NCBI GenBank assembly: GCA_951406725.2
Contig: OX597815.1
Location: 201,190,001 to 201,254,000, forward strand
Direction: 5' to 3'
DNA: 64,000 nucleotides
DNA from: Octopus vulgaris
Taxonomy: Eukaryota
Shown: piece by piece, positions 1 through 64,000 of the stretch
How positions within the stretch are numbered: position 1 is the first letter of the stretch
Layout: each line of letters starts with the position of its first letter
Made by a program: the position numbers and the translations under genes
The notes under the pieces: generated by a model
The model's input: only the letters and a program-made list of their open reading frames with translations
Told to the model about the DNA's origin: nothing
The model's database searches: none

Positions 1-189
1 TATAATGCTATCTTAATCAGAAGTGACTACATTTAATGAAACCTATTACTACCATCGTAAGCATTTCATTTTGGAATTACTATTATGTTACTGTGCTAAA
101 TAAAAATTTTAGTAAACACCTATATATTAATATAATTCTTTCGACTGTTATCGTTCATATATTGTTTCTACTATATGTACAATGCCTGG

Positions 190-300
190 ACGTTTCGGAG
201 TAGTCGATTACATTGACTCTGGTGGTCATCCAGTATCTGTTTTATCGACTCCAAAATGAAAAAAATGGTAACATCGGCAGAATTAGAACTCTGAACGTAA
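190..300 (-). mobile_element. SINE family C fragment
   Basis: gtcgattacattgac...ttttatcgac...cggcagaattagaactctgaacgtaa. Confidence 0.65.
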
Positions 301-931
301 ACTTTTATTTCATAATTTACCTGCTTTCTAAATACTTGTTCTATAATTATTAATTAATCATTTTAAGGGAAAAACATGAAATATTGTAAAACAAACAATT
401 TCATTATAAAATTCACGAGTGTTTGTAGAGAGTGTTATGTTTTTTCATTCAATAACCAATCGATATATAACGCATCTTTTTCAGCGATGGAGAAAGGCTA
501 GAATTTTGGAGTAGCCAAGCACAAATCATATGTATGTCTGATCCTAGGTATTTAAATTGTATGATAAATCCTCATGTCGCTTCTTTCACCTAAAAGCAAA
601 AATATTTGATTTCATAACGTTTTTTTTTTTTGTCTCTCTTTTTTTTCATTTCTTGCCATATGTTAAAATGTTTTAAATGATTAAAGAAAGCTCTGGTGTC
701 ACTTAGTATGTACAAAGTTCATAGAGGTCATTTTAGAGTTGTATTTCAGCAACAACAGACTTTATATTTTGATTTTAATTCACACATATTTCGTTTAGCT
801 TGGTAGATTATATAATGTGCGTGTGTGAGTATCTATCTGTGTATTAATGCACACATCTCTCCCACTCCTGCACACACACATGTGCCCTCTTATATCTATA
901 TATTTATCTATCTACCTATCTATCTATTATA

Positions 932-1007
<76 letters not shown>

Positions 1008-1499
1008 CATATATATATATACATACATATATACATATATACATATATATACATACAAACACAAACATGTATGTTTTCTCTAGAATTTGACTGTTATTTT
1101 ATTTAGAATTTTATAAATTGCATTTTGCGAAATTAAATAAACCACATATTCAATTTAAATGTCACTTCCTTGCGACATTTATTGCTATGTGTAATTTATA
1201 CGTCCGATTTTTTTCTGAGAATTAAATAAATGATGATGTAAGACAATGGATGTAACGTTCAATTTACCGTTCGTTATATTTTTGTATCCTAATGATTTGT
1301 ACTTTACAGATATAAACAAATGTGATGCTTATGCAATGTTATTAGATATTGTTTAGTAATAATGATTAATCAGTCGTCTTATTTTCGCAAATAATATATT
1401 ATAATTGCTTTAAGTTAATATTTCTGATACATATTTTTGTCATCAGGCTATCACGCTGCCAAAAGTACATTATGTTAGCTTGCATTTGTCCAGGCAGTT

Positions 1500-2345
1500 T
1501 ACAAGGTAGCATCAAAAATTTCCCGAACTAATTATATTTAATAAAAATAATACACTTACCTAAGTTTGAACATCATCTTCTTCGAAATTGTAACCCCGTG
1601 CAGCAATAAACTAATCTCAGTTTTCCTGCCACTTTTGAATCCGGCCTAGAAGTCGTTTTCCTTAAGCGAGATGGGGACCTTCTGCGATTAGTTTGGATCT
1701 CGACAACGGGATTAAAAGTGTGGCTTTGAGCTGCCTTTTCATTTTGGGGAAAAGATGGAAGTTCGCAGAAGCTAAATCTGGTGAACAGAACGGGTGCAGA
1801 AGCGATATATTGTTGCATTTGGTGAGAAACTCTCGATTGAACAGAGCTCGGTTACAGAATGCATTTTCGTCCTCAATGACCCAATTCTAAGCGCTCCAAA
1901 GATCCAGTCGCATTCGTCGAATGTTTTCCCTTAAATACTTCAAAGTGTCACTGATTTCCCTCTGACGATCCTCATGAAAAAGCTAATGGATTTTCTTCAC
2001 ATTTCCGTAGGTGATGTCCATGACAGTCGTTCGTTTTTGAATCGCCCGCGCCAGTCGAAATATTGCGTACGACCAATTGCTTCGTCTTCGTAGCAGACTC
2101 ACCACGTTTAAAGCAAAATTTCTTGCTGCCTCTTTGTTCCAATTCCCTGTCCATGAAACCAATCGCAGACTGCAGCATGCATGTAATAACTAAAACACAA
2201 ATTTCATGACTTGCGAAGTAAAGACAGTAATGCCATTCGACACACAGCCTCCTGAAGGTCACTGCTAGCTGCCACTGTACATGTAGCTGTGTACTGCTAT
2301 CTGTTGGCGCGCTACGGAACTAGTTATGGAACTTTGTTAATACAT
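1500..2345 (-). mobile_element. Decayed, internally deleted mariner transposon
   Basis: MDRELEQRGSKKFCFKRGESATKT (mariner N-terminus) and HPFCSPDLASANFHLFPKMK (YSPDLAP motif). Imperfect TIRs. Confidence 0.85.
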
Positions 2346-3585
2346 AGACGGGGAACAATGGGTATCTTAACACAATTTATCACAAGTTCATTATGATGTT
2401 CTCGTTTTATGTTCATATTCTCTTTTCAATTTTCTCTATACGCGCTTTCATGCGCCATATGAGTTTGATCATCACTCAAAATTAAAGAAACGACGTAACG
2501 GGTTATTTGTCTCTTCATATTTTTTCTGAAATATTTTGGAGCTGATTTGCCTGTATTGTTTTGTTCTGCAGAATGTGTTTGTTGCTTGCATCATTGAAGT
2601 GAATGGCAATCATAAACTGACCTTCTAATTACAGGAAAACTCACAGAATGATATTTTCATTCGTGGGCAGTTACATGATAGCTATATAATATAAAAGGTT
2701 GGTCTGATCCAAACCATCAGTCTAAAACTCACTTGTACGTACGAATATTACTGTTAAGACTGCGGTTACCTATTTCTATCTGAATATTTATTCACATTCA
2801 AATTTTATCTGTAGCAGACTTTTGAAACAATCCTGAAAGCAAATTTATCGCTGCGATTAACTGCTATAGTGAGTTGATCTCAGATTCTTTTCGCATGTAA
2901 AAGCTTGTGAGTTTGAGCTCTTTTACAGTTTCTTTTTGTATCAAGATCGAAAGGCCTACATCGCAGCCCATCGAAATGACAATTACCGCAAATGGATTGT
3001 GAATATTGCGGGATTTAATGTAAACGTTTCATATTCTTTTGAAATTATTCCAGCGGAAACTGATTTCATAAAGACATGCTTCTTAAACAAAGAACACATT
3101 ATTAAATTTCAAAGCTAATATCCTTTGTATACATTCATGTGTTTCTTACACTATGAATGATTGCCACATAAAGATTTAAAATATGATATAAAAATATAGG
3201 TATGTGTAATCTGTAAGATAATATAATTTGGTAAGTTGAAAATATGAGAAGGTTTAGATAAATATTAGGAATTATCAACTGGCATGATATGAAGAGGACA
3301 TGAGGTATGATAATAAAATGAGTTGATATTACTTGAATCATGGCTAGAAAATCTATTAAGCGCGTATTTTATAAGATATCACACTTTACTTAGCATGTTA
3401 TGATGCTAATATTTCTTCAGTGTAACGATTTAAACTGCAGGGACAAAAAGATATTTTTCTTTCAAGAATTACACATAAACATACACATTCACATCATGTA
3501 TGTGTGCGTGTTCCGATGGGACCGTATGTGTGTTTGTGCGAGTGCGTGGGGTGCGTGCGTGAGCGTGATTTATGCATATATATAC

Positions 3586-3689
<104 letters not shown>

Positions 3690-3693
3690 ATAA

Positions 3694-3725
<32 letters not shown>

Positions 3726-3742
3726 ATACATACATACATAAA

Positions 3743-3774
<32 letters not shown>

Positions 3775-3910
3775 CACACTTATATATACATATGTACATT
3801 TTATGTGTGTATGCATGTGTATATGCGCGTGCGCGTGTATATACATATAGTGTATTTATAAATATATATGAAGATCGATAGGTAGATATAGATATATGTG
3901 AGCGCGAGTG

Positions 3911-3960
<50 letters not shown>

Positions 3961-5046
3961 TATGTATAAGCATATATATTGATAAATTATACACACACAC
4001 ACATATACATATATGTATATATATATGTATATACATACACATGCATGTATATTCATACATATACGTGAACACACACATATAGACATGCACACACACTCAC
4101 ACATATCTATCATTATTTCTCGGTTTCTTCTTGATTTTTTTTTCTTGATAGAAGATAAGGATTGTGTTTATCTGAGTGATCTATAATGTAACATGGAAAC
4201 TTAATATTTTGTTTTTAAGAGTTATTGCTTTCTCAATATTGAATACGGTTATACGAGACATGACATTTGGTTTTGACATAACATTATTGGTTATATTTGC
4301 CTGTTGCTACACATTCTGCAGAAGAATGTTCCATTATTTGTAAACTTCTAATGTCATATTCATAGATGTATAATCTTACAACATCAACACTATGTTTCTC
4401 TGGAAATTGATTGCACTCTTTAGAAATGTTACCGTTTCGTTTATCTATAATTATTAAACGGTTCTTTGTAGTATCTTCTCCTCTATTTTGTATAAATTCG
4501 CGTAATTCGTCCCGCATAAACATATCTGTAAATATAAGGAATCATTGAAAATTGGGTATATTTGTGGTCATTCACAATGTATCTAATATCTATCATACAT
4601 CTAAGAAATCAAACCAAAATTTAAACTGTGAGAAACAAGAGGGTTTCACGTATGATAGAAAATATCTGTTGGTTATTAATATTTAAGTTATAATTAAGAT
4701 TAATCTAAATTGATATCTGCACCAGCAAGATCAATTTCTGTACTTGTAACAGGAATATTTTGTAATAGCAATTTCCAAATATAAAACAAAATTTTCATTC
4801 GTATTAATCTCAGTGTAGTATTTAATATCTATTTTCAGAGACTTTATTGCTGATTCGGTACCCAATTATACACCTCTCTAGACAAGCAAGCATCAATAAA
4901 GTATTATTGGATAGATCTATACATCATGTTGCTGTAAATATCTTAATCATTATATATTTTCAGGAAAAGATATCCTAACCACAAAAGTGGTGCCAGGTCA
5001 GAATTTGGCCAATCTAATACAAATACTTCAAAATCATTCAACATAT

Positions 5047-5417
5047 AGGCGTAGGAGTGGCTGAGTGGTAAGGCGCTTGCTTACCAACCACATGGTTCCG
5101 GGTTCAGTCCCACTGCATGGACCTTTCGGCGAGTGAATAGATTTGGTAGTCGGAAACTGAAAGAAGCCCGTCGTATATGTGTATATATATATGTATGTAT
5201 GTGTGTATATGTTTGTGTGTCTGAATTTGCAACCCCCCACAAAATCGCATGACAACTGATGCTGCTGTGCTTACGTCCCCGTAACTTAGCGGTTCGGCAA
5301 AAGAGACCGATAGAATAAGTACTAGGCTTACAAAGAATAAGTCCTGGGGGTCGATTTTCTCGACTAAAGGCGGTGCTCCAGCATGGCCACGTCAAATGAC
5401 TGAAACAAGTAAAAGAG
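5047..5417 (+). mobile_element. tRNA-derived SINE family A
   Basis: A box tggctgagtggt, B box ggttcagtccc, internal (TA/TG)n, tail gactgaaacaagtaaaagag. Multiple copies in the window. Confidence 0.9.
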
Positions 5418-5783
5418 TATATCAAATTGAACTGTCTCCTCAGGCTAAAATATCGCTTTAGATGAATAGGTCTATCGTTTCGGTTCATGGATGGCCATCG
5501 TTAATTGGACCGCCTTCATACAGGATTACCCAGTTACCAAGAACAAAACCAGTAACATACTGCAGATCTCCATTGAAAACTATGAAAGTTTAACTAGATC
5601 TGTCTATAATGCCTTTGTACATTATATTTGTGCCAGGGAAGTCGAACTAATGTTAAACGGTTTATTCACATCATGAGATTCAATCTATTATTGCATTCTC
5701 ATTGATTAAGGTATTTTCTGTACTTTTTGACATATTTAGTTATATATATAGAGAGAGATAGGATTTTTGTGCGCGCATGTACC

Positions 5784-5825
<42 letters not shown>

Positions 5826-5890
5826 GGAGCCTCGTTCGATTTGTTTTACTCCGCCTCTGTTCTGTTTTTGTTTGTTCCAACGGATTTCCT

Positions 5891-5981
5891 ATTTCTTCCT
5901 GAAGAGAAAGACACAATATGGTCTCATTATTCAATCGGAATTTGGTAAGTTGTGCCTTTCGAAACACGTGTAGAATGAAAT
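5891..5981 (+). ncRNA. Type I hammerhead ribozyme (PLE pLTR remnant)
   Basis: atttcttc-CTGAAGA-gaaagacacaa...ttgtgcctttc-GAAA-cacgtg-TA-gaatgaaat. Stems I and II pair, stem III is the palindrome ACACGTGT, and the predicted cut is after 5972. The insert is flanked by (TA)n. Confidence 0.85.
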
Positions 5982-6589
5982 AAAACGATTTCTGTTCAAT
6001 ATTCGTTCAACTCCATTTCTTCAATTCACTAATCATATATATATATATATACATATATATATAAATCAATAAATGGTGGGGTTGTGTTGACCGCACGTGG
6101 AGAAATGATAGGCAAAGAAAAATTAAAAAGGCAGAATGCTAAATTGAAGGAAAAGTTTAATGAAAATGGGTGTATGGAACATTTTGAAAAATTAATAAAA
6201 TATATATATATATTAATTCAAAACGGTTTTCGTTACAATGTGATTTTCAAGTATTGTAAGGTGGAAAGAAAAACTGTTTTGTTTATGTTTGACGAGGGGA
6301 TAAAAAGAAAATTACATTGTTTTTTGCAAAAAAAAAAATAAACATATAAAAAAATTAGAAAATAGGTATTCCGATACATTGTAAAGTCTTTGTGTATCTC
6401 GAGTTTAATGATAGTTCTTGAAAAAATTACCTTGGAGGATTGAGATCCATGTGATTAAATCCATGTGCTGTTTAATTTAATTAAGGATGTCTGTTAAGTG
6501 AATGTCAAAATAGGAAGTAGTTGTCCAGTTCCTGTGAGTAAGGAGAGACAACTCTGTGGGCTTTAAGCTCTTCAATTTGGGTTTATCAA

Positions 6590-6720
6590 TATTTTGTACC
6601 AGGAGCGCCTCCTCGTTAACTGTTTTCGGGAGGTGTTTGAGCATGTCTAGATCATCCCTAATGAAACTTTTGATGTGAGTAAGGAAAAGTTTCAAAAGGA
6701 TGCCTAGGAAATTACTCAAT
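6590..6720 (-). pseudogene. PLE RT fragment
   Basis: LSNFLGILLKLFLTHIKSFIRDDLDMLKHLPKTVNEEALLV aligns with LSNFVDTLLKPFLKHIKSYVRDDIDMLNHLHETVNEKTLLV of the 28616 ORF. Confidence 0.85.
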
Positions 6721-7376
6721 ATATATATATAAATATCACTTAACATATCTTCATATAGACAGAATTTTTCTTAAATATTGTTCACTTATATTTCCAAATA
6801 TCCGTTAGCGCCATCAGTTATAGTTCATACACAACTAGACTCAACACTCTCTAAGTATTTTTTAATCTTTCATCCTTCATAATCGTATTATGAATATCCG
6901 AGCATACTATATGACACTCAATTCATCTAGACATCTGTAACAACATAATATTCTTCTGATTTATTCTTTTTTATGTATTCTTGTTTTGCATTCAGGAGAA
7001 TTTGATATGTAATTAATTTAATTATAATTAATCATTAAATTAATTAAATTTTTTTCCGTGTTTCTTACATGTTAATATTCTCGTTCGAAACGATCGTATG
7101 CATGGATTAAAATTATATAAAACGTTTAACACCTTTTCTTCTCCATTTTTAATGGTTTGTCCTATAGGATACGTTTTCTACAAATGCTCATAACACACCT
7201 AGTAATATTTCCGTATTAGTAAGCTACCAATTTAATATGAAGAACCTTTATTAGAAATCTAACTTTGGAACACCACAAAGTAAAGCATAAAATTGACATA
7301 TAATCTCACATTTATATATACACATATATATATATGTGCGTGTGTGTGTGTATGTGTGTGTGTGTATGTGTGTGTG

Positions 7377-7426
<50 letters not shown>

Positions 7427-7689
7427 CATACATATAGATAGATACAGATAGATAGACACAGAAAGAGAGATAGAGAGAATTGCACATGTACATATACATA
7501 TATATAACTTTGTATGTATTCATGCATGCATGAGCGTATGTAAGGAGAGAGAGCTCGTGCATGAATGAAAGTGGTGGTGCGGGTCACAAGGAATTTTCAA
7601 ATAACATAGTTACACAGATAATTTTGATACATATATTTATGTCAAATCGCAGTGAAAAAAGCATTAGCAATTCATCCAAACTGACTCAA

Positions 7690-8030
7690 TTACTAAACTT
7701 AAACTTAGATATGTTTCGACCAAAGGTTGGTCCAGGCCATGTCTAACTTAATAGCACCACCTGATAGGATTATTCGAATCCTGTGTAAGTCAAGTTTTGT
7801 TTATGGTCCATTCAAGTAGTGAGTTCTTGTTGGGTGAGTTGTATCCAATTATGGGTGGCTTATCTGGTATTCTTTGAAGGAATCTATCCAGACTCCGTTT
7901 AAAGTTGATGGGATCCTTTTCCTCTTTGATGTCTTTCAGGACAATGTTAAATAGGGCTGGGCCTGTTGAGGAAAAGAAATTATGTTGCAGTGTACATGCA
8001 TGCTGTGATCTTGAATTGGGCAGGGGACAG
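7690..8030 (-). mobile_element. CR1/L2-like LINE 3' fragment
   Basis: HNFFSSTGPALFNIVLKDIKEEKDPINFKRSLDRFLQRIPDKPP C-terminal motif. Confidence 0.75.
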
Positions 8031-9009
8031 CATCTTTTGAAGGATTGTACTAAAATGACAATCTCATTTCTATCAAATCACGCCGAAAATGTGAAAATAA
8101 TTAAGCAAATAAATTTCAGTTAATGAATTTTCTTTAATGCAAGTCTAATCTGTTTTGGGGCATTATTTACGATAAAAACATCAGATGGAATCAGTCCTTG
8201 TTTCAATGCTTGAATATAAATTTCAAAAACTGAAACAAAGTCGTCCGTTAGACTATGCCTTCTCGCATACATTCTTAAGCATCATAAAACATTGTGACCA
8301 CAAAAAAGAAAAAAAATCTAGATCTAGATTGCTATTATCATTGCCTGAAATATCTGTAAGATATCTCTTTACCTACTGCTGTCTTTTAAAGATTGCAACC
8401 GTCATACATAGGCAATCATACGAGAAATGGATGGAAGAATTCTATTCTTCAGTCATAGATGTTAGCAGTGTCTACACAAATTCTTCAGTCATAGATGTTA
8501 GCAGTGTCTACACAAAATTGGCATGTCCCAATGTATGAATACTTCTTCCTCCTGCACACAAAGTTATGATATGCTATAGAACCAGTGTCAGCTATTACAT
8601 TTTCACCTTGCAAATATGGATGCAAACGTTTCCACCAGTGATTTAATATTCATTTTATGAAATTCTTTCCAAGAAGGCAAAAGTGTAGCTCAGTATGACA
8701 GACTGGATTAATATATTTGTTTTAATATCTCATGTAAAATATCATGATATTGGATTAGTAATGTAAGATAGGACATCGCTCTGAAATCAGCAACCACAAT
8801 TCTATATTAGCAACATCGACTATAAAATGCTGTCTAGCTTTACGAACCAGTTTGCATTAAATTGAGAGTATTCTATGTAGAAATAAGAAACCTCGCACTG
8901 CTGTTGTATATTAGAATTCTGAACTCGGCCGAAATCTAATGTTATCAGATGTTGCAAGAACGTGATGATACGCTTAAATCGCTGAAAATATTTTCCAAAA
9001 ATATATTGT

Positions 9010-9790
9010 ACATCTCAAAGTATATGAGGAAATAAATTGAGTCTAAACTGTAGACACTTAAGAGTGGTAGACAACGAATTGAAATGACATTTTCATCGTT
9101 GCTCGGAACTTTGACAGTCATGCTGGAAAGCACTCCGATGGATTTAATGCCGTGCAGGGAGGTTACAGTTCTGGTTCTAGTAATGAGGAAGGAACAAGAG
9201 TGTTGGGTTCTTATGATTCAAATGATTTACTGGCTTGCTATGGAAGTTCAGCAGACCTGCAGGCCATTTCATTACTTATCGATCTGGTGGGCACACCAGC
9301 CATATTGACTACATTCTCGCCAGAAATAGAGACAGGCAAGAGAATGCATGGCCATTACTAAATGAAGAAACGGCAATTCAACATAGCTTAATAATTAGCA
9401 AATTCAGACTTAGGGCTAGAAGGACCCACTGACAAAAAGCGGTATGGAAAAAGAGGTTATGGAAACATAAGGATCTTTCAAATGGGTAAAGATTCAGAGA
9501 CGTTCTTAATGAAGGATTTGATGTGAAGGAAGAAGAGACAGAGGTATATGCACAGAAAACAATTAGAAAGCATTACGGTATAATCTACTGAAGGCAACGA
9601 ACCAAGGATGGCATGATGTTGGAGGAGTCACGCCGACTAAAGCACGAAAGATACAAGATAGGTTTGGGAAAATTGGAAAAGTGGGAGTAGCAAAAAATCT
9701 TATCATGTGGCTTAAAGGGAAGCTAGACGTCCGGTTTATCTAGCTAGGGCAGGTGCAGAAAGGCAGAGGTTTGCCAGTGTTTTTCCGGAT
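9010..9790 (+). mobile_element. RTE-like LINE fragment (APE endonuclease/tether), decayed
   Basis: GGYSSGSSNEEGTRVL; ITYRSGGHTSHIDYILARNRDR..QHSLIISKFRL. Confidence 0.75.
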
Positions 9791-10378
9791 CGCTAGCTAG
9801 TATGTCAACTGGAATCGAGATATGTTGGAGTCAATATAAGCCGTTCAGAGACATTTATTCGCACACAAACATATGTAGAGTTGTATGTAAATAAGTAAAT
9901 GCAATATGACAATATATGTGCGCATGCATACTTACACATGCAAACGCAGATACACACACTCAGGTGTGCGCCAACGCTGTCATACATCCTCCGCGCCCAC
10001 ACGCATATATACACACACACGCACATACGCCCACATACACACACATATATATATATATAAAACAACTCGAGTATGTCCAACTTTCTTTATATAAATTGAG
10101 GTACCAGTAGATGGTTTTCAAACCGTTTAGCATATAGCCATAGGCAGTTGGATACCTCACAGCAGACCCTTTCCTCAATACGTGATATTGACAACTCACA
10201 ACAATGACGAAATAATGATGTCTATTGCTCTGAAAAGAAATAAGGTATTCTCATGAGAGCTGTCTTACATAGCTGTAACCTAATTTCGGGCCTTCATACA
10301 GCAATGGCATTGAAGCAGCCCGATAAAGTAACAACACACAAACCTCGTGTATGTCTGTCCGATTTTGTTTATATACAC

Positions 10379-10427
<49 letters not shown>

Positions 10428-10439
10428 TATATAATCAAA

Positions 10440-11046
10440 AATAAGGGTGAACAAATTGGATATTAATTTAATAACATCAATTTAACACCAACACTTTAGC
10501 GCATAAAAACTGGGATACAGTAAAAATTAATAGACAAATATAAGAGAGGGTCCACTAAGTGGACGCTGTAGCGCTAAAAATAGATCCGCAATGGTCTCAA
10601 CCACCAAGAATTGTTCCCATGGAGAATTAGCACAACTATGCACGTAAAAGAGCAGGACAAATGAAAAATAACAAAAATGTAGATCAATTCTAGACAATTG
10701 TTTCACTGTTAATGGATTATGCAATGTTACTTACATAATAAATCCGCAGTTCATCAGTAGAATTCGTGATGCAGTATTTGTTTCCGGTAATTTTGGCGCA
10801 CTATAACGAGACATTCGAATCATAACTGCGAATATAATAGACTGAACCACATGTGTGTTTGGCTTTATGTTAAAATCTGGCGTGCGGTTCAATAAATTAT
10901 ATTCATTTTTCTTATCTTTCTTTTGTCCTGCTCGTTTACGTTCATAGTTGTGCTAATTCTCCTTGGGAACAATTCTTGGTGGTTCAGACCATTTCGGATC
11001 TATTTTTAGCGCAAGAGCGTCTACTTAGTGGACCCTCTCTTATATT

Positions 11047-11048
<2 letters not shown>
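10440..11048 (-). mobile_element. PLE pLTR remnant with partial inverted duplication
   Basis: About 145-bp inverted arms (10535-10680 / 10903-11048) surround the hammerhead. (TA)n lies on both sides. Confidence 0.75.
10686..10764 (-). ncRNA. Type I hammerhead ribozyme (PLE pLTR remnant)
   Basis: Minus strand: aattcta-CTGATGA-actg...attatgtaa gtaaca ttgcataat...cagt-GAAA-caattg-TC-tagaatt. Perfect 7-bp stem I, palindromic ACAATTGT, GUC cleavage triplet. Confidence 0.9.
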
Positions 11049-11080
<32 letters not shown>

Positions 11081-12631
11081 CAACCAAAGCGCCCCCTGTC
11101 CAATGGACGGTGCTGAGTTGTAAAACATTTACACTAAATTTTCTCAAAACTGCTTGTCCTACCATCCCATTTTGTGGCATTATTTCAAGCCAGCCGGCAT
11201 TTTTCCCGCAAACTGCACGTTCATTTTTCTCGGTTACGCGTGTATCGATCGCAACAACCGATGTACTTGCGCGTACAAATGCACGTTTCTAAGGTTTTAT
11301 CGATCGCATTCTCACCTGGAATAGATTTTTGTAATTACTTCAAGACTTATACACGCCTTGATACTATCGGTATCTACATATCAAATTTAAGCGCAATTGG
11401 ATGGAGGATGCCCGACATCCTAGAAGATACACACACAATCAGACAGACAGAACGGATTTTATATGATATATACATATAAAATAATAATTTATTTCCGAAC
11501 GCATAAACTCTGATAGAACAGCATAGATTGGATAAAATATCCATACAAAGCGAAAAATTATTCTCATGTCTGGACGCTGACATATTTCTCCGCTTTGTAT
11601 GGATATTTGATCCTTCTCTGCTGTTCTAGCAGCGTGTGCATGTTTATGAATTTCTGGATAGTCATTTGCATAAAGTACTCAAATCCGAAAGATTATTGAT
11701 TGATACTCCAAGGATATTATCTGTAGTATTCAACAGCGTAGCAGAAATGAGATACCATTATGCCGTGAAAAATATACCGATTAAATAATAATTGGAAAAA
11801 AAAAATTATTCCCTCATAAAAGTGAACAAAATATTTGTGTTTGTGGAAAATATAGTAAATTATGATGTACTTGCAAGTTTGGGATTTACAAAACTCAATT
11901 TATTTAGATATTTTTTTATTAGGCAGCCATTTTATGCAGAAGTCCTTCGTGCAAATTTGCATTCATAATTATGTTTCATTGAGAACATGCAGAGCCCCAC
12001 GGCTCAAATAAACAATGTATTCCCTGTAACAATGCACTGATAATAATCACTCTTCATATCATCTCAATCTTAATAATTATATCATTACGACGTTAATTTG
12101 TCTCCTTTGCGCACTCTATTTACTTGTGCATTTCATTTTAAATCTTTTTTTTTTCCGTCATTTCATGTACACACATGATATTTTCCCTAAACGATAGATT
12201 TCAAATGTTTATTTGCGATAGTTACTTATCTACAAGACGTCCTTTTCAAATATATTCTGCAGCATTAGAGGTGCTTTTCATATTAAAGAACATTCAATCT
12301 AAGTCTCAAATTCAAAAATTTCGCCGCATTGTCTCGTTAATTTTTTAAAATGTATTATAGTCATATTCTCTAAGATAATTGTTTTCAGATAACCGCAAGG
12401 CTTCATAGTTACATGTAGTGCATATGTCAAAATCGACAGCGGCAATGATGCAAGAACATTTAACATTTCCAAAATAACACATAATATATGGACACAAATA
12501 CACTCACATACAACATACATGCACATAATAGCAGGCCCACATATATACTCAGGCAAGCACATGCACACACGCACACAAACACACACACACAAACACACAC
12601 ACACACACACATACACACACAAACACATATA

Positions 12632-13513
12632 TACACAAGCTGCTATCAAAATGGTTCCAAGACTATTTCTGTAGCGCGCCATGAGATGGCTTTACGAACT
12701 GAGTGATTGCACTGTTTATTTCTTATGCTGTGAAATATGTGCTTTTGTGATTATGTTTGTGCTGTAGTTTGCAATTTTTGTCATTTTGTTATGCCTGCAA
12801 TTTTACTGAAGATTCAACCTGAAATTTTGCGCTACAATTAGTAGGCCTTCCACAGAGGTATTGAGCCTGCTTTGACCAGCGGTGACAATGTAACGTGTCG
12901 TACGCAATGTTTCAAGTAGCATGGACGTTTCGAAAGCGGCGCAACAGAGCCACAGCTCAATTAGTAGCATGCGCCTAGTTTTCGCGACACCCATGGTATT
13001 GTACATCGAGAATTCGTCCGCGAGGATAAGATCGGTGGGGTTGGGGAAGGGGTTGTACTGTGGTGTTTTAAAGATTATAAACTTAGGATATTCAGCAAAA
13101 GGGACCAGATCTGTGGAGCGTGTAGAAATGCAATTTCCGCAACAATGCACACTGTCTCAGAGCTTTCCTCACTCTTGAGTTTCTTGCCAAAAACACCATA
13201 TATCGATAAAGCACCCGCTCTATTCACCACATTTAGCCTCCGCGTGCTTCCATCACTTTCCCAAAAGGAAAATGCAACGCAAAGTTCACCGTTCTCTCAT
13301 GGTTGTCCAGATGAAGACTGAATCATAAAAGGTCCTCAACACGCATACGGAAATCAAATTTCTAACCGGTTTCCCCAAGTGACAGAAGCGCCGAGACGCT
13401 TGTACTTCTACGCAATATTTTGACTATCTCGAAAGAGATGATGTTAAAATTTAGGTAATTAAATAATCTTTATTAAATGTAACAAGTTCAACAACTTCTT
13501 GATTCCACCTAGT
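12632..13513 (+). mobile_element. Decayed mariner transposon, related to 1500-2345
   Basis: NLKFCATI.. and HPLYSPHLASACFHHFPKRK. Termini resemble those of the first copy (e.g. gtagcgcgcca, ttgattccacctagta). Confidence 0.8.
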
Positions 13514-14309
13514 ATATATGCATAAATATATATATACATATAGATAGATAGGTAGGTAGATAGATAGATAGATGATAGATAGATAGATATAGATATAGAT
13601 AGATAGATACATACATACCTGCATACAATCATATATACATACATGCATTCATACACACACATATGTATTCATGTACGCACATATGCATGTATGTTTGTAT
13701 GAATGCATTTATCAGTTCTTCCTGAAGGAGTTTGTGTATTTAAATCGATAACATTTATATACATATAGCAAACAGCTATGTATTTATATTTCATAGGTGA
13801 AAAACAAAACGCAAAAACAAAACTTACGTAAAATGATGTTAAAATTTAAGTTTACTCTATGACCAAAAGTAGCATAAAAACTTCAATAAATAGGAATAAA
13901 ATATTGTTCTCTTCATCGAAATAGAAGAAAGCGCCCAACATATAAAAGCTTCATAGAGTTAGATGACAACACAACTACAGTAGGCAAATTTTTAGCTTAG
14001 TTTTACATCTCATTTAACATTCTATGTAATGTAATGTATGTGACTATCTTTACACGCATGCACAAGTATGTGTGTTTGTGTGCATATGCGAGCAGATGCT
14101 GAAAATCTCCTGTTTTTATCGTGAAAGAGTTTTTACAGGGCATAGAAAAACTGAAGGATCACTGCAATAAGTGTGGGATTCTGTGAGGGAAATATATTGA
14201 ATTAAATCATAATTAACTGATCCGCCTGTATTTTCTCTTACACAAATTCAATAACTTTTCAGCATACACTGGTTTAAATAGGTGTGTGTATATATATATA
14301 TATATATAA

Positions 14310-14780
14310 ATACACATTAAGAAAGGACATCTCCAACGAGTGAAAAATACCTAACAACACAACGAGAGATAAGTATGAGACAAAATATCAGATGAAGTCT
14401 AACCCCTCCTCAGTTGTCGACTGCAATAGTACTCCCTGTTTCGTGCTTTTAACAACATTACAGAAAAACTTCATAAGACAGCAGCATCCAGCAATTTTTT
14501 AAATATAAAATTTGTGGAGGGTTAGAGCTTCGAATGAACAAACGACAGGAGAGTGGACATACGGAAGTAAACATTGAACGAAGACAAGCATTACATTCCG
14601 TTAGGCCAAGAGGGATTGTAATGGGAAACGCCTGGGAGAAATGTTGAAATGGTATAGGATAGATAGTAGAGCAGAAAAAGTCTAGTGGCGAAAGAGTTGA
14701 TGTCCAGCTGGCTGGCCGTCGAACCCAGAAAAGACACAGAGAGGAACAAACAGAGGGAGTGAGAAGAGAGAATAAGATAC
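14310..14780 (-). repeat. TA-flanked dispersed repeat, probable PLE terminus (family also at 24660 and 38234)
   Basis: Shared cccYtcMtcagYtgtc...tttgYRgaggg motif. Also shares ccgttaggcca with the 38234 copy. Confidence 0.55.
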
Positions 14781-15377
14781 ATATATATACATTCTTTTCA
14801 ATTCCACATTTCTGCTAAAACGGACAGGTTAGTGACAACCACACCAGTACAATAATGTAAATCTTTTTGAACTCATAATATTCTGTATGTGTATACTGAA
14901 CATTTTTTAATAATACCTCCTGGAAATTACCCTGAGCTTGTTAAACTTTTTTATATTCTCAACATACTGTTGTCACCAAAGACTGTATATTTATATGGAT
15001 TATAGTACTCTGTGTCAACCAAATTTCTGTGCATGTTTGAATATACAGATACAGTACCAATATCAATTCCTTCTGGAAACTATCTTAAGTATGCCCTTGA
15101 GAACGATTATTTATGTAATCTTTTTTGCCCAATATTTTAAGGAACTTGTTGAACTTTTTTATGTCCTTAACATGTCCCTGTTACCAAAGACTATATATAT
15201 ATATGTAATGTAGCAATTTGCAACAGCCAATAATTAACGCAACCAAACTTCCTCATGTTACATTTGACAATCTTTTTCCAAAGAGTGAAACCGGTAAAGT
15301 AAATAAACATCTTTTAAATTGCATTTTCATACCTTCTTTCGTATATAATTCCACTCGTGCGGTACCCCACAACTCCA

Positions 15378-15680
<303 letters not shown>

Positions 15681-18615
15681 TGTGTGTATGATGGTGTGTG
15701 TGGTGGTGGGGGTAAAGCTTTCAGATTTCAAAGTCATGCAAACCATTTAATTAGTGTGGGATTTTATTTTGTAATGGAGTTAATGAATGGGGTACGCTGA
15801 AACTTTTACAGGTGCACAGACGCTTCTTGGAGCAGTTAAGTTTTACTGAAGCTTGAATCGTTGCATTTCGTTGATGTTTTGGAGCTGGAAGCTGCAGAGT
15901 CGCCTGTATATTATCAGAAATTGATTACGAGCTTCAACTTTTATTTGAGTGTGGATTATTTCCCTCTTAAAGAAAGCAAACAATTGCAGAAAGTGTGTTG
16001 CTTTACATGAAATTAAATGGAGAGCTCATTAGAGATGATGTAGTTGATTCAGAAATAATGTGAAATACAACATTGCTTGTGATACATTCCTCCGGTTTGA
16101 CACAACATGCTAAGTAACATATGACATATGGTACATGTTTATTTATACATTCAACGACGATGGATTATTGTAAAAACTGTAGGTCAATGCTAAGGACTTT
16201 AACTTAGAAAAGTTCAAAGCAAGAGCAATACTTCAGTTCTCGACAGATACATAAAGATTGCTATTCATTTAGAGCAGTGTCTTATGTTTTCATATCCAGG
16301 TAAAGTTTCCTCTAGTGAAAAATGATACTTTGTTTAGGCAAAAAGGAACTTCGGAATAACAGAACAGTTGGTGAAATGGTTACTTGCGTTGTTTATTGTT
16401 TTCTTTTTCTTTTTCCTGATATTTGGCATGTATTTGGTTCTGTAATACAGCGACAGTTTTGATGAAACTTAAATTAGAGTAGGTGGTATGAGCCTCAATC
16501 CATATCTGCAAACACAAGTAGAAAATCACATCAGAGCTGAATAGCAGCAGAAAAAAACATGGCTGGCTTTATCCCTTAAATAAAAAAAAAGTTCTAAGTT
16601 TATGTCATGCTCTAAAGAGACTTTCATATGAATTTTGATTATGCGCAATACAGGTCCACAACTTATATGCAACTGAATTTTTTCTTGATGTCACAATGTA
16701 CATAGAAAGTATTACTGCATTTCAGCTACCCGTGAACTTTGGCCAGTGCTGGTATTCATTCTTCATGAGGGATGTGCTTACATAACACAGTGCAGTGATC
16801 AATACATGTAAGTTGTTTCGTAATTAAAACTCTTACCACACAAACATATATTATATCTACGTACATTACACACACTTAACTGCATAAAATAATGATATAA
16901 TTAAACGTCATTTCAACATATATATGATTTTAAATTTTATATATTCATACACGAACACACTGAATCATACTTACTTTTATTCGTGCGCGCGTGTGTATGT
17001 ATGTTGTTGTATATTAAAGCGCATGTACGTATGTACACATAGACGGACACACAGACACACATTTATATATATATATAAAAGGTATGTGCATGCGCATGTT
17101 TATGACAACTGGTAATTTATTGGAAACTTACTTTGATTTTACTTGGTTTATTTAGACAGCTCTAGATTTTATTCTCATAATAAACGTCAAAAGGTGCTAA
17201 TAACTAGCTTTGCCTGTCTTCAGTACATACTTGGTCGTAAATAATGAAATTCCATGGAAGCTAAATATACTTTTAGACTTTTATTTCGTTCTTATATCAA
17301 TGTTACATGTGATCACTTGAACAAATATAGCAGAAAGAGAACCGCTTTGCATAGTGTTATGATTCATTGTCGAAATAGAATTATGAGTTTTAATATATAA
17401 CATAGTCAGACAGGTAAATATAGTTCAAACATTAGAATTTATCTCGTAGACATATTAATATTAAGCACATTGTCCCACCAACATATTCAGTATTTCACCC
17501 AATTACGTATAAACGCTACGAAATTCATATAGACTCTTACTATACAATCGGAAGTTATTTATTCTTACTAACTTCCAAATTTGTATTTATAGGGGAAATA
17601 TTGATTATGGTGCCTGATTAGAGTCTAGCTATTTAGAGGTAGTAAAGTTATTTAAGTAAAATATTGTAGTTATCATTCACCTACAAACATTCGTAAAATA
17701 AGCCATTAGTCGAGTCCGAGATAACTAGTGTCAAATCAAATAGCTCTGGAAATTGTTCTGTATATTATAGCTGATGCGCTACCAAATATATTGAGCCATG
17801 CAAGTATCAAAATGCATCGTTTTTCCCCGAAAGGAAACGTTACTAAATTTTGCAGTATTATAACTGATTTAACGCTTTGATATCTTGTGGAATGAATGTG
17901 ATATCGGTAAATGTATATATATTATGAAGCTTCAAATTGTTCATGCGAATATTTTTGGAATTGTAAGCCCAAAATGTTAAAAAATTATGACTCACATTAA
18001 ATTATATTTTATTAATGGGAATAATTGCTATTATAAAAGTAAATAAATACAAGCTTACTTATTCTTATTGCATAAAATCCTGGAGGTTTTGCATTAGTTG
18101 TCAGTTGGTGTTTTAAGTAATTCTGAGCTGATGTTTGGTAGCAGATAAACATTGTAGTTAAAGGAAATAAATATCACTCACCGGAGATATATCGGTGGGA
18201 TTTGCCTAGTAAGACAGAGATTACTAACCTTAACAAGTCAAATTTTTAACATATAGGAGACATGTAGCCTGGCGTTTTCAAGTAGTGCAAGTTCTTTAAG
18301 CTAAGCTAATGCTTGACATAAATTTATGCAGTTCTTGGTGCATTTTATCACTTTTCCTAATACGATTCACATACTAGAAAGATTCCACTTACGATTCCAG
18401 AAATAGTACTTAAATACCATATGCTTCAAATACACAAAACTAAATGGAACCTTGTTATAATATCCAAAACATCGTCTATTGTGTCTAGCGCAATGGCACT
18501 TTCTACACATTTCACAAGGCATTCAGCGAGTGTTTTGTTTGTATTACGGGAAATAAATATGTTTACATAATATCGAGGTCTCTTTCTTTCTTTTGTTGTC
18601 TTACCATTTTTATCA

Positions 18616-18700
<85 letters not shown>

Positions 18701-18909
18701 TTGCAATATTTTTCATGTGAAATCGTGTGTTGAAACAGATATTGCTGTATTTAGGAATGGTCATTTTGCCAGTTTAGCCAAGAGACTGTGGCCGAAATAA
18801 GATTAAGATTAATGTAAAAAATAAATAACGCTGAAGCAAAGTAACACCAAATATATAGTGCGTGTGTTTTATTGGCTAAACTGGCAAAATGACCATTCCT
18901 AAATACAAA

Positions 18910-18984
<75 letters not shown>

Positions 18985-18989
18985 TTATA

Positions 18990-19195
18990 TATACAGGAAG
19001 AATTCACAAAAAAAAACAAAAGATCAAGAGAGATGGTGTAGAAAACAAACAGATGTATTAGTATAACGCTCGGGAATTTAAACAGTCTTTAACGTATCGA
19101 ACCTACGCTCTTCCACAGAAAGGACCACAGAAAGAAACAAGTAGAGAAACAAGGAGAGAAAAATGTGTGTAGTGGCTACCGATCTATCATGGCGA
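18990..19195 (-). mobile_element. Solo PLE pLTR with degenerate hammerhead (19087-19122)
   Basis: Matches 25980-26130. Minus strand cttt-CTGTGGA-a-gagc gtag gttc-GATA-cg-TT-aaag. Confidence 0.7.
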
Positions 19196-19912
19196 CATGC
19201 GTTTGTGTGTGTGTGGGGGGGGGGGGTGCGCCCGCGCGTGTATGTATGGAGGTATATTCTCTGAATACCATTTGCTGGTAACCGGAAAACATTTATTTAG
19301 GTCAAGTGAATAAATGTTTAACTTCAACATTCCATTCATAGTGACGGTTCCCGTTACCGCTTTAATACATTTATTTGCAGTCAAATAGGCTGCTGGATTT
19401 CGAGTAAAAAAGAAACGTCGTTTCATTGTAAATTCAGTAGCAAACGATGTAGCTGAATCAATTCTTGTCTCACTTCAAAGAAAGCAAATCCACCGGCTTG
19501 ATGTGAACGAACATCCAATAAAATTTCAAAACCAGAAACTTGAGAAAGAGATCAATTCAAATTCTAAAGTCAAACATATTTTATCATGACAACAAAGTAT
19601 AAGTATATATCGGATCAATGATGGACTGGCAAAGTCTAATCATAATAATACTGTGCGTGCAGGAACATATCAAAAGAAGGCGAAGCATGACAGCTGATTT
19701 ATTTGAATCTGCGGAAGAAAATTTCACTGTAATTGAAAAGTACTTTACGTTAGTTATATAAAATTTTTTTAAAAATTCTAAAAGTTTTGTACATTAGCGT
19801 TCAAATGTACCATTGATTGTAGTGTGTAACAATGCCCAACGCCAACATATATTGAGTATTTCCACCTCACTTTTAGTACCTATAGAGGTGGTTCATAAAT
19901 TTAACAAAATAA

Positions 19913-20305
19913 TAGGCGCAGGAGTGGCTGTGTGGTAAGTAGCTTGTTTACCAACCACATGGTTCCGGGTTCAGTCCCACTGCGCGGCACCCTGGGCAAG
20001 TGTCTTCTACTATAGCCTCGGGCCGACCAAAGCCTTGTGAGTGGATTTGGTAGACGGAAACTGAAAGAAGCCCGTCGTATATATATGTATATGTATGTGT
20101 GTGTTTTTGTGTTAGTGTTTGTCCCCATAGCATTGCTTGACAACTGATGCTGGTGTGTTTATGTCCCCGTCACTTAGTGGTTCGGCAAAAGAGACCGATA
20201 GAATACGTACTGGGCTTACAAAGAATAAGTCCCGGGGTCGAGTTGTTCGATTAAAGGTGGTGCTCCAGCATGGCCGCAGTCAAATGACTGAAACAAGTAA
20301 AAGAG
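19913..20305 (+). mobile_element. SINE family A, full length (CORE-like cctgggcaagt)
   Basis: High identity to the 5047 and 53302 copies. Confidence 0.9.
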
Positions 20306-20913
20306 AAAGAGAAATGATGATGATAACCAGTGATAGGAATAGGTCGTTTTTTAGTTAGAATAATAAGATAAAGAGGTCAAAGTATTCATCCTTTTCTGGG
20401 ACTTTAAGAATGCAGTTGTTGATGTGATAGATGTTATCTATATAGCGATGTGAAAAGCATAAACTCTTACAAAAGAGCAGTGAATAATTACTAAAAACTA
20501 CACCCGAATGTTTTTTTTCATAGACTATTTTTTTCATCCCACTGAACATAGGCATTGTTTTGGTAATACCGATTACCAAAATTCAGATTATTAATCTTAT
20601 TCGCTACTCACATCCAAAGATCATGTCTATCACAGCTTCGCTCACTTTGTATAAAATCATAGGAGTTCCGACTGAGAAATACCTGACCGCTTCTGAAGTA
20701 TCTGAATGCCTACCGGGCATCTTGTTGCTTGCCGATGCTTTCATAAAGAAAGGTTTCTACGTTCTACATTTCAAATTTGAACCCATATTCTAAATTCCAT
20801 GGGATTTAAACAAGGTGATGATCTTTATAATACCTTATTTTAGTTTACATTTCAGTTATTTCATTACAGATATGCTGTCGTCAAAATCATACAAATACAT
20901 ATCGGTGTGATCC

Positions 20914-21347
20914 GAATCAATATCATCATCATCATTGTTCGACTGTGGTCGAGACAATGGAATTTACCATGCTACGCCAAACTTCACGGTCCAGCATAGC
21001 ATTACTGAGGTCCTGTTGCTGGATGCCTGTATCTCTGGAGATTACATCAGGGTGGGAGTGTGTTTGCCCTCTGGTATTGCGAGTAGATTGTTTCCAGAGG
21101 AGAAGAGTAGAAATTACCTCTTTTTCAGCTCTACAACAATGTCCAGCAAACTGGACTCTCCTACCTTTCACAAGAGATGACACAGGTGGTAGTTTCCCAT
21201 ATATTTGCATTTTGGTTGGATGACGCTTCCACAATAGATTTTGAGCTCTCATAAGGAGGCGAGTGTAGGTTCCATCCAACCGCCTCTCAAGCTTCTTTGC
21301 TTGTATATATGTATATATACATCCAACCGCCTCTCAAGAATCAATAT
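20914..21347 (-). mobile_element. 5'-truncated RTE-like LINE with (GAT)n tail and 10-bp TSD
   Basis: DGTYTRLLMRAQN..RRVQFAGHCCR..AMLDREVWR. TSD gaatcaatat at 20914-20923 and 21338-21347. Confidence 0.85.
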
Positions 21348-22103
21348 ACTTGTGTCTCAGAGTTTATAACACAAACTGATATGGGTGGTCAAGATATGAA
21401 AATATCGGTTTACTAAGACCCGAATTTGCTCACGAAATGAAATGATTTTGAGATATAAGGCTACCACAAGTATTTTGAAGGCAGCTACTCAATCACGAAA
21501 TAATGACAACAGTAATTTTGATATGGTTTTGCCTTTCGAATTGTGGGAACATTATTCGCCCAATCAAAGAAGGAAAATGGCATATTAGAAGTAAGGTCTT
21601 ATTAGAGAGCGAATAGAAGCTGGATATGTTAGAGTATATAATACGTAAGAATACAAACAACATATAACATTATAAATTATTTACGTTATATTACACAATA
21701 ACATAAAAGCAAAAAGCAGCAGTGAGTATAAAAGGAGAGCGAATATTTCATTACTGAAGGAAAAGTGAATTGCCTTCCATATTCAAAAAATGTGGATCAG
21801 CAAATATGGCATTACTAGGTTTGCGATAACATGCAGAGCATTTAGTGATGCGGTTGATGTAATTTTCTTCAGTTGTACATGCGAAACAGATGGTAGAGAA
21901 ATTGCTTACCATTTAATGCACTGATTAATACTAATAGCAAACTGTAATTTAACATTAAAATTACATTATATATTCGCATAACCCTAATATATTGACATAG
22001 TCACACGAGGTTAAATTAGAATTTCCTAAAGATAACAATTGAATTCCAAGCAAATGCACACATGCTCCTGCATACATGCATTCATACATACGTACATACA
22101 TGC

Positions 22104-22155
<52 letters not shown>

Positions 22156-22187
22156 GGGGGAGAGAGAGGGGACAGAGATAGATAGAA

Positions 22188-22226
<39 letters not shown>

Positions 22227-22639
22227 TATGTACTTACATATATAGATACATACTTCACGGTGTGTGTGTTTGTGCTTACCAATATTTTGATGCGAAATCG
22301 AGTGCTAAACAAATATTTGCGGGTCACACTGCTAATCAAAAAACACACATTGATAGTATTTCATTTAAGTTTCATTATTAATGACTTAGATAATTAGTTA
22401 ATTAAAGATTAAATTAATTTATTAATTGACTAATTGATTTGTCAAAGTCATTTGATAATCAAGTAATTAATAAACTTTCTAATTAATTAAGTTATTATCG
22501 TTTTAATTCATAATATATTCTAAACAGAATATAACCAGTGAGTGTTTTTTTCTTGACAGCGGAATCCTTTTACTTTCTGAATTTGTGTGTATAACTGTAT
22601 ATATATATATATATACACACATATATATATACATGTAAT

Positions 22640-22679
<40 letters not shown>

Positions 22680-22686
22680 AACATAT

Positions 22687-22737
<51 letters not shown>

Positions 22738-23369
22738 AATATACATGCGTACACAGGCACTCACTACATATGCGATTATTTCAATTAGTTAGCTAAGTGA
22801 TGCTTTTTCAATTTTTTTAACTTGCGACACATTTCTTCTTTTCAAAACAGTAAGTTCAATTGACACAATGCAATGTCTGTTGTGCTTCAAATATTTTTAT
22901 TATGTATGTTTTTAGTACGCGAAATTAATAAGGAGACGTTTTCACAATGGAATTAGCTTGTTACTTATATTATTTCTTCACTGAATATATGTATACTATT
23001 TCTTGAAATTAATTTTTTTTAATTCTACAGAGAAAAGATCGATTTAAAATATATTTTTGCATATAGGTTAGCTGAATTGGCGAAATTAATAATGCTGTTT
23101 CCATAATGTGATTGACAGCATAATATTGATTTTCAGCAATATGTGAAGATAATCCATTTACGTTCAAATTCAAAGAAGCAAAACAATCAACGAAGATGAA
23201 GCATTCGATGAAGAAAGCCCTGGTCCACATATCTCCAGTGACGTAGAAATGTTATGGACAAATTTTCGACAGGAAAATGAAAATTGGCAAATATTCCATC
23301 GTACCTGTTAAAGGCACAACTATATAACAAGAAAGACCACTGATGCTGATGTAAGAAAAAAATCTTGAA

Positions 23370-23420
<51 letters not shown>

Positions 23421-24446
23421 AGTATATATTGTCTGGGAGACTTTTCTTATAGTAGAGGAAATAGCTAAAATTTTTTGGCTGCTATTTCTAAAAGTTCTGT
23501 GTGTGGTAAAGTAAATTATTTTATTGAACCCTAATTATATAATGTAATATATCTATATATATATAGTGGAGGTGGATGTTTGGGTTTGTATGTGTCTTAC
23601 GTACGTGTATGTACATATATTTATACCTGCATGTGTATGTGAACCTATATGCATACAAGCAGTTCTTTTCCCCACACTCTCTCTCTATCTCTCTTTCTCT
23701 CTTTCTCACACACACACATATTTCAACACTAAATACAGGTAAAAGATATCGTGGATATAAATATTAAACAACATGGTTTTAATGGGTATAATTTATTACA
23801 TCATGAAACAACGTTTCTTCCGAAATATGATATGTATATTAAAGCAGACTCTATGCTGGCTTTGCAGTAGTTGTCGCAGTAGATTTACATGCGGTTTTAA
23901 TAAGGATTATCTTCCTTCAGAGATTATAAATAATCCTCAACGCTGTCAAGCATAATAATTCTAATGTTTGTAAATATAACCGAAAATAAAAAAAAAAAAC
24001 ATTTTATATACACGCGCACACACAAATGCACGTAAATATGGGCGCATAAAAACAAACGCACAGAGGCATAAAAATGCATCGATGCCGTCAAAGCATTGTC
24101 TTTCAATCGGCCAGCAATGATGCTGCTATCGTCGTGTGGTGCGCAGACTTCTACGAGACTGAGGCGATACGCATTCTGCAAGACACCGCCTTCTATTGCC
24201 CGCTTCCATGACACTCAGCGACATATTCTCAACAAATCGTTTTTTCTAGAATTTCTACCGTCTTCCCCACCTCATCTACAACTTCATTCTCCGTATCCCA
24301 TGTGGTTACATTTTGAATGTGTATATATATATATATATATAATAATAACAATATAATAAATAAATAAAATATATGAATATATACATATATGTACATACTT
24401 ACATCTACATGTATATATACAAGCATATATATATATATATATATAT

Positions 24447-24645
24447 ATTTATTATATAGAAGGAGCTTCTACAGGACTAGAACTGTTTCATTCAAGAGAA
24501 ATCTTCAGGGGCTTCCTGAAGATTTCTCTTGAATGAAACAGTTCTAGTCCTGTAAACTCCTTCTATATAATAAATTAATTTTACTCTGCTATGTATTGAG
24601 TACCTTATTTACTGTGGTTAACCCCGAATCAACCCGGGACCTACA
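24447..24645 (+). mobile_element. PLE pLTR remnant forming a near-perfect ~130-bp palindrome
   Basis: Arms 24447-24509 / 24515-24575 with a 5-nt spacer, flanked by (TA)n. Confidence 0.75.
24508..24560 (+). ncRNA. Type I hammerhead ribozyme within an inverted pLTR duplication
   Basis: ggggcttc-CTGAAGA-tttc tctt gaat-GAAA-cag ttctagtc ctg-TA-aactcc. The inverted copy preserves the intact stem I 3' strand gaagctcc. Loop III contains the palindrome CTAG. Confidence 0.7.
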
Positions 24646-24659
24646 TATATATATATATA

Positions 24660-24911
24660 TGAGTACAAGACACCACAAATAAACGTAGAACACGAGAAAC
24701 GAAAACAAAATCAAACAAGGAAACGGACTTTTTTTAATAACGAAAAAACTGAGTACAGGACAAACAATACAAGGAAATTTCCCCTTCATCAGCTGTCCCT
24801 GGTTCGGCTCAATGCGTGTTTCGCAGGTAAGGACAGAACACGGCCAGGCCGAAACAGTCCTTCCTGCAAAAGGAATTAAATAAAATTATTTTGCAGAGGG
24901 GTAAAGCGAGT

Positions 24912-24915
<4 letters not shown>
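24660..24915 (-). repeat. Second copy of the TA-flanked dispersed repeat
   Basis: ccccttcatcagctgtc...tttgcagagggg, with (TA)n on both sides. Confidence 0.55.
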
Positions 24916-24954
<39 letters not shown>

Positions 24955-24955
<1 letters not shown>

Positions 24956-26127
24956 CTTCCCTAACTGACCCCGCCCTTTCCAAACGAGCCCTCAACCTAC
25001 GAGACGTCTTGGTCAACAGTTTCTTCCCTAACCCAACTTCCCAAACAGATTCGTTCCCCTGCTCCCGCCCACGCTGCCGCGCTGGTCATTACCTCTCCAA
25101 CACTACCATCCTCACCGACATCCATCATTAACCTTATCATATTACTGACTCCTTCACCTGCACTTCTACCAACGTCATCTACTGCATCACCTGCTCTCTC
25201 TGCCCTTCTATACATCGATCAAACGGGACGCCACTTAGCTGACCGGTTCCCGGAACTCCTCCGAGACATCTGACTCCGCAATGACACCTGGTCTCGTGTC
25301 ATTTCCGCTCTACCGGTCACACTTGCAACACCTCTCTGTGTTCGGATTGTCCTTGCACAGTGCCATCCGGACTCCCGTCTTCACCCTGAACAAGTATTAA
25401 TCTTCTCTCTTCGCTGCTTTGCGTCACATGGGCTCAACTCTCCTCCCCTCTACATCTAACCCACCTCCGCTCTCCTCTCTCCGACTCCTACTTCACTTCA
25501 CTCCTACCCACTTTCTCTCTTCTGTTCCCTCCTAACCACCTACTCTCTTGTGCCTCTACCATCATCATCACCCATCCCTCGTAACCCCACCCTTTACACA
25601 ATCAAAATCTACCTTCCCTATCCACCCCATTACTTAAACCCGCTCCCACATACCCCTCCTTTACCCCACCCTCATCCTTACACACACCCACGCCTACATT
25701 CCCCACTCACATCTTCCACACATTCCAAAACCACAACATCACACCAGCATGCATATACTAGCACTGACCACTTACCAGCATCCACACCATCATCCACACA
25801 ACTACACATGCACACACGAGTACGTCAAGGTCACCAGCACTCTTCCACATGCACATACACGTTCTCATATACACTTGCAAACGCACGTTCGTTTTGGGAT
25901 GACCCCTTACTTCATTATCACCCTTTCTTCCTAGTTCACTTGTATAATCACTCTGTCCGTTATTCGCCCTCATATATCGCTAGCCACTACACATACTTTA
26001 TTTTCTCTCCCTGTTTCCTTTCTGTGGAAGAAACGTTAAAGACTTTTTCACTTCTCGAGCGTTAAACAAATACATATGTGTGTTGCTTATACCATCTGTT
26101 TTCGTCTTTTGCTTTTTTGTGAATCCT

Positions 26128-26130
<3 letters not shown>
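24955..26130 (+). mobile_element. Decayed Neptune-type PLE 3' end: endonuclease, C/A-rich UTR and pLTR, flanked by (TA)n
   Basis: Frameshifted translation KRALNLRDVLVNS..FPCSRPRCR..DSFTCTSTNVIYCITCSLCP..DQTGRHLADRF..HGLNS. The 3' end (25980-26130) matches the repeat at 18990-19195 in the opposite orientation. Confidence 0.88.
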
Positions 26131-26173
<43 letters not shown>

Positions 26174-26184
26174 AAAAAATATAT

Positions 26185-26305
26185 AAAAAGGGACAAGAAC
26201 GCAAAACATTCAAATAGACGACACAAAAAAAAACGGACGAGTCATTCGAAGCCTCTAATCGTCAGTCAAGAACCGGATCATCCTCGCAATTTCGGCTGAT
26301 TAAAA
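26185..26305 (-). repeat. TA-flanked repeat, opposite-orientation copy at 55195-55290
   Basis: gggacaagaacgcaaaacatt...cattcgaagcct..aatc.tcagtcaagaaccggatc is present in both. Confidence 0.7.
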
Positions 26306-26413
26306 ATATATAATAATGATAACAGGAGAAAAACAACAGGTGTCTTTCGACTTTAGACAGTTCAGCTTAGCTTAGCTGGCGTATTTAGAAAATAATACCT
26401 TACGGCAGACGAA

Positions 26414-26560
<147 letters not shown>

Positions 26561-26580
26561 TATTATTATTATATATAATA

Positions 26581-26744
26581 ATAATAATAAATATTAGGGA
26601 ATAAATCCAAATTTACAGGAAAAAAAATCAGATTTAGGATTAAATCCAATTTTATAGTGGCGGTTTTTTGACTTTTTATTAAAATTTTATGTATTGATTA
26701 AGTCTTTCCTTGTTTGTTTTGCAAAATAGTGGTTTTGTCTCTAA

Positions 26745-26752
<8 letters not shown>
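26581..26752 (-). mobile_element. Rearranged (5'-inverted) pLTR fragment of the 34500 family
   Basis: 26581-26658 matches 34501-34576 directly. 26655-26752 matches the reverse complement of 34590-34686. Confidence 0.85.
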
Positions 26753-26789
<37 letters not shown>

Positions 26790-26809
26790 TATATGTGTGT
26801 GTATGTATG

Positions 26810-26849
<40 letters not shown>

Positions 26850-26882
26850 CATATCTACATTTATATGTATATACATAAATAC

Positions 26883-26953
<71 letters not shown>

Positions 26954-27131
26954 TACTACTACTACTATATTTATCCTACACTATACACTTTCTGAGTCCA
27001 GAACACTGGTATTGCTAGTTGGCATCATTAGGTTATAGGCGGCATAATATTATGGGAGTTTTATATGCATAATGAAAACATTTCTCGTAAACGAACTTAA
27101 AGGGTGCACACACACATTGATATATACAGCC

Positions 27132-27162
<31 letters not shown>

Positions 27163-28409
27163 TTGAGAAATAGATATATACAGATATACAATACATATAT
27201 ATATGACTGTACGTATGTGCGTGCATTTTCTCTTTGTGTGTATATGCGTATGCGTAGCGCATATGTGTTCTTATCGATGTTCAAAAGTGAATGTGTTAAC
27301 GACATCGCTATATATCATTGACGTACTTGGAAATCAAAACAACTATCACACAATCTTGATAATTGTAATATAAAATTCGTGGGCATTTATCAACAACCGA
27401 TATGTCTAGAAGAAATAGACTGTTATACATAATATTAACATTTGTGTCTAACACAAATGATATCAATATATTCGATTAGGATTTAAATATTCAGCCGGAA
27501 ATTCTCAGTAATTTAATCCAGTCGGCACAGTCAAAGATCTCATAAATAAAAGCTTCTCATTCAAATTCAGTAGACGTTGGACGAGAACGAAATTTGAACG
27601 AAAGTTACTGCTGTAAATTTTCTATCATTTGCAATGGCGGCATTGATTATGAAAGATAAACATTTTGGAAATTAATATACCGAAATGGCAAAAAGCAAAA
27701 TGAAAAGAAAACTGCGTAAAAATGGAGAACTGAGACAGCTCTAATGTTTTATATCAGCTACTATTGGTCACTTTGATGAATGGTGTCTAAATCGAGAAGT
27801 GGGATGTAAAGATACTATAAAATATGTAGGTTAAAAACGTATGAGTAGAATATGTCACACTGCAACGAGAAGAAAATAAGAATCGGGAATATGAAAATGG
27901 GTCAAAACATGGTTATAAAATAAAATAAAACACAACGTTAATATCACTTGTTAAATTCCCGATACAGTTTAATTCATGGTAAATAATTATCTACGAAACA
28001 AATATATATGTATGTGTGTGTGTATGTGGCATTTGAACTTAATAATATTGTTTTTACTGTTCTTGGAAATCATGAATAATTATTCATCAATACAGGTCTG
28101 TTGTGATGTTCTATAACACGTTTGACAGATGAATAACCAAATCGTGTTGGATTATTATTTATATAGCGGCGTTAATTATTGAACCTTCAGAACTACGTCA
28201 ACATAATAACATTTCATGATGCCTTATGCCGTTTCCAATGATATATACGAAAAAAAAGTACAGAGACAACAAATAAGAAAAGGAGGAAACTATAAAAGAT
28301 TTTATGAGATCAAGAAACTTACACGCACACATAAAAAAGAAGGATAGTATTTAATTAAAAAATGTGGAGATGAGTTTACGAAGGAATAAATTGCGATAAT
28401 CTTCTCTTT

Positions 28410-28590
28410 TTTTTTCCTTTTAGTTGTTTCAGTCATTAGACTGCGGCCATGCAGGTGCACCGCTTTTAAGGATTTTTAGTCGAATTTACTTGCACCAGTA
28501 GTTATTCTTTTTAAAGCCTGTTAATTATTTCTCTTACTCTTTTATTTCTGTTACTTGATTCATTTCCCTAACCGCTAAATTACGGGGGGC
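28410..28590 (-). mobile_element. SINE family A 3' fragment abutting the PLE ORF
   Basis: gtttcagtcattagactgcggccatgc...accgctaaattacgggg. Confidence 0.75.
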
Positions 28591-28615
28591 CCAACAGCAT
28601 AATCAGCAAAAAATA

Positions 28616-30382
28616 ATGTATAACCTTAGGACATTAATCAACACATACCGAGAAGGACTCACGGACAAGGAGTATGAATACATCACTAACTTCAAATGCA
28701 AATCGAGTTTGTTCTATGGTATCCCTAAAGTACACAAAAGCCAAATAATTAGAGAAACATGCAAAACATCTACCGATATACTCATCAAAATCCCTTCACC
28801 AAATTATCTTAAACTTAGACCGATAACAGCAGGGCCAGCATGTGAGACTCACCGCCTCAGCAATTTCGTAGACACACTGCTTAAACCTTTCCTAAAACAC
28901 ATCAAAAGCTACGTAAGAGACGATATAGACATGCTCAACCACCTCCATGAAACAGTCAATGAGAAAACCCTCCTAGTATCATTCGACGTAGTTAATCTTT
29001 ATTCTAGCATCCCTCACAACCTAGGAATAGAAGCGATCACCTTCTGGCTGAATAACTACTCCTTTGAACTCCCAACTCGCATAAACAAAGACCTTATAAT
29101 AAAAGGACTTAGATTTATCTTAGAAAACATTTACTTTATTTTTGACAATAATTTCTACAGACGAAGATCGGGAACAGCGATGGGCACGCGTACTGCACCC
29201 TCTTTTGCCAACCTAGTGATGGGATACCTCAAGAAAATACTCTACCAGATAACACTCGAGAAATTTGGAAACACCTTCTCCACCTATATCCAGAACAACT
29301 GGAAAAGATACCTCGATGACTGTTTCATCATCTGGGATAAAAGTATAGAGAAACTTGAGGAATTTAAAATACTATTAAATGGAATAAATGATAATATACA
29401 ATTCACGATGGATCATAACGAAGAAGAATTACCATTTTTAGACATCCTCATTAAGAAAATCGGCAACAAAATAGAGACAGATATCTACTATAATCCGACA
29501 GACTCCAAACAGTACCTACCTTTTGATTCATGCCACCCACGACACACTAGAATAAATGACCCTTTTTGTTTAGCTAGAAGGATTTGCACCATAATATCAG
29601 ACACAAACACCCGACACACACGTCTCCAGGAACTTAGAACCACACTCACAAATAGAAACTATCCACAGCCCCTAATAGACAGTGCAATCCAAAGGGCACT
29701 TAAATTAAGTATAGAAGACCTGAGACAAACAAAACCAAAAACGAAAGAACAATTAAAAACCCTTCCCTACATCTCTACACACAACCCACTCTACAATGAG
29801 GCCTTCAGCACCATACTACAAAGCACAGCCCTGCTAAAGGGAGACCCAAAGATGAACCGGATCCTCGAAACACACACCATCATTAAAAGTAAACGGCAAC
29901 CAAAATCCTTGAAAAGGATTTTAACCCAAGCTAAACTGCACTCAACATCAACCACAAAGCCAGCAGTTAGAAAATGTGGAAGGCCCAACTGCGGAATCTC
30001 TGTCGTCTTGGTAGAAGGTTCAGAATTTATACTAGAACAAGGCCATCAGTTCACCATTAGAGCAAACTTCACCTGCGCATCAGAAAACTTAATTTACGTC
30101 TTAACATGCGCAGGCTGCAATAGGCAGTATATAGGCCATACAAAAAATAGCTTACGTAACAGGATGGCGGTGCATAAATCACAAATTAGAAACCCTGAAT
30201 ACCGGAAAATACCGGTCAGCGGACACATAGATAGATGTGCTGCAAATGTAAATCCGAAATTTACAACTTACCCACTTTATAAATTCAGTGACAGCGTAAC
30301 CTTCACGCAACGCCAAAATAAAGAACTTTATTTCATCAAAAAATTTAGACCAAGTTTGAACACCCTGGGCCAGGAATATTAA
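28616..30382 (+). CDS. Penelope-like element (Neptune-type) RT + GIY-YIG endonuclease ORF, 5'-truncated
   Basis: 588-aa uninterrupted ORF. RT motifs: FYGIPKVHK, LRPIT, SFDVVNLY, GTAMGT..APSFANL, RYLDD, LPFLD, YLPFDSCHP. Cys-rich linker CGRPNCGIS. GIY-YIG region FTCASENLIYVLTCAGCNRQYIGHT..LRNRMAVH. The N-terminal DKG region is absent and a SINE remnant lies immediately upstream. Confidence 0.95.
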   Translation: MYNLRTLINTYREGLTDKEYEYITNFKCKSSLFYGIPKVHKSQIIRETCKTSTDILIKIPSPNYLKLRPITAGPACETHRLSNFVDTLLKPFLKHIKSYVRDDIDMLNHLHETVNEKTLLVSFDVVNLYSSIPHNLGIEAITFWLNNYSFELPTRINKDLIIKGLRFILENIYFIFDNNFYRRRSGTAMGTRTAPSFANLVMGYLKKILYQITLEKFGNTFSTYIQNNWKRYLDDCFIIWDKSIEKLEEFKILLNGINDNIQFTMDHNEEELPFLDILIKKIGNKIETDIYYNPTDSKQYLPFDSCHPRHTRINDPFCLARRICTIISDTNTRHTRLQELRTTLTNRNYPQPLIDSAIQRALKLSIEDLRQTKPKTKEQLKTLPYISTHNPLYNEAFSTILQSTALLKGDPKMNRILETHTIIKSKRQPKSLKRILTQAKLHSTSTTKPAVRKCGRPNCGISVVLVEGSEFILEQGHQFTIRANFTCASENLIYVLTCAGCNRQYIGHTKNSLRNRMAVHKSQIRNPEYRKIPVSGHIDRCAANVNPKFTTYPLYKFSDSVTFTQRQNKELYFIKKFRPSLNTLGQEY

Positions 30383-30619
30383 AACAAAACATTGGTCCTC
30401 CGAAAAAGAGAAACGAAATTCTACCACAACCACTACGACTGCCCCAACTCGCACTACTACTACAACCACCGTGGTCACTGTTGCTACGGCCACAGTGAGA
30501 AAATTATAATAATGGATGTGGGGCGAATTACAATTTCTCAGATCCTTAAACAGTCACTCACGCTGACAGTGATATGTCTTAGGGAAGGACAAATTTATAA
30601 AAAGATCTCTTTCTCTGCG

Positions 30620-30990
30620 AGCAGATCTAATCCTGATTCGTCAAAAAATTGATGGCGTGTTACTTCAGTGGTCAAGCTATTGTCACCCTGCTTGGTCGGT
30701 TTCCTCACACGATACAGCTATGGGTCAGACCCGATTCTGATTCGTCAAAACATTGATGACGTCTTTCTTCCGTGGCCAAACTACTCGTTCTGCAGGACTA
30801 GCCACCTAACAGGATACAGTCATGGGTCAGATTTAATTTCGATTCGTCAAAAAAATGATGACGTGTATCTTCTGTGGCCAAACTGTCGTTCCGCTTGGTT
30901 GGTTTCCTAACAGGATACAGTTAGGAGTCTTTTCACTATATTCGTTCAGACTGGGTTTTGATTCGTTTGGAACTTTATGACGTCAGTGAA
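30620..30990. repeat. Diverged tandem array, about 3.3 units of ~101-119 bp
   Basis: Recurring cagaYYYRatYYYgattcgtcaaaa...tgatgRcgt...gtggYcaa...gatacag at ~30621, 30726 and 30827, with a partial unit at 30946. Confidence 0.85.
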
Positions 30991-31343
30991 CAGTGCAAGT
31001 TACCACAGCTTAGCTGAGCTGATATAAATCCAACAATCACAAAATTTACCAAAATTATGCGAGCAGACACCGACCAAAAATCATTACTGTTGCTCCCATT
31101 GGAACACAAGGTAAAATCTAAAATGAACTCCTCGCCTTTTCAAGAACATGAATTTTTAGATTTGACTCTATTGAATGTATGTCACAATTATGAACTATTA
31201 CATCATACTCTTTAAACATATAGGATGGACTCTCTTTATTATATATAAAAAAATTTGTTTTGATAAGGTTCGTCATTTCAAGAACCGAAACATGTTAAAT
31301 TAAAATTTGTCTAATATAGCAGCATTTTCAAACTTCATTTTTT

Positions 31344-31380
<37 letters not shown>

Positions 31381-31394
31381 AAAAAAAAATTTTT

Positions 31395-32330
31395 TTTTAC
31401 ATTCAGCTCAGAGCTGCGGCCATGCTGATGCACCACCGTTTTGTGGTACACTGTTATTGCGACGAACCTCGTCTGTTATGTGGCACTTGGTGAAGAATGG
31501 AGTTTGATACAGCTACTCTCATTTGCACCTCTTGCCGTGAGGTAGGTCCATCTGGGACTCTTGACAAGAAGATGTCCAGTTTTGATTTAGAAAAACCGCT
31601 ACATCTACTTTGTTCAAGTTCCTCAGACTCTTTGGGAGAATATTAAAAAGCTGTGGGCCCTTGAAACCCAGGCTGTTGCAGAAGCTGGTCCTGAAGCGTG
31701 ATGGCATTGCTGGGATCTTTGGCACTATGCAGTGTCGTCCCGTTCTAGCATTGGTGTAGCTTACAATGCCAAAATTTGGCACAATTCCTTCAAGGATCTT
31801 CCAGACATATATTACTGCATACTTCTCCCGTCTTCTCTCCAGGGAGTAGAGTCTTAGCTGTTTCAGCCTTTCCCAGTAGCTGAGCTGTTGCAAAGAGACA
31901 ATCTTCTTTGTGAATCTTCTCTGGATTGCTTCAAGGTCTGTTGTTAATTTACACTGGTGGGTGACCATAGCTGTGAACAGTAATCCAGGCGACTGAGGAC
32001 GAATGTCCGCCAGAGGACCATCATGGTTTCCTTATCTCTGGTTCTGAATTTTCTTAGAATCCACCCAGCCAGTTGTCTGCACTTTGTCGCCATCCTGGTA
32101 ATGTGCACTTGGAAAGTGGTATCATCACTCATGTCGATACCCAGGTCCCTCACAGACTTAGGATCTGGGATTGAAATTCCCTGTGGACCGGTGTATCCTG
32201 TAAGTTTAATATTCAGTTTTGGATGCTGGTAGCGCAGGGCCTGGAATTTCTCAGCATTAAACTGCATATTATTATCCTCAGCCCATCTGTAGATTGAATC
32301 CAACTCCTGCTGCAGGTGTGCAACATCGCT
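31395..32330 (-). mobile_element. CR1/L2-like LINE 3' part (RT C-terminus)
   Basis: LQQELDSIYRWAEDNNMQFNAEKFQ..RDLGI..SRLDYCSQLWSP; LEAIQRRFTK..SYWERLKQLRLYSLERRR. Confidence 0.9.
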
Positions 32331-32384
32331 GTATATATTTAGATATATAGATATATGTATGTATATATGTATGTATAGATATAT

Positions 32385-32470
32385 ACGACGGGCATCTTTC
32401 TGTTTCTCTCTACCAAATCCATTCATAAATTTTGGGTTGGTGCCAGGCTATGGTAGAAGACACTTGCTCT
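32385..32470 (-). mobile_element. SINE family A fragment
   Basis: acgacgggcatctttc...taccaaatccattc...agaagacacttg. Confidence 0.7.
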
Positions 32471-32623
32471 CCGTCTTGAAGAACTTTTAGATTAATAAGC
32501 TGAGTCCAGTACAATCTGTTAAGTCTGATACTTATTCTATTGGTTGTCAAGCGCTGGTGGAAGACAAAGCACAAAGACACACAAACATAAGATTATATAT
32601 CTGTGACCATTTATGTGTACATA

Positions 32624-32754
<131 letters not shown>

Positions 32755-32759
32755 GCTTT

Positions 32760-32860
32760 CAGGAGGCTGATTAGTTGGTGTAAAGGAAACACACTTAGTC
32801 GGTTCGACTCCCACGCGGATAGAAAAGCCTTCATTTTTCTGTCGAGGGCTTACATGACTC
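32760..32860 (+). mobile_element. tRNA-derived SINE head remnant in (TA)n
   Basis: tagttggtgtaa (A box-like) and ggttcgactccc (B box). Confidence 0.5.
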
Positions 32861-32930
32861 CTTATTAGACCATTTTCTTTAGTTATTGCACGGTGGTCGC
32901 CATAAGCTTTAAACTCATATGAAAAGTACC

Positions 32931-33015
<85 letters not shown>

Positions 33016-33019
<4 letters not shown>

Positions 33020-33286
33020 TAGAGATAAAACCACTATTAGGCAACTCAAACAGGGAAGATCATAAACAATACATAGAAAAAAATTAATTAATATTAATAT
33101 TAATACTAATATTAATTAATTTATTTAGTAATTAATTAATTTTTTTCTATGTATTGGTTTATGATTTTCACTGTTTGAGTTGCCTAATAGTGGTTTTATC
33201 TCTAATTTAATATAATATATATTTATACTATAAAATTAGATTTAATCCTAAATCTAATTTTCCCCTGTAAGTTTGGATTTACTCCC

Positions 33287-33290
<4 letters not shown>
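33016..33290 (+). mobile_element. Related pLTR fragment with inverted duplication
   Basis: Inverted arms 33016-33090 / 33129-33208. The tail resembles the reverse complement of 34501-34576. Confidence 0.7.
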
Positions 33291-33325
<35 letters not shown>

Positions 33326-33337
33326 TATATATACAAG

Positions 33338-33496
33338 AGGCGCTTCTTTCAGTTTCCGTGTACCAAATGCATTCATAGGAATTTGGTAGGCCCAAGGCTA
33401 CAGCATAAGCTACTTGCCCAAGGTGACATACAGAGAACCTGTGCTCGGAACCATATGTAGCTGGGGAGGAAACTTCATACCACACAGTGTGCGCCT
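33338..33496 (-). mobile_element. SINE family A 5' half, diverged
   Basis: cttctttcagtttccg...cttgcccaagg...accacacag..gcgcct. Confidence 0.75.
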
Positions 33497-34102
33497 ATAT
33501 ATATATATATATATATAGATAAAACTTATAAGAAAATGTTTTAGCCCACTTTCTCTCTCTCTCTCCGCATGCTAGACTTCCTTTTCAGCAAATTTTCCGT
33601 TTACTTTTTTCCCCAGGTTAATAAGTTAGAAACATCCTCATTGCATAATATACATTCTCGAAACCATAAGTGTGCAAAATGTCATTTGAAAATATGAATA
33701 TTAATAGAAATTATACTCAAAGAAAATCAGTTGGTGCAGAATAATCCGAAACTCTGGAGAGAAGAAAGTCATGCTCTCGACATAATTAAAGAGGAGAGAC
33801 GCAGAGAAACTGGAAAAGAAATAAGAAAAAACAAGGTAAAAGAAATAAAACTGAAATTCCAGTGAAAGTATCTACGTGGTGTTTGCTTGCATATTGGCAG
33901 CTGACAGGCCGGAGCCAACTTGGAAGTTGAGGCTGGATGCTTATTGTACAAGAGGGAATTCAAGCGAAACGTGTGACTGCGGATTAGCATCGGATGTTTG
34001 CATGCACTTGTATTACTGATAACGCATTATATATGTGTGTGTCTGTATATATATATATATATATATATGCATAAACTAAAATATATATATATATATATAT
34101 AC

Positions 34103-34155
<53 letters not shown>

Positions 34156-34185
34156 CATATAAATATCTATATCTATCTATCTATC

Positions 34186-34247
<62 letters not shown>

Positions 34248-34448
34248 TAAATAAATGGAGTTTAACGCAGGTGTAATCAAATATTTTTACTTTCGACACA
34301 GGTTTCGAAACTTCCACTGATACTATTCAAAAGAATAAATGAAATCTTCTACTCAGTGAAAAAAACGAAACTCGTCAATAAGACATTTTGCTGCCCTGGT
34401 AACTATTTTTTTTTCCGTGTTAATTGTTAACAAGGTAAAAATACACTC

Positions 34449-34499
<51 letters not shown>

Positions 34500-34504
<5 letters not shown>

Positions 34505-37500
34505 ATAAATATTAGGGAATAAATCCAAATTTACAGGGAAAAAAATCAGATTTAGGATTAAATCCAATTTTATAGTAAAATATTATAAAATATTATTAGA
34601 GACAGAACCACTATTTTGCAAAACAAACAAGGAAAGACTTAATCAATACATAAAATTGTAATAAATAGTCAAAAAAGGCGCCACTACAATCGTTTCTTGT
34701 CTTGATCGACAATCTTCAGGTGGACTTCCAATCTAAAATAACAATATTTTAAAATATAAAAATAATAATTTTAAAATAATTAAAGTATGAATGAAAAAAT
34801 ATAAATATATAATCCATATATAACCTATATATAATCCATATATAATCAATATATAAACAATATATAAACTAAAATAAACCAATCAACAATTAAATATAAA
34901 ATATAAAATATAAAATATAAAACAAAACAAAAAAAAATAATAATAATATAATAATAAACTATATATACACCCATACACATATACCTAATTATATATAACC
35001 ATATCTAACTACATACACTAAATCACACACCTATATATATATCCCTATACATACACATAAAAACGTCTAGGCAACTATAAATAAATAAAATAGCTAAATA
35101 CGTCAACACAATACTTATTCATACTCCCACACACACACACATACAACCCACATTCACGCTCTAGAAAACGGACATCACTCAAAATTATGAACGGAGAAAT
35201 GGAATAAATGGAATTAAAAATTATATTCACTTGGTAAAACGAACACTACTTAAAAATTATGAATGAAACAATGCAATAAAACAACAGACATCGCAAATAG
35301 ACACAAATTACTACGAATTCCTTAACAAACCCACCATGATAAACCAAAACTCATAAAAACATATAATGATAAAATCTCCCTTTACTAAACTCTATAACAT
35401 ACCTATATAGCAATCCCCCTAACCTAAACATTCACACACAAATACACACACGTAAACCACACACCCACGACATATACAAATACCCACACCACTTACACAT
35501 ACCAATACATACATATAAACCTCAATATATACTCCAAAAACCCACTCAACCCCACACAGACAAAAAAACACAAAAATTATGAATGGATTCTTTTATAAAA
35601 CTACCATGATAATCGAAAACTCACAAAACAGAAATGATAAAACCTCCCTTTACTAAACACTATAACATACTTATATAGCAATCCCTTTAACCTATACATT
35701 CACACACAAATACACACACATAAACCACACACCCATAACAAATACAAACACCCACCCCACTCACACACACCCACAAGTACATATAAGCCTCAACATATAC
35801 ACCCAACAAAATTACTTTACCAAGGAACTTAACATATGTATAAAAAGTATAACCGCTCTGGAAACGAACATCTCTAAATTAATGAATGGAGAAATGGAAT
35901 AAATGGAATTAAAAATAATATTCACATGGCAAAACGAACACCACTCAAAATTTATGAATGAAACAATGTAATAAAACAACCAACATCGAAAATAGACAAA
36001 TTACCACGAATTTCCTAAAAAAACCATGATAAACCAAAACTCTTAAAAACATATAACGATAAAATCTCCCTTTGCTAAACTCTATAACAAACCTATATAG
36101 CAATCCCCCTAACCTAAACATTCACACACAAATACACACACATAAACCTCAGACCCACGACTTATACACATACCTATACTAACTTATAAACCTCAATATA
36201 CACCAAAACCCACTCCCTCCCCACACAGACAAATTAACACATACATCCCAAAACCTAAATAACAAACCCATATACACATTCACACACAAACACACACACA
36301 CGCAAAACACACACACACAACAGATACATATACCCCCTCACATATACGCATATACATACTCACTAAACTCGATATATACAACAATATTTACACACCCACA
36401 CTCATACAGATAAATAAATTATACAACTAAAAACTCACACACAATCTCATATACATAAACACTCCTATGAAAACAACATTAAATACATCGTAATTAACCA
36501 GAATATCAAAAATAACAATATGACATAAGGATAAATAAAATACATACTTACAAGTCAGTTTCAAATTATGAAGTGAAATTAAATTCTTAGCCGTTAAAAA
36601 AATCAAACCAAAATTACGTTACCATAGAAATAACTTATGTTAAAAAAAGAATACGCGCCATGGAAAGTAAACGTCATTTAAATTATGAATGGAGAAATAG
36701 AATAAATGGAACTAAAAACTATATCCACGTGGCAAACCAACACTACTTAAAAAAATTATTATGAATGGATTCTTTAAAAAACTACCATGCAAAATCATTA
36801 TATACATTTATGAGCTTTAGCTCACCTTAGCAGCTCTAACAAACAACTTGCAGTAACCCAAACCTATTCTCGATGCCTACCTCACTACTACACTATTCCA
36901 TTCACAATTCCAAGCAACGCTAGTCCACCACCCGGTTACAATTCCCAACTCCACCCATTCATTCACAAATTCAACGACGTTCGCCTCCACAGCGCTACAT
37001 ATAAGCCTCAACATATACACCGGAGATTCACTTTCACATCCGTGCGGATGGGTGAGAGTATACATTGAGTGTAGTGATGGGGCTCCCATTACTATACACA
37101 TTTATACCTGTGTAGTAGTCTCCATGTGTATATTCACGCACGGGTATAAATGCAGGGGGTACACGCGCACGTCATTTGCGTGTACCCCCTCACATGTACA
37201 TATGCATGCTATTTGGGCTCGATATATGCAACAATGTAATAGCGCCCGCATACATGCATATGGGTGAGTTGCACAATCAAAAAACGCACACGTGTGTGTG
37301 TGCGTTCCCTGGTTGTGCAATTCACCCATCTGGGTGTGAGTGGGTGTAAGCGTATCGCTGTGGATGTCGAGCTTGACACGTATGTATATGAGTGTGTATT
37401 GGGGGGTTGTACGTATTTATTGTGTGCATGTGCTTCACGCACGTGCGTCCATGTATGGATGAATATATTGGGATTGCTATGTGGGTGTAAATTGGGTATG

Positions 37501-38160
37501 GAGGGGGAGTTTTGTCATTGTATGGGTGTGGGTTTCATTTGTGATGGTGGTTAGTTGGTGATTTTTGGTATGTTCTGTATATTTGGGTTAGTTATGTATT
37601 ATTCTAGTGTGTATAATTGTATACATATGATTGGTGTGAGTGGGATTACGCCCATTTTTGGGGATGTATGTGTTTATTTATCCGTGTGGAGCGGGAGTGG
37701 CCGTTAGGTGTATATGTTGAGGCTCACATGCAATTCCAGGTACAGCGAATGAAGTGGGCACTTATATTTGTTACGGGTGTGTGTACTTTATTATAACAGA
37801 CAATACCCAAATAAAATCTGTCAATTCAACATACCAAATAAAAAACAAAAAACAAAGGGATCATAAACATTCACACATACATACAAAACTCAATAAAAAC
37901 ACCACTAAATAACACCCATCAACATATAAATATATCCTCCAAAATACATATAACAAATGCATAATAAAAATACATAATAAAATAAAATAAAAATAAAAAA
38001 ATAAAAAAATAAAAAAAATATATAAATAAAGAAAATAAAAAAATCTAATATAAATTATTAAAGTTTTAACATACCATAAACTGTTAAATTAATATACATT
38101 AAAAATGAACTAATTAAAACAAAGAAATATCAATAAAGACTAACTATAATTAAAATATTA
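34500..38160 (-). mobile_element. 3.6-kb non-coding element ending in a hammerhead-bearing pLTR
   Basis: Bounded by (TA)n. A/C-skewed on +. Internal diverged repeats at ~35155, 35575, 35855 and 36655. Inverted G/T-rich block ~37050-37790. The terminus is shared with 26581-26752 and related to 33016-33290. Confidence 0.6.
34681..34723 (-). ncRNA. Type I hammerhead ribozyme (minimal)
   Basis: Minus strand: ccac-CTGAAGA-ttgtc gatcaa gacaa-GAAA-cgattg-TA-gtgg. All three stems pair and stem III is near-palindromic. Confidence 0.88.
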
Positions 38161-38233
38161 TATATATATATTTATATTATATATATATATTATATTATAT
38201 ATATATATTTATATTATATATATATATGCATAT

Positions 38234-38810
38234 ATGGGTACAGTATGTCACAAAATGTAAACAACATGAAATACGAAGGCAAACTTCGATATGCTAACAA
38301 CAAGAGTAACAAACGGAAAACAAGACAGGTACCATAAAGAACGACCCTTCCTCAGTTGTCAGCCGTTTATCTTTTCCACATTTTGAGCAATTCAGGAGAA
38401 TATGAGGCTTCGAAAAAGAGTTGCTCCTGCGAACAAAATTAAAATTTGGGATTTGCGGAGGGTCAAAGATGGTAACAAAGAGAGGACAGTGGACACATAC
38501 AACAAACCAAACAAAAATACCATGGAGGGCCGTTAGGCCAGACGAGATAAGATAGCGAACGCTGGAGGAATATTCTTTGACAAGAGAATAGTAAGGAAAG
38601 GAGAAAGATAAGAATGCGTGAGGTCTGTGCGAGAAAATGAAGGAAAAGGAAGTTCATCACGTGACGAAAATAAATATGGACGATGGTCTCGTGTGATCAA
38701 CGAGAGACAGTAAAGGAGGGACGGGAACAGCGAGAAAGAATACGAGAGAAACAGTTAGAAAATGGTGAAGGGGAGAAAAAAGAATTAGAGAACGGAAGAG
38801 AAAGAAAACG
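38234..38810 (-). repeat. Third copy of the TA-flanked dispersed repeat
   Basis: gacccttcctcagttgtc...tttgcggagggtc. Its terminus recurs inverted at 39050-39098. Confidence 0.55.
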
Positions 38811-38951
38811 AAAGGATGTGTACAGAGTAGAGTCGCATCAAAATTATTAACATAAACTTACATGGAAATGGATGCATGGCGTTTATATAATATATATATA
38901 TATATATAATATACATAACAAATATATATGCATATATACATACATATGTGT

Positions 38952-38986
<35 letters not shown>

Positions 38987-39107
38987 CATATATGGTTACA
39001 GGACGTCACAAAAAGGTGCGCATACCCAAGTTTGACTTCGTACTGCGTTTTGTTTTCGTATTTCATGTTGTATACGTTTTGTGACATTCTGTACCCATAT
39101 ATGCATA

Positions 39108-39185
<78 letters not shown>

Positions 39186-40344
39186 CATATATTTCTATAT
39201 AAATGCGTGTGTGTTCGTTTGTCCCTGCATTTATGAATCTATAGGTGATTCCGTGTTGCCATGAACACAGAAAGAAAACATCCGTAGATTTTCAATTTCG
39301 TATTTGCCAGAGAACATGACGAATGTTTTGGAGCCGCGTTCTTCTGCGTGTACTCTGTAAATTATTATCATTGTCAGACATCAGTTAGCATCAGGAAATA
39401 GTTTGTTTTACTGACTCCGATATACAAATGCTCATGCAGGATTGAACGATTAACGGTCTCTCGATGTAGAATCAATTAAGGAAACACACTTCGAGATCGA
39501 AGTACTGCAATCTTTGAAGTCTCCTTAGGCTGGTGCGTCTGTGTTATGAACTCACAACGACTAAATAGAAGATGTGGTCTTCGAGGATGATAACAAACAG
39601 CGACCACATATTCATCTCCGAATGTACCAGAATGTATGAAAGATTAAAATATGCATTATTGTCTGGATTCTAAGTTCTGTGTGCAAACTATGAACTATTA
39701 AAGCAACTTCTTCATTTGAATAATATTTCTAAAATATTTAAAATTCCTAAGGGCCACTAAGAGTTAAGTGAATTAATTATAATGAAAATGTTTGTAGAGG
39801 AGCGGTGTGCAGTTTTGTGTTGACGATTCCCGAAAGAGGAGTATGTACTGCTGCAGGCTGTAAGTGCAGTTTAATTTTATGAAATAGTGGAATTGCACAC
39901 ATAGAAACCTACCTATATACCTAAGGAAACCGCCCACACAGACTCTCACTCACCTAACCACACACTCTCGCATGCAAACTCATAAGTACATAAACACGTA
40001 CACACACACACGCATACACACAAATATATATACACTCATACACAAATTCATACGCATTATGTATCTTAAGTTTTGCAGCTTAATGTTTATGAGATTATAT
40101 TTACAACGCCAATTCTGTTATGCGTAAATATTCAGCGTATATTCCACCTTAGATGACTCTGTTGCTGCATGGTGATGTGTATGCATTAACACCCATCATA
40201 CCCATGGGTGCCCAATTAATATATCCAGTTTGTACACATACATACACGCATGTATATACATATACATATATGCATATATATGTGTGTCTGTGTGTGGTTG
40301 TGCGTCTGTGTTTATGCATGTATACGTATTAATATTGATTAGTA

Positions 40345-41100
40345 GGTATACATGCACAAGCCAACAAATTCGGTGATGGAGCGAGTCGGTTACATCGACC
40401 CTAGTACTCAGTTGGTACATATTTTATCAACCCGCTAAAAGTCGGCCTCGGCGGAATTGGAACTTAGAACGTAAAAACCGATTAAATACCGCTAAGCATT
40501 TTGCCCAGTCGCTGCTAACGATTCTGCCAGCTCACTGCCTTATGTTTATACTAATATTGGTTTCAAATTTTGGCTCAGAGCCAGCTAGTTCGGTGGAGGG
40601 TGGCGGTCGATTACATCAACCCTAGTGATGTACTTATTTTAGTTAGGTCAACTAAGATACTTTGAAATGCTGTCTCGGCACGTAAAATAAAAGAACAGTC
40701 TTATTTGGTACCCAAATAATCTCAAAATACTTATTTTGCCGTCCCGCAAGAATGGAAAGTAAATTCGGCATCGGTTGAATTTGAATCCAGAACGTAGAAA
40801 CGGAATAAATCCCGCTCAGTACTTTGTCCAGCATGCTAACGATTGTGGCAACACACCGCCCTATCAACACACTAACATTATATCCTGTTGAAGGCGGCGC
40901 ACTGACAGAATTGTTAGCAAGACGAGCAAAACAGTTAGTGGCATTTTGTAAGTCTACTCGTTATGAGTTCAAATTCCGCCAATCTCCATATTACCTTTTA
41001 TCCTTTCAGAATCGATAAAATAGGTATTCGTTGAACACTGGGGTCATGCAATTCACATATAGCTTCCCTTCATATTGCTGACCTTGTGCTAAAATTTCAA
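40345..41100. mobile_element. Cluster of three SINE family C copies (two minus, one plus)
   Basis: 40345-40540 (-), 40560-40860 (-, interrupted) and 40890-41100 (+), all similar to 52250-52486. Confidence 0.8.
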
Positions 41101-41940
41101 AGGAATATTACATGTTTTTGCATGGATATGGCGCTAACAGAACCATTAACCAAGTTTACACATAGCGGATAGATGAACGTTTACACGGCGCAGCATTCTA
41201 TATATCCATACATTGATGTGATCAAAGATTTATTTATTTTTGTTCTATGAGATCATTTTGGTGCAATTTATCATACAATATGTGTTTGTGTGCTTGCACT
41301 ATGATAATAAGTCTATATTTGAGATTATTCGGGTACCAAAAACGACTGTTCTTCTATTTTACATGCCGAGACAGCATTTCATAATATCTTAGTTGACCTA
41401 ACTAAAAGTACTTCAATTTATCGTCCATGGTAGCTTTTGCGTCTTTTCACTTGCACACTCTTTTAGGTTTTCTAATGTCTAATACTTCGAGACAGGGATC
41501 CGGTTAGAAATGAACGCAGTTCTAGTACATCAGTAGATGTGAATGTGTTAGATTTTTCTAACAATTTTGCTGTTGAAAGTCTAAGCGACATGTTTCTAAG
41601 ATTTCTATTGTTAGGGTGAGAGATTGGGTGGTGTTTATATGTACTGGATTGAGTTATTTATTCTGTGCTGCGAGACGTTAATGTAAATCAACAACGACAG
41701 CAATAACTACTGAAAGAACAACAACAGCAGCTGCAAGAAATTCTATATATGTAGTTCTACTTTTAACTGCCATTGGTCATTAATTATTTTTGTGACATGA
41801 GGGCAATTATTAATGTTGTTTGATGAGCGGTGTGTTATTTAGTGTCTGGTGTCCGGTTGCACAATTCCAGGTTTTATGTGAATAAAATTGCTCGGAATTG
41901 TTTCCTAGAATGTGTTGATACCGGAATTCTGTTGAAACTT

Positions 41941-42640
41941 TGTTGTAAGGATAACAGTAATAATGGTACACCTTTCCCATGTGACGAGTGGTACGTGCTA
42001 GTCGCTATAGATAAGGTGAGGTCGGTCAGTATGAGGAGAGAGAACGAAGTAGATAATCATAGACAGCCGTGTCTTTACTGCTGAAACTAATAATATTTCT
42101 ATGCCATAGCGGGCTTTATAAGAATCCGACATTAAGGATTACAACAAAGTCACAAATATGTTTTGTGCGAGGTTTACGGGAAAAATATCGTAAAATTATA
42201 GAAAATGCGTTTCCTGGGTTGCTCGAGTTACAAAAACAGCAACAACAGCAGCAGCTACAACAGCAGGAACAACAACAGAATCAACAACAGCAGCAATAAC
42301 TACTGAAAGAACAACAACAGCAGTTGCAACTGCAAAAACTGCAGTACAAGCAACAGCAATTACTATTACAGCAACAAATGCTGCAATTAATGAAAAGTAA
42401 ATTGTCAGAAAATGCTGAAAAGAATCTTCTTGCCTGATTATGTTGCGAACTCCACAACAGAGTTTAAGTACGAACCAGACGAAGGAGTTATATTCGAGAC
42501 TTACTATAGAAGATACGAACAAATCTTCAATAAAGAGTACAAAAAGACTATGGAAACGTGCTCAATCTTAAGAAAAGTAGCAGCAGGAGAGAACGAGGAT
42601 TACGTACTCTCACAAAACATTCTGACTTAAAATTTAAAGA
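41941..42640 (+). mobile_element. Gypsy-type LTR retrotransposon remnant: LTR plus gag start
   Basis: Candidate LTR 41941-42146 bounded by tgttgtaa...ttacaaca. Followed by a polyQ stretch and EFKYEPDEGVIFETYYRRYEQIF, a gag-like motif of K02A2.6-type elements. Confidence 0.65.
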
Positions 42641-43772
42641 TTTCAGTAGCAATATTAGATGTTGCCGAGGAGAAGGCAGAGTCGTCAGCAGTTGTGTTAA
42701 TTTTTCTAGTAGATGTGTATTTTAGTAAAATAAGACATGTCTGTAGTAACAATACTAGTAACTAAAATGACACTGACTAAAAATTGAGACGGCAAAGACA
42801 GTATTAATAATATTCAAACCATGTTAAAAATACTAACGATGAAATTGAATGAGAAGATGAAGAAGAGGCGAAATAAAAATACAATTAAATATAAAGTGGA
42901 TAAATGATGCAAAATATAAAAAAATGAAAATAAATAAATGATGAAATTAATAAAATAAGATAAACAATAAAATAAAAAAATAATAACTGATAACAGAAAT
43001 AGAATGATATATTAATGCTATGTATATATATAATTAAAAACATGATGGGGTTAAACGTAGATAAATGAGATAGCATGACTTTTTTATATTTGCTTCTTTT
43101 TTTCTTTAAATCTATTCTAAAATACGCACACCTAACTACCTACCTACATACTTACCTACATACATACTTACCTACCTACCAACATATATACACACATACA
43201 TACAGAAATATATACGCACGTATATTTATGAATGCACATATATGCATTCATGTGTGTGTATATATGTGTATGTTCGTGCGTGTTTCAGACAAATATTTGA
43301 ATAGAAAAATAGAGACATAATAACATAAAACGGGGGGATAAATTGAGAGAATGAGCAAGGAATATACACGAAAGGAAACGCTAAAATAAAAGGTCTAAAA
43401 ATATCGAGATGTGGCTTAATGAGGGTACTTGGGTGTGAAGCATGTGTATTACCCCATTCGGACTAATAGCTGAGTGTATCATCTAAACCGACACTCAGTG
43501 ACTTGTCTCAAGATGGTAACAGAGGCATATGTAGACCAAAAGAGACAAAGAAAGCACGTAGCTTTTTTGTTCTTTCTAGTTGTACCAATATTTCGTGGAC
43601 CTTCCGTTGATGCACCTAGAAGTTTTCCCCATGTGGGACTCGGGGAAATTCACGCAAGCTCCTTCCTGACTCTCTATTCCGTTTGTGTTTTTGACATGTG
43701 GGTTACTAATACACAACGAGCAGTTACTTTGATATGTTTCTTTGTCATTACTTACTTAGAACAGACTCCATA

Positions 43773-44153
43773 TGGTGGAGGCGCAATGGCCCAGTGGTTA
43801 GGGCAGCGGACTCGCGGTCGTAGGTTTCGATTCCCAGACCGGGCGTAGTGATTGTTTATTGAGCGAAAACACCTAAAAGCTCCACGAGTCTCTGACAGGA
43901 ATGGTGGTGATCCCTGCTGTACTCTTTCACTCACCACAACTTTCTCTCACTCTTACTTCCTGTTTCTGTTGTACCTGTATTTCAAAGGGCCGGCCTTGTC
44001 ACTCTCTGTGTCACTCTGAATATCCCCGAGAAATACGTTACGGGTGCATGTGTCTGTTGAGTGCTCAGCCACATACACGTTAATTTCACGAGCAGGCTGT
44101 TCCGTTGATCGGATCAACCGGAACCCACGTCGTCGGAACCGACGGAGTGCTTC
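43773..44153 (+). mobile_element. tRNA-derived SINE family B with 11-bp TSD
   Basis: A box tggcccagtggt, B box gtttcgattccc. TSD cagactccata at 43762-43772 and 44154-44164. Confidence 0.92.
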
Positions 44154-46614
44154 CAGACTCCATACGTCTACCTCTCTACAACCTTGATCATAATCTTGGT
44201 CCCACAGAAGTTTTTCTTAAATAATCTAGCTAGTTCACTCTTAGCTATATCATCTGCAAAAAAGAGCACTATCAAGCTTGGGGTATTCATAACACATATT
44301 ACATTTAGCCCTGTTACAAAACAAAAATCTGTTGGGTTTTTTGTTTGCTTTTGATTTACTCTCACCGACGGACACATATAATCCACTTGCATTAGCAAAA
44401 TGGAACTAGTCCAAAATATATACTCACAGTTCACACACCATACAAAAAAAGTCGCCACCGAATATACCTTCTATTCATAACATGTATTTCTTAATCCTTT
44501 ACTGAGTGACCCTGGCCCAAAATTGAATCGGTGACCAATTTGAACTGTTAGTCTTTCAAATTCTTGTAAAATGTGTATATGCCTGTGCGTGCCTCAATAA
44601 ATTTAACTGTATTTAAAAGAGTTCACTTATGGGGATATATGTAGTACTTATCAGGCTTCACTATTTTCATCCCAATAACATTCTTTTTTTTATATAATGC
44701 TGTATAAAGATTAATATAGTTATCTAATTTGAGTTGCATCAAAAGCACACACCTATAGAATATTTGCACTGAGTCTATTGACTGAGCTAATGTGTTTACC
44801 TATAACATGATTAAAAAATGTGTCTTTCCAAATACAGTTGCTATAATATCAACTGAAAATAGTTCGGATTCATCATTTATTTCGCTCCTATATAAAGAAT
44901 TTTCTTCCTGATACTTCTGTGCACCTTGTACTTTGTAGTGTAGCTTTTGCGTTGCAGTGGTAATGCGGTTTTTGGTACTTATACTATTATTTATTATCCA
45001 GATGAAGCACGATAAATGGTAGTATTTACAGGTTTCGTTCTGATGGATCTTAACGGTTTTATTTTTTATTTTATTTTAGGAGATACATATTCAGATTATG
45101 TTTTCAAAATATACTCAGTTAAATATTTCATCACGTCGGTTAGCAAGTACATTCTGCATTGAAACTTATCGCTATCTTCCTACATATTAGCCTCACCTAT
45201 TTTGCTATTCAAGTTAGCTACACAGATGTAAAAGTTAATTTCGATATTTACGTAGTATTGCTTTTGGAACAAATTGTTACAATTGTTTCAAACACTTATA
45301 CATCTTGACCATTATTTTCGTCCCTTACATCGAACATTTTCTGCAGAATAGTAACTACTGTATATTATATCAATTTATATGACAACGTCTTATATATATA
45401 ACACATATATCCGTATATTTATCAAGTCTGCAATTTCGATGTTCAGTTTCGCAATTTCCGACATGCCAAATCCTTTCCTGATTACCTGCATGCTGGCCAT
45501 AAATTTACTCTAATATGAATGGCGTATGGACAGTTTCGATGTTCCTTTAATTACGAAGCTGTATGTCTATTGGTCAAAGTTCAGTTGAATTAATCTGCTG
45601 GGATTTTCAGTTAGGTAAAGAAGGATGCGAACGAAATTTGCTTTGCCTTTTACAGTACAAGAATCTTGATAATTATGGTACTCTCTGTTAGTGAAATGAA
45701 TCGCTTGAATTGCCATTAGAATAGTTACAAACTTTGATAAATCTTTTATTGTTCAACTTCCGCATTATATATCATTGTGAAATACCATGTTCATTCCATT
45801 CATTTTTACAATAGATTTATTTTACAATCTACTCTTTAATAAATTAAGGCTGTCAAATTCTGCAAATTAAAATGTAAATACAAATTTATTTCAATTAATA
45901 AACGAATGAAAAACCGACTGTAATTTCGGAATGCATTTGATAAGTGAAAAGTCAATGAACGTGTAGCTTGAAATTAGTTCTAAATATCTCATGCTAAGAA
46001 GGTATTCCTTGAAGATGAGAAAAAGCGCCGACGACCTGTGCTTCACAAACCATTTGTGGGTTATTAAATAAGTGAAGCGAAAACTGATTAGTAATGTCGC
46101 AGACGCAGCGAGCATTGAAATGTTTTACATCTGTTCCGCAGCAGACATTCCAAAAGTTTATTGCCACTTGTTAGGAAGGAAAAGAAAACTCCGTTCATAA
46201 TTCTCTCCTTTCTTTTATTTAAGAATATGTAAGAATATTAATTTCTTGATCTGACTCTGACATATGAATTAATCTATTCGTCAATCGACGGTGCTTCCAT
46301 AATTGCAGCAGCGAAACGAAATACCAAAACATGTTCAAAAACCGAAACTGAAGCGCCAACTGTGTATCAATATATTAATGCTTTTAACAGATTTAATCAG
46401 CGACTAATATGCTAACACACTGACGATCCCATCACAGCAGAAAGCAATGGTGAAGTAACCGACGAATTGTACAAAAGTCTGTGACGTTTGCTTTTCCAAC
46501 CTGCGTCAATATAAAATGAACAAATTATTCATCTTGACAACGTTAGTACACGCTTCTCTCACGTGCTTCTGCAGAAAAGAGAGAGATAGAGTGTGTGTGT
46601 GCGTGAGTGAGAGA

Positions 46615-46745
46615 GAAGAAGAAGAAGAAGAAGAAGAAGAACCATAAAAAGAAGAAGGAGGAGGAGAAGAAGAGGAAGAACCAGAAGAAAAAGAAGAGGA
46701 ATAATAATAATAATGATAATAATAATAATGATAATAATAATAAGA

Positions 46746-46803
<58 letters not shown>

Positions 46804-46828
46804 TGATGATGATGATGATGATGATGAT

Positions 46829-46915
<87 letters not shown>

Positions 46916-46935
46916 AAGAAGAAGAAGAAGAAGAA
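46615..46935. repeat. Compound trinucleotide microsatellite (AAG)-(AAT)-(GAT)-(AAT)-(AAG)
   Basis: Read directly from the sequence. Confidence 0.95.
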
Positions 46936-48139
46936 TTGAGCTATGAATGTGTACCTCACTCACAATCACTTCACCGACGTCTCTCTGACAGCTGACAGTG
47001 ACATTTCTGTTTCAGTCTCTCCACAACTCCGAACGTGAGACATTTTTGCAACAACTAAGAATCGGTTTAAAATGTCTTCAAAGTATTTACCAGTTCCAAG
47101 ACTCTAGAAATCTATATTCGAGGAATAAATAGACTTTTTGGCAAACATATGCAGATTCAATGATTATTATTTCGATTAATACAAATTAGTGCGAGCCGAC
47201 ATGTATTGATTAAATTTTGACGCCTAAAACTGCAGTTACTTTCACAAATTTCGGTCTACTATACTTAGCATAACACATCTTGTGTAGACAATATAATTCT
47301 GTAAGTTGCTTCAGCAAGAACTCTTTCTAATTTGTCAACACATTCTTTATTTGGGTCATGCTAACCTACCAACATACTTAGAAACTTTCGTAATTATGTT
47401 AACGCTTCAACGAATAGCGTGCAATTGTGAATCGTAATTTAAGCAGTATATTTTCCCACCAACTTAGTCATACGCAATTTCATAAAAATTTGCAGATGTG
47501 TAAGTTAATTTGATAGAGGGGTTCGTATTGTTCTTGAACGCTTTTCTAATTTAAAAGAAGGTTAAAACATATATACGATCGATTACCATAACATTCTGAA
47601 AGTTTTCTTACGTAATTACCTTAAACAATCCTTACATTAAATATTTGAAACTTTTTTTTATAATCATACTCTATTTTGGGGTAAATGTTTATACTTAAAT
47701 ACGAATGCCATAATTATGTAATATAAACTCTGAATAAAATAATTTAACATAACCGAAAAAGCGACAAAACAATACCATTATCTACAATATTTGAAATTAA
47801 ACTGCTCAGTATCTCTGCATCGGTATTTCTTCGTCACTTCACTTATTTCTTCTCATTTATGACAAGCAATCATTTTCTTGCATCTGGCTATTCCTATCTT
47901 TCAAAGAAATTCTTTCGCATTTCTAAATATGAAAAAAAAAACAAAAACATTATGTATTAATTTTTTACAAAGATATTTCTTATGGTTCGAAATTTTAAAA
48001 TCTAAATACTAATATGGAAAAATGTTGCATTGCCAGAATGTGAGCTGTCGTGAAATATTGCAAATGACAAAACACAGTAGTTCTATCAAAAGAATATATA
48101 TATTATTCATACAGTTCTTGTATGATTTCGCACACACAC

Positions 48140-50960
48140 ATTTATATATTCTTTTATTTTTTTAATTATTCCTGTCGTAGGATTGCAGCCATAATCTGCC
48201 TTCCTTCAATTTTGTTGTCTCTTAATCGCTGGGAGTTGGAATATAACTGGGCTGAACTACTTTCAATGGTTTTCTGGTCCAGTATCATTATTGGAAGTTT
48301 TTCCAAAGCTTGTGTTTTAATTCTCCAGCACTGATCCCTTTTATATTTCGGATTTCCTTAGGTAGGCAGTGGAACAATTGAGGACATCTAGATATCAGAT
48401 TCGTACAACAGTATGATTTTGCTGGTGATATCTGAGGGGGCATATATGGAAGGTGATAGTATTTACCCGTACGTGCATTAAAATACTCTCTAATTGTTGA
48501 AGTTTGGATCACGTCACTCTCCGATTTACCATACGTATATAATAGAATATGTCTCTCTTCGGTATTCCATGCAGCAGAGACGCAGTGCTTTCCGACGTTC
48601 TCAGTAATTAAGGCTTTTAACCGAAGTTATTTTACTCGTGGACATTCATTATAACACTTCACTTTCTTCTGTGAGTCCGGATATGTTTGGAATTCAAAGT
48701 TGTGAGCTGTAATCTGATCTGTTCTGAAGTAAGGGTGTCTATAGAGTCAGTATAAACATCGGTTCTCTTGTCACGAAGATTCATATGAACCATCCCATGA
48801 GACGTACGTGTTTAAAGGTCAGTTTTGTGATATGACTGAAGAAAAATGCTTAATGGTTGCTTCAAAGTTTCCTATGCCATTAGCACTCTGAATCATTCTA
48901 TTATCTTGTGTCAGATATTGTGACTTGTGTGTGTTTCCTCCGTAATGAACAACCTGAAACTTTGGTGCATTACGTTTCGTATTCTTTTTATCTGCCCATT
49001 GATTAATGAGGTTTACCGCATCTTGAGTGTGATGGCAACTTCTGCAGTTTGGACATCTATGGAAATTTTTCATTCATTGGCGTGTGTCGCTAGGTTGAAA
49101 GATTACACCTGTGATCTTGTAATTGATAGGGAGATAATAGAGAATCATGTTCCAAGAACCTTGCACCGACATATACCAATTATTACGGGTGAATTTGCTG
49201 AAAAAAAACCCACCTGCAGCAACATTGATTATTTCTCCGAAAGAAGTGAAGGAGGCATTCTACGAGTTTTCTAGGAATGCAAAGATCTCTTGACCTATGA
49301 CAGATGATTCCTTGAACAATCTTGTAAAACGCTTTAGCAAAATCAATGTGACTGCAGTCGATGTCCTCTCCTCTAGAGAGATTGTTGAAAATAGCGTTAT
49401 GGTGCCGTAACAAAAGAGTTAGGCAACATCGTCCACTCCGAAAACCATGCTGTGTATCAACTAAGTTGTTTTCTTCAAGGTGCGTAATTAGTCTCTCTCG
49501 GTCAATGAGTTCGACAATTTTAAAGGTGTGGAATTTGAAAGAAGTGGGGTTATAGTTTTAGCTTCAGCCCTGTTACCTGCTTTGTGTATAGGTTTTACAC
49601 TTGCGATTTTCAACAGTTTTAGAATTATACCAGTATCCAGCGACTTTTGAAATAGCATATTTAATGCTCTCATGAGTATGTTTCAGTACATTTTTTACAG
49701 AATGACTGAGATCCAGATGATGAGTTTCAATCTACTTCGTTAATAGCTCTATGTACATTATCATCTGTAGTTTCATAACTTTCTAGACGTGTCTCTGCAG
49801 TTGATATCCGGGGATCAAAAGATTCCTTTCTACTATATTATTAATTATAGTTTCCAAGAAAGTATTGTTATATTATTGATTCAAGAGGATGCATGTTTGT
49901 GATGATCCATTTTGGTTCATTAGGTGTACATATTATTTTTTTTACCAAGTGGAAAAAGAACTGAGGAATAGATTTTGATATTCTCCACTGTTTTGTGTCC
50001 CTTTAGCGAATATTTTGTAAAATATATTTTTTACGTACAATGTTCTTCCTTTTTTATTCTATTTTACTTCGCTATCCCACGTTAAGAGAGTTAGTTTTGT
50101 TTTTATTTGGTACTGCTACGCTGTTGTATCCGTCTCATAGAATATTTTTCTTGCGGGAACAGGCGTGTTTATATGTTGTATGCTTTCGACAGATTTTGAT
50201 TATATCTTCGCAGAGGAATTTTATTTCTTCCTTAATACTGAGGTTGCCAATATACTGAGAGCAGTTTCTATTTAAGATTTCAGTTTCTGTTTCCTACTTC
50301 TTGACCCTCCTGAAAGTGAAGTTCATGAGCCAGGTTTGAGGTTATTTGTGTGTGATGATCACTTTGAATCATATTCAAATATTTGTATAATGCTGCAATC
50401 ACAAAGATCTGTCAGAATGACATGTATTTTGTAAAGGATGTCTGTATTTGTGGTAATGAATAGGTTGAGTATTTTATTCCTCTGGATGGAAACACTCCGT
50501 CGGTTACGACGACGAGGGTTCCGGTTGATCCGAATCAACGGAATAGCCTGTTCGTGAAATTAACGTGTAAGTGGCTGAGCACTCCACAGACACGTGTACC
50601 CTTAACGTAGTTCTCGGGGATATTCAGCGTGACACAGAGAGTGACAAGGCCGGCCCTTTGAAATACAGGTACAACAGAAACAGGAAGTAAGAGTGAGAGA
50701 AAGTTGTGGTGAAAGAGTACAGTAGGGATCACCACCATCCCCTGCCGGAGCCTCGTGGAGCTTTTAGGTGTTTTCGCTCAATAAACACACACAACGCCCG
50801 GTCTGGGAATCGAAACCGCGATCCTATGACCGCGAGTCCGCTGCCCTAACCACTGGGCCATTGCTCCTCCACTTTATTCCTCTATCTGGAGGCGTATCAG
50901 CAAGACAGCTTTCACTTATCTTTCAGAAAGACCTTTCTGAAAGTGAGTACCAGAAGACTG
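48140..50960 (-). mobile_element. Old CR1/L2-like LINE (APE end to RT), heavily frameshifted, interrupted by a SINE
   Basis: KILNLFIT (APE), LFQKSLDTGII..KIASVKPIHKAG, IDFAKAFYKI, CPQLFHCLPKEIRNI. Confidence 0.85.
50484..50872 (-). mobile_element. SINE family B inserted in the LINE, 11-bp TSD
   Basis: Reverse complement of the 43773 copy. TSD tttattcctct at 50473-50483 and 50873-50883. Confidence 0.92.
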
Positions 50961-51349
50961 AGGATCAGATTTAACTGAGTATCTTCTGACTGTTTTCACT
51001 TGTAGAAACTTTGGAAATCTCATGTATTTCGTAAGTGAGCAGGACGTTCATTTACAAACTGTATTACCCGCACTCAATCCGACGCATACACGGAGCATAC
51101 AACCCATATAATGATGCACACATGCATACACATGTACACAGCATATATTAAAGCACACACACACCAACACACACACATATGCGCGCACGCGCGCGCACAC
51201 ATACACAACAGCAACAACTAACACCGAAACCGAACAAATGAGTGGCAAAAATTTACCGTATATTTTTCATATGAATATCAATCTAAAAATGTATTTATTT
51301 CCGCATATCTTCGTCATTCCATCCATGGCTTAGACTCCTACAAGTTCGC

Positions 51350-51380
<31 letters not shown>

Positions 51381-51477
51381 ACGGGAAGCTTTATGAAAAT
51401 AGACAAAAGACGAAGGCAGGTGGAAAACAAACGAACAATTGTATTAGTATGGCGCTCAGGAAATATAAATAAAACAA

Positions 51478-51480
<3 letters not shown>
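51381..51480 (-). mobile_element. pLTR terminal fragment of a related family in (TA)n
   Basis: Similar to 18993-19090 (caaaagacgaa..ggtg..acaaac..tgtattagtat..cgctcaggaa). Confidence 0.6.
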
Positions 51481-51538
<58 letters not shown>

Positions 51539-51585
51539 TGACAGAGCTTTTCAATAAAATAATTAAAAGAAGACTTCTGATAATG

Positions 51586-51664
<79 letters not shown>

Positions 51665-51764
51665 TAATAATAATAATAATAGTAACAACAACAACAACAA
51701 CAGCAACTACGGCAAAACCAATAATAATAAGAATAGCTATGACTTTTCTTTCCCTTATTGCTCT

Positions 51765-51795
<31 letters not shown>

Positions 51796-52249
51796 TTAAT
51801 TATCCTTTTTTCCCTCTGCCGTTCTTCCCAAAACGTTTCTTTTCCTTGAAAGAGAAATATTTCCGTCATTTTTCTATTTCTTTGTAAACTCTCTCTCTCC
51901 CCCCCCTCTCTCTCTCTCTTTCTTACTCCGGTAGCAACTGTAGGTGACAGCACCAACAGTTGCCAGTCATATTCCCCACGTTTGTCTTCAATAAAGGATT
52001 AGCAAGGTAATATTCTCATGAGCTTCAACTTTACTAGAGTTCAGCAGCGACAGCAACAACAACAAGAGCCACAACATCTGAACTCACTGACCTCGTAACT
52101 GTCCACCGGTAGTAAAACATTCTTTCTTCGCCTCATTCAAGTGAACGACAATGGCGGCAAAACTTATATATCAATTAAGCATGTCCTCCGCCTCCTCCTA
52201 ATTAACGACGCTATCTTTATCATTATCGTCGTCCGCATGATGGTTATAT

Positions 52250-52486
52250 TTATTTGTTTCTTTATTACCCACAAGGGGCTAAACACAGAGAGGACAAACA
52301 AGGACAGACAAACGGACAAAGTCGATTATATCGACCCCAGTGCGTAACTGGTACTTAATTTATCGACCCCGAAAGGATGAAAGGTACAGTCGACCTCGGC
52401 GGAATTTGAACTCAGAACGTAGTGGCAGACGAAATACTGCTAAGCATTTCGCCCGGCGTGCTAACGTTTCTGCCAGCTCGCCCACC
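52250..52486 (-). mobile_element. tRNA-derived SINE family C (Nin-domain-like)
   Basis: Minus strand gagctggcagaa..gagttcaaattcc..cctttcatcctttcggggtcgataaa..agtaccag. Confidence 0.85.
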
Positions 52487-52504
52487 GCCGTCGCTACTTC
52501 TACT

Positions 52505-52660
52505 TCCCCTTCTTCTTCTTCTTCTTCTTCTTCTTCTTCTTCTTCTTCTTCTTCTTCTTCTTCTTCTTCTTCTTCTTCTTCTTCTCCCTCTTCTCCTTCT
52601 TCTTCTTCTTCTTCTTCTCCTCCTTCTTCAACTACTACTACTACTACTACTACTACTAGC
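52505..52660. repeat. (TTC)n-(CTA)n microsatellite
   Basis: Read directly from the sequence. Confidence 0.95.
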
Positions 52661-52749
52661 AACACAAAACAGACATCCTATTTTCCATTCCATCACCCTT
52701 GCAAAACAACAATAAAATCAAGCATATCGCTTCCTCGGTTTATTAAGTT

Positions 52750-53136
52750 ACTAGCAGTATCGCCCGGCGTTTCTCGGGTTTGTAAGGGAAATAACTATAA
52801 AGCATTTTTAGAGAGTTATAGCCAAAAAATAGAAAAAAAATGGGAAAAAAAATTATGGTAAATTTTTTTTTATAGTTAAAAAGGTCGAGTTGCGTCCCCT
52901 AGACCATCTGTGGTTTGTGTTTCTGATTGTCGACCCCATGTCGAATTTATCGATCTTTTTCAGAACTGGGGGAACTTTTCAAAATTTTCGCTGCGTTAGT
53001 TTTGAATTATGACATTGGGCTATGTGTGTGTCAAGTTTCATCAGAATCGGTTGAAAGCCGTGGTCAGAGTGAGGGTACAACCAAACAGAGACACAGAAAC
53101 ACACACAGACAAACTGCCGTTTATATAGAGAGAGAT
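52750..53136 (+). mobile_element. Helentron/HINE (DINE-1-like) non-autonomous element
   Basis: Starts actagcag..gcccggcgtttctcgggt (5' hairpin). Has subterminal acag(ac) repeats and ends ttatatagagagagat. Confidence 0.6.
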
Positions 53137-53301
53137 GACGTCCCACTAGCTATCAGTTTCCCATCCGCATATGGAAGATGCCAAAATAAACCAAGAAGCA
53201 CAAAGAAAACTTGTTACAATCTAGGGGTCGAAAATATGGTTCTATTGACGACGCGAAAGCTTATGTTTAACTTGCGAACACATCCCTAATCTAAAATCAC
53301 A

Positions 53302-53693
53302 TAGGCGCAGGAGTGGCTGTGTGGTAAGTAGCTTGCTTACCAACCACATGGTTCCGGTTTCAGTCCCACTGCGTGACATCTTGGGTAAGTGTCTTCTGCT
53401 ATAGCTTCGGGCCGACCAATGCCTTGTGCGTGGATTTGGTAGACGGAAACTGAAAGAAGCCTGTCGTATATATGTATATATATATATGTATGTTTGTGTG
53501 TCTGTGTTTGTCCCCCCAGCATTGCTTGACAATCGATGCTGGTGTGTTTATGTCCCCGTCACCTAGCGGTTCGACAAAGAGACCGATAGAATAAGTACTG
53601 GGCTTACAAAGAATAAGTCCCGGGGTCGATTTGCTCGACTAAAGGCGGTGCTCCAGCATTGCCGCAGTCAAATGACTGAAAGAAGTAAAAGAG
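53302..53693 (+). mobile_element. SINE family A, full length
   Basis: High identity to the 19913 copy. Confidence 0.9.
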
Positions 53694-54781
53694 AAAAAAG
53701 AAAAATGCCCTAATAGCCGTCAACACTGTAGGGAACTGGAGAGAACTTCCATCAAATTCCCATTTGGTTTCATAGACAAAAGAAGAACCTGAATCTACCA
53801 TAGAGTCCACAGAGGAAATAGCGTTGAAATGATCCACAACATATGCTCAAGGATCCTTAAAACATACTTGTTCAGGGTAAATGATGCTACCATTCCTCTC
53901 GGATTTAACCTTTTTGGCTTCCACTTTTCAATTTCTTCAATTGTTTGTTCCAGCTGATTTGATATTTGATGAGTTGATGTAGTTAAGCATGGTAATAATT
54001 GATATGAAAGTCAATTTCACCATAAATCAATAAATAAAGCGCTAATAGCATTTAGCGTTTTCTAATTTTGGGTAATTTTATTCAATCGAAAGACAGATAT
54101 ATATGCATCTGCTTCCATAGTAACAAACCAAGCTGATACAAAACTGCTTAACCACGTGGTCATTTTTTCTTCTTAAATGTTTAAAACACATGAGGTATGA
54201 AGTAGTCGTGAGATGTGCTAAAAATAATAGGCCTTAAATCACGCACCAATTTCTTTCTTTTTTTTTGGTACGGAAATTTCGTATGAATTTCCGTGTGTAC
54301 AATAAAAATACGAAAATAAAGGGGATTATAGGGTGTGCATAAAGCAGAATTCCGCTAATATTTCGCTTTTTTATAGTTGGCAACACGAGCAGCAACGCAC
54401 AAAATGAAAGCTTTATAATCCTGTTTTACTCAATGGGTAAAGATTATCAATTTTTAAACTTCACCAATGTTTTTATTGTTCTGGAAAAAGTGAATTAGCT
54501 CCTAAGTTTCTGCGTGGATACTTACATCATTAAACCTAACTTTAAAATTTTCACTAAACTTTAAAATTCACGCAGATACAGTTAAATAGCAAAGATACTC
54601 CTCTATTCTACACTTATCGCTCTAGCCATAAATACTATAAACAATGCTAGACTCCCTGAAGAAATTGCTTTATGAGAACTGAAGGAAACCAGTGTTCAAT
54701 AACACACTTACATGCGCAGACAATCGTTAGGACATACGAATATATGTGTATGAATGTGTGTGTGTGTGTTTTGTGTGTGTG

Positions 54782-54829
<48 letters not shown>

Positions 54830-55194
54830 TGGGTGTGTGTGTGTCTTAAATAAAATGAGACAACAAAACCACGGCTGTGTAGATATAAATAAAGAGAAAG
54901 GTAGTCTTACTGCTGTTTCAAGGATATTGCTCTTACCCCCCTGAACTTCAACCTACCATGGTTTTATGAAATTTTTCACATATTTTTAATTGAGGGAAGT
55001 AAATTAAAAAACATAATTTTAGTTGATTGATATTATATTTAGGTTTTTATTCACATGATACGCTTTAGAATTATTAGTCGATTGTATATACCTTCTTGAT
55101 AGACCGTTCTATTTTATTCGTATTTTGATAAGCGTATACATCTTTTACCTTCTGTGTTTTTTTATATATCCATTCTTTTTATATGTTAAAGGCC

Positions 55195-55300
55195 GATCCG
55201 GTTCTTGACTGAAGATTGAAGGCTTCGAATGTCCCGTCCGTGTTTTTTGTATCGTCTTGTAAATGTTTTGCGTTCTTGTCCCAGTTTGTATTTTTTTACA
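55195..55300 (+). repeat. Copy of the 26185 repeat
   Basis: gatccggttcttgactgaagattgaaggcttcgaatg...aatgttttgcgttcttgtccc. Confidence 0.7.
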
Positions 55301-55357
55301 TATATATATATATATATATATATATAGCGACGCGCGTACCCTTTGTCTTCTATGTAA

Positions 55358-55437
<80 letters not shown>

Positions 55438-55998
55438 ATATACGGGCACATACATACATGCTTATATATGTATTATTAAAAAATTGAAAAGTTTAAGAAA
55501 TAAGACATTGGAAAGTCAAACAAGGTTGTTGTATATTACCTAAGGGGTGTTTGGTATATATAGCGTGGGGATTAAGGTTACATTTAGATTTTTGGTAAAA
55601 TGTTAAGGTATGAAGAAAGCATGTACCCTGGGCCTCATTACACTTATTTATTAGCGCTGAAGAGTTATGTTTTAAAATAAGGAATGCCTCTTTTAGTCAT
55701 AACTTTCAGGCTGAGCGTTGACCCTGTTATGGAAATTCCGATTCTGTTATGGACCATGACAAGTATTTGGAATATTCCTATTTTTGAGATGATGTGTATG
55801 ACAGGCGAGTGTTGAGGATTTACTGTATTGCTCATTTATAAAAGAAGTGAAATGCACAGCGTATAGTTGTTTATAATATTATAGTTGGTCCTATATATGG
55901 TTGTAGAATTGTGTAGCGTGTCGAGAACGGAGCGTTTGTAAATTACGTTCGACCAAGGCTGTGTGGAATGTATAAGATATTTATAAAAAAGAACAGTA

Positions 55999-56046
55999 GT
56001 CTTACAAATGTTTCTGGGGTATTGGGGATATCCTTTCATCAGAGAC
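55999..56046 (-). ncRNA. Type I hammerhead ribozyme, stem II partly decayed
   Basis: Minus strand: gtct-CTGATGA-aaggatat cccca atacccca-GAAA-catttg-TA-agac. Confidence 0.7.
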
Positions 56047-56325
56047 GATATGAGAGAGTTAACTAGAAGGAAATAACTGAGTTCAATATGAGGAGTTATT
56101 TTAGAAAAGGATGGATATAGGATGTATAAAGGAAAATAAGAGTAGTAAAATGTAAGTAATCAGCATAATAAGTTGGAATTTTCCTTGATATTTTGAGAAT
56201 GAATCAGCAAATTATTGTTTGGATTCCTGCTGTACTGCGTATATCTCATGAACTATACATACAACAGATACTCAAAACACCTCGTCTATTTTCATAAATG
56301 CATAATAATTTTTGTATTTTTCCAC

Positions 56326-56585
56326 CGGAAACTGAAAGAAGCCTGTCGTATATATGTATATATATATGTATGTGTGTGTATGTGTTTGTGTGTCTGTGTT
56401 TGTCTCCCTAGCATTGCTTGACAACCGATGCTGGTGTGTTTACGTCCCCGTCACTTAGCGGTTCGGCAAAAGAGACTGATAGAATAAGTACTGGGCTTAC
56501 AAAGAATAAGTCCCGGGGTCGATTTGCTCGACTAAATGTGGTGCTCCAGCATTGCCGCAGTCAAATGACTGAAACAGGTAAAAGT
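56326..56585 (+). mobile_element. SINE family A, 5'-truncated
   Basis: Matches the 3' two-thirds of the 53302 copy. Confidence 0.9.
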
Positions 56586-57214
56586 AAAAGTAAGTAAGTA
56601 TACAAACATACGCATAGGTCACGTTCATGTATGTTTCTTTCTATAACTGTGCAGTTATATTTCTGGAGTGGTTTTGGCAATTTAAGGTTTCTGAACGTCT
56701 ATAAAAATACATTCATATGCAAATGTATTCGGAGGAGCAATATCAGTAATACTATGAGACGATTTCATGAAAGCATAAGCTATACATAAACTAGCCCATT
56801 TAAGTATCAACAGGTTATCATTGATAATATAAATTTTCGTTTCGCAAAAGAAACAAATTCAAAATATATCTAGATGAATAAAATCTAATTAAAATTAAGA
56901 AACTGACAGATTCAATCACAGGATATAAGAGAATTACTCAAAAAGAATGTAGGGCAGCCAAACTAATACAAGATTGAAATTTAATGAAGAGGAAACAAGA
57001 AGAAAAACACAACTCTGTTGAAGTACATTAAATCGCAAGTTTTAGAATTTTATGATAAAACAACAAATTAAACTTGTCTATTGTTAGTGTCGAGACATCT
57101 ACTGGACATCAATTATTTAAAAGTACTTTTATGGCAATATATATAAAAAACTGTTACTTTATCTATGTTTATGTATGTACGTGTATGTGTATGTAAGCAT
57201 GTATGTATACATGC

Positions 57215-57265
<51 letters not shown>

Positions 57266-57292
57266 TATATATATTTATATATATATATATAG

Positions 57293-57338
<46 letters not shown>

Positions 57339-57351
57339 ACATACGTATATG

Positions 57352-57398
<47 letters not shown>

Positions 57399-57881
57399 CA
57401 TATATATATACACATACAGACATATATAAATATATATATATATGTGTGTGTGTGTGTATGTATGTAGATACCTATAAACTGTTTATAACTTCTCGATTGT
57501 CTGTATAAATTGGAAAGTATTTTCAGAGAGTTTCCGATTTACATTTTCCAAATTACGACGCTAGTATTTAATTTGAAAAAAACTATTCAATGTTATATTT
57601 ATGACGATACACTCTATCTATATATTTCTGAGTGAATTTTCATGCTATTATGTACTTCCAGATGAAAATTAGATAAAAAGGAAAAAAAAAAACTGAAGCT
57701 GAGACACGATGCTCTAGTGACAAATTCCTCTGCAATAATAGAAATATAGTACGGAGCATATATTTAATTTCTTAATATGTTCTCTCTCTTTCCTTCTCTC
57801 TAACACTGTCTCGCTCTCTCTGTCTCGTTCTCTTTATCTATCTATCCATCCATTTGTTTGTCTATCTATATACCTACCTAC

Positions 57882-58069
<188 letters not shown>

Positions 58070-58595
58070 TATATCGCTATATAAGTGTAAATATGTTTGT
58101 GAACATACGTTTGCGCCCATTTTTACCTATTCAGATGTATGTCCGAATATATATCTGTACATGCCCGTGTATACGTATATGTATATATGCGTCTGTGTGC
58201 CTTTAACTATATAAGTATATAGGTGCGTGTTGGTGCTTGTGTGTGTGAATGTATGCATATGTATATATATATACATGTGTTTATATATATCTGTGTATAC
58301 ACATGCATCTGTATCTGGGTATATGTGTAGGTGTATATGTATGTATATATATGTATACGTGAGTATGTGTACTCGTATGTGTATCTGTAAGAAAGCGTAC
58401 GTACGATTTTACTTCTAGGTATCCACATCAAGTGGTATGTATGTATATAGAAATACGCATGCGTGTATGTTTGTGTACATATATATGTATATAAAGTTAA
58501 TCCAAACAACAAAGCACAAAAAATAACACAACAACGCGAGGACGTGGAACAGATATAGTATTATTGGACGCTCAGGAAAGAAGGAAAGAAGGAGG

Positions 58596-58630
58596 GTTTA
58601 ACGTTTCGAGCGGAGCTCTTCGTCGGAAAC
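58596..58630 (-). ncRNA. Ultra-minimal hammerhead variant (CCGACGA core)
   Basis: Minus strand: gttt-CCGACGA-a-gagc tcc gctc-GAAA-cg-TT-aaac. Stem III is reduced to the palindrome AACGTT. It lies in an insert (~58495-58640) flanked by TA-rich repeats. Confidence 0.65.
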
Positions 58631-59454
58631 ATAGGAGAAATATGTATGTATATATGTTTCTTAGCATATATGTAAATATAATTGCGTGTGTATATATCTG
58701 CGTGCATATCATAAAGAAATGTATTCGTCATTATCTGCCTTTCTCTCTCTCGCCCTCTTTCGCTCTCCCTCCAGAGACACTCACACACGCACATACACGC
58801 ACGTGTACATAATCTCATTCACCTGTTACATATAACATGTTTCCTCGCTGTCCATCTTAATATGTCTCCGGTACATTGTTTCTTCAGCTTGTCAATTGTC
58901 GGTCTGCCCTTATGTAGAATAGCTGAATGACATATAGCAAAGGACTCTTCTTCTCTTTCTCTGTCGCATTCTTTCGGATTCTGTCACTTTCTATCTATCA
59001 CGATTCCCATACATATATTTACTAATGCGCTTTGTCACTTGTTTGCATATAAGTACTCCATACATCTTTCTTCATACAGATACACATTACATACATTGTT
59101 TCATCTAAATCTTCTTTTTCTTCACCTCAAACTCTAACTTTCACTTCCCGCATGTGCTTATGCATTTTTCTATGAGAATGAGAAATGAGAAATGCTTTTC
59201 CAAATAAAATTACACTTCAGATGTAATGTTCCAATGGAAGTATAGGGTGATACACAAGCACTCAGATGTAAGTAAGTTCTGCAAGCAGAAACAATTGTAA
59301 GCTAATGAAGATCATGATTTATCTTATTCCCATTCCTTTGTCATTTAATTAATTTCTTATTACTGCACTGTGCATGACTTACGCTTCTTTTTGAGGCACT
59401 TATATACTGAGTTCTAAAAGCAGGTTACTAGTGTAGTTATGCCGAAGTGAAATG

Positions 59455-59518
<64 letters not shown>

Positions 59519-59520
59519 AG

Positions 59521-59589
<69 letters not shown>

Positions 59590-59630
59590 CTACTACTACT
59601 ACTACTTATAATAATAATAATAATAATAAT
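59455..59630. repeat. (CTA)n-(ATA)n microsatellite
   Basis: Read directly from the sequence. Confidence 0.95.
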
Positions 59631-59732
59631 GGCTTCAACTTTTTGCACGAGGCAATCAATTTTGTGGAAGTTGTTAGTCGATTACATCTGCTATATTTGA
59701 ACCCAGAATGTAGACGGAGGAAATACTGTTAA
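59630..59732 (-). mobile_element. SINE family C fragment, internally deleted
   Basis: ttttgcacgaggc...gtcgattacatc...atttgaacccagaatgtag. Confidence 0.55.
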
Positions 59733-59760
59733 ACGTACACAATTTATATTCATAAATACA

Positions 59761-60290
59761 TCAACCAAGTACCTGATGCGCAAAAGGGATCGAGATGCAG
59801 GAAAAGCAGTAAAATGTGACAACTGTTGCAGATTTTGTGGAGTTAACACCGAAAGTATCATCCACATCATATGCAGTTGTTCGAAAATCTCATCACTGTA
59901 TTATCTACCGATGAGACATGATATTGTAGCTAAGACACTATAATGAAATCCGTCGGAAGGATTATCTCGAGGACAAAGAAATAAGAACCCACAGTATGGT
60001 AGAAGCCATAACCACTCATAATAAAAAGGAGTACTAGTGGAATGTTCTAGTGAAGACCTCAATAAAAGATAAGCACAAAAGGCCTGATATAATGCCTTGG
60101 GATAAGGAAGAGTAACTGTGCACAGTTGTGGAAATTAGTAGTCCAGTGAAAAAGAGAACACCTACGCCGAACTATTGAGACATCTGCAGTTACTCTATGT
60201 AAATTACAAGTTCAGGTATATACCGGTAATTATTGGAGCCCTGGGATATGTAACACACTGCCTAAATACCAATCTTTTGAAAATAGGCGT
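59761..60290 (+). mobile_element. R4/Dong-like non-LTR fragment with restriction-like endonuclease
   Basis: CRFCGVNTESIIHIICSC (CCHC), MRHDIVA (RHD), KRPDI..VVEISSP, IPVIIGALG. A probable 3' UTR piece lies at 60450-60560. Confidence 0.85.
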
Positions 60291-62552
60291 GTATATATAT
60301 ATATATATATATATAATACACACACACACGCACACACACACACACACATATATATATGAGCATGTCTAGATATGTAACTATATGCATGACAATACATACA
60401 TAAAGAAAAACATACAAATCTCCACATATACATATATACATACAGACAAAATCATATCCTGTTGTTGATATCGAAATTCCAATGAAGGAGTTTTGAATCC
60501 AGGTTAGAAACCGGCTTTTTCTTTATTGGCAAAAAATCTCGAAATAATATTGAATAATGACATATTCCGTTAATCGTACACGCCGTATATGCATATATAC
60601 ATTCATACATATGTATATAAAGATATGTATATGAACACATATATGTGTGCGCGTGTATGTGCGTGTGTGAGTGAGTGTGAAGTAGAGGGAGTGAATGTCT
60701 CGAGTATTCGCAAACAAATACAAAAAAAAAAATAAGGCAAGGAATAACACAATCCTCTAGCATGACAAATACTTTCGTCAACCCACATTACAGAAAATGT
60801 TCATTTAACAAAACCAACATGTTATCTTCGTGAAGGGTGTGCACCTGATATCTTCCATTAAAATATTCTTAGCAGATTGTCTCAAAAGCTCCTAATATTA
60901 GTTTTTGCGCTCAGTGCAATATTTGTCCATTATTTCAACACATCCTTCTTTGAACTGTCCGAAGTAAATGTTTAAGAGAACTCTTTGTGTTGCCAAAGTT
61001 TCCTTATCAATATGTAATTTAAATGTGTACTGTATATACATACTGAAATTATAACGGAATCACAACAATCATACATCGTGCCGAAATTTCTGAAGTCCCG
61101 ATAGAATTATTGTATAATAATAAGTTAAATCAGGTGATTTTATTGTTTACATAGAAACAAATGCAAATTCAATATCGATTGCCTCGTAACTTTATTTCAC
61201 TACATTTCTGCATACAATTTTCCTTTACAAATTTATGATCAGCACGTTATCTCATCTTACCAACGATGGCAACAGTAAATATTTTTATAGTTACTTAAAA
61301 GTTGCTGTGAATTAATCTCTATAGAAATGTTCTGGAATGAAAAAATAGCATCTTCATCCAATGTAGTAAAGATATACAACAAGGCATGATGTAGACAAAG
61401 TGGCTGTGAGGGATCGGTTTCTCATATACAAACACCCATTATCTATGTATCTCAGCTACATTGATATATCTTGATAAGTTATAAGCAAAGATTATATTCT
61501 GTGTTGTGTCTCATATGTTTCATTTTCATATCTCTTGGTGAAGATTACATTGTAAAGGGGAAATGTACATGCATAGAATATGTAAAAGAGGAAATTCAAT
61601 TCCATATATATCTGCAATCTTGCAATATCATAGCAACAAGTTCATCGCTATTCATTCCATGGTAACCTGTAAATTCTATGAATTAATCAATGTACCGAAC
61701 CACAGAATAAAATGGGATTATTCCAAAACATATTTGCAAATAAAAGAATTTCTTCAGAAGAGGAATAATTTCTGAAAGGTTAATGTTGAAAGTTGCATGT
61801 TTATTAGCATCTTTACAAGCGCAAAACCGGAAATAAATATATTTCACAGTCAGCTGTTAAATTTCATGGCGCTTTAAAGAAGAGAGGGATAAAATACTCT
61901 TGTTTCCAACATAAAGATGAAAGGAGTAACACAAAACAATCCGTTCAAAATTGATATCTGTGTAAATTTTCTTTCATTAGCACCGCTCTTACATCAAAGG
62001 AACGCACAGCGCAGAAAGTTTTAAAGTAAAATACGAGTAAGTTTATAGAAAGTTGCAAGCCACAAAGAAAAATACAGTTGATTTTGACAGACTTGTTCAC
62101 TGGACGGTATTCAAGTCTGAGATATGAGTGAACGAAAAGAAAATTAAACGAGAAATATATGGTAAAAAGAGACAGAGATGGAAGGATTCTAAGACAGAAT
62201 GAATGAATGGAAAAGAAACAGTAGGCGATGAAGACAATACATAGAGGAGAAGTAGATTCTGATGAGAAGTAGATGTGTGAGAGGGAAATACAAAGAGTGG
62301 AGAACGATAGGAAGAGGGAGGAGAGAAAGATTTAATCTCATTTCGCCGACAGGTATTTTGGCAGCAATTCTAACCTTATAAATGGGAGATAGCCAAAGTA
62401 ATCTGAATATCGACTTAGACATAAACACACACAAACGCATATTCGTACACATACGAATACATGCCGACACACTTTAACTCATACACAAATGTTATGTACA
62501 TATATACATATATATATTATTATTTTTATATATGTACCAATATGTATGTATG

Positions 62553-62611
<59 letters not shown>

Positions 62612-63004
62612 ACATACACACACATATATATATATATATATATACTCACACACATATATACATGTATGCATGTGTGTATATATACATACACACATACGTG
62701 TGTATATATTTATATATGCCTATGAATGAATCTATGGATGAAAACAAATATATAAGTATGCATACACAGACGTAAACATATACACAACCACGCGCAAACA
62801 CACACACACATCTCTGTCTGTGTATGCAATCTATTATGTATGTATATGTATAGATATATATTGTGTATGCGCATCTATTAATTTACATACACGTACGTAC
62901 ATATAAATCTATGTAAATATGTATGATATTTATATACTCATATATAATATATATTTGTATACAATTATAATAACTTATATATATATATATACATATACAT
63001 GTAC

Positions 63005-63039
<35 letters not shown>

Positions 63040-63151
63040 CATACATATTTGTGTGTATACATATATATATATATATGCCATATTTGTGTAATGTATAAGT
63101 GTGTCATTGAAATACATATATATGAACATCTCTCTACAAGCATAAGTACAA

Positions 63152-63211
<60 letters not shown>

Positions 63212-64000
63212 GCATACACACATATACGCATACACACATGCATATGTATTACAGAAAATTAAGTATGCTTCGAACACAGTCATATCTATGTATGTGATGT
63301 TCTTTGCTCGTGAATATATTTCTACTCATTTGGTAGGTCTATTTTCTAAAATGCAACGTCTGTGTTTCTACCTGAAAACAAGCACTTTCTTAAGTAGGAT
63401 CCATTATACTCTTGTTGTATATTCGTTATTGTCAATATTTATTGAAAATAATTTATGTGGGAAAACTGAATACGTTTATTCATTGCTTGTTTAATATATA
63501 TCCCGTATCCAACGAAATATGTTTTTGTGTATATGTGTATAGAGAATATGTCTACAGTTCTTACGTCCTTCTGTCTATCAATTATTGTTTACTTGATATC
63601 ATAAACTATATTTTTCTTTTACTTTCTAATACATGACATTTCTATACTGTCTTCATCTCGTATATACCATCTGCGAGAAAATCTTTGGTGCACTTCTCAA
63701 ATTTCACGAGACTTAAGGTTTATTAATCGCATTAGTTCCGATTTCATACACGTGTGAGTCTATCGACAGCCCAGGATCTCCCAGCCATTTAGTCTTATAG
63801 ATACATCTATGGTTCTTTTCGTGTTACGTATTACTTCTAATGTTAAGTGCATCATGAGCTGAATTGCTTTGCCTGAGATCGCAACGTGGTCTCTGAAATG
63901 TTGAATCAAGTCTACAAGACAGCCATCGTGATTTCGACTTAATATATTAATTCTGGCTCGACACCACAGTGATAACATATCGGTGACAAATTTGAGGCAT

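Follow-up and report, generated by a model that had tools for sequence, protein, structure and literature searches.

The window analysed here is a 64,000-nt stretch of the Octopus vulgaris genome (contig OX597815.1). At 26581-26752 it carries a 172-base insertion, which lies inside a (TA)n tract and is composed of two pieces of a putative Hydra-clade Penelope-like element (PLE) arranged head-to-head; no target-site duplication of this insertion is resolvable in the (TA)n flanks. Positions 26581-26658 align with 34499-34576 in the same orientation (77 of 78 bases identical) and positions 26652-26762 align in inverted orientation with 34580-34689 (92%), with about 7 nt missing between the two arms. 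These alignments bear out the first-pass annotation in its description of two TA-flanked pLTR pieces of the 34500 type in opposite orientation. The family match implied there stands, but not the 34500 copy as the source: the identity of the inverted arm is 93.8% with that copy but reaches 99% with copies found elsewhere. On these grounds an origin from the 34500 copy was rejected, and the fragment is, judged from its sequence, an independent insertion and not part of that copy.

Element positions are numbered such that +1 immediately follows the predicted hammerhead cut on its 3' side (window position 34684, minus strand). The term arm denotes a single stretch of element DNA within one insertion, and the cut window comprises element positions +2 to -2. 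The coordinates are summarized in Table 1; the older relative listed there is about 80% identical and does not include the ribozyme. Other dispersed repeat families of the window are located at 5042-5417, 19912-20308, 53298-53696 and 56326-56590, and a 390-nt inverted pair, 6.3 kb apart, is formed by 43775-44155 with 50487-50872.

Table 1. Coordinates of the fragment, its flanks and the related element copies in the window
Feature	Position	Strand	Remarks
(TA)n target, left flank	26420..26556	.	
Long arm of the fragment	26581..26658	-	element 3' end including the 'tail', +109 to about +185
Junction microhomology, 4 nt (TAGT/ACTA)	26655..26658	.	-2 to +2 in one arm, +109 to +112 in the long arm
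Short inverted arm of the fragment	26657..26752	+	+1 to about +100; ends at the internal priming site near +105
(TA)n target, right flank	26750..26786	.	
Older diverged relative	33017..33310	.	same head-to-head layout, joined via an AT stutter 3' of the ribozyme
5'-truncated, intron-retaining family copy	34500..38154	-	starts in the 3' UTR, no ORF; compared with L169
Minimal type I hammerhead (predicted)	34681..34723	-	predicted cut 34685/34684; 2-bp helix III, self-complementary loop
Spliceosomal-type intron (GT..AG)	34733..36551	-	1,819 nt here, 1,816 nt in L169; second donor 4 nt downstream
Exon 1, 23 nt	36552..36574	-	first base 36574 = -71 in spliced numbering, in an Inr-like TCACT

A 31-nt anchor of the family has 2,987 exact matches in the genome, and the copy L169 represents a full-length tandem unit of 5,996 nt with an 838-aa ORF. 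A single ORF (RT and GIY-YIG) in tandem units with a pLTR is the organization of an endonuclease-bearing PLE, and the YRDD and VYKC..VYIG motifs are conserved across 23 aligned homologues. Pfam gave no RT or GIY-YIG match for the L169 protein, and below the cut-off it gave RVT_1 in one and GIY-YIG in two of the 23 homologues; searches of solved structures and of phages with the ORF returned nothing informative for the protein itself. Further PLE traits are the inverted 5'-truncated copy with an optional tail and the head-to-head pairs with outer ends near +105 and +190, both of which are fixed (short arms end at +99 to +107, long arms at +186 to +190).

The ORF contains the Hydra-clade motifs RIKWK (RmRWK in the homologue consensus), SDKT, CTCRDKSNC, CYLC and CRH, no CCHH motif was seen in it by eye, and the family inserts into (TA)n and carries a canonical hammerhead; by these motifs, the targeting and the hammerhead, the element is a candidate member of the Hydra clade. 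The unit is longer than the <3 kb usual in that clade because of its 1.8-kb intron and long 3' UTR, and this length is a tendency and not diagnostic, according to the available part of Craig et al. 2021 (PMC8557442). Set against the elements described in that part, the octopus element is alike in the RWK-type motif, DKT, CxCX5C linker, CxxC, CxH and C-terminal GIY-YIG, as well as in the canonical hammerhead, (TA)n targeting, inverted 5' copy and tail. It differs in unit size (6.0 kb, not <3 kb), in the 1.8-kb intron before the ribozyme, in an Asn-rich ORF insert, in an 85-nt instead of a 30-40-nt tail, and in that many copies are spliced. The Asn-rich insert (L169:3200-3520, ORF residues about 500-600) lies between RT and endonuclease and is absent from the aligned homologues; similar ORF inserts are described for rotifer Penelope elements in the available part of PMC3846280. 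The element type, inverted end, tail, pre-ribozyme intron and minimal hammerhead are already known from the accessible portions of PMC8557442, PMC4209133 and PMC3846280.

The ribozyme reads CCAC-CUGAAGA-helix II-GAAA-C-GAUU-G-UA/GUGG (slash, predicted cut), and its layout and cut site are as they had been described from the letters. It comprises the CUGANGA, GAAA and UH core together with helices I-III of a type I hammerhead, and is predicted to cleave itself at the UH site. In the window, Rfam returned nothing at gathering score; the monomer folds at minimum energy into a structure different from the predicted ribozyme fold, and the helix III region is able to pair as a dimer. The same layout, with a variable loop II, occurs in 227 copies among the collected loci, as found with a pattern that itself requires the core. 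The helix I pairs are intact in 220-223 of these 227 copies, the figure being 220-224 when pairs 2-5 of helix II are included, and the helix II base shows one double-sided change, a U-A/A-U swap between subfamilies. In one subfamily variant (4 of the 227 copies; L202, L208 and related) GUU replaces the GUA cleavage triplet. The metazoan PLE hammerheads covered in the available text of Cervera and de la Pena 2014 (PMC4209133) are likewise of type I, with a short helix III and a self-complementary loop, but have a highly conserved G10.1-C11.1 pair, where the octopus helix II base is U-A, A-U or U-U.

The intron ends 48 nt ahead of the cut, comparable to Drosophila virilis Penelope, whose intron 3' end lies just ahead of helix I (PMC4209133, available text). 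In the unspliced copies of each subfamily a GT donor follows exon 1, and in the spliced copies the joint between exon 1 and exon 2 is precise; the first 100 of 320 matches comprised 7 spliced copies, and the others run into a donor (one apparently mutated). Subfamily A possesses, besides the shared donor, a second one 4 nt upstream of it, which most of the observed spliced copies of this subfamily use. At least four subfamilies comprise both spliced and intron-retaining copies, each subfamily being spliced at its own donor (window 34733-36551; L038, L045, L140), and the spliced copies seen are all short, extending from the transcript start to the pLTR end. Spliced and intron-retaining sense RNAs both act as templates. 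In L133, L052 and L157, exon 1 or exon 2 is seemingly joined to internal intron segments, possibly by alternative splicing within the 1.8-kb intron.

Spliced arms cluster at -53 to -71. Among the first 100 of 107 spliced arms that reach -68, inspected by eye, 40 reach -71; 34 of these stop exactly there, two stop within 2 nt, and four extend well beyond. Position -71 (36574) is likely the transcription start, and an Inr-like motif has been noted also in rotifer pLTRs (PMC3846280, available part). The wall at -71 illustrates how a true RNA end appears in this PLE family and serves as a positive control for such an end. An extra G directly before -71, which neither arm explains, was observed in three copies (G000:C15:10565403, C28:16544837, C9:71167814) and is possibly a copied cap G.

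For a census of arm ends, the first 100 of the 2,987 anchor matches, all on contig 1, were aligned. The sample contains 40 spliced and 26 unspliced arms, and 77 of the 100 arms read across the cut. Three ends fell at +28 to +46 (one being an internal deletion on inspection), 19 of 97 at +8 to +27 (0.98% per nt, CI 0.59-1.53), none of the 100 arms ended at +3 to +7, one ended at +2 to -2, with a local duplication, and 7 of 77 at -3 to -45 (0.21% per nt). In R2, genomic 5' junctions correlate with where the HDV-like ribozyme cleaves (Eickbush et al. 2013, PMC3774820, available part), and the first-pass annotation had applied the same logic of a cut site that sets 5' junctions. With the majority of arms crossing and about 2% ending no more than 2 nt from the cut, the octopus 5' junctions are not ribozyme-defined in the R2 manner; in contrast to R2, the main 5' wall is the likely transcript start and not the cut.

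A larger hot zone of breakpoints lies 3' of the cut, where the end rate at +8 to +27 compares with 0.16% per nt at +28 to +46. AT-richness alone was rejected as the cause of this zone, since across 200 nt of the equally AT-rich intron end (90%) the 26 unspliced arms have only about 2-3 ends. With a second pattern, 697 arms were retrieved in which the element is interrupted or changed between +25 and -34, and most of the first 100 of these lie in the same zone when inspected by eye. Many junctions in the zone bear short stutter repeats of the U-rich tract; inversion junctions with 10-60 nt of reiterated short repeats from this tract were seen in L096, L099, L104, L110, L118, L120 and L145. Such repeats resemble the products of realignment as carried out by telomerase, to which the RT is related. 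The zone may be caused by stalling at the foot of the ribozyme, folded or bound by protein, or by trimming of cDNA copied from cleaved RNA.

If trimming were the rule, the zone, with about a fifth of the arms, would derive largely from cleaved RNA, the GC-rich cDNA ends being trimmed back to AT-rich microhomology. The end rate in comparison with that of the intron end points in this direction, as do six insertions in which both arms end in the zone (L033, L043, L049, L051, L145, L164). The partners of arms ending in the zone mostly stop 3' of the cut, too (8 insertions versus 1 by script, up to 4 by eye), which fits a larger cleaved class and counts against a family copied mainly from uncleaved RNA. 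However, the transcript start stops 34 of 40 arms exactly and few arms stop at +1, L105 shows stutter and then read-through into an intact ribozyme, and about a dozen arms that end at -3 to -14 have partners in the zone, so that the zone forms also on uncut RNA. We regard such common cleavage as doubtful. The broader view that the PLE hammerhead cuts in the germline often enough for at least a tenth of insertions to derive from the 3' product, visible as a minor peak at the cut and a large accumulation of ends with stutter 8-27 nt downstream, both arms being limited by one cut RNA, likewise does not seem likely.

It had been proposed that a spike of breakpoints at the GUA site across all family copies would support cleavage, and this was examined genome-wide. 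The patterns required the sequence just 3' of the ribozyme and forbade intact core bases, and matched 82 times in subfamily A, 87 in B/C and 67 in D. Plainly intact or indel rows were mostly excluded by eye and scripts removed 34 more as intact, which left 161 arms; another eight were dropped (the fragment itself, four same-orientation deletions, duplications or indel copies, two segmental duplicates and one ambiguous arm), which left 153. Two pairs of insertions with shared flanks, L173/L174 and L317/L318, lie 150 kb and 12 kb apart and are segmental duplicates or assembly haplotypes.

In subfamily A, 20 ends fell in the cut window and 40 in 20 positions upstream (ratio 2.5, p=0.001); the counts were 22 and 52 in 12 positions for B/C (ratio 1.27, p=0.21) and 3 and 10 in 16 positions for D (ratio 1.2). 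The pooled rate ratio of the 153 arms is 1.65 (CI 1.16-2.35; quasi-Poisson p=0.04). Hence there is an excess at the predicted site but no strong spike, and it is significant in subfamily A only. The upstream position -7 alone has 18 ends, more than any position of the cut window (9-15). Relative to the 1,283 subfamily A arms that reach +7, the cut window holds 1.6% raw and about 2.3% with an assumed filter pass rate of 0.6 (non-TA partners), of which about 1-1.5% is excess.

This excess might arise from microhomology and position alone, i.e. from the tail of the stall zone and from the word ACT/ACTA, which also occurs at +15, at +109, at the transcript start and in (TA)n, such that the ribozyme never shapes insertions. 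The ratios in B/C and D are consistent with this explanation, as is a model with a linear distance trend, in which the pooled ratio is 1.64 (0.97-2.76) and the interval includes 1; furthermore, no RNA-seq reads ending at the cut were reported for the anole element in the available part of PMC11167929. Against it, with AT-end covariates the excess remains (ratio 1.80), and ends at +6 to +3 are rare (2 versus 19 at +2 to -2, among the first 100 of 140 rows, by eye), so that the cut-window excess is a small local peak and not a wall or a smooth tail, although cDNAs ending in G/C may be disfavoured at +6 to +3. An explanation in which the ribozyme has no part is unlikely in our estimation. Probably a minority of templates, corresponding to at least about 1% of arms, was cleaved; the restriction of significance to subfamily A and the interval of the trend model count against this class.

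The two arms of an insertion are likely copied from a single RNA: in all 22 resolvable pairs the splice status agrees (14 spliced/spliced, 8 unspliced/unspliced, none mixed), where about 10 mixed pairs would be expected, and 10 further pairs were unscorable by script. A further concordance test (11 of 13) counted the two arms of an insertion separately and presupposed a base rate of 0.3, so that its p-value is given no weight. With a single RNA for both arms, no partner arm could cross the cut if the template had been cleaved, and the ends were therefore stratified by partner, each insertion being counted once and four partner calls being corrected by hand. With the partner 3' of the cut, 20 ends lie in the cut window versus 23 over 12 positions (-3 to -14; ratio 2.6, p=0.002), by subfamily 10:6 in A, 10:15 in B/C and 0:2 in D (cut window:upstream). 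With a partner that crosses the cut, the counts are 8 versus 33 (ratio 0.73), and with no partner found 16 versus 24 (ratio 2.0, p=0.03); the strata differ (Fisher p=0.011). This stratified excess fits a minor class of cleaved templates; preferential joining of nearby ends could yield the same pattern without cleavage, as the microhomology explanation would have it.

Individual junctions include copies that resemble run-off at the cut, namely L171 (both arms at the cut, TA filler), L098 (restart after +1) and L273 (foreign filler between arms ending at -1 and about +5). In 9 of 10 cases an end at +1 is followed by A, which is only suggestive, the DNA being AT-rich. Microhomology of 4 nt was found at 11 of 99 inversion junctions, 50 of the 99 being scored as insertion or unresolved, and cut-site junctions with ACT/ACTA microhomology (3-4 nt) occur also where the partner crossed the ribozyme (L305, L325, L360).

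With respect to the fragment itself, the TAGT microhomology noted earlier is confirmed, and owing to it the junction can be placed to five bonds at best. This interval includes the cut bond, as claimed, but the claim that the junction falls exactly on the cut goes beyond it: half of TAGT, the bases TA, sits 5' of the cut and would be lacking in the cleaved 3' product. The fragment may nevertheless have been copied from that product, its cDNA having run off at +1 and paired by 2 nt, with the extra TA present by chance. The cut bond within the junction interval, the partner arm 3' of the cut (which puts the fragment in the stratum where the excess resides), the membership in subfamily A with its 2.5-fold excess, and the run-off-like copies with their A-rich next base are in favour of this origin; how common 4-nt microhomology is among inversion junctions, the chance of about 1 in 6 (an estimate) for the TA if the RNA was cleaved, and the ACT junctions whose partners crossed the ribozyme weigh against it. 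A rough estimate puts the odds that the template of the fragment was cleaved RNA somewhat below even. As a fossil of cleavage in vivo, as which the junction had been interpreted, it is not established from this single copy; what holds of that interpretation is a likely minor cleaved class in the family as a whole.

The geometry of a twin-primed inversion, also proposed at first, is supported, as the long arm halts at +109/+113, just before the second priming site near +105. An inverted pair could in principle form by fold-back, in which a single cDNA snaps back and copies itself; self-priming was proposed for inverted pLTRs in the available part of PMC3846280, many family junctions are palindromic, and the concordance of splicing would follow trivially. 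In the fragment as well as in L121, L255, L266 and L361, however, the arms have almost no sequence in common and it is the short arm that extends further 5'; we consider fold-back very improbable. For the fragment it is excluded by the arm geometry, a long arm that stops short of the second priming site being impossible by fold-back of one cDNA.

Our preferred reading, with a probability of about 0.7, is that the fragment is a short head-to-head PLE insertion in a family copied mainly from uncleaved templates, and that its cut-site microhomology could have formed whether or not the RNA had been cut. Copying of one RNA would be primed from both ends of a (TA)n break, the main template presumably being uncleaved RNA that is either spliced and starts at -71 or retains the intron. 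Copying would often stall and stutter at the U-rich tract, the 3' foot of the ribozyme. In the fragment, the long-arm cDNA would have stopped at the second primer and then been joined to the short-arm cDNA.

L1 twin priming, as given in the available part of PMC2837659, is alike in the two inverted pieces of one RNA, the small internal deletion and the junction microhomology seen in the fragment; the octopus family differs in a second priming site fixed near +105 and in that the arms of most copies overlap over the ribozyme. In vitro, a dead ribozyme leaves the insertion efficiency of the anole Poseidon element PAc unchanged, and reverse transcription begins at two internal sites (Frangieh et al. 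2024, PMC11167929, available part). The octopus family shares with PAc the two internal RT starts, the extension of both target strands, the AT-rich target and the dominance of uncleaved RNA; our evidence is genomic and in vivo, and shows a small excess of cut-site ends, against none in the RNA-seq data there. The octopus census agrees, in vivo, with uncleaved RNA as the main substrate in vitro. The available portion of bioRxiv 10.64898/2026.07.22.740005 has no bearing on junctions, and no breakpoint census for PLE hammerheads was found in the literature accessible without subscription.

The role of PLE hammerheads in vivo is stated as unclear (PMC8557442), and intron retention and the formation of inverted ends in PLEs are named as open questions (PMC3846280), in the available parts of these papers. 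With its thousands of young copies, the octopus PLE family constitutes a natural experiment. The family shows that the ribozyme is mostly read through and that a true RNA start appears as a sharp wall, that spliced and unspliced sense RNAs are both templates with both arms likely from one RNA, and a hint of a minor cleaved class. If frequent cutting were true, insertion junctions would be a genome-scale in vivo readout of PLE hammerhead activity, beside direct evidence for twin priming on spliced and intron-retaining sense RNAs. The single junction at 26581-26752 carries little weight; the useful result is the family-wide pattern, which makes hammerhead activity in PLE mobilisation directly testable.
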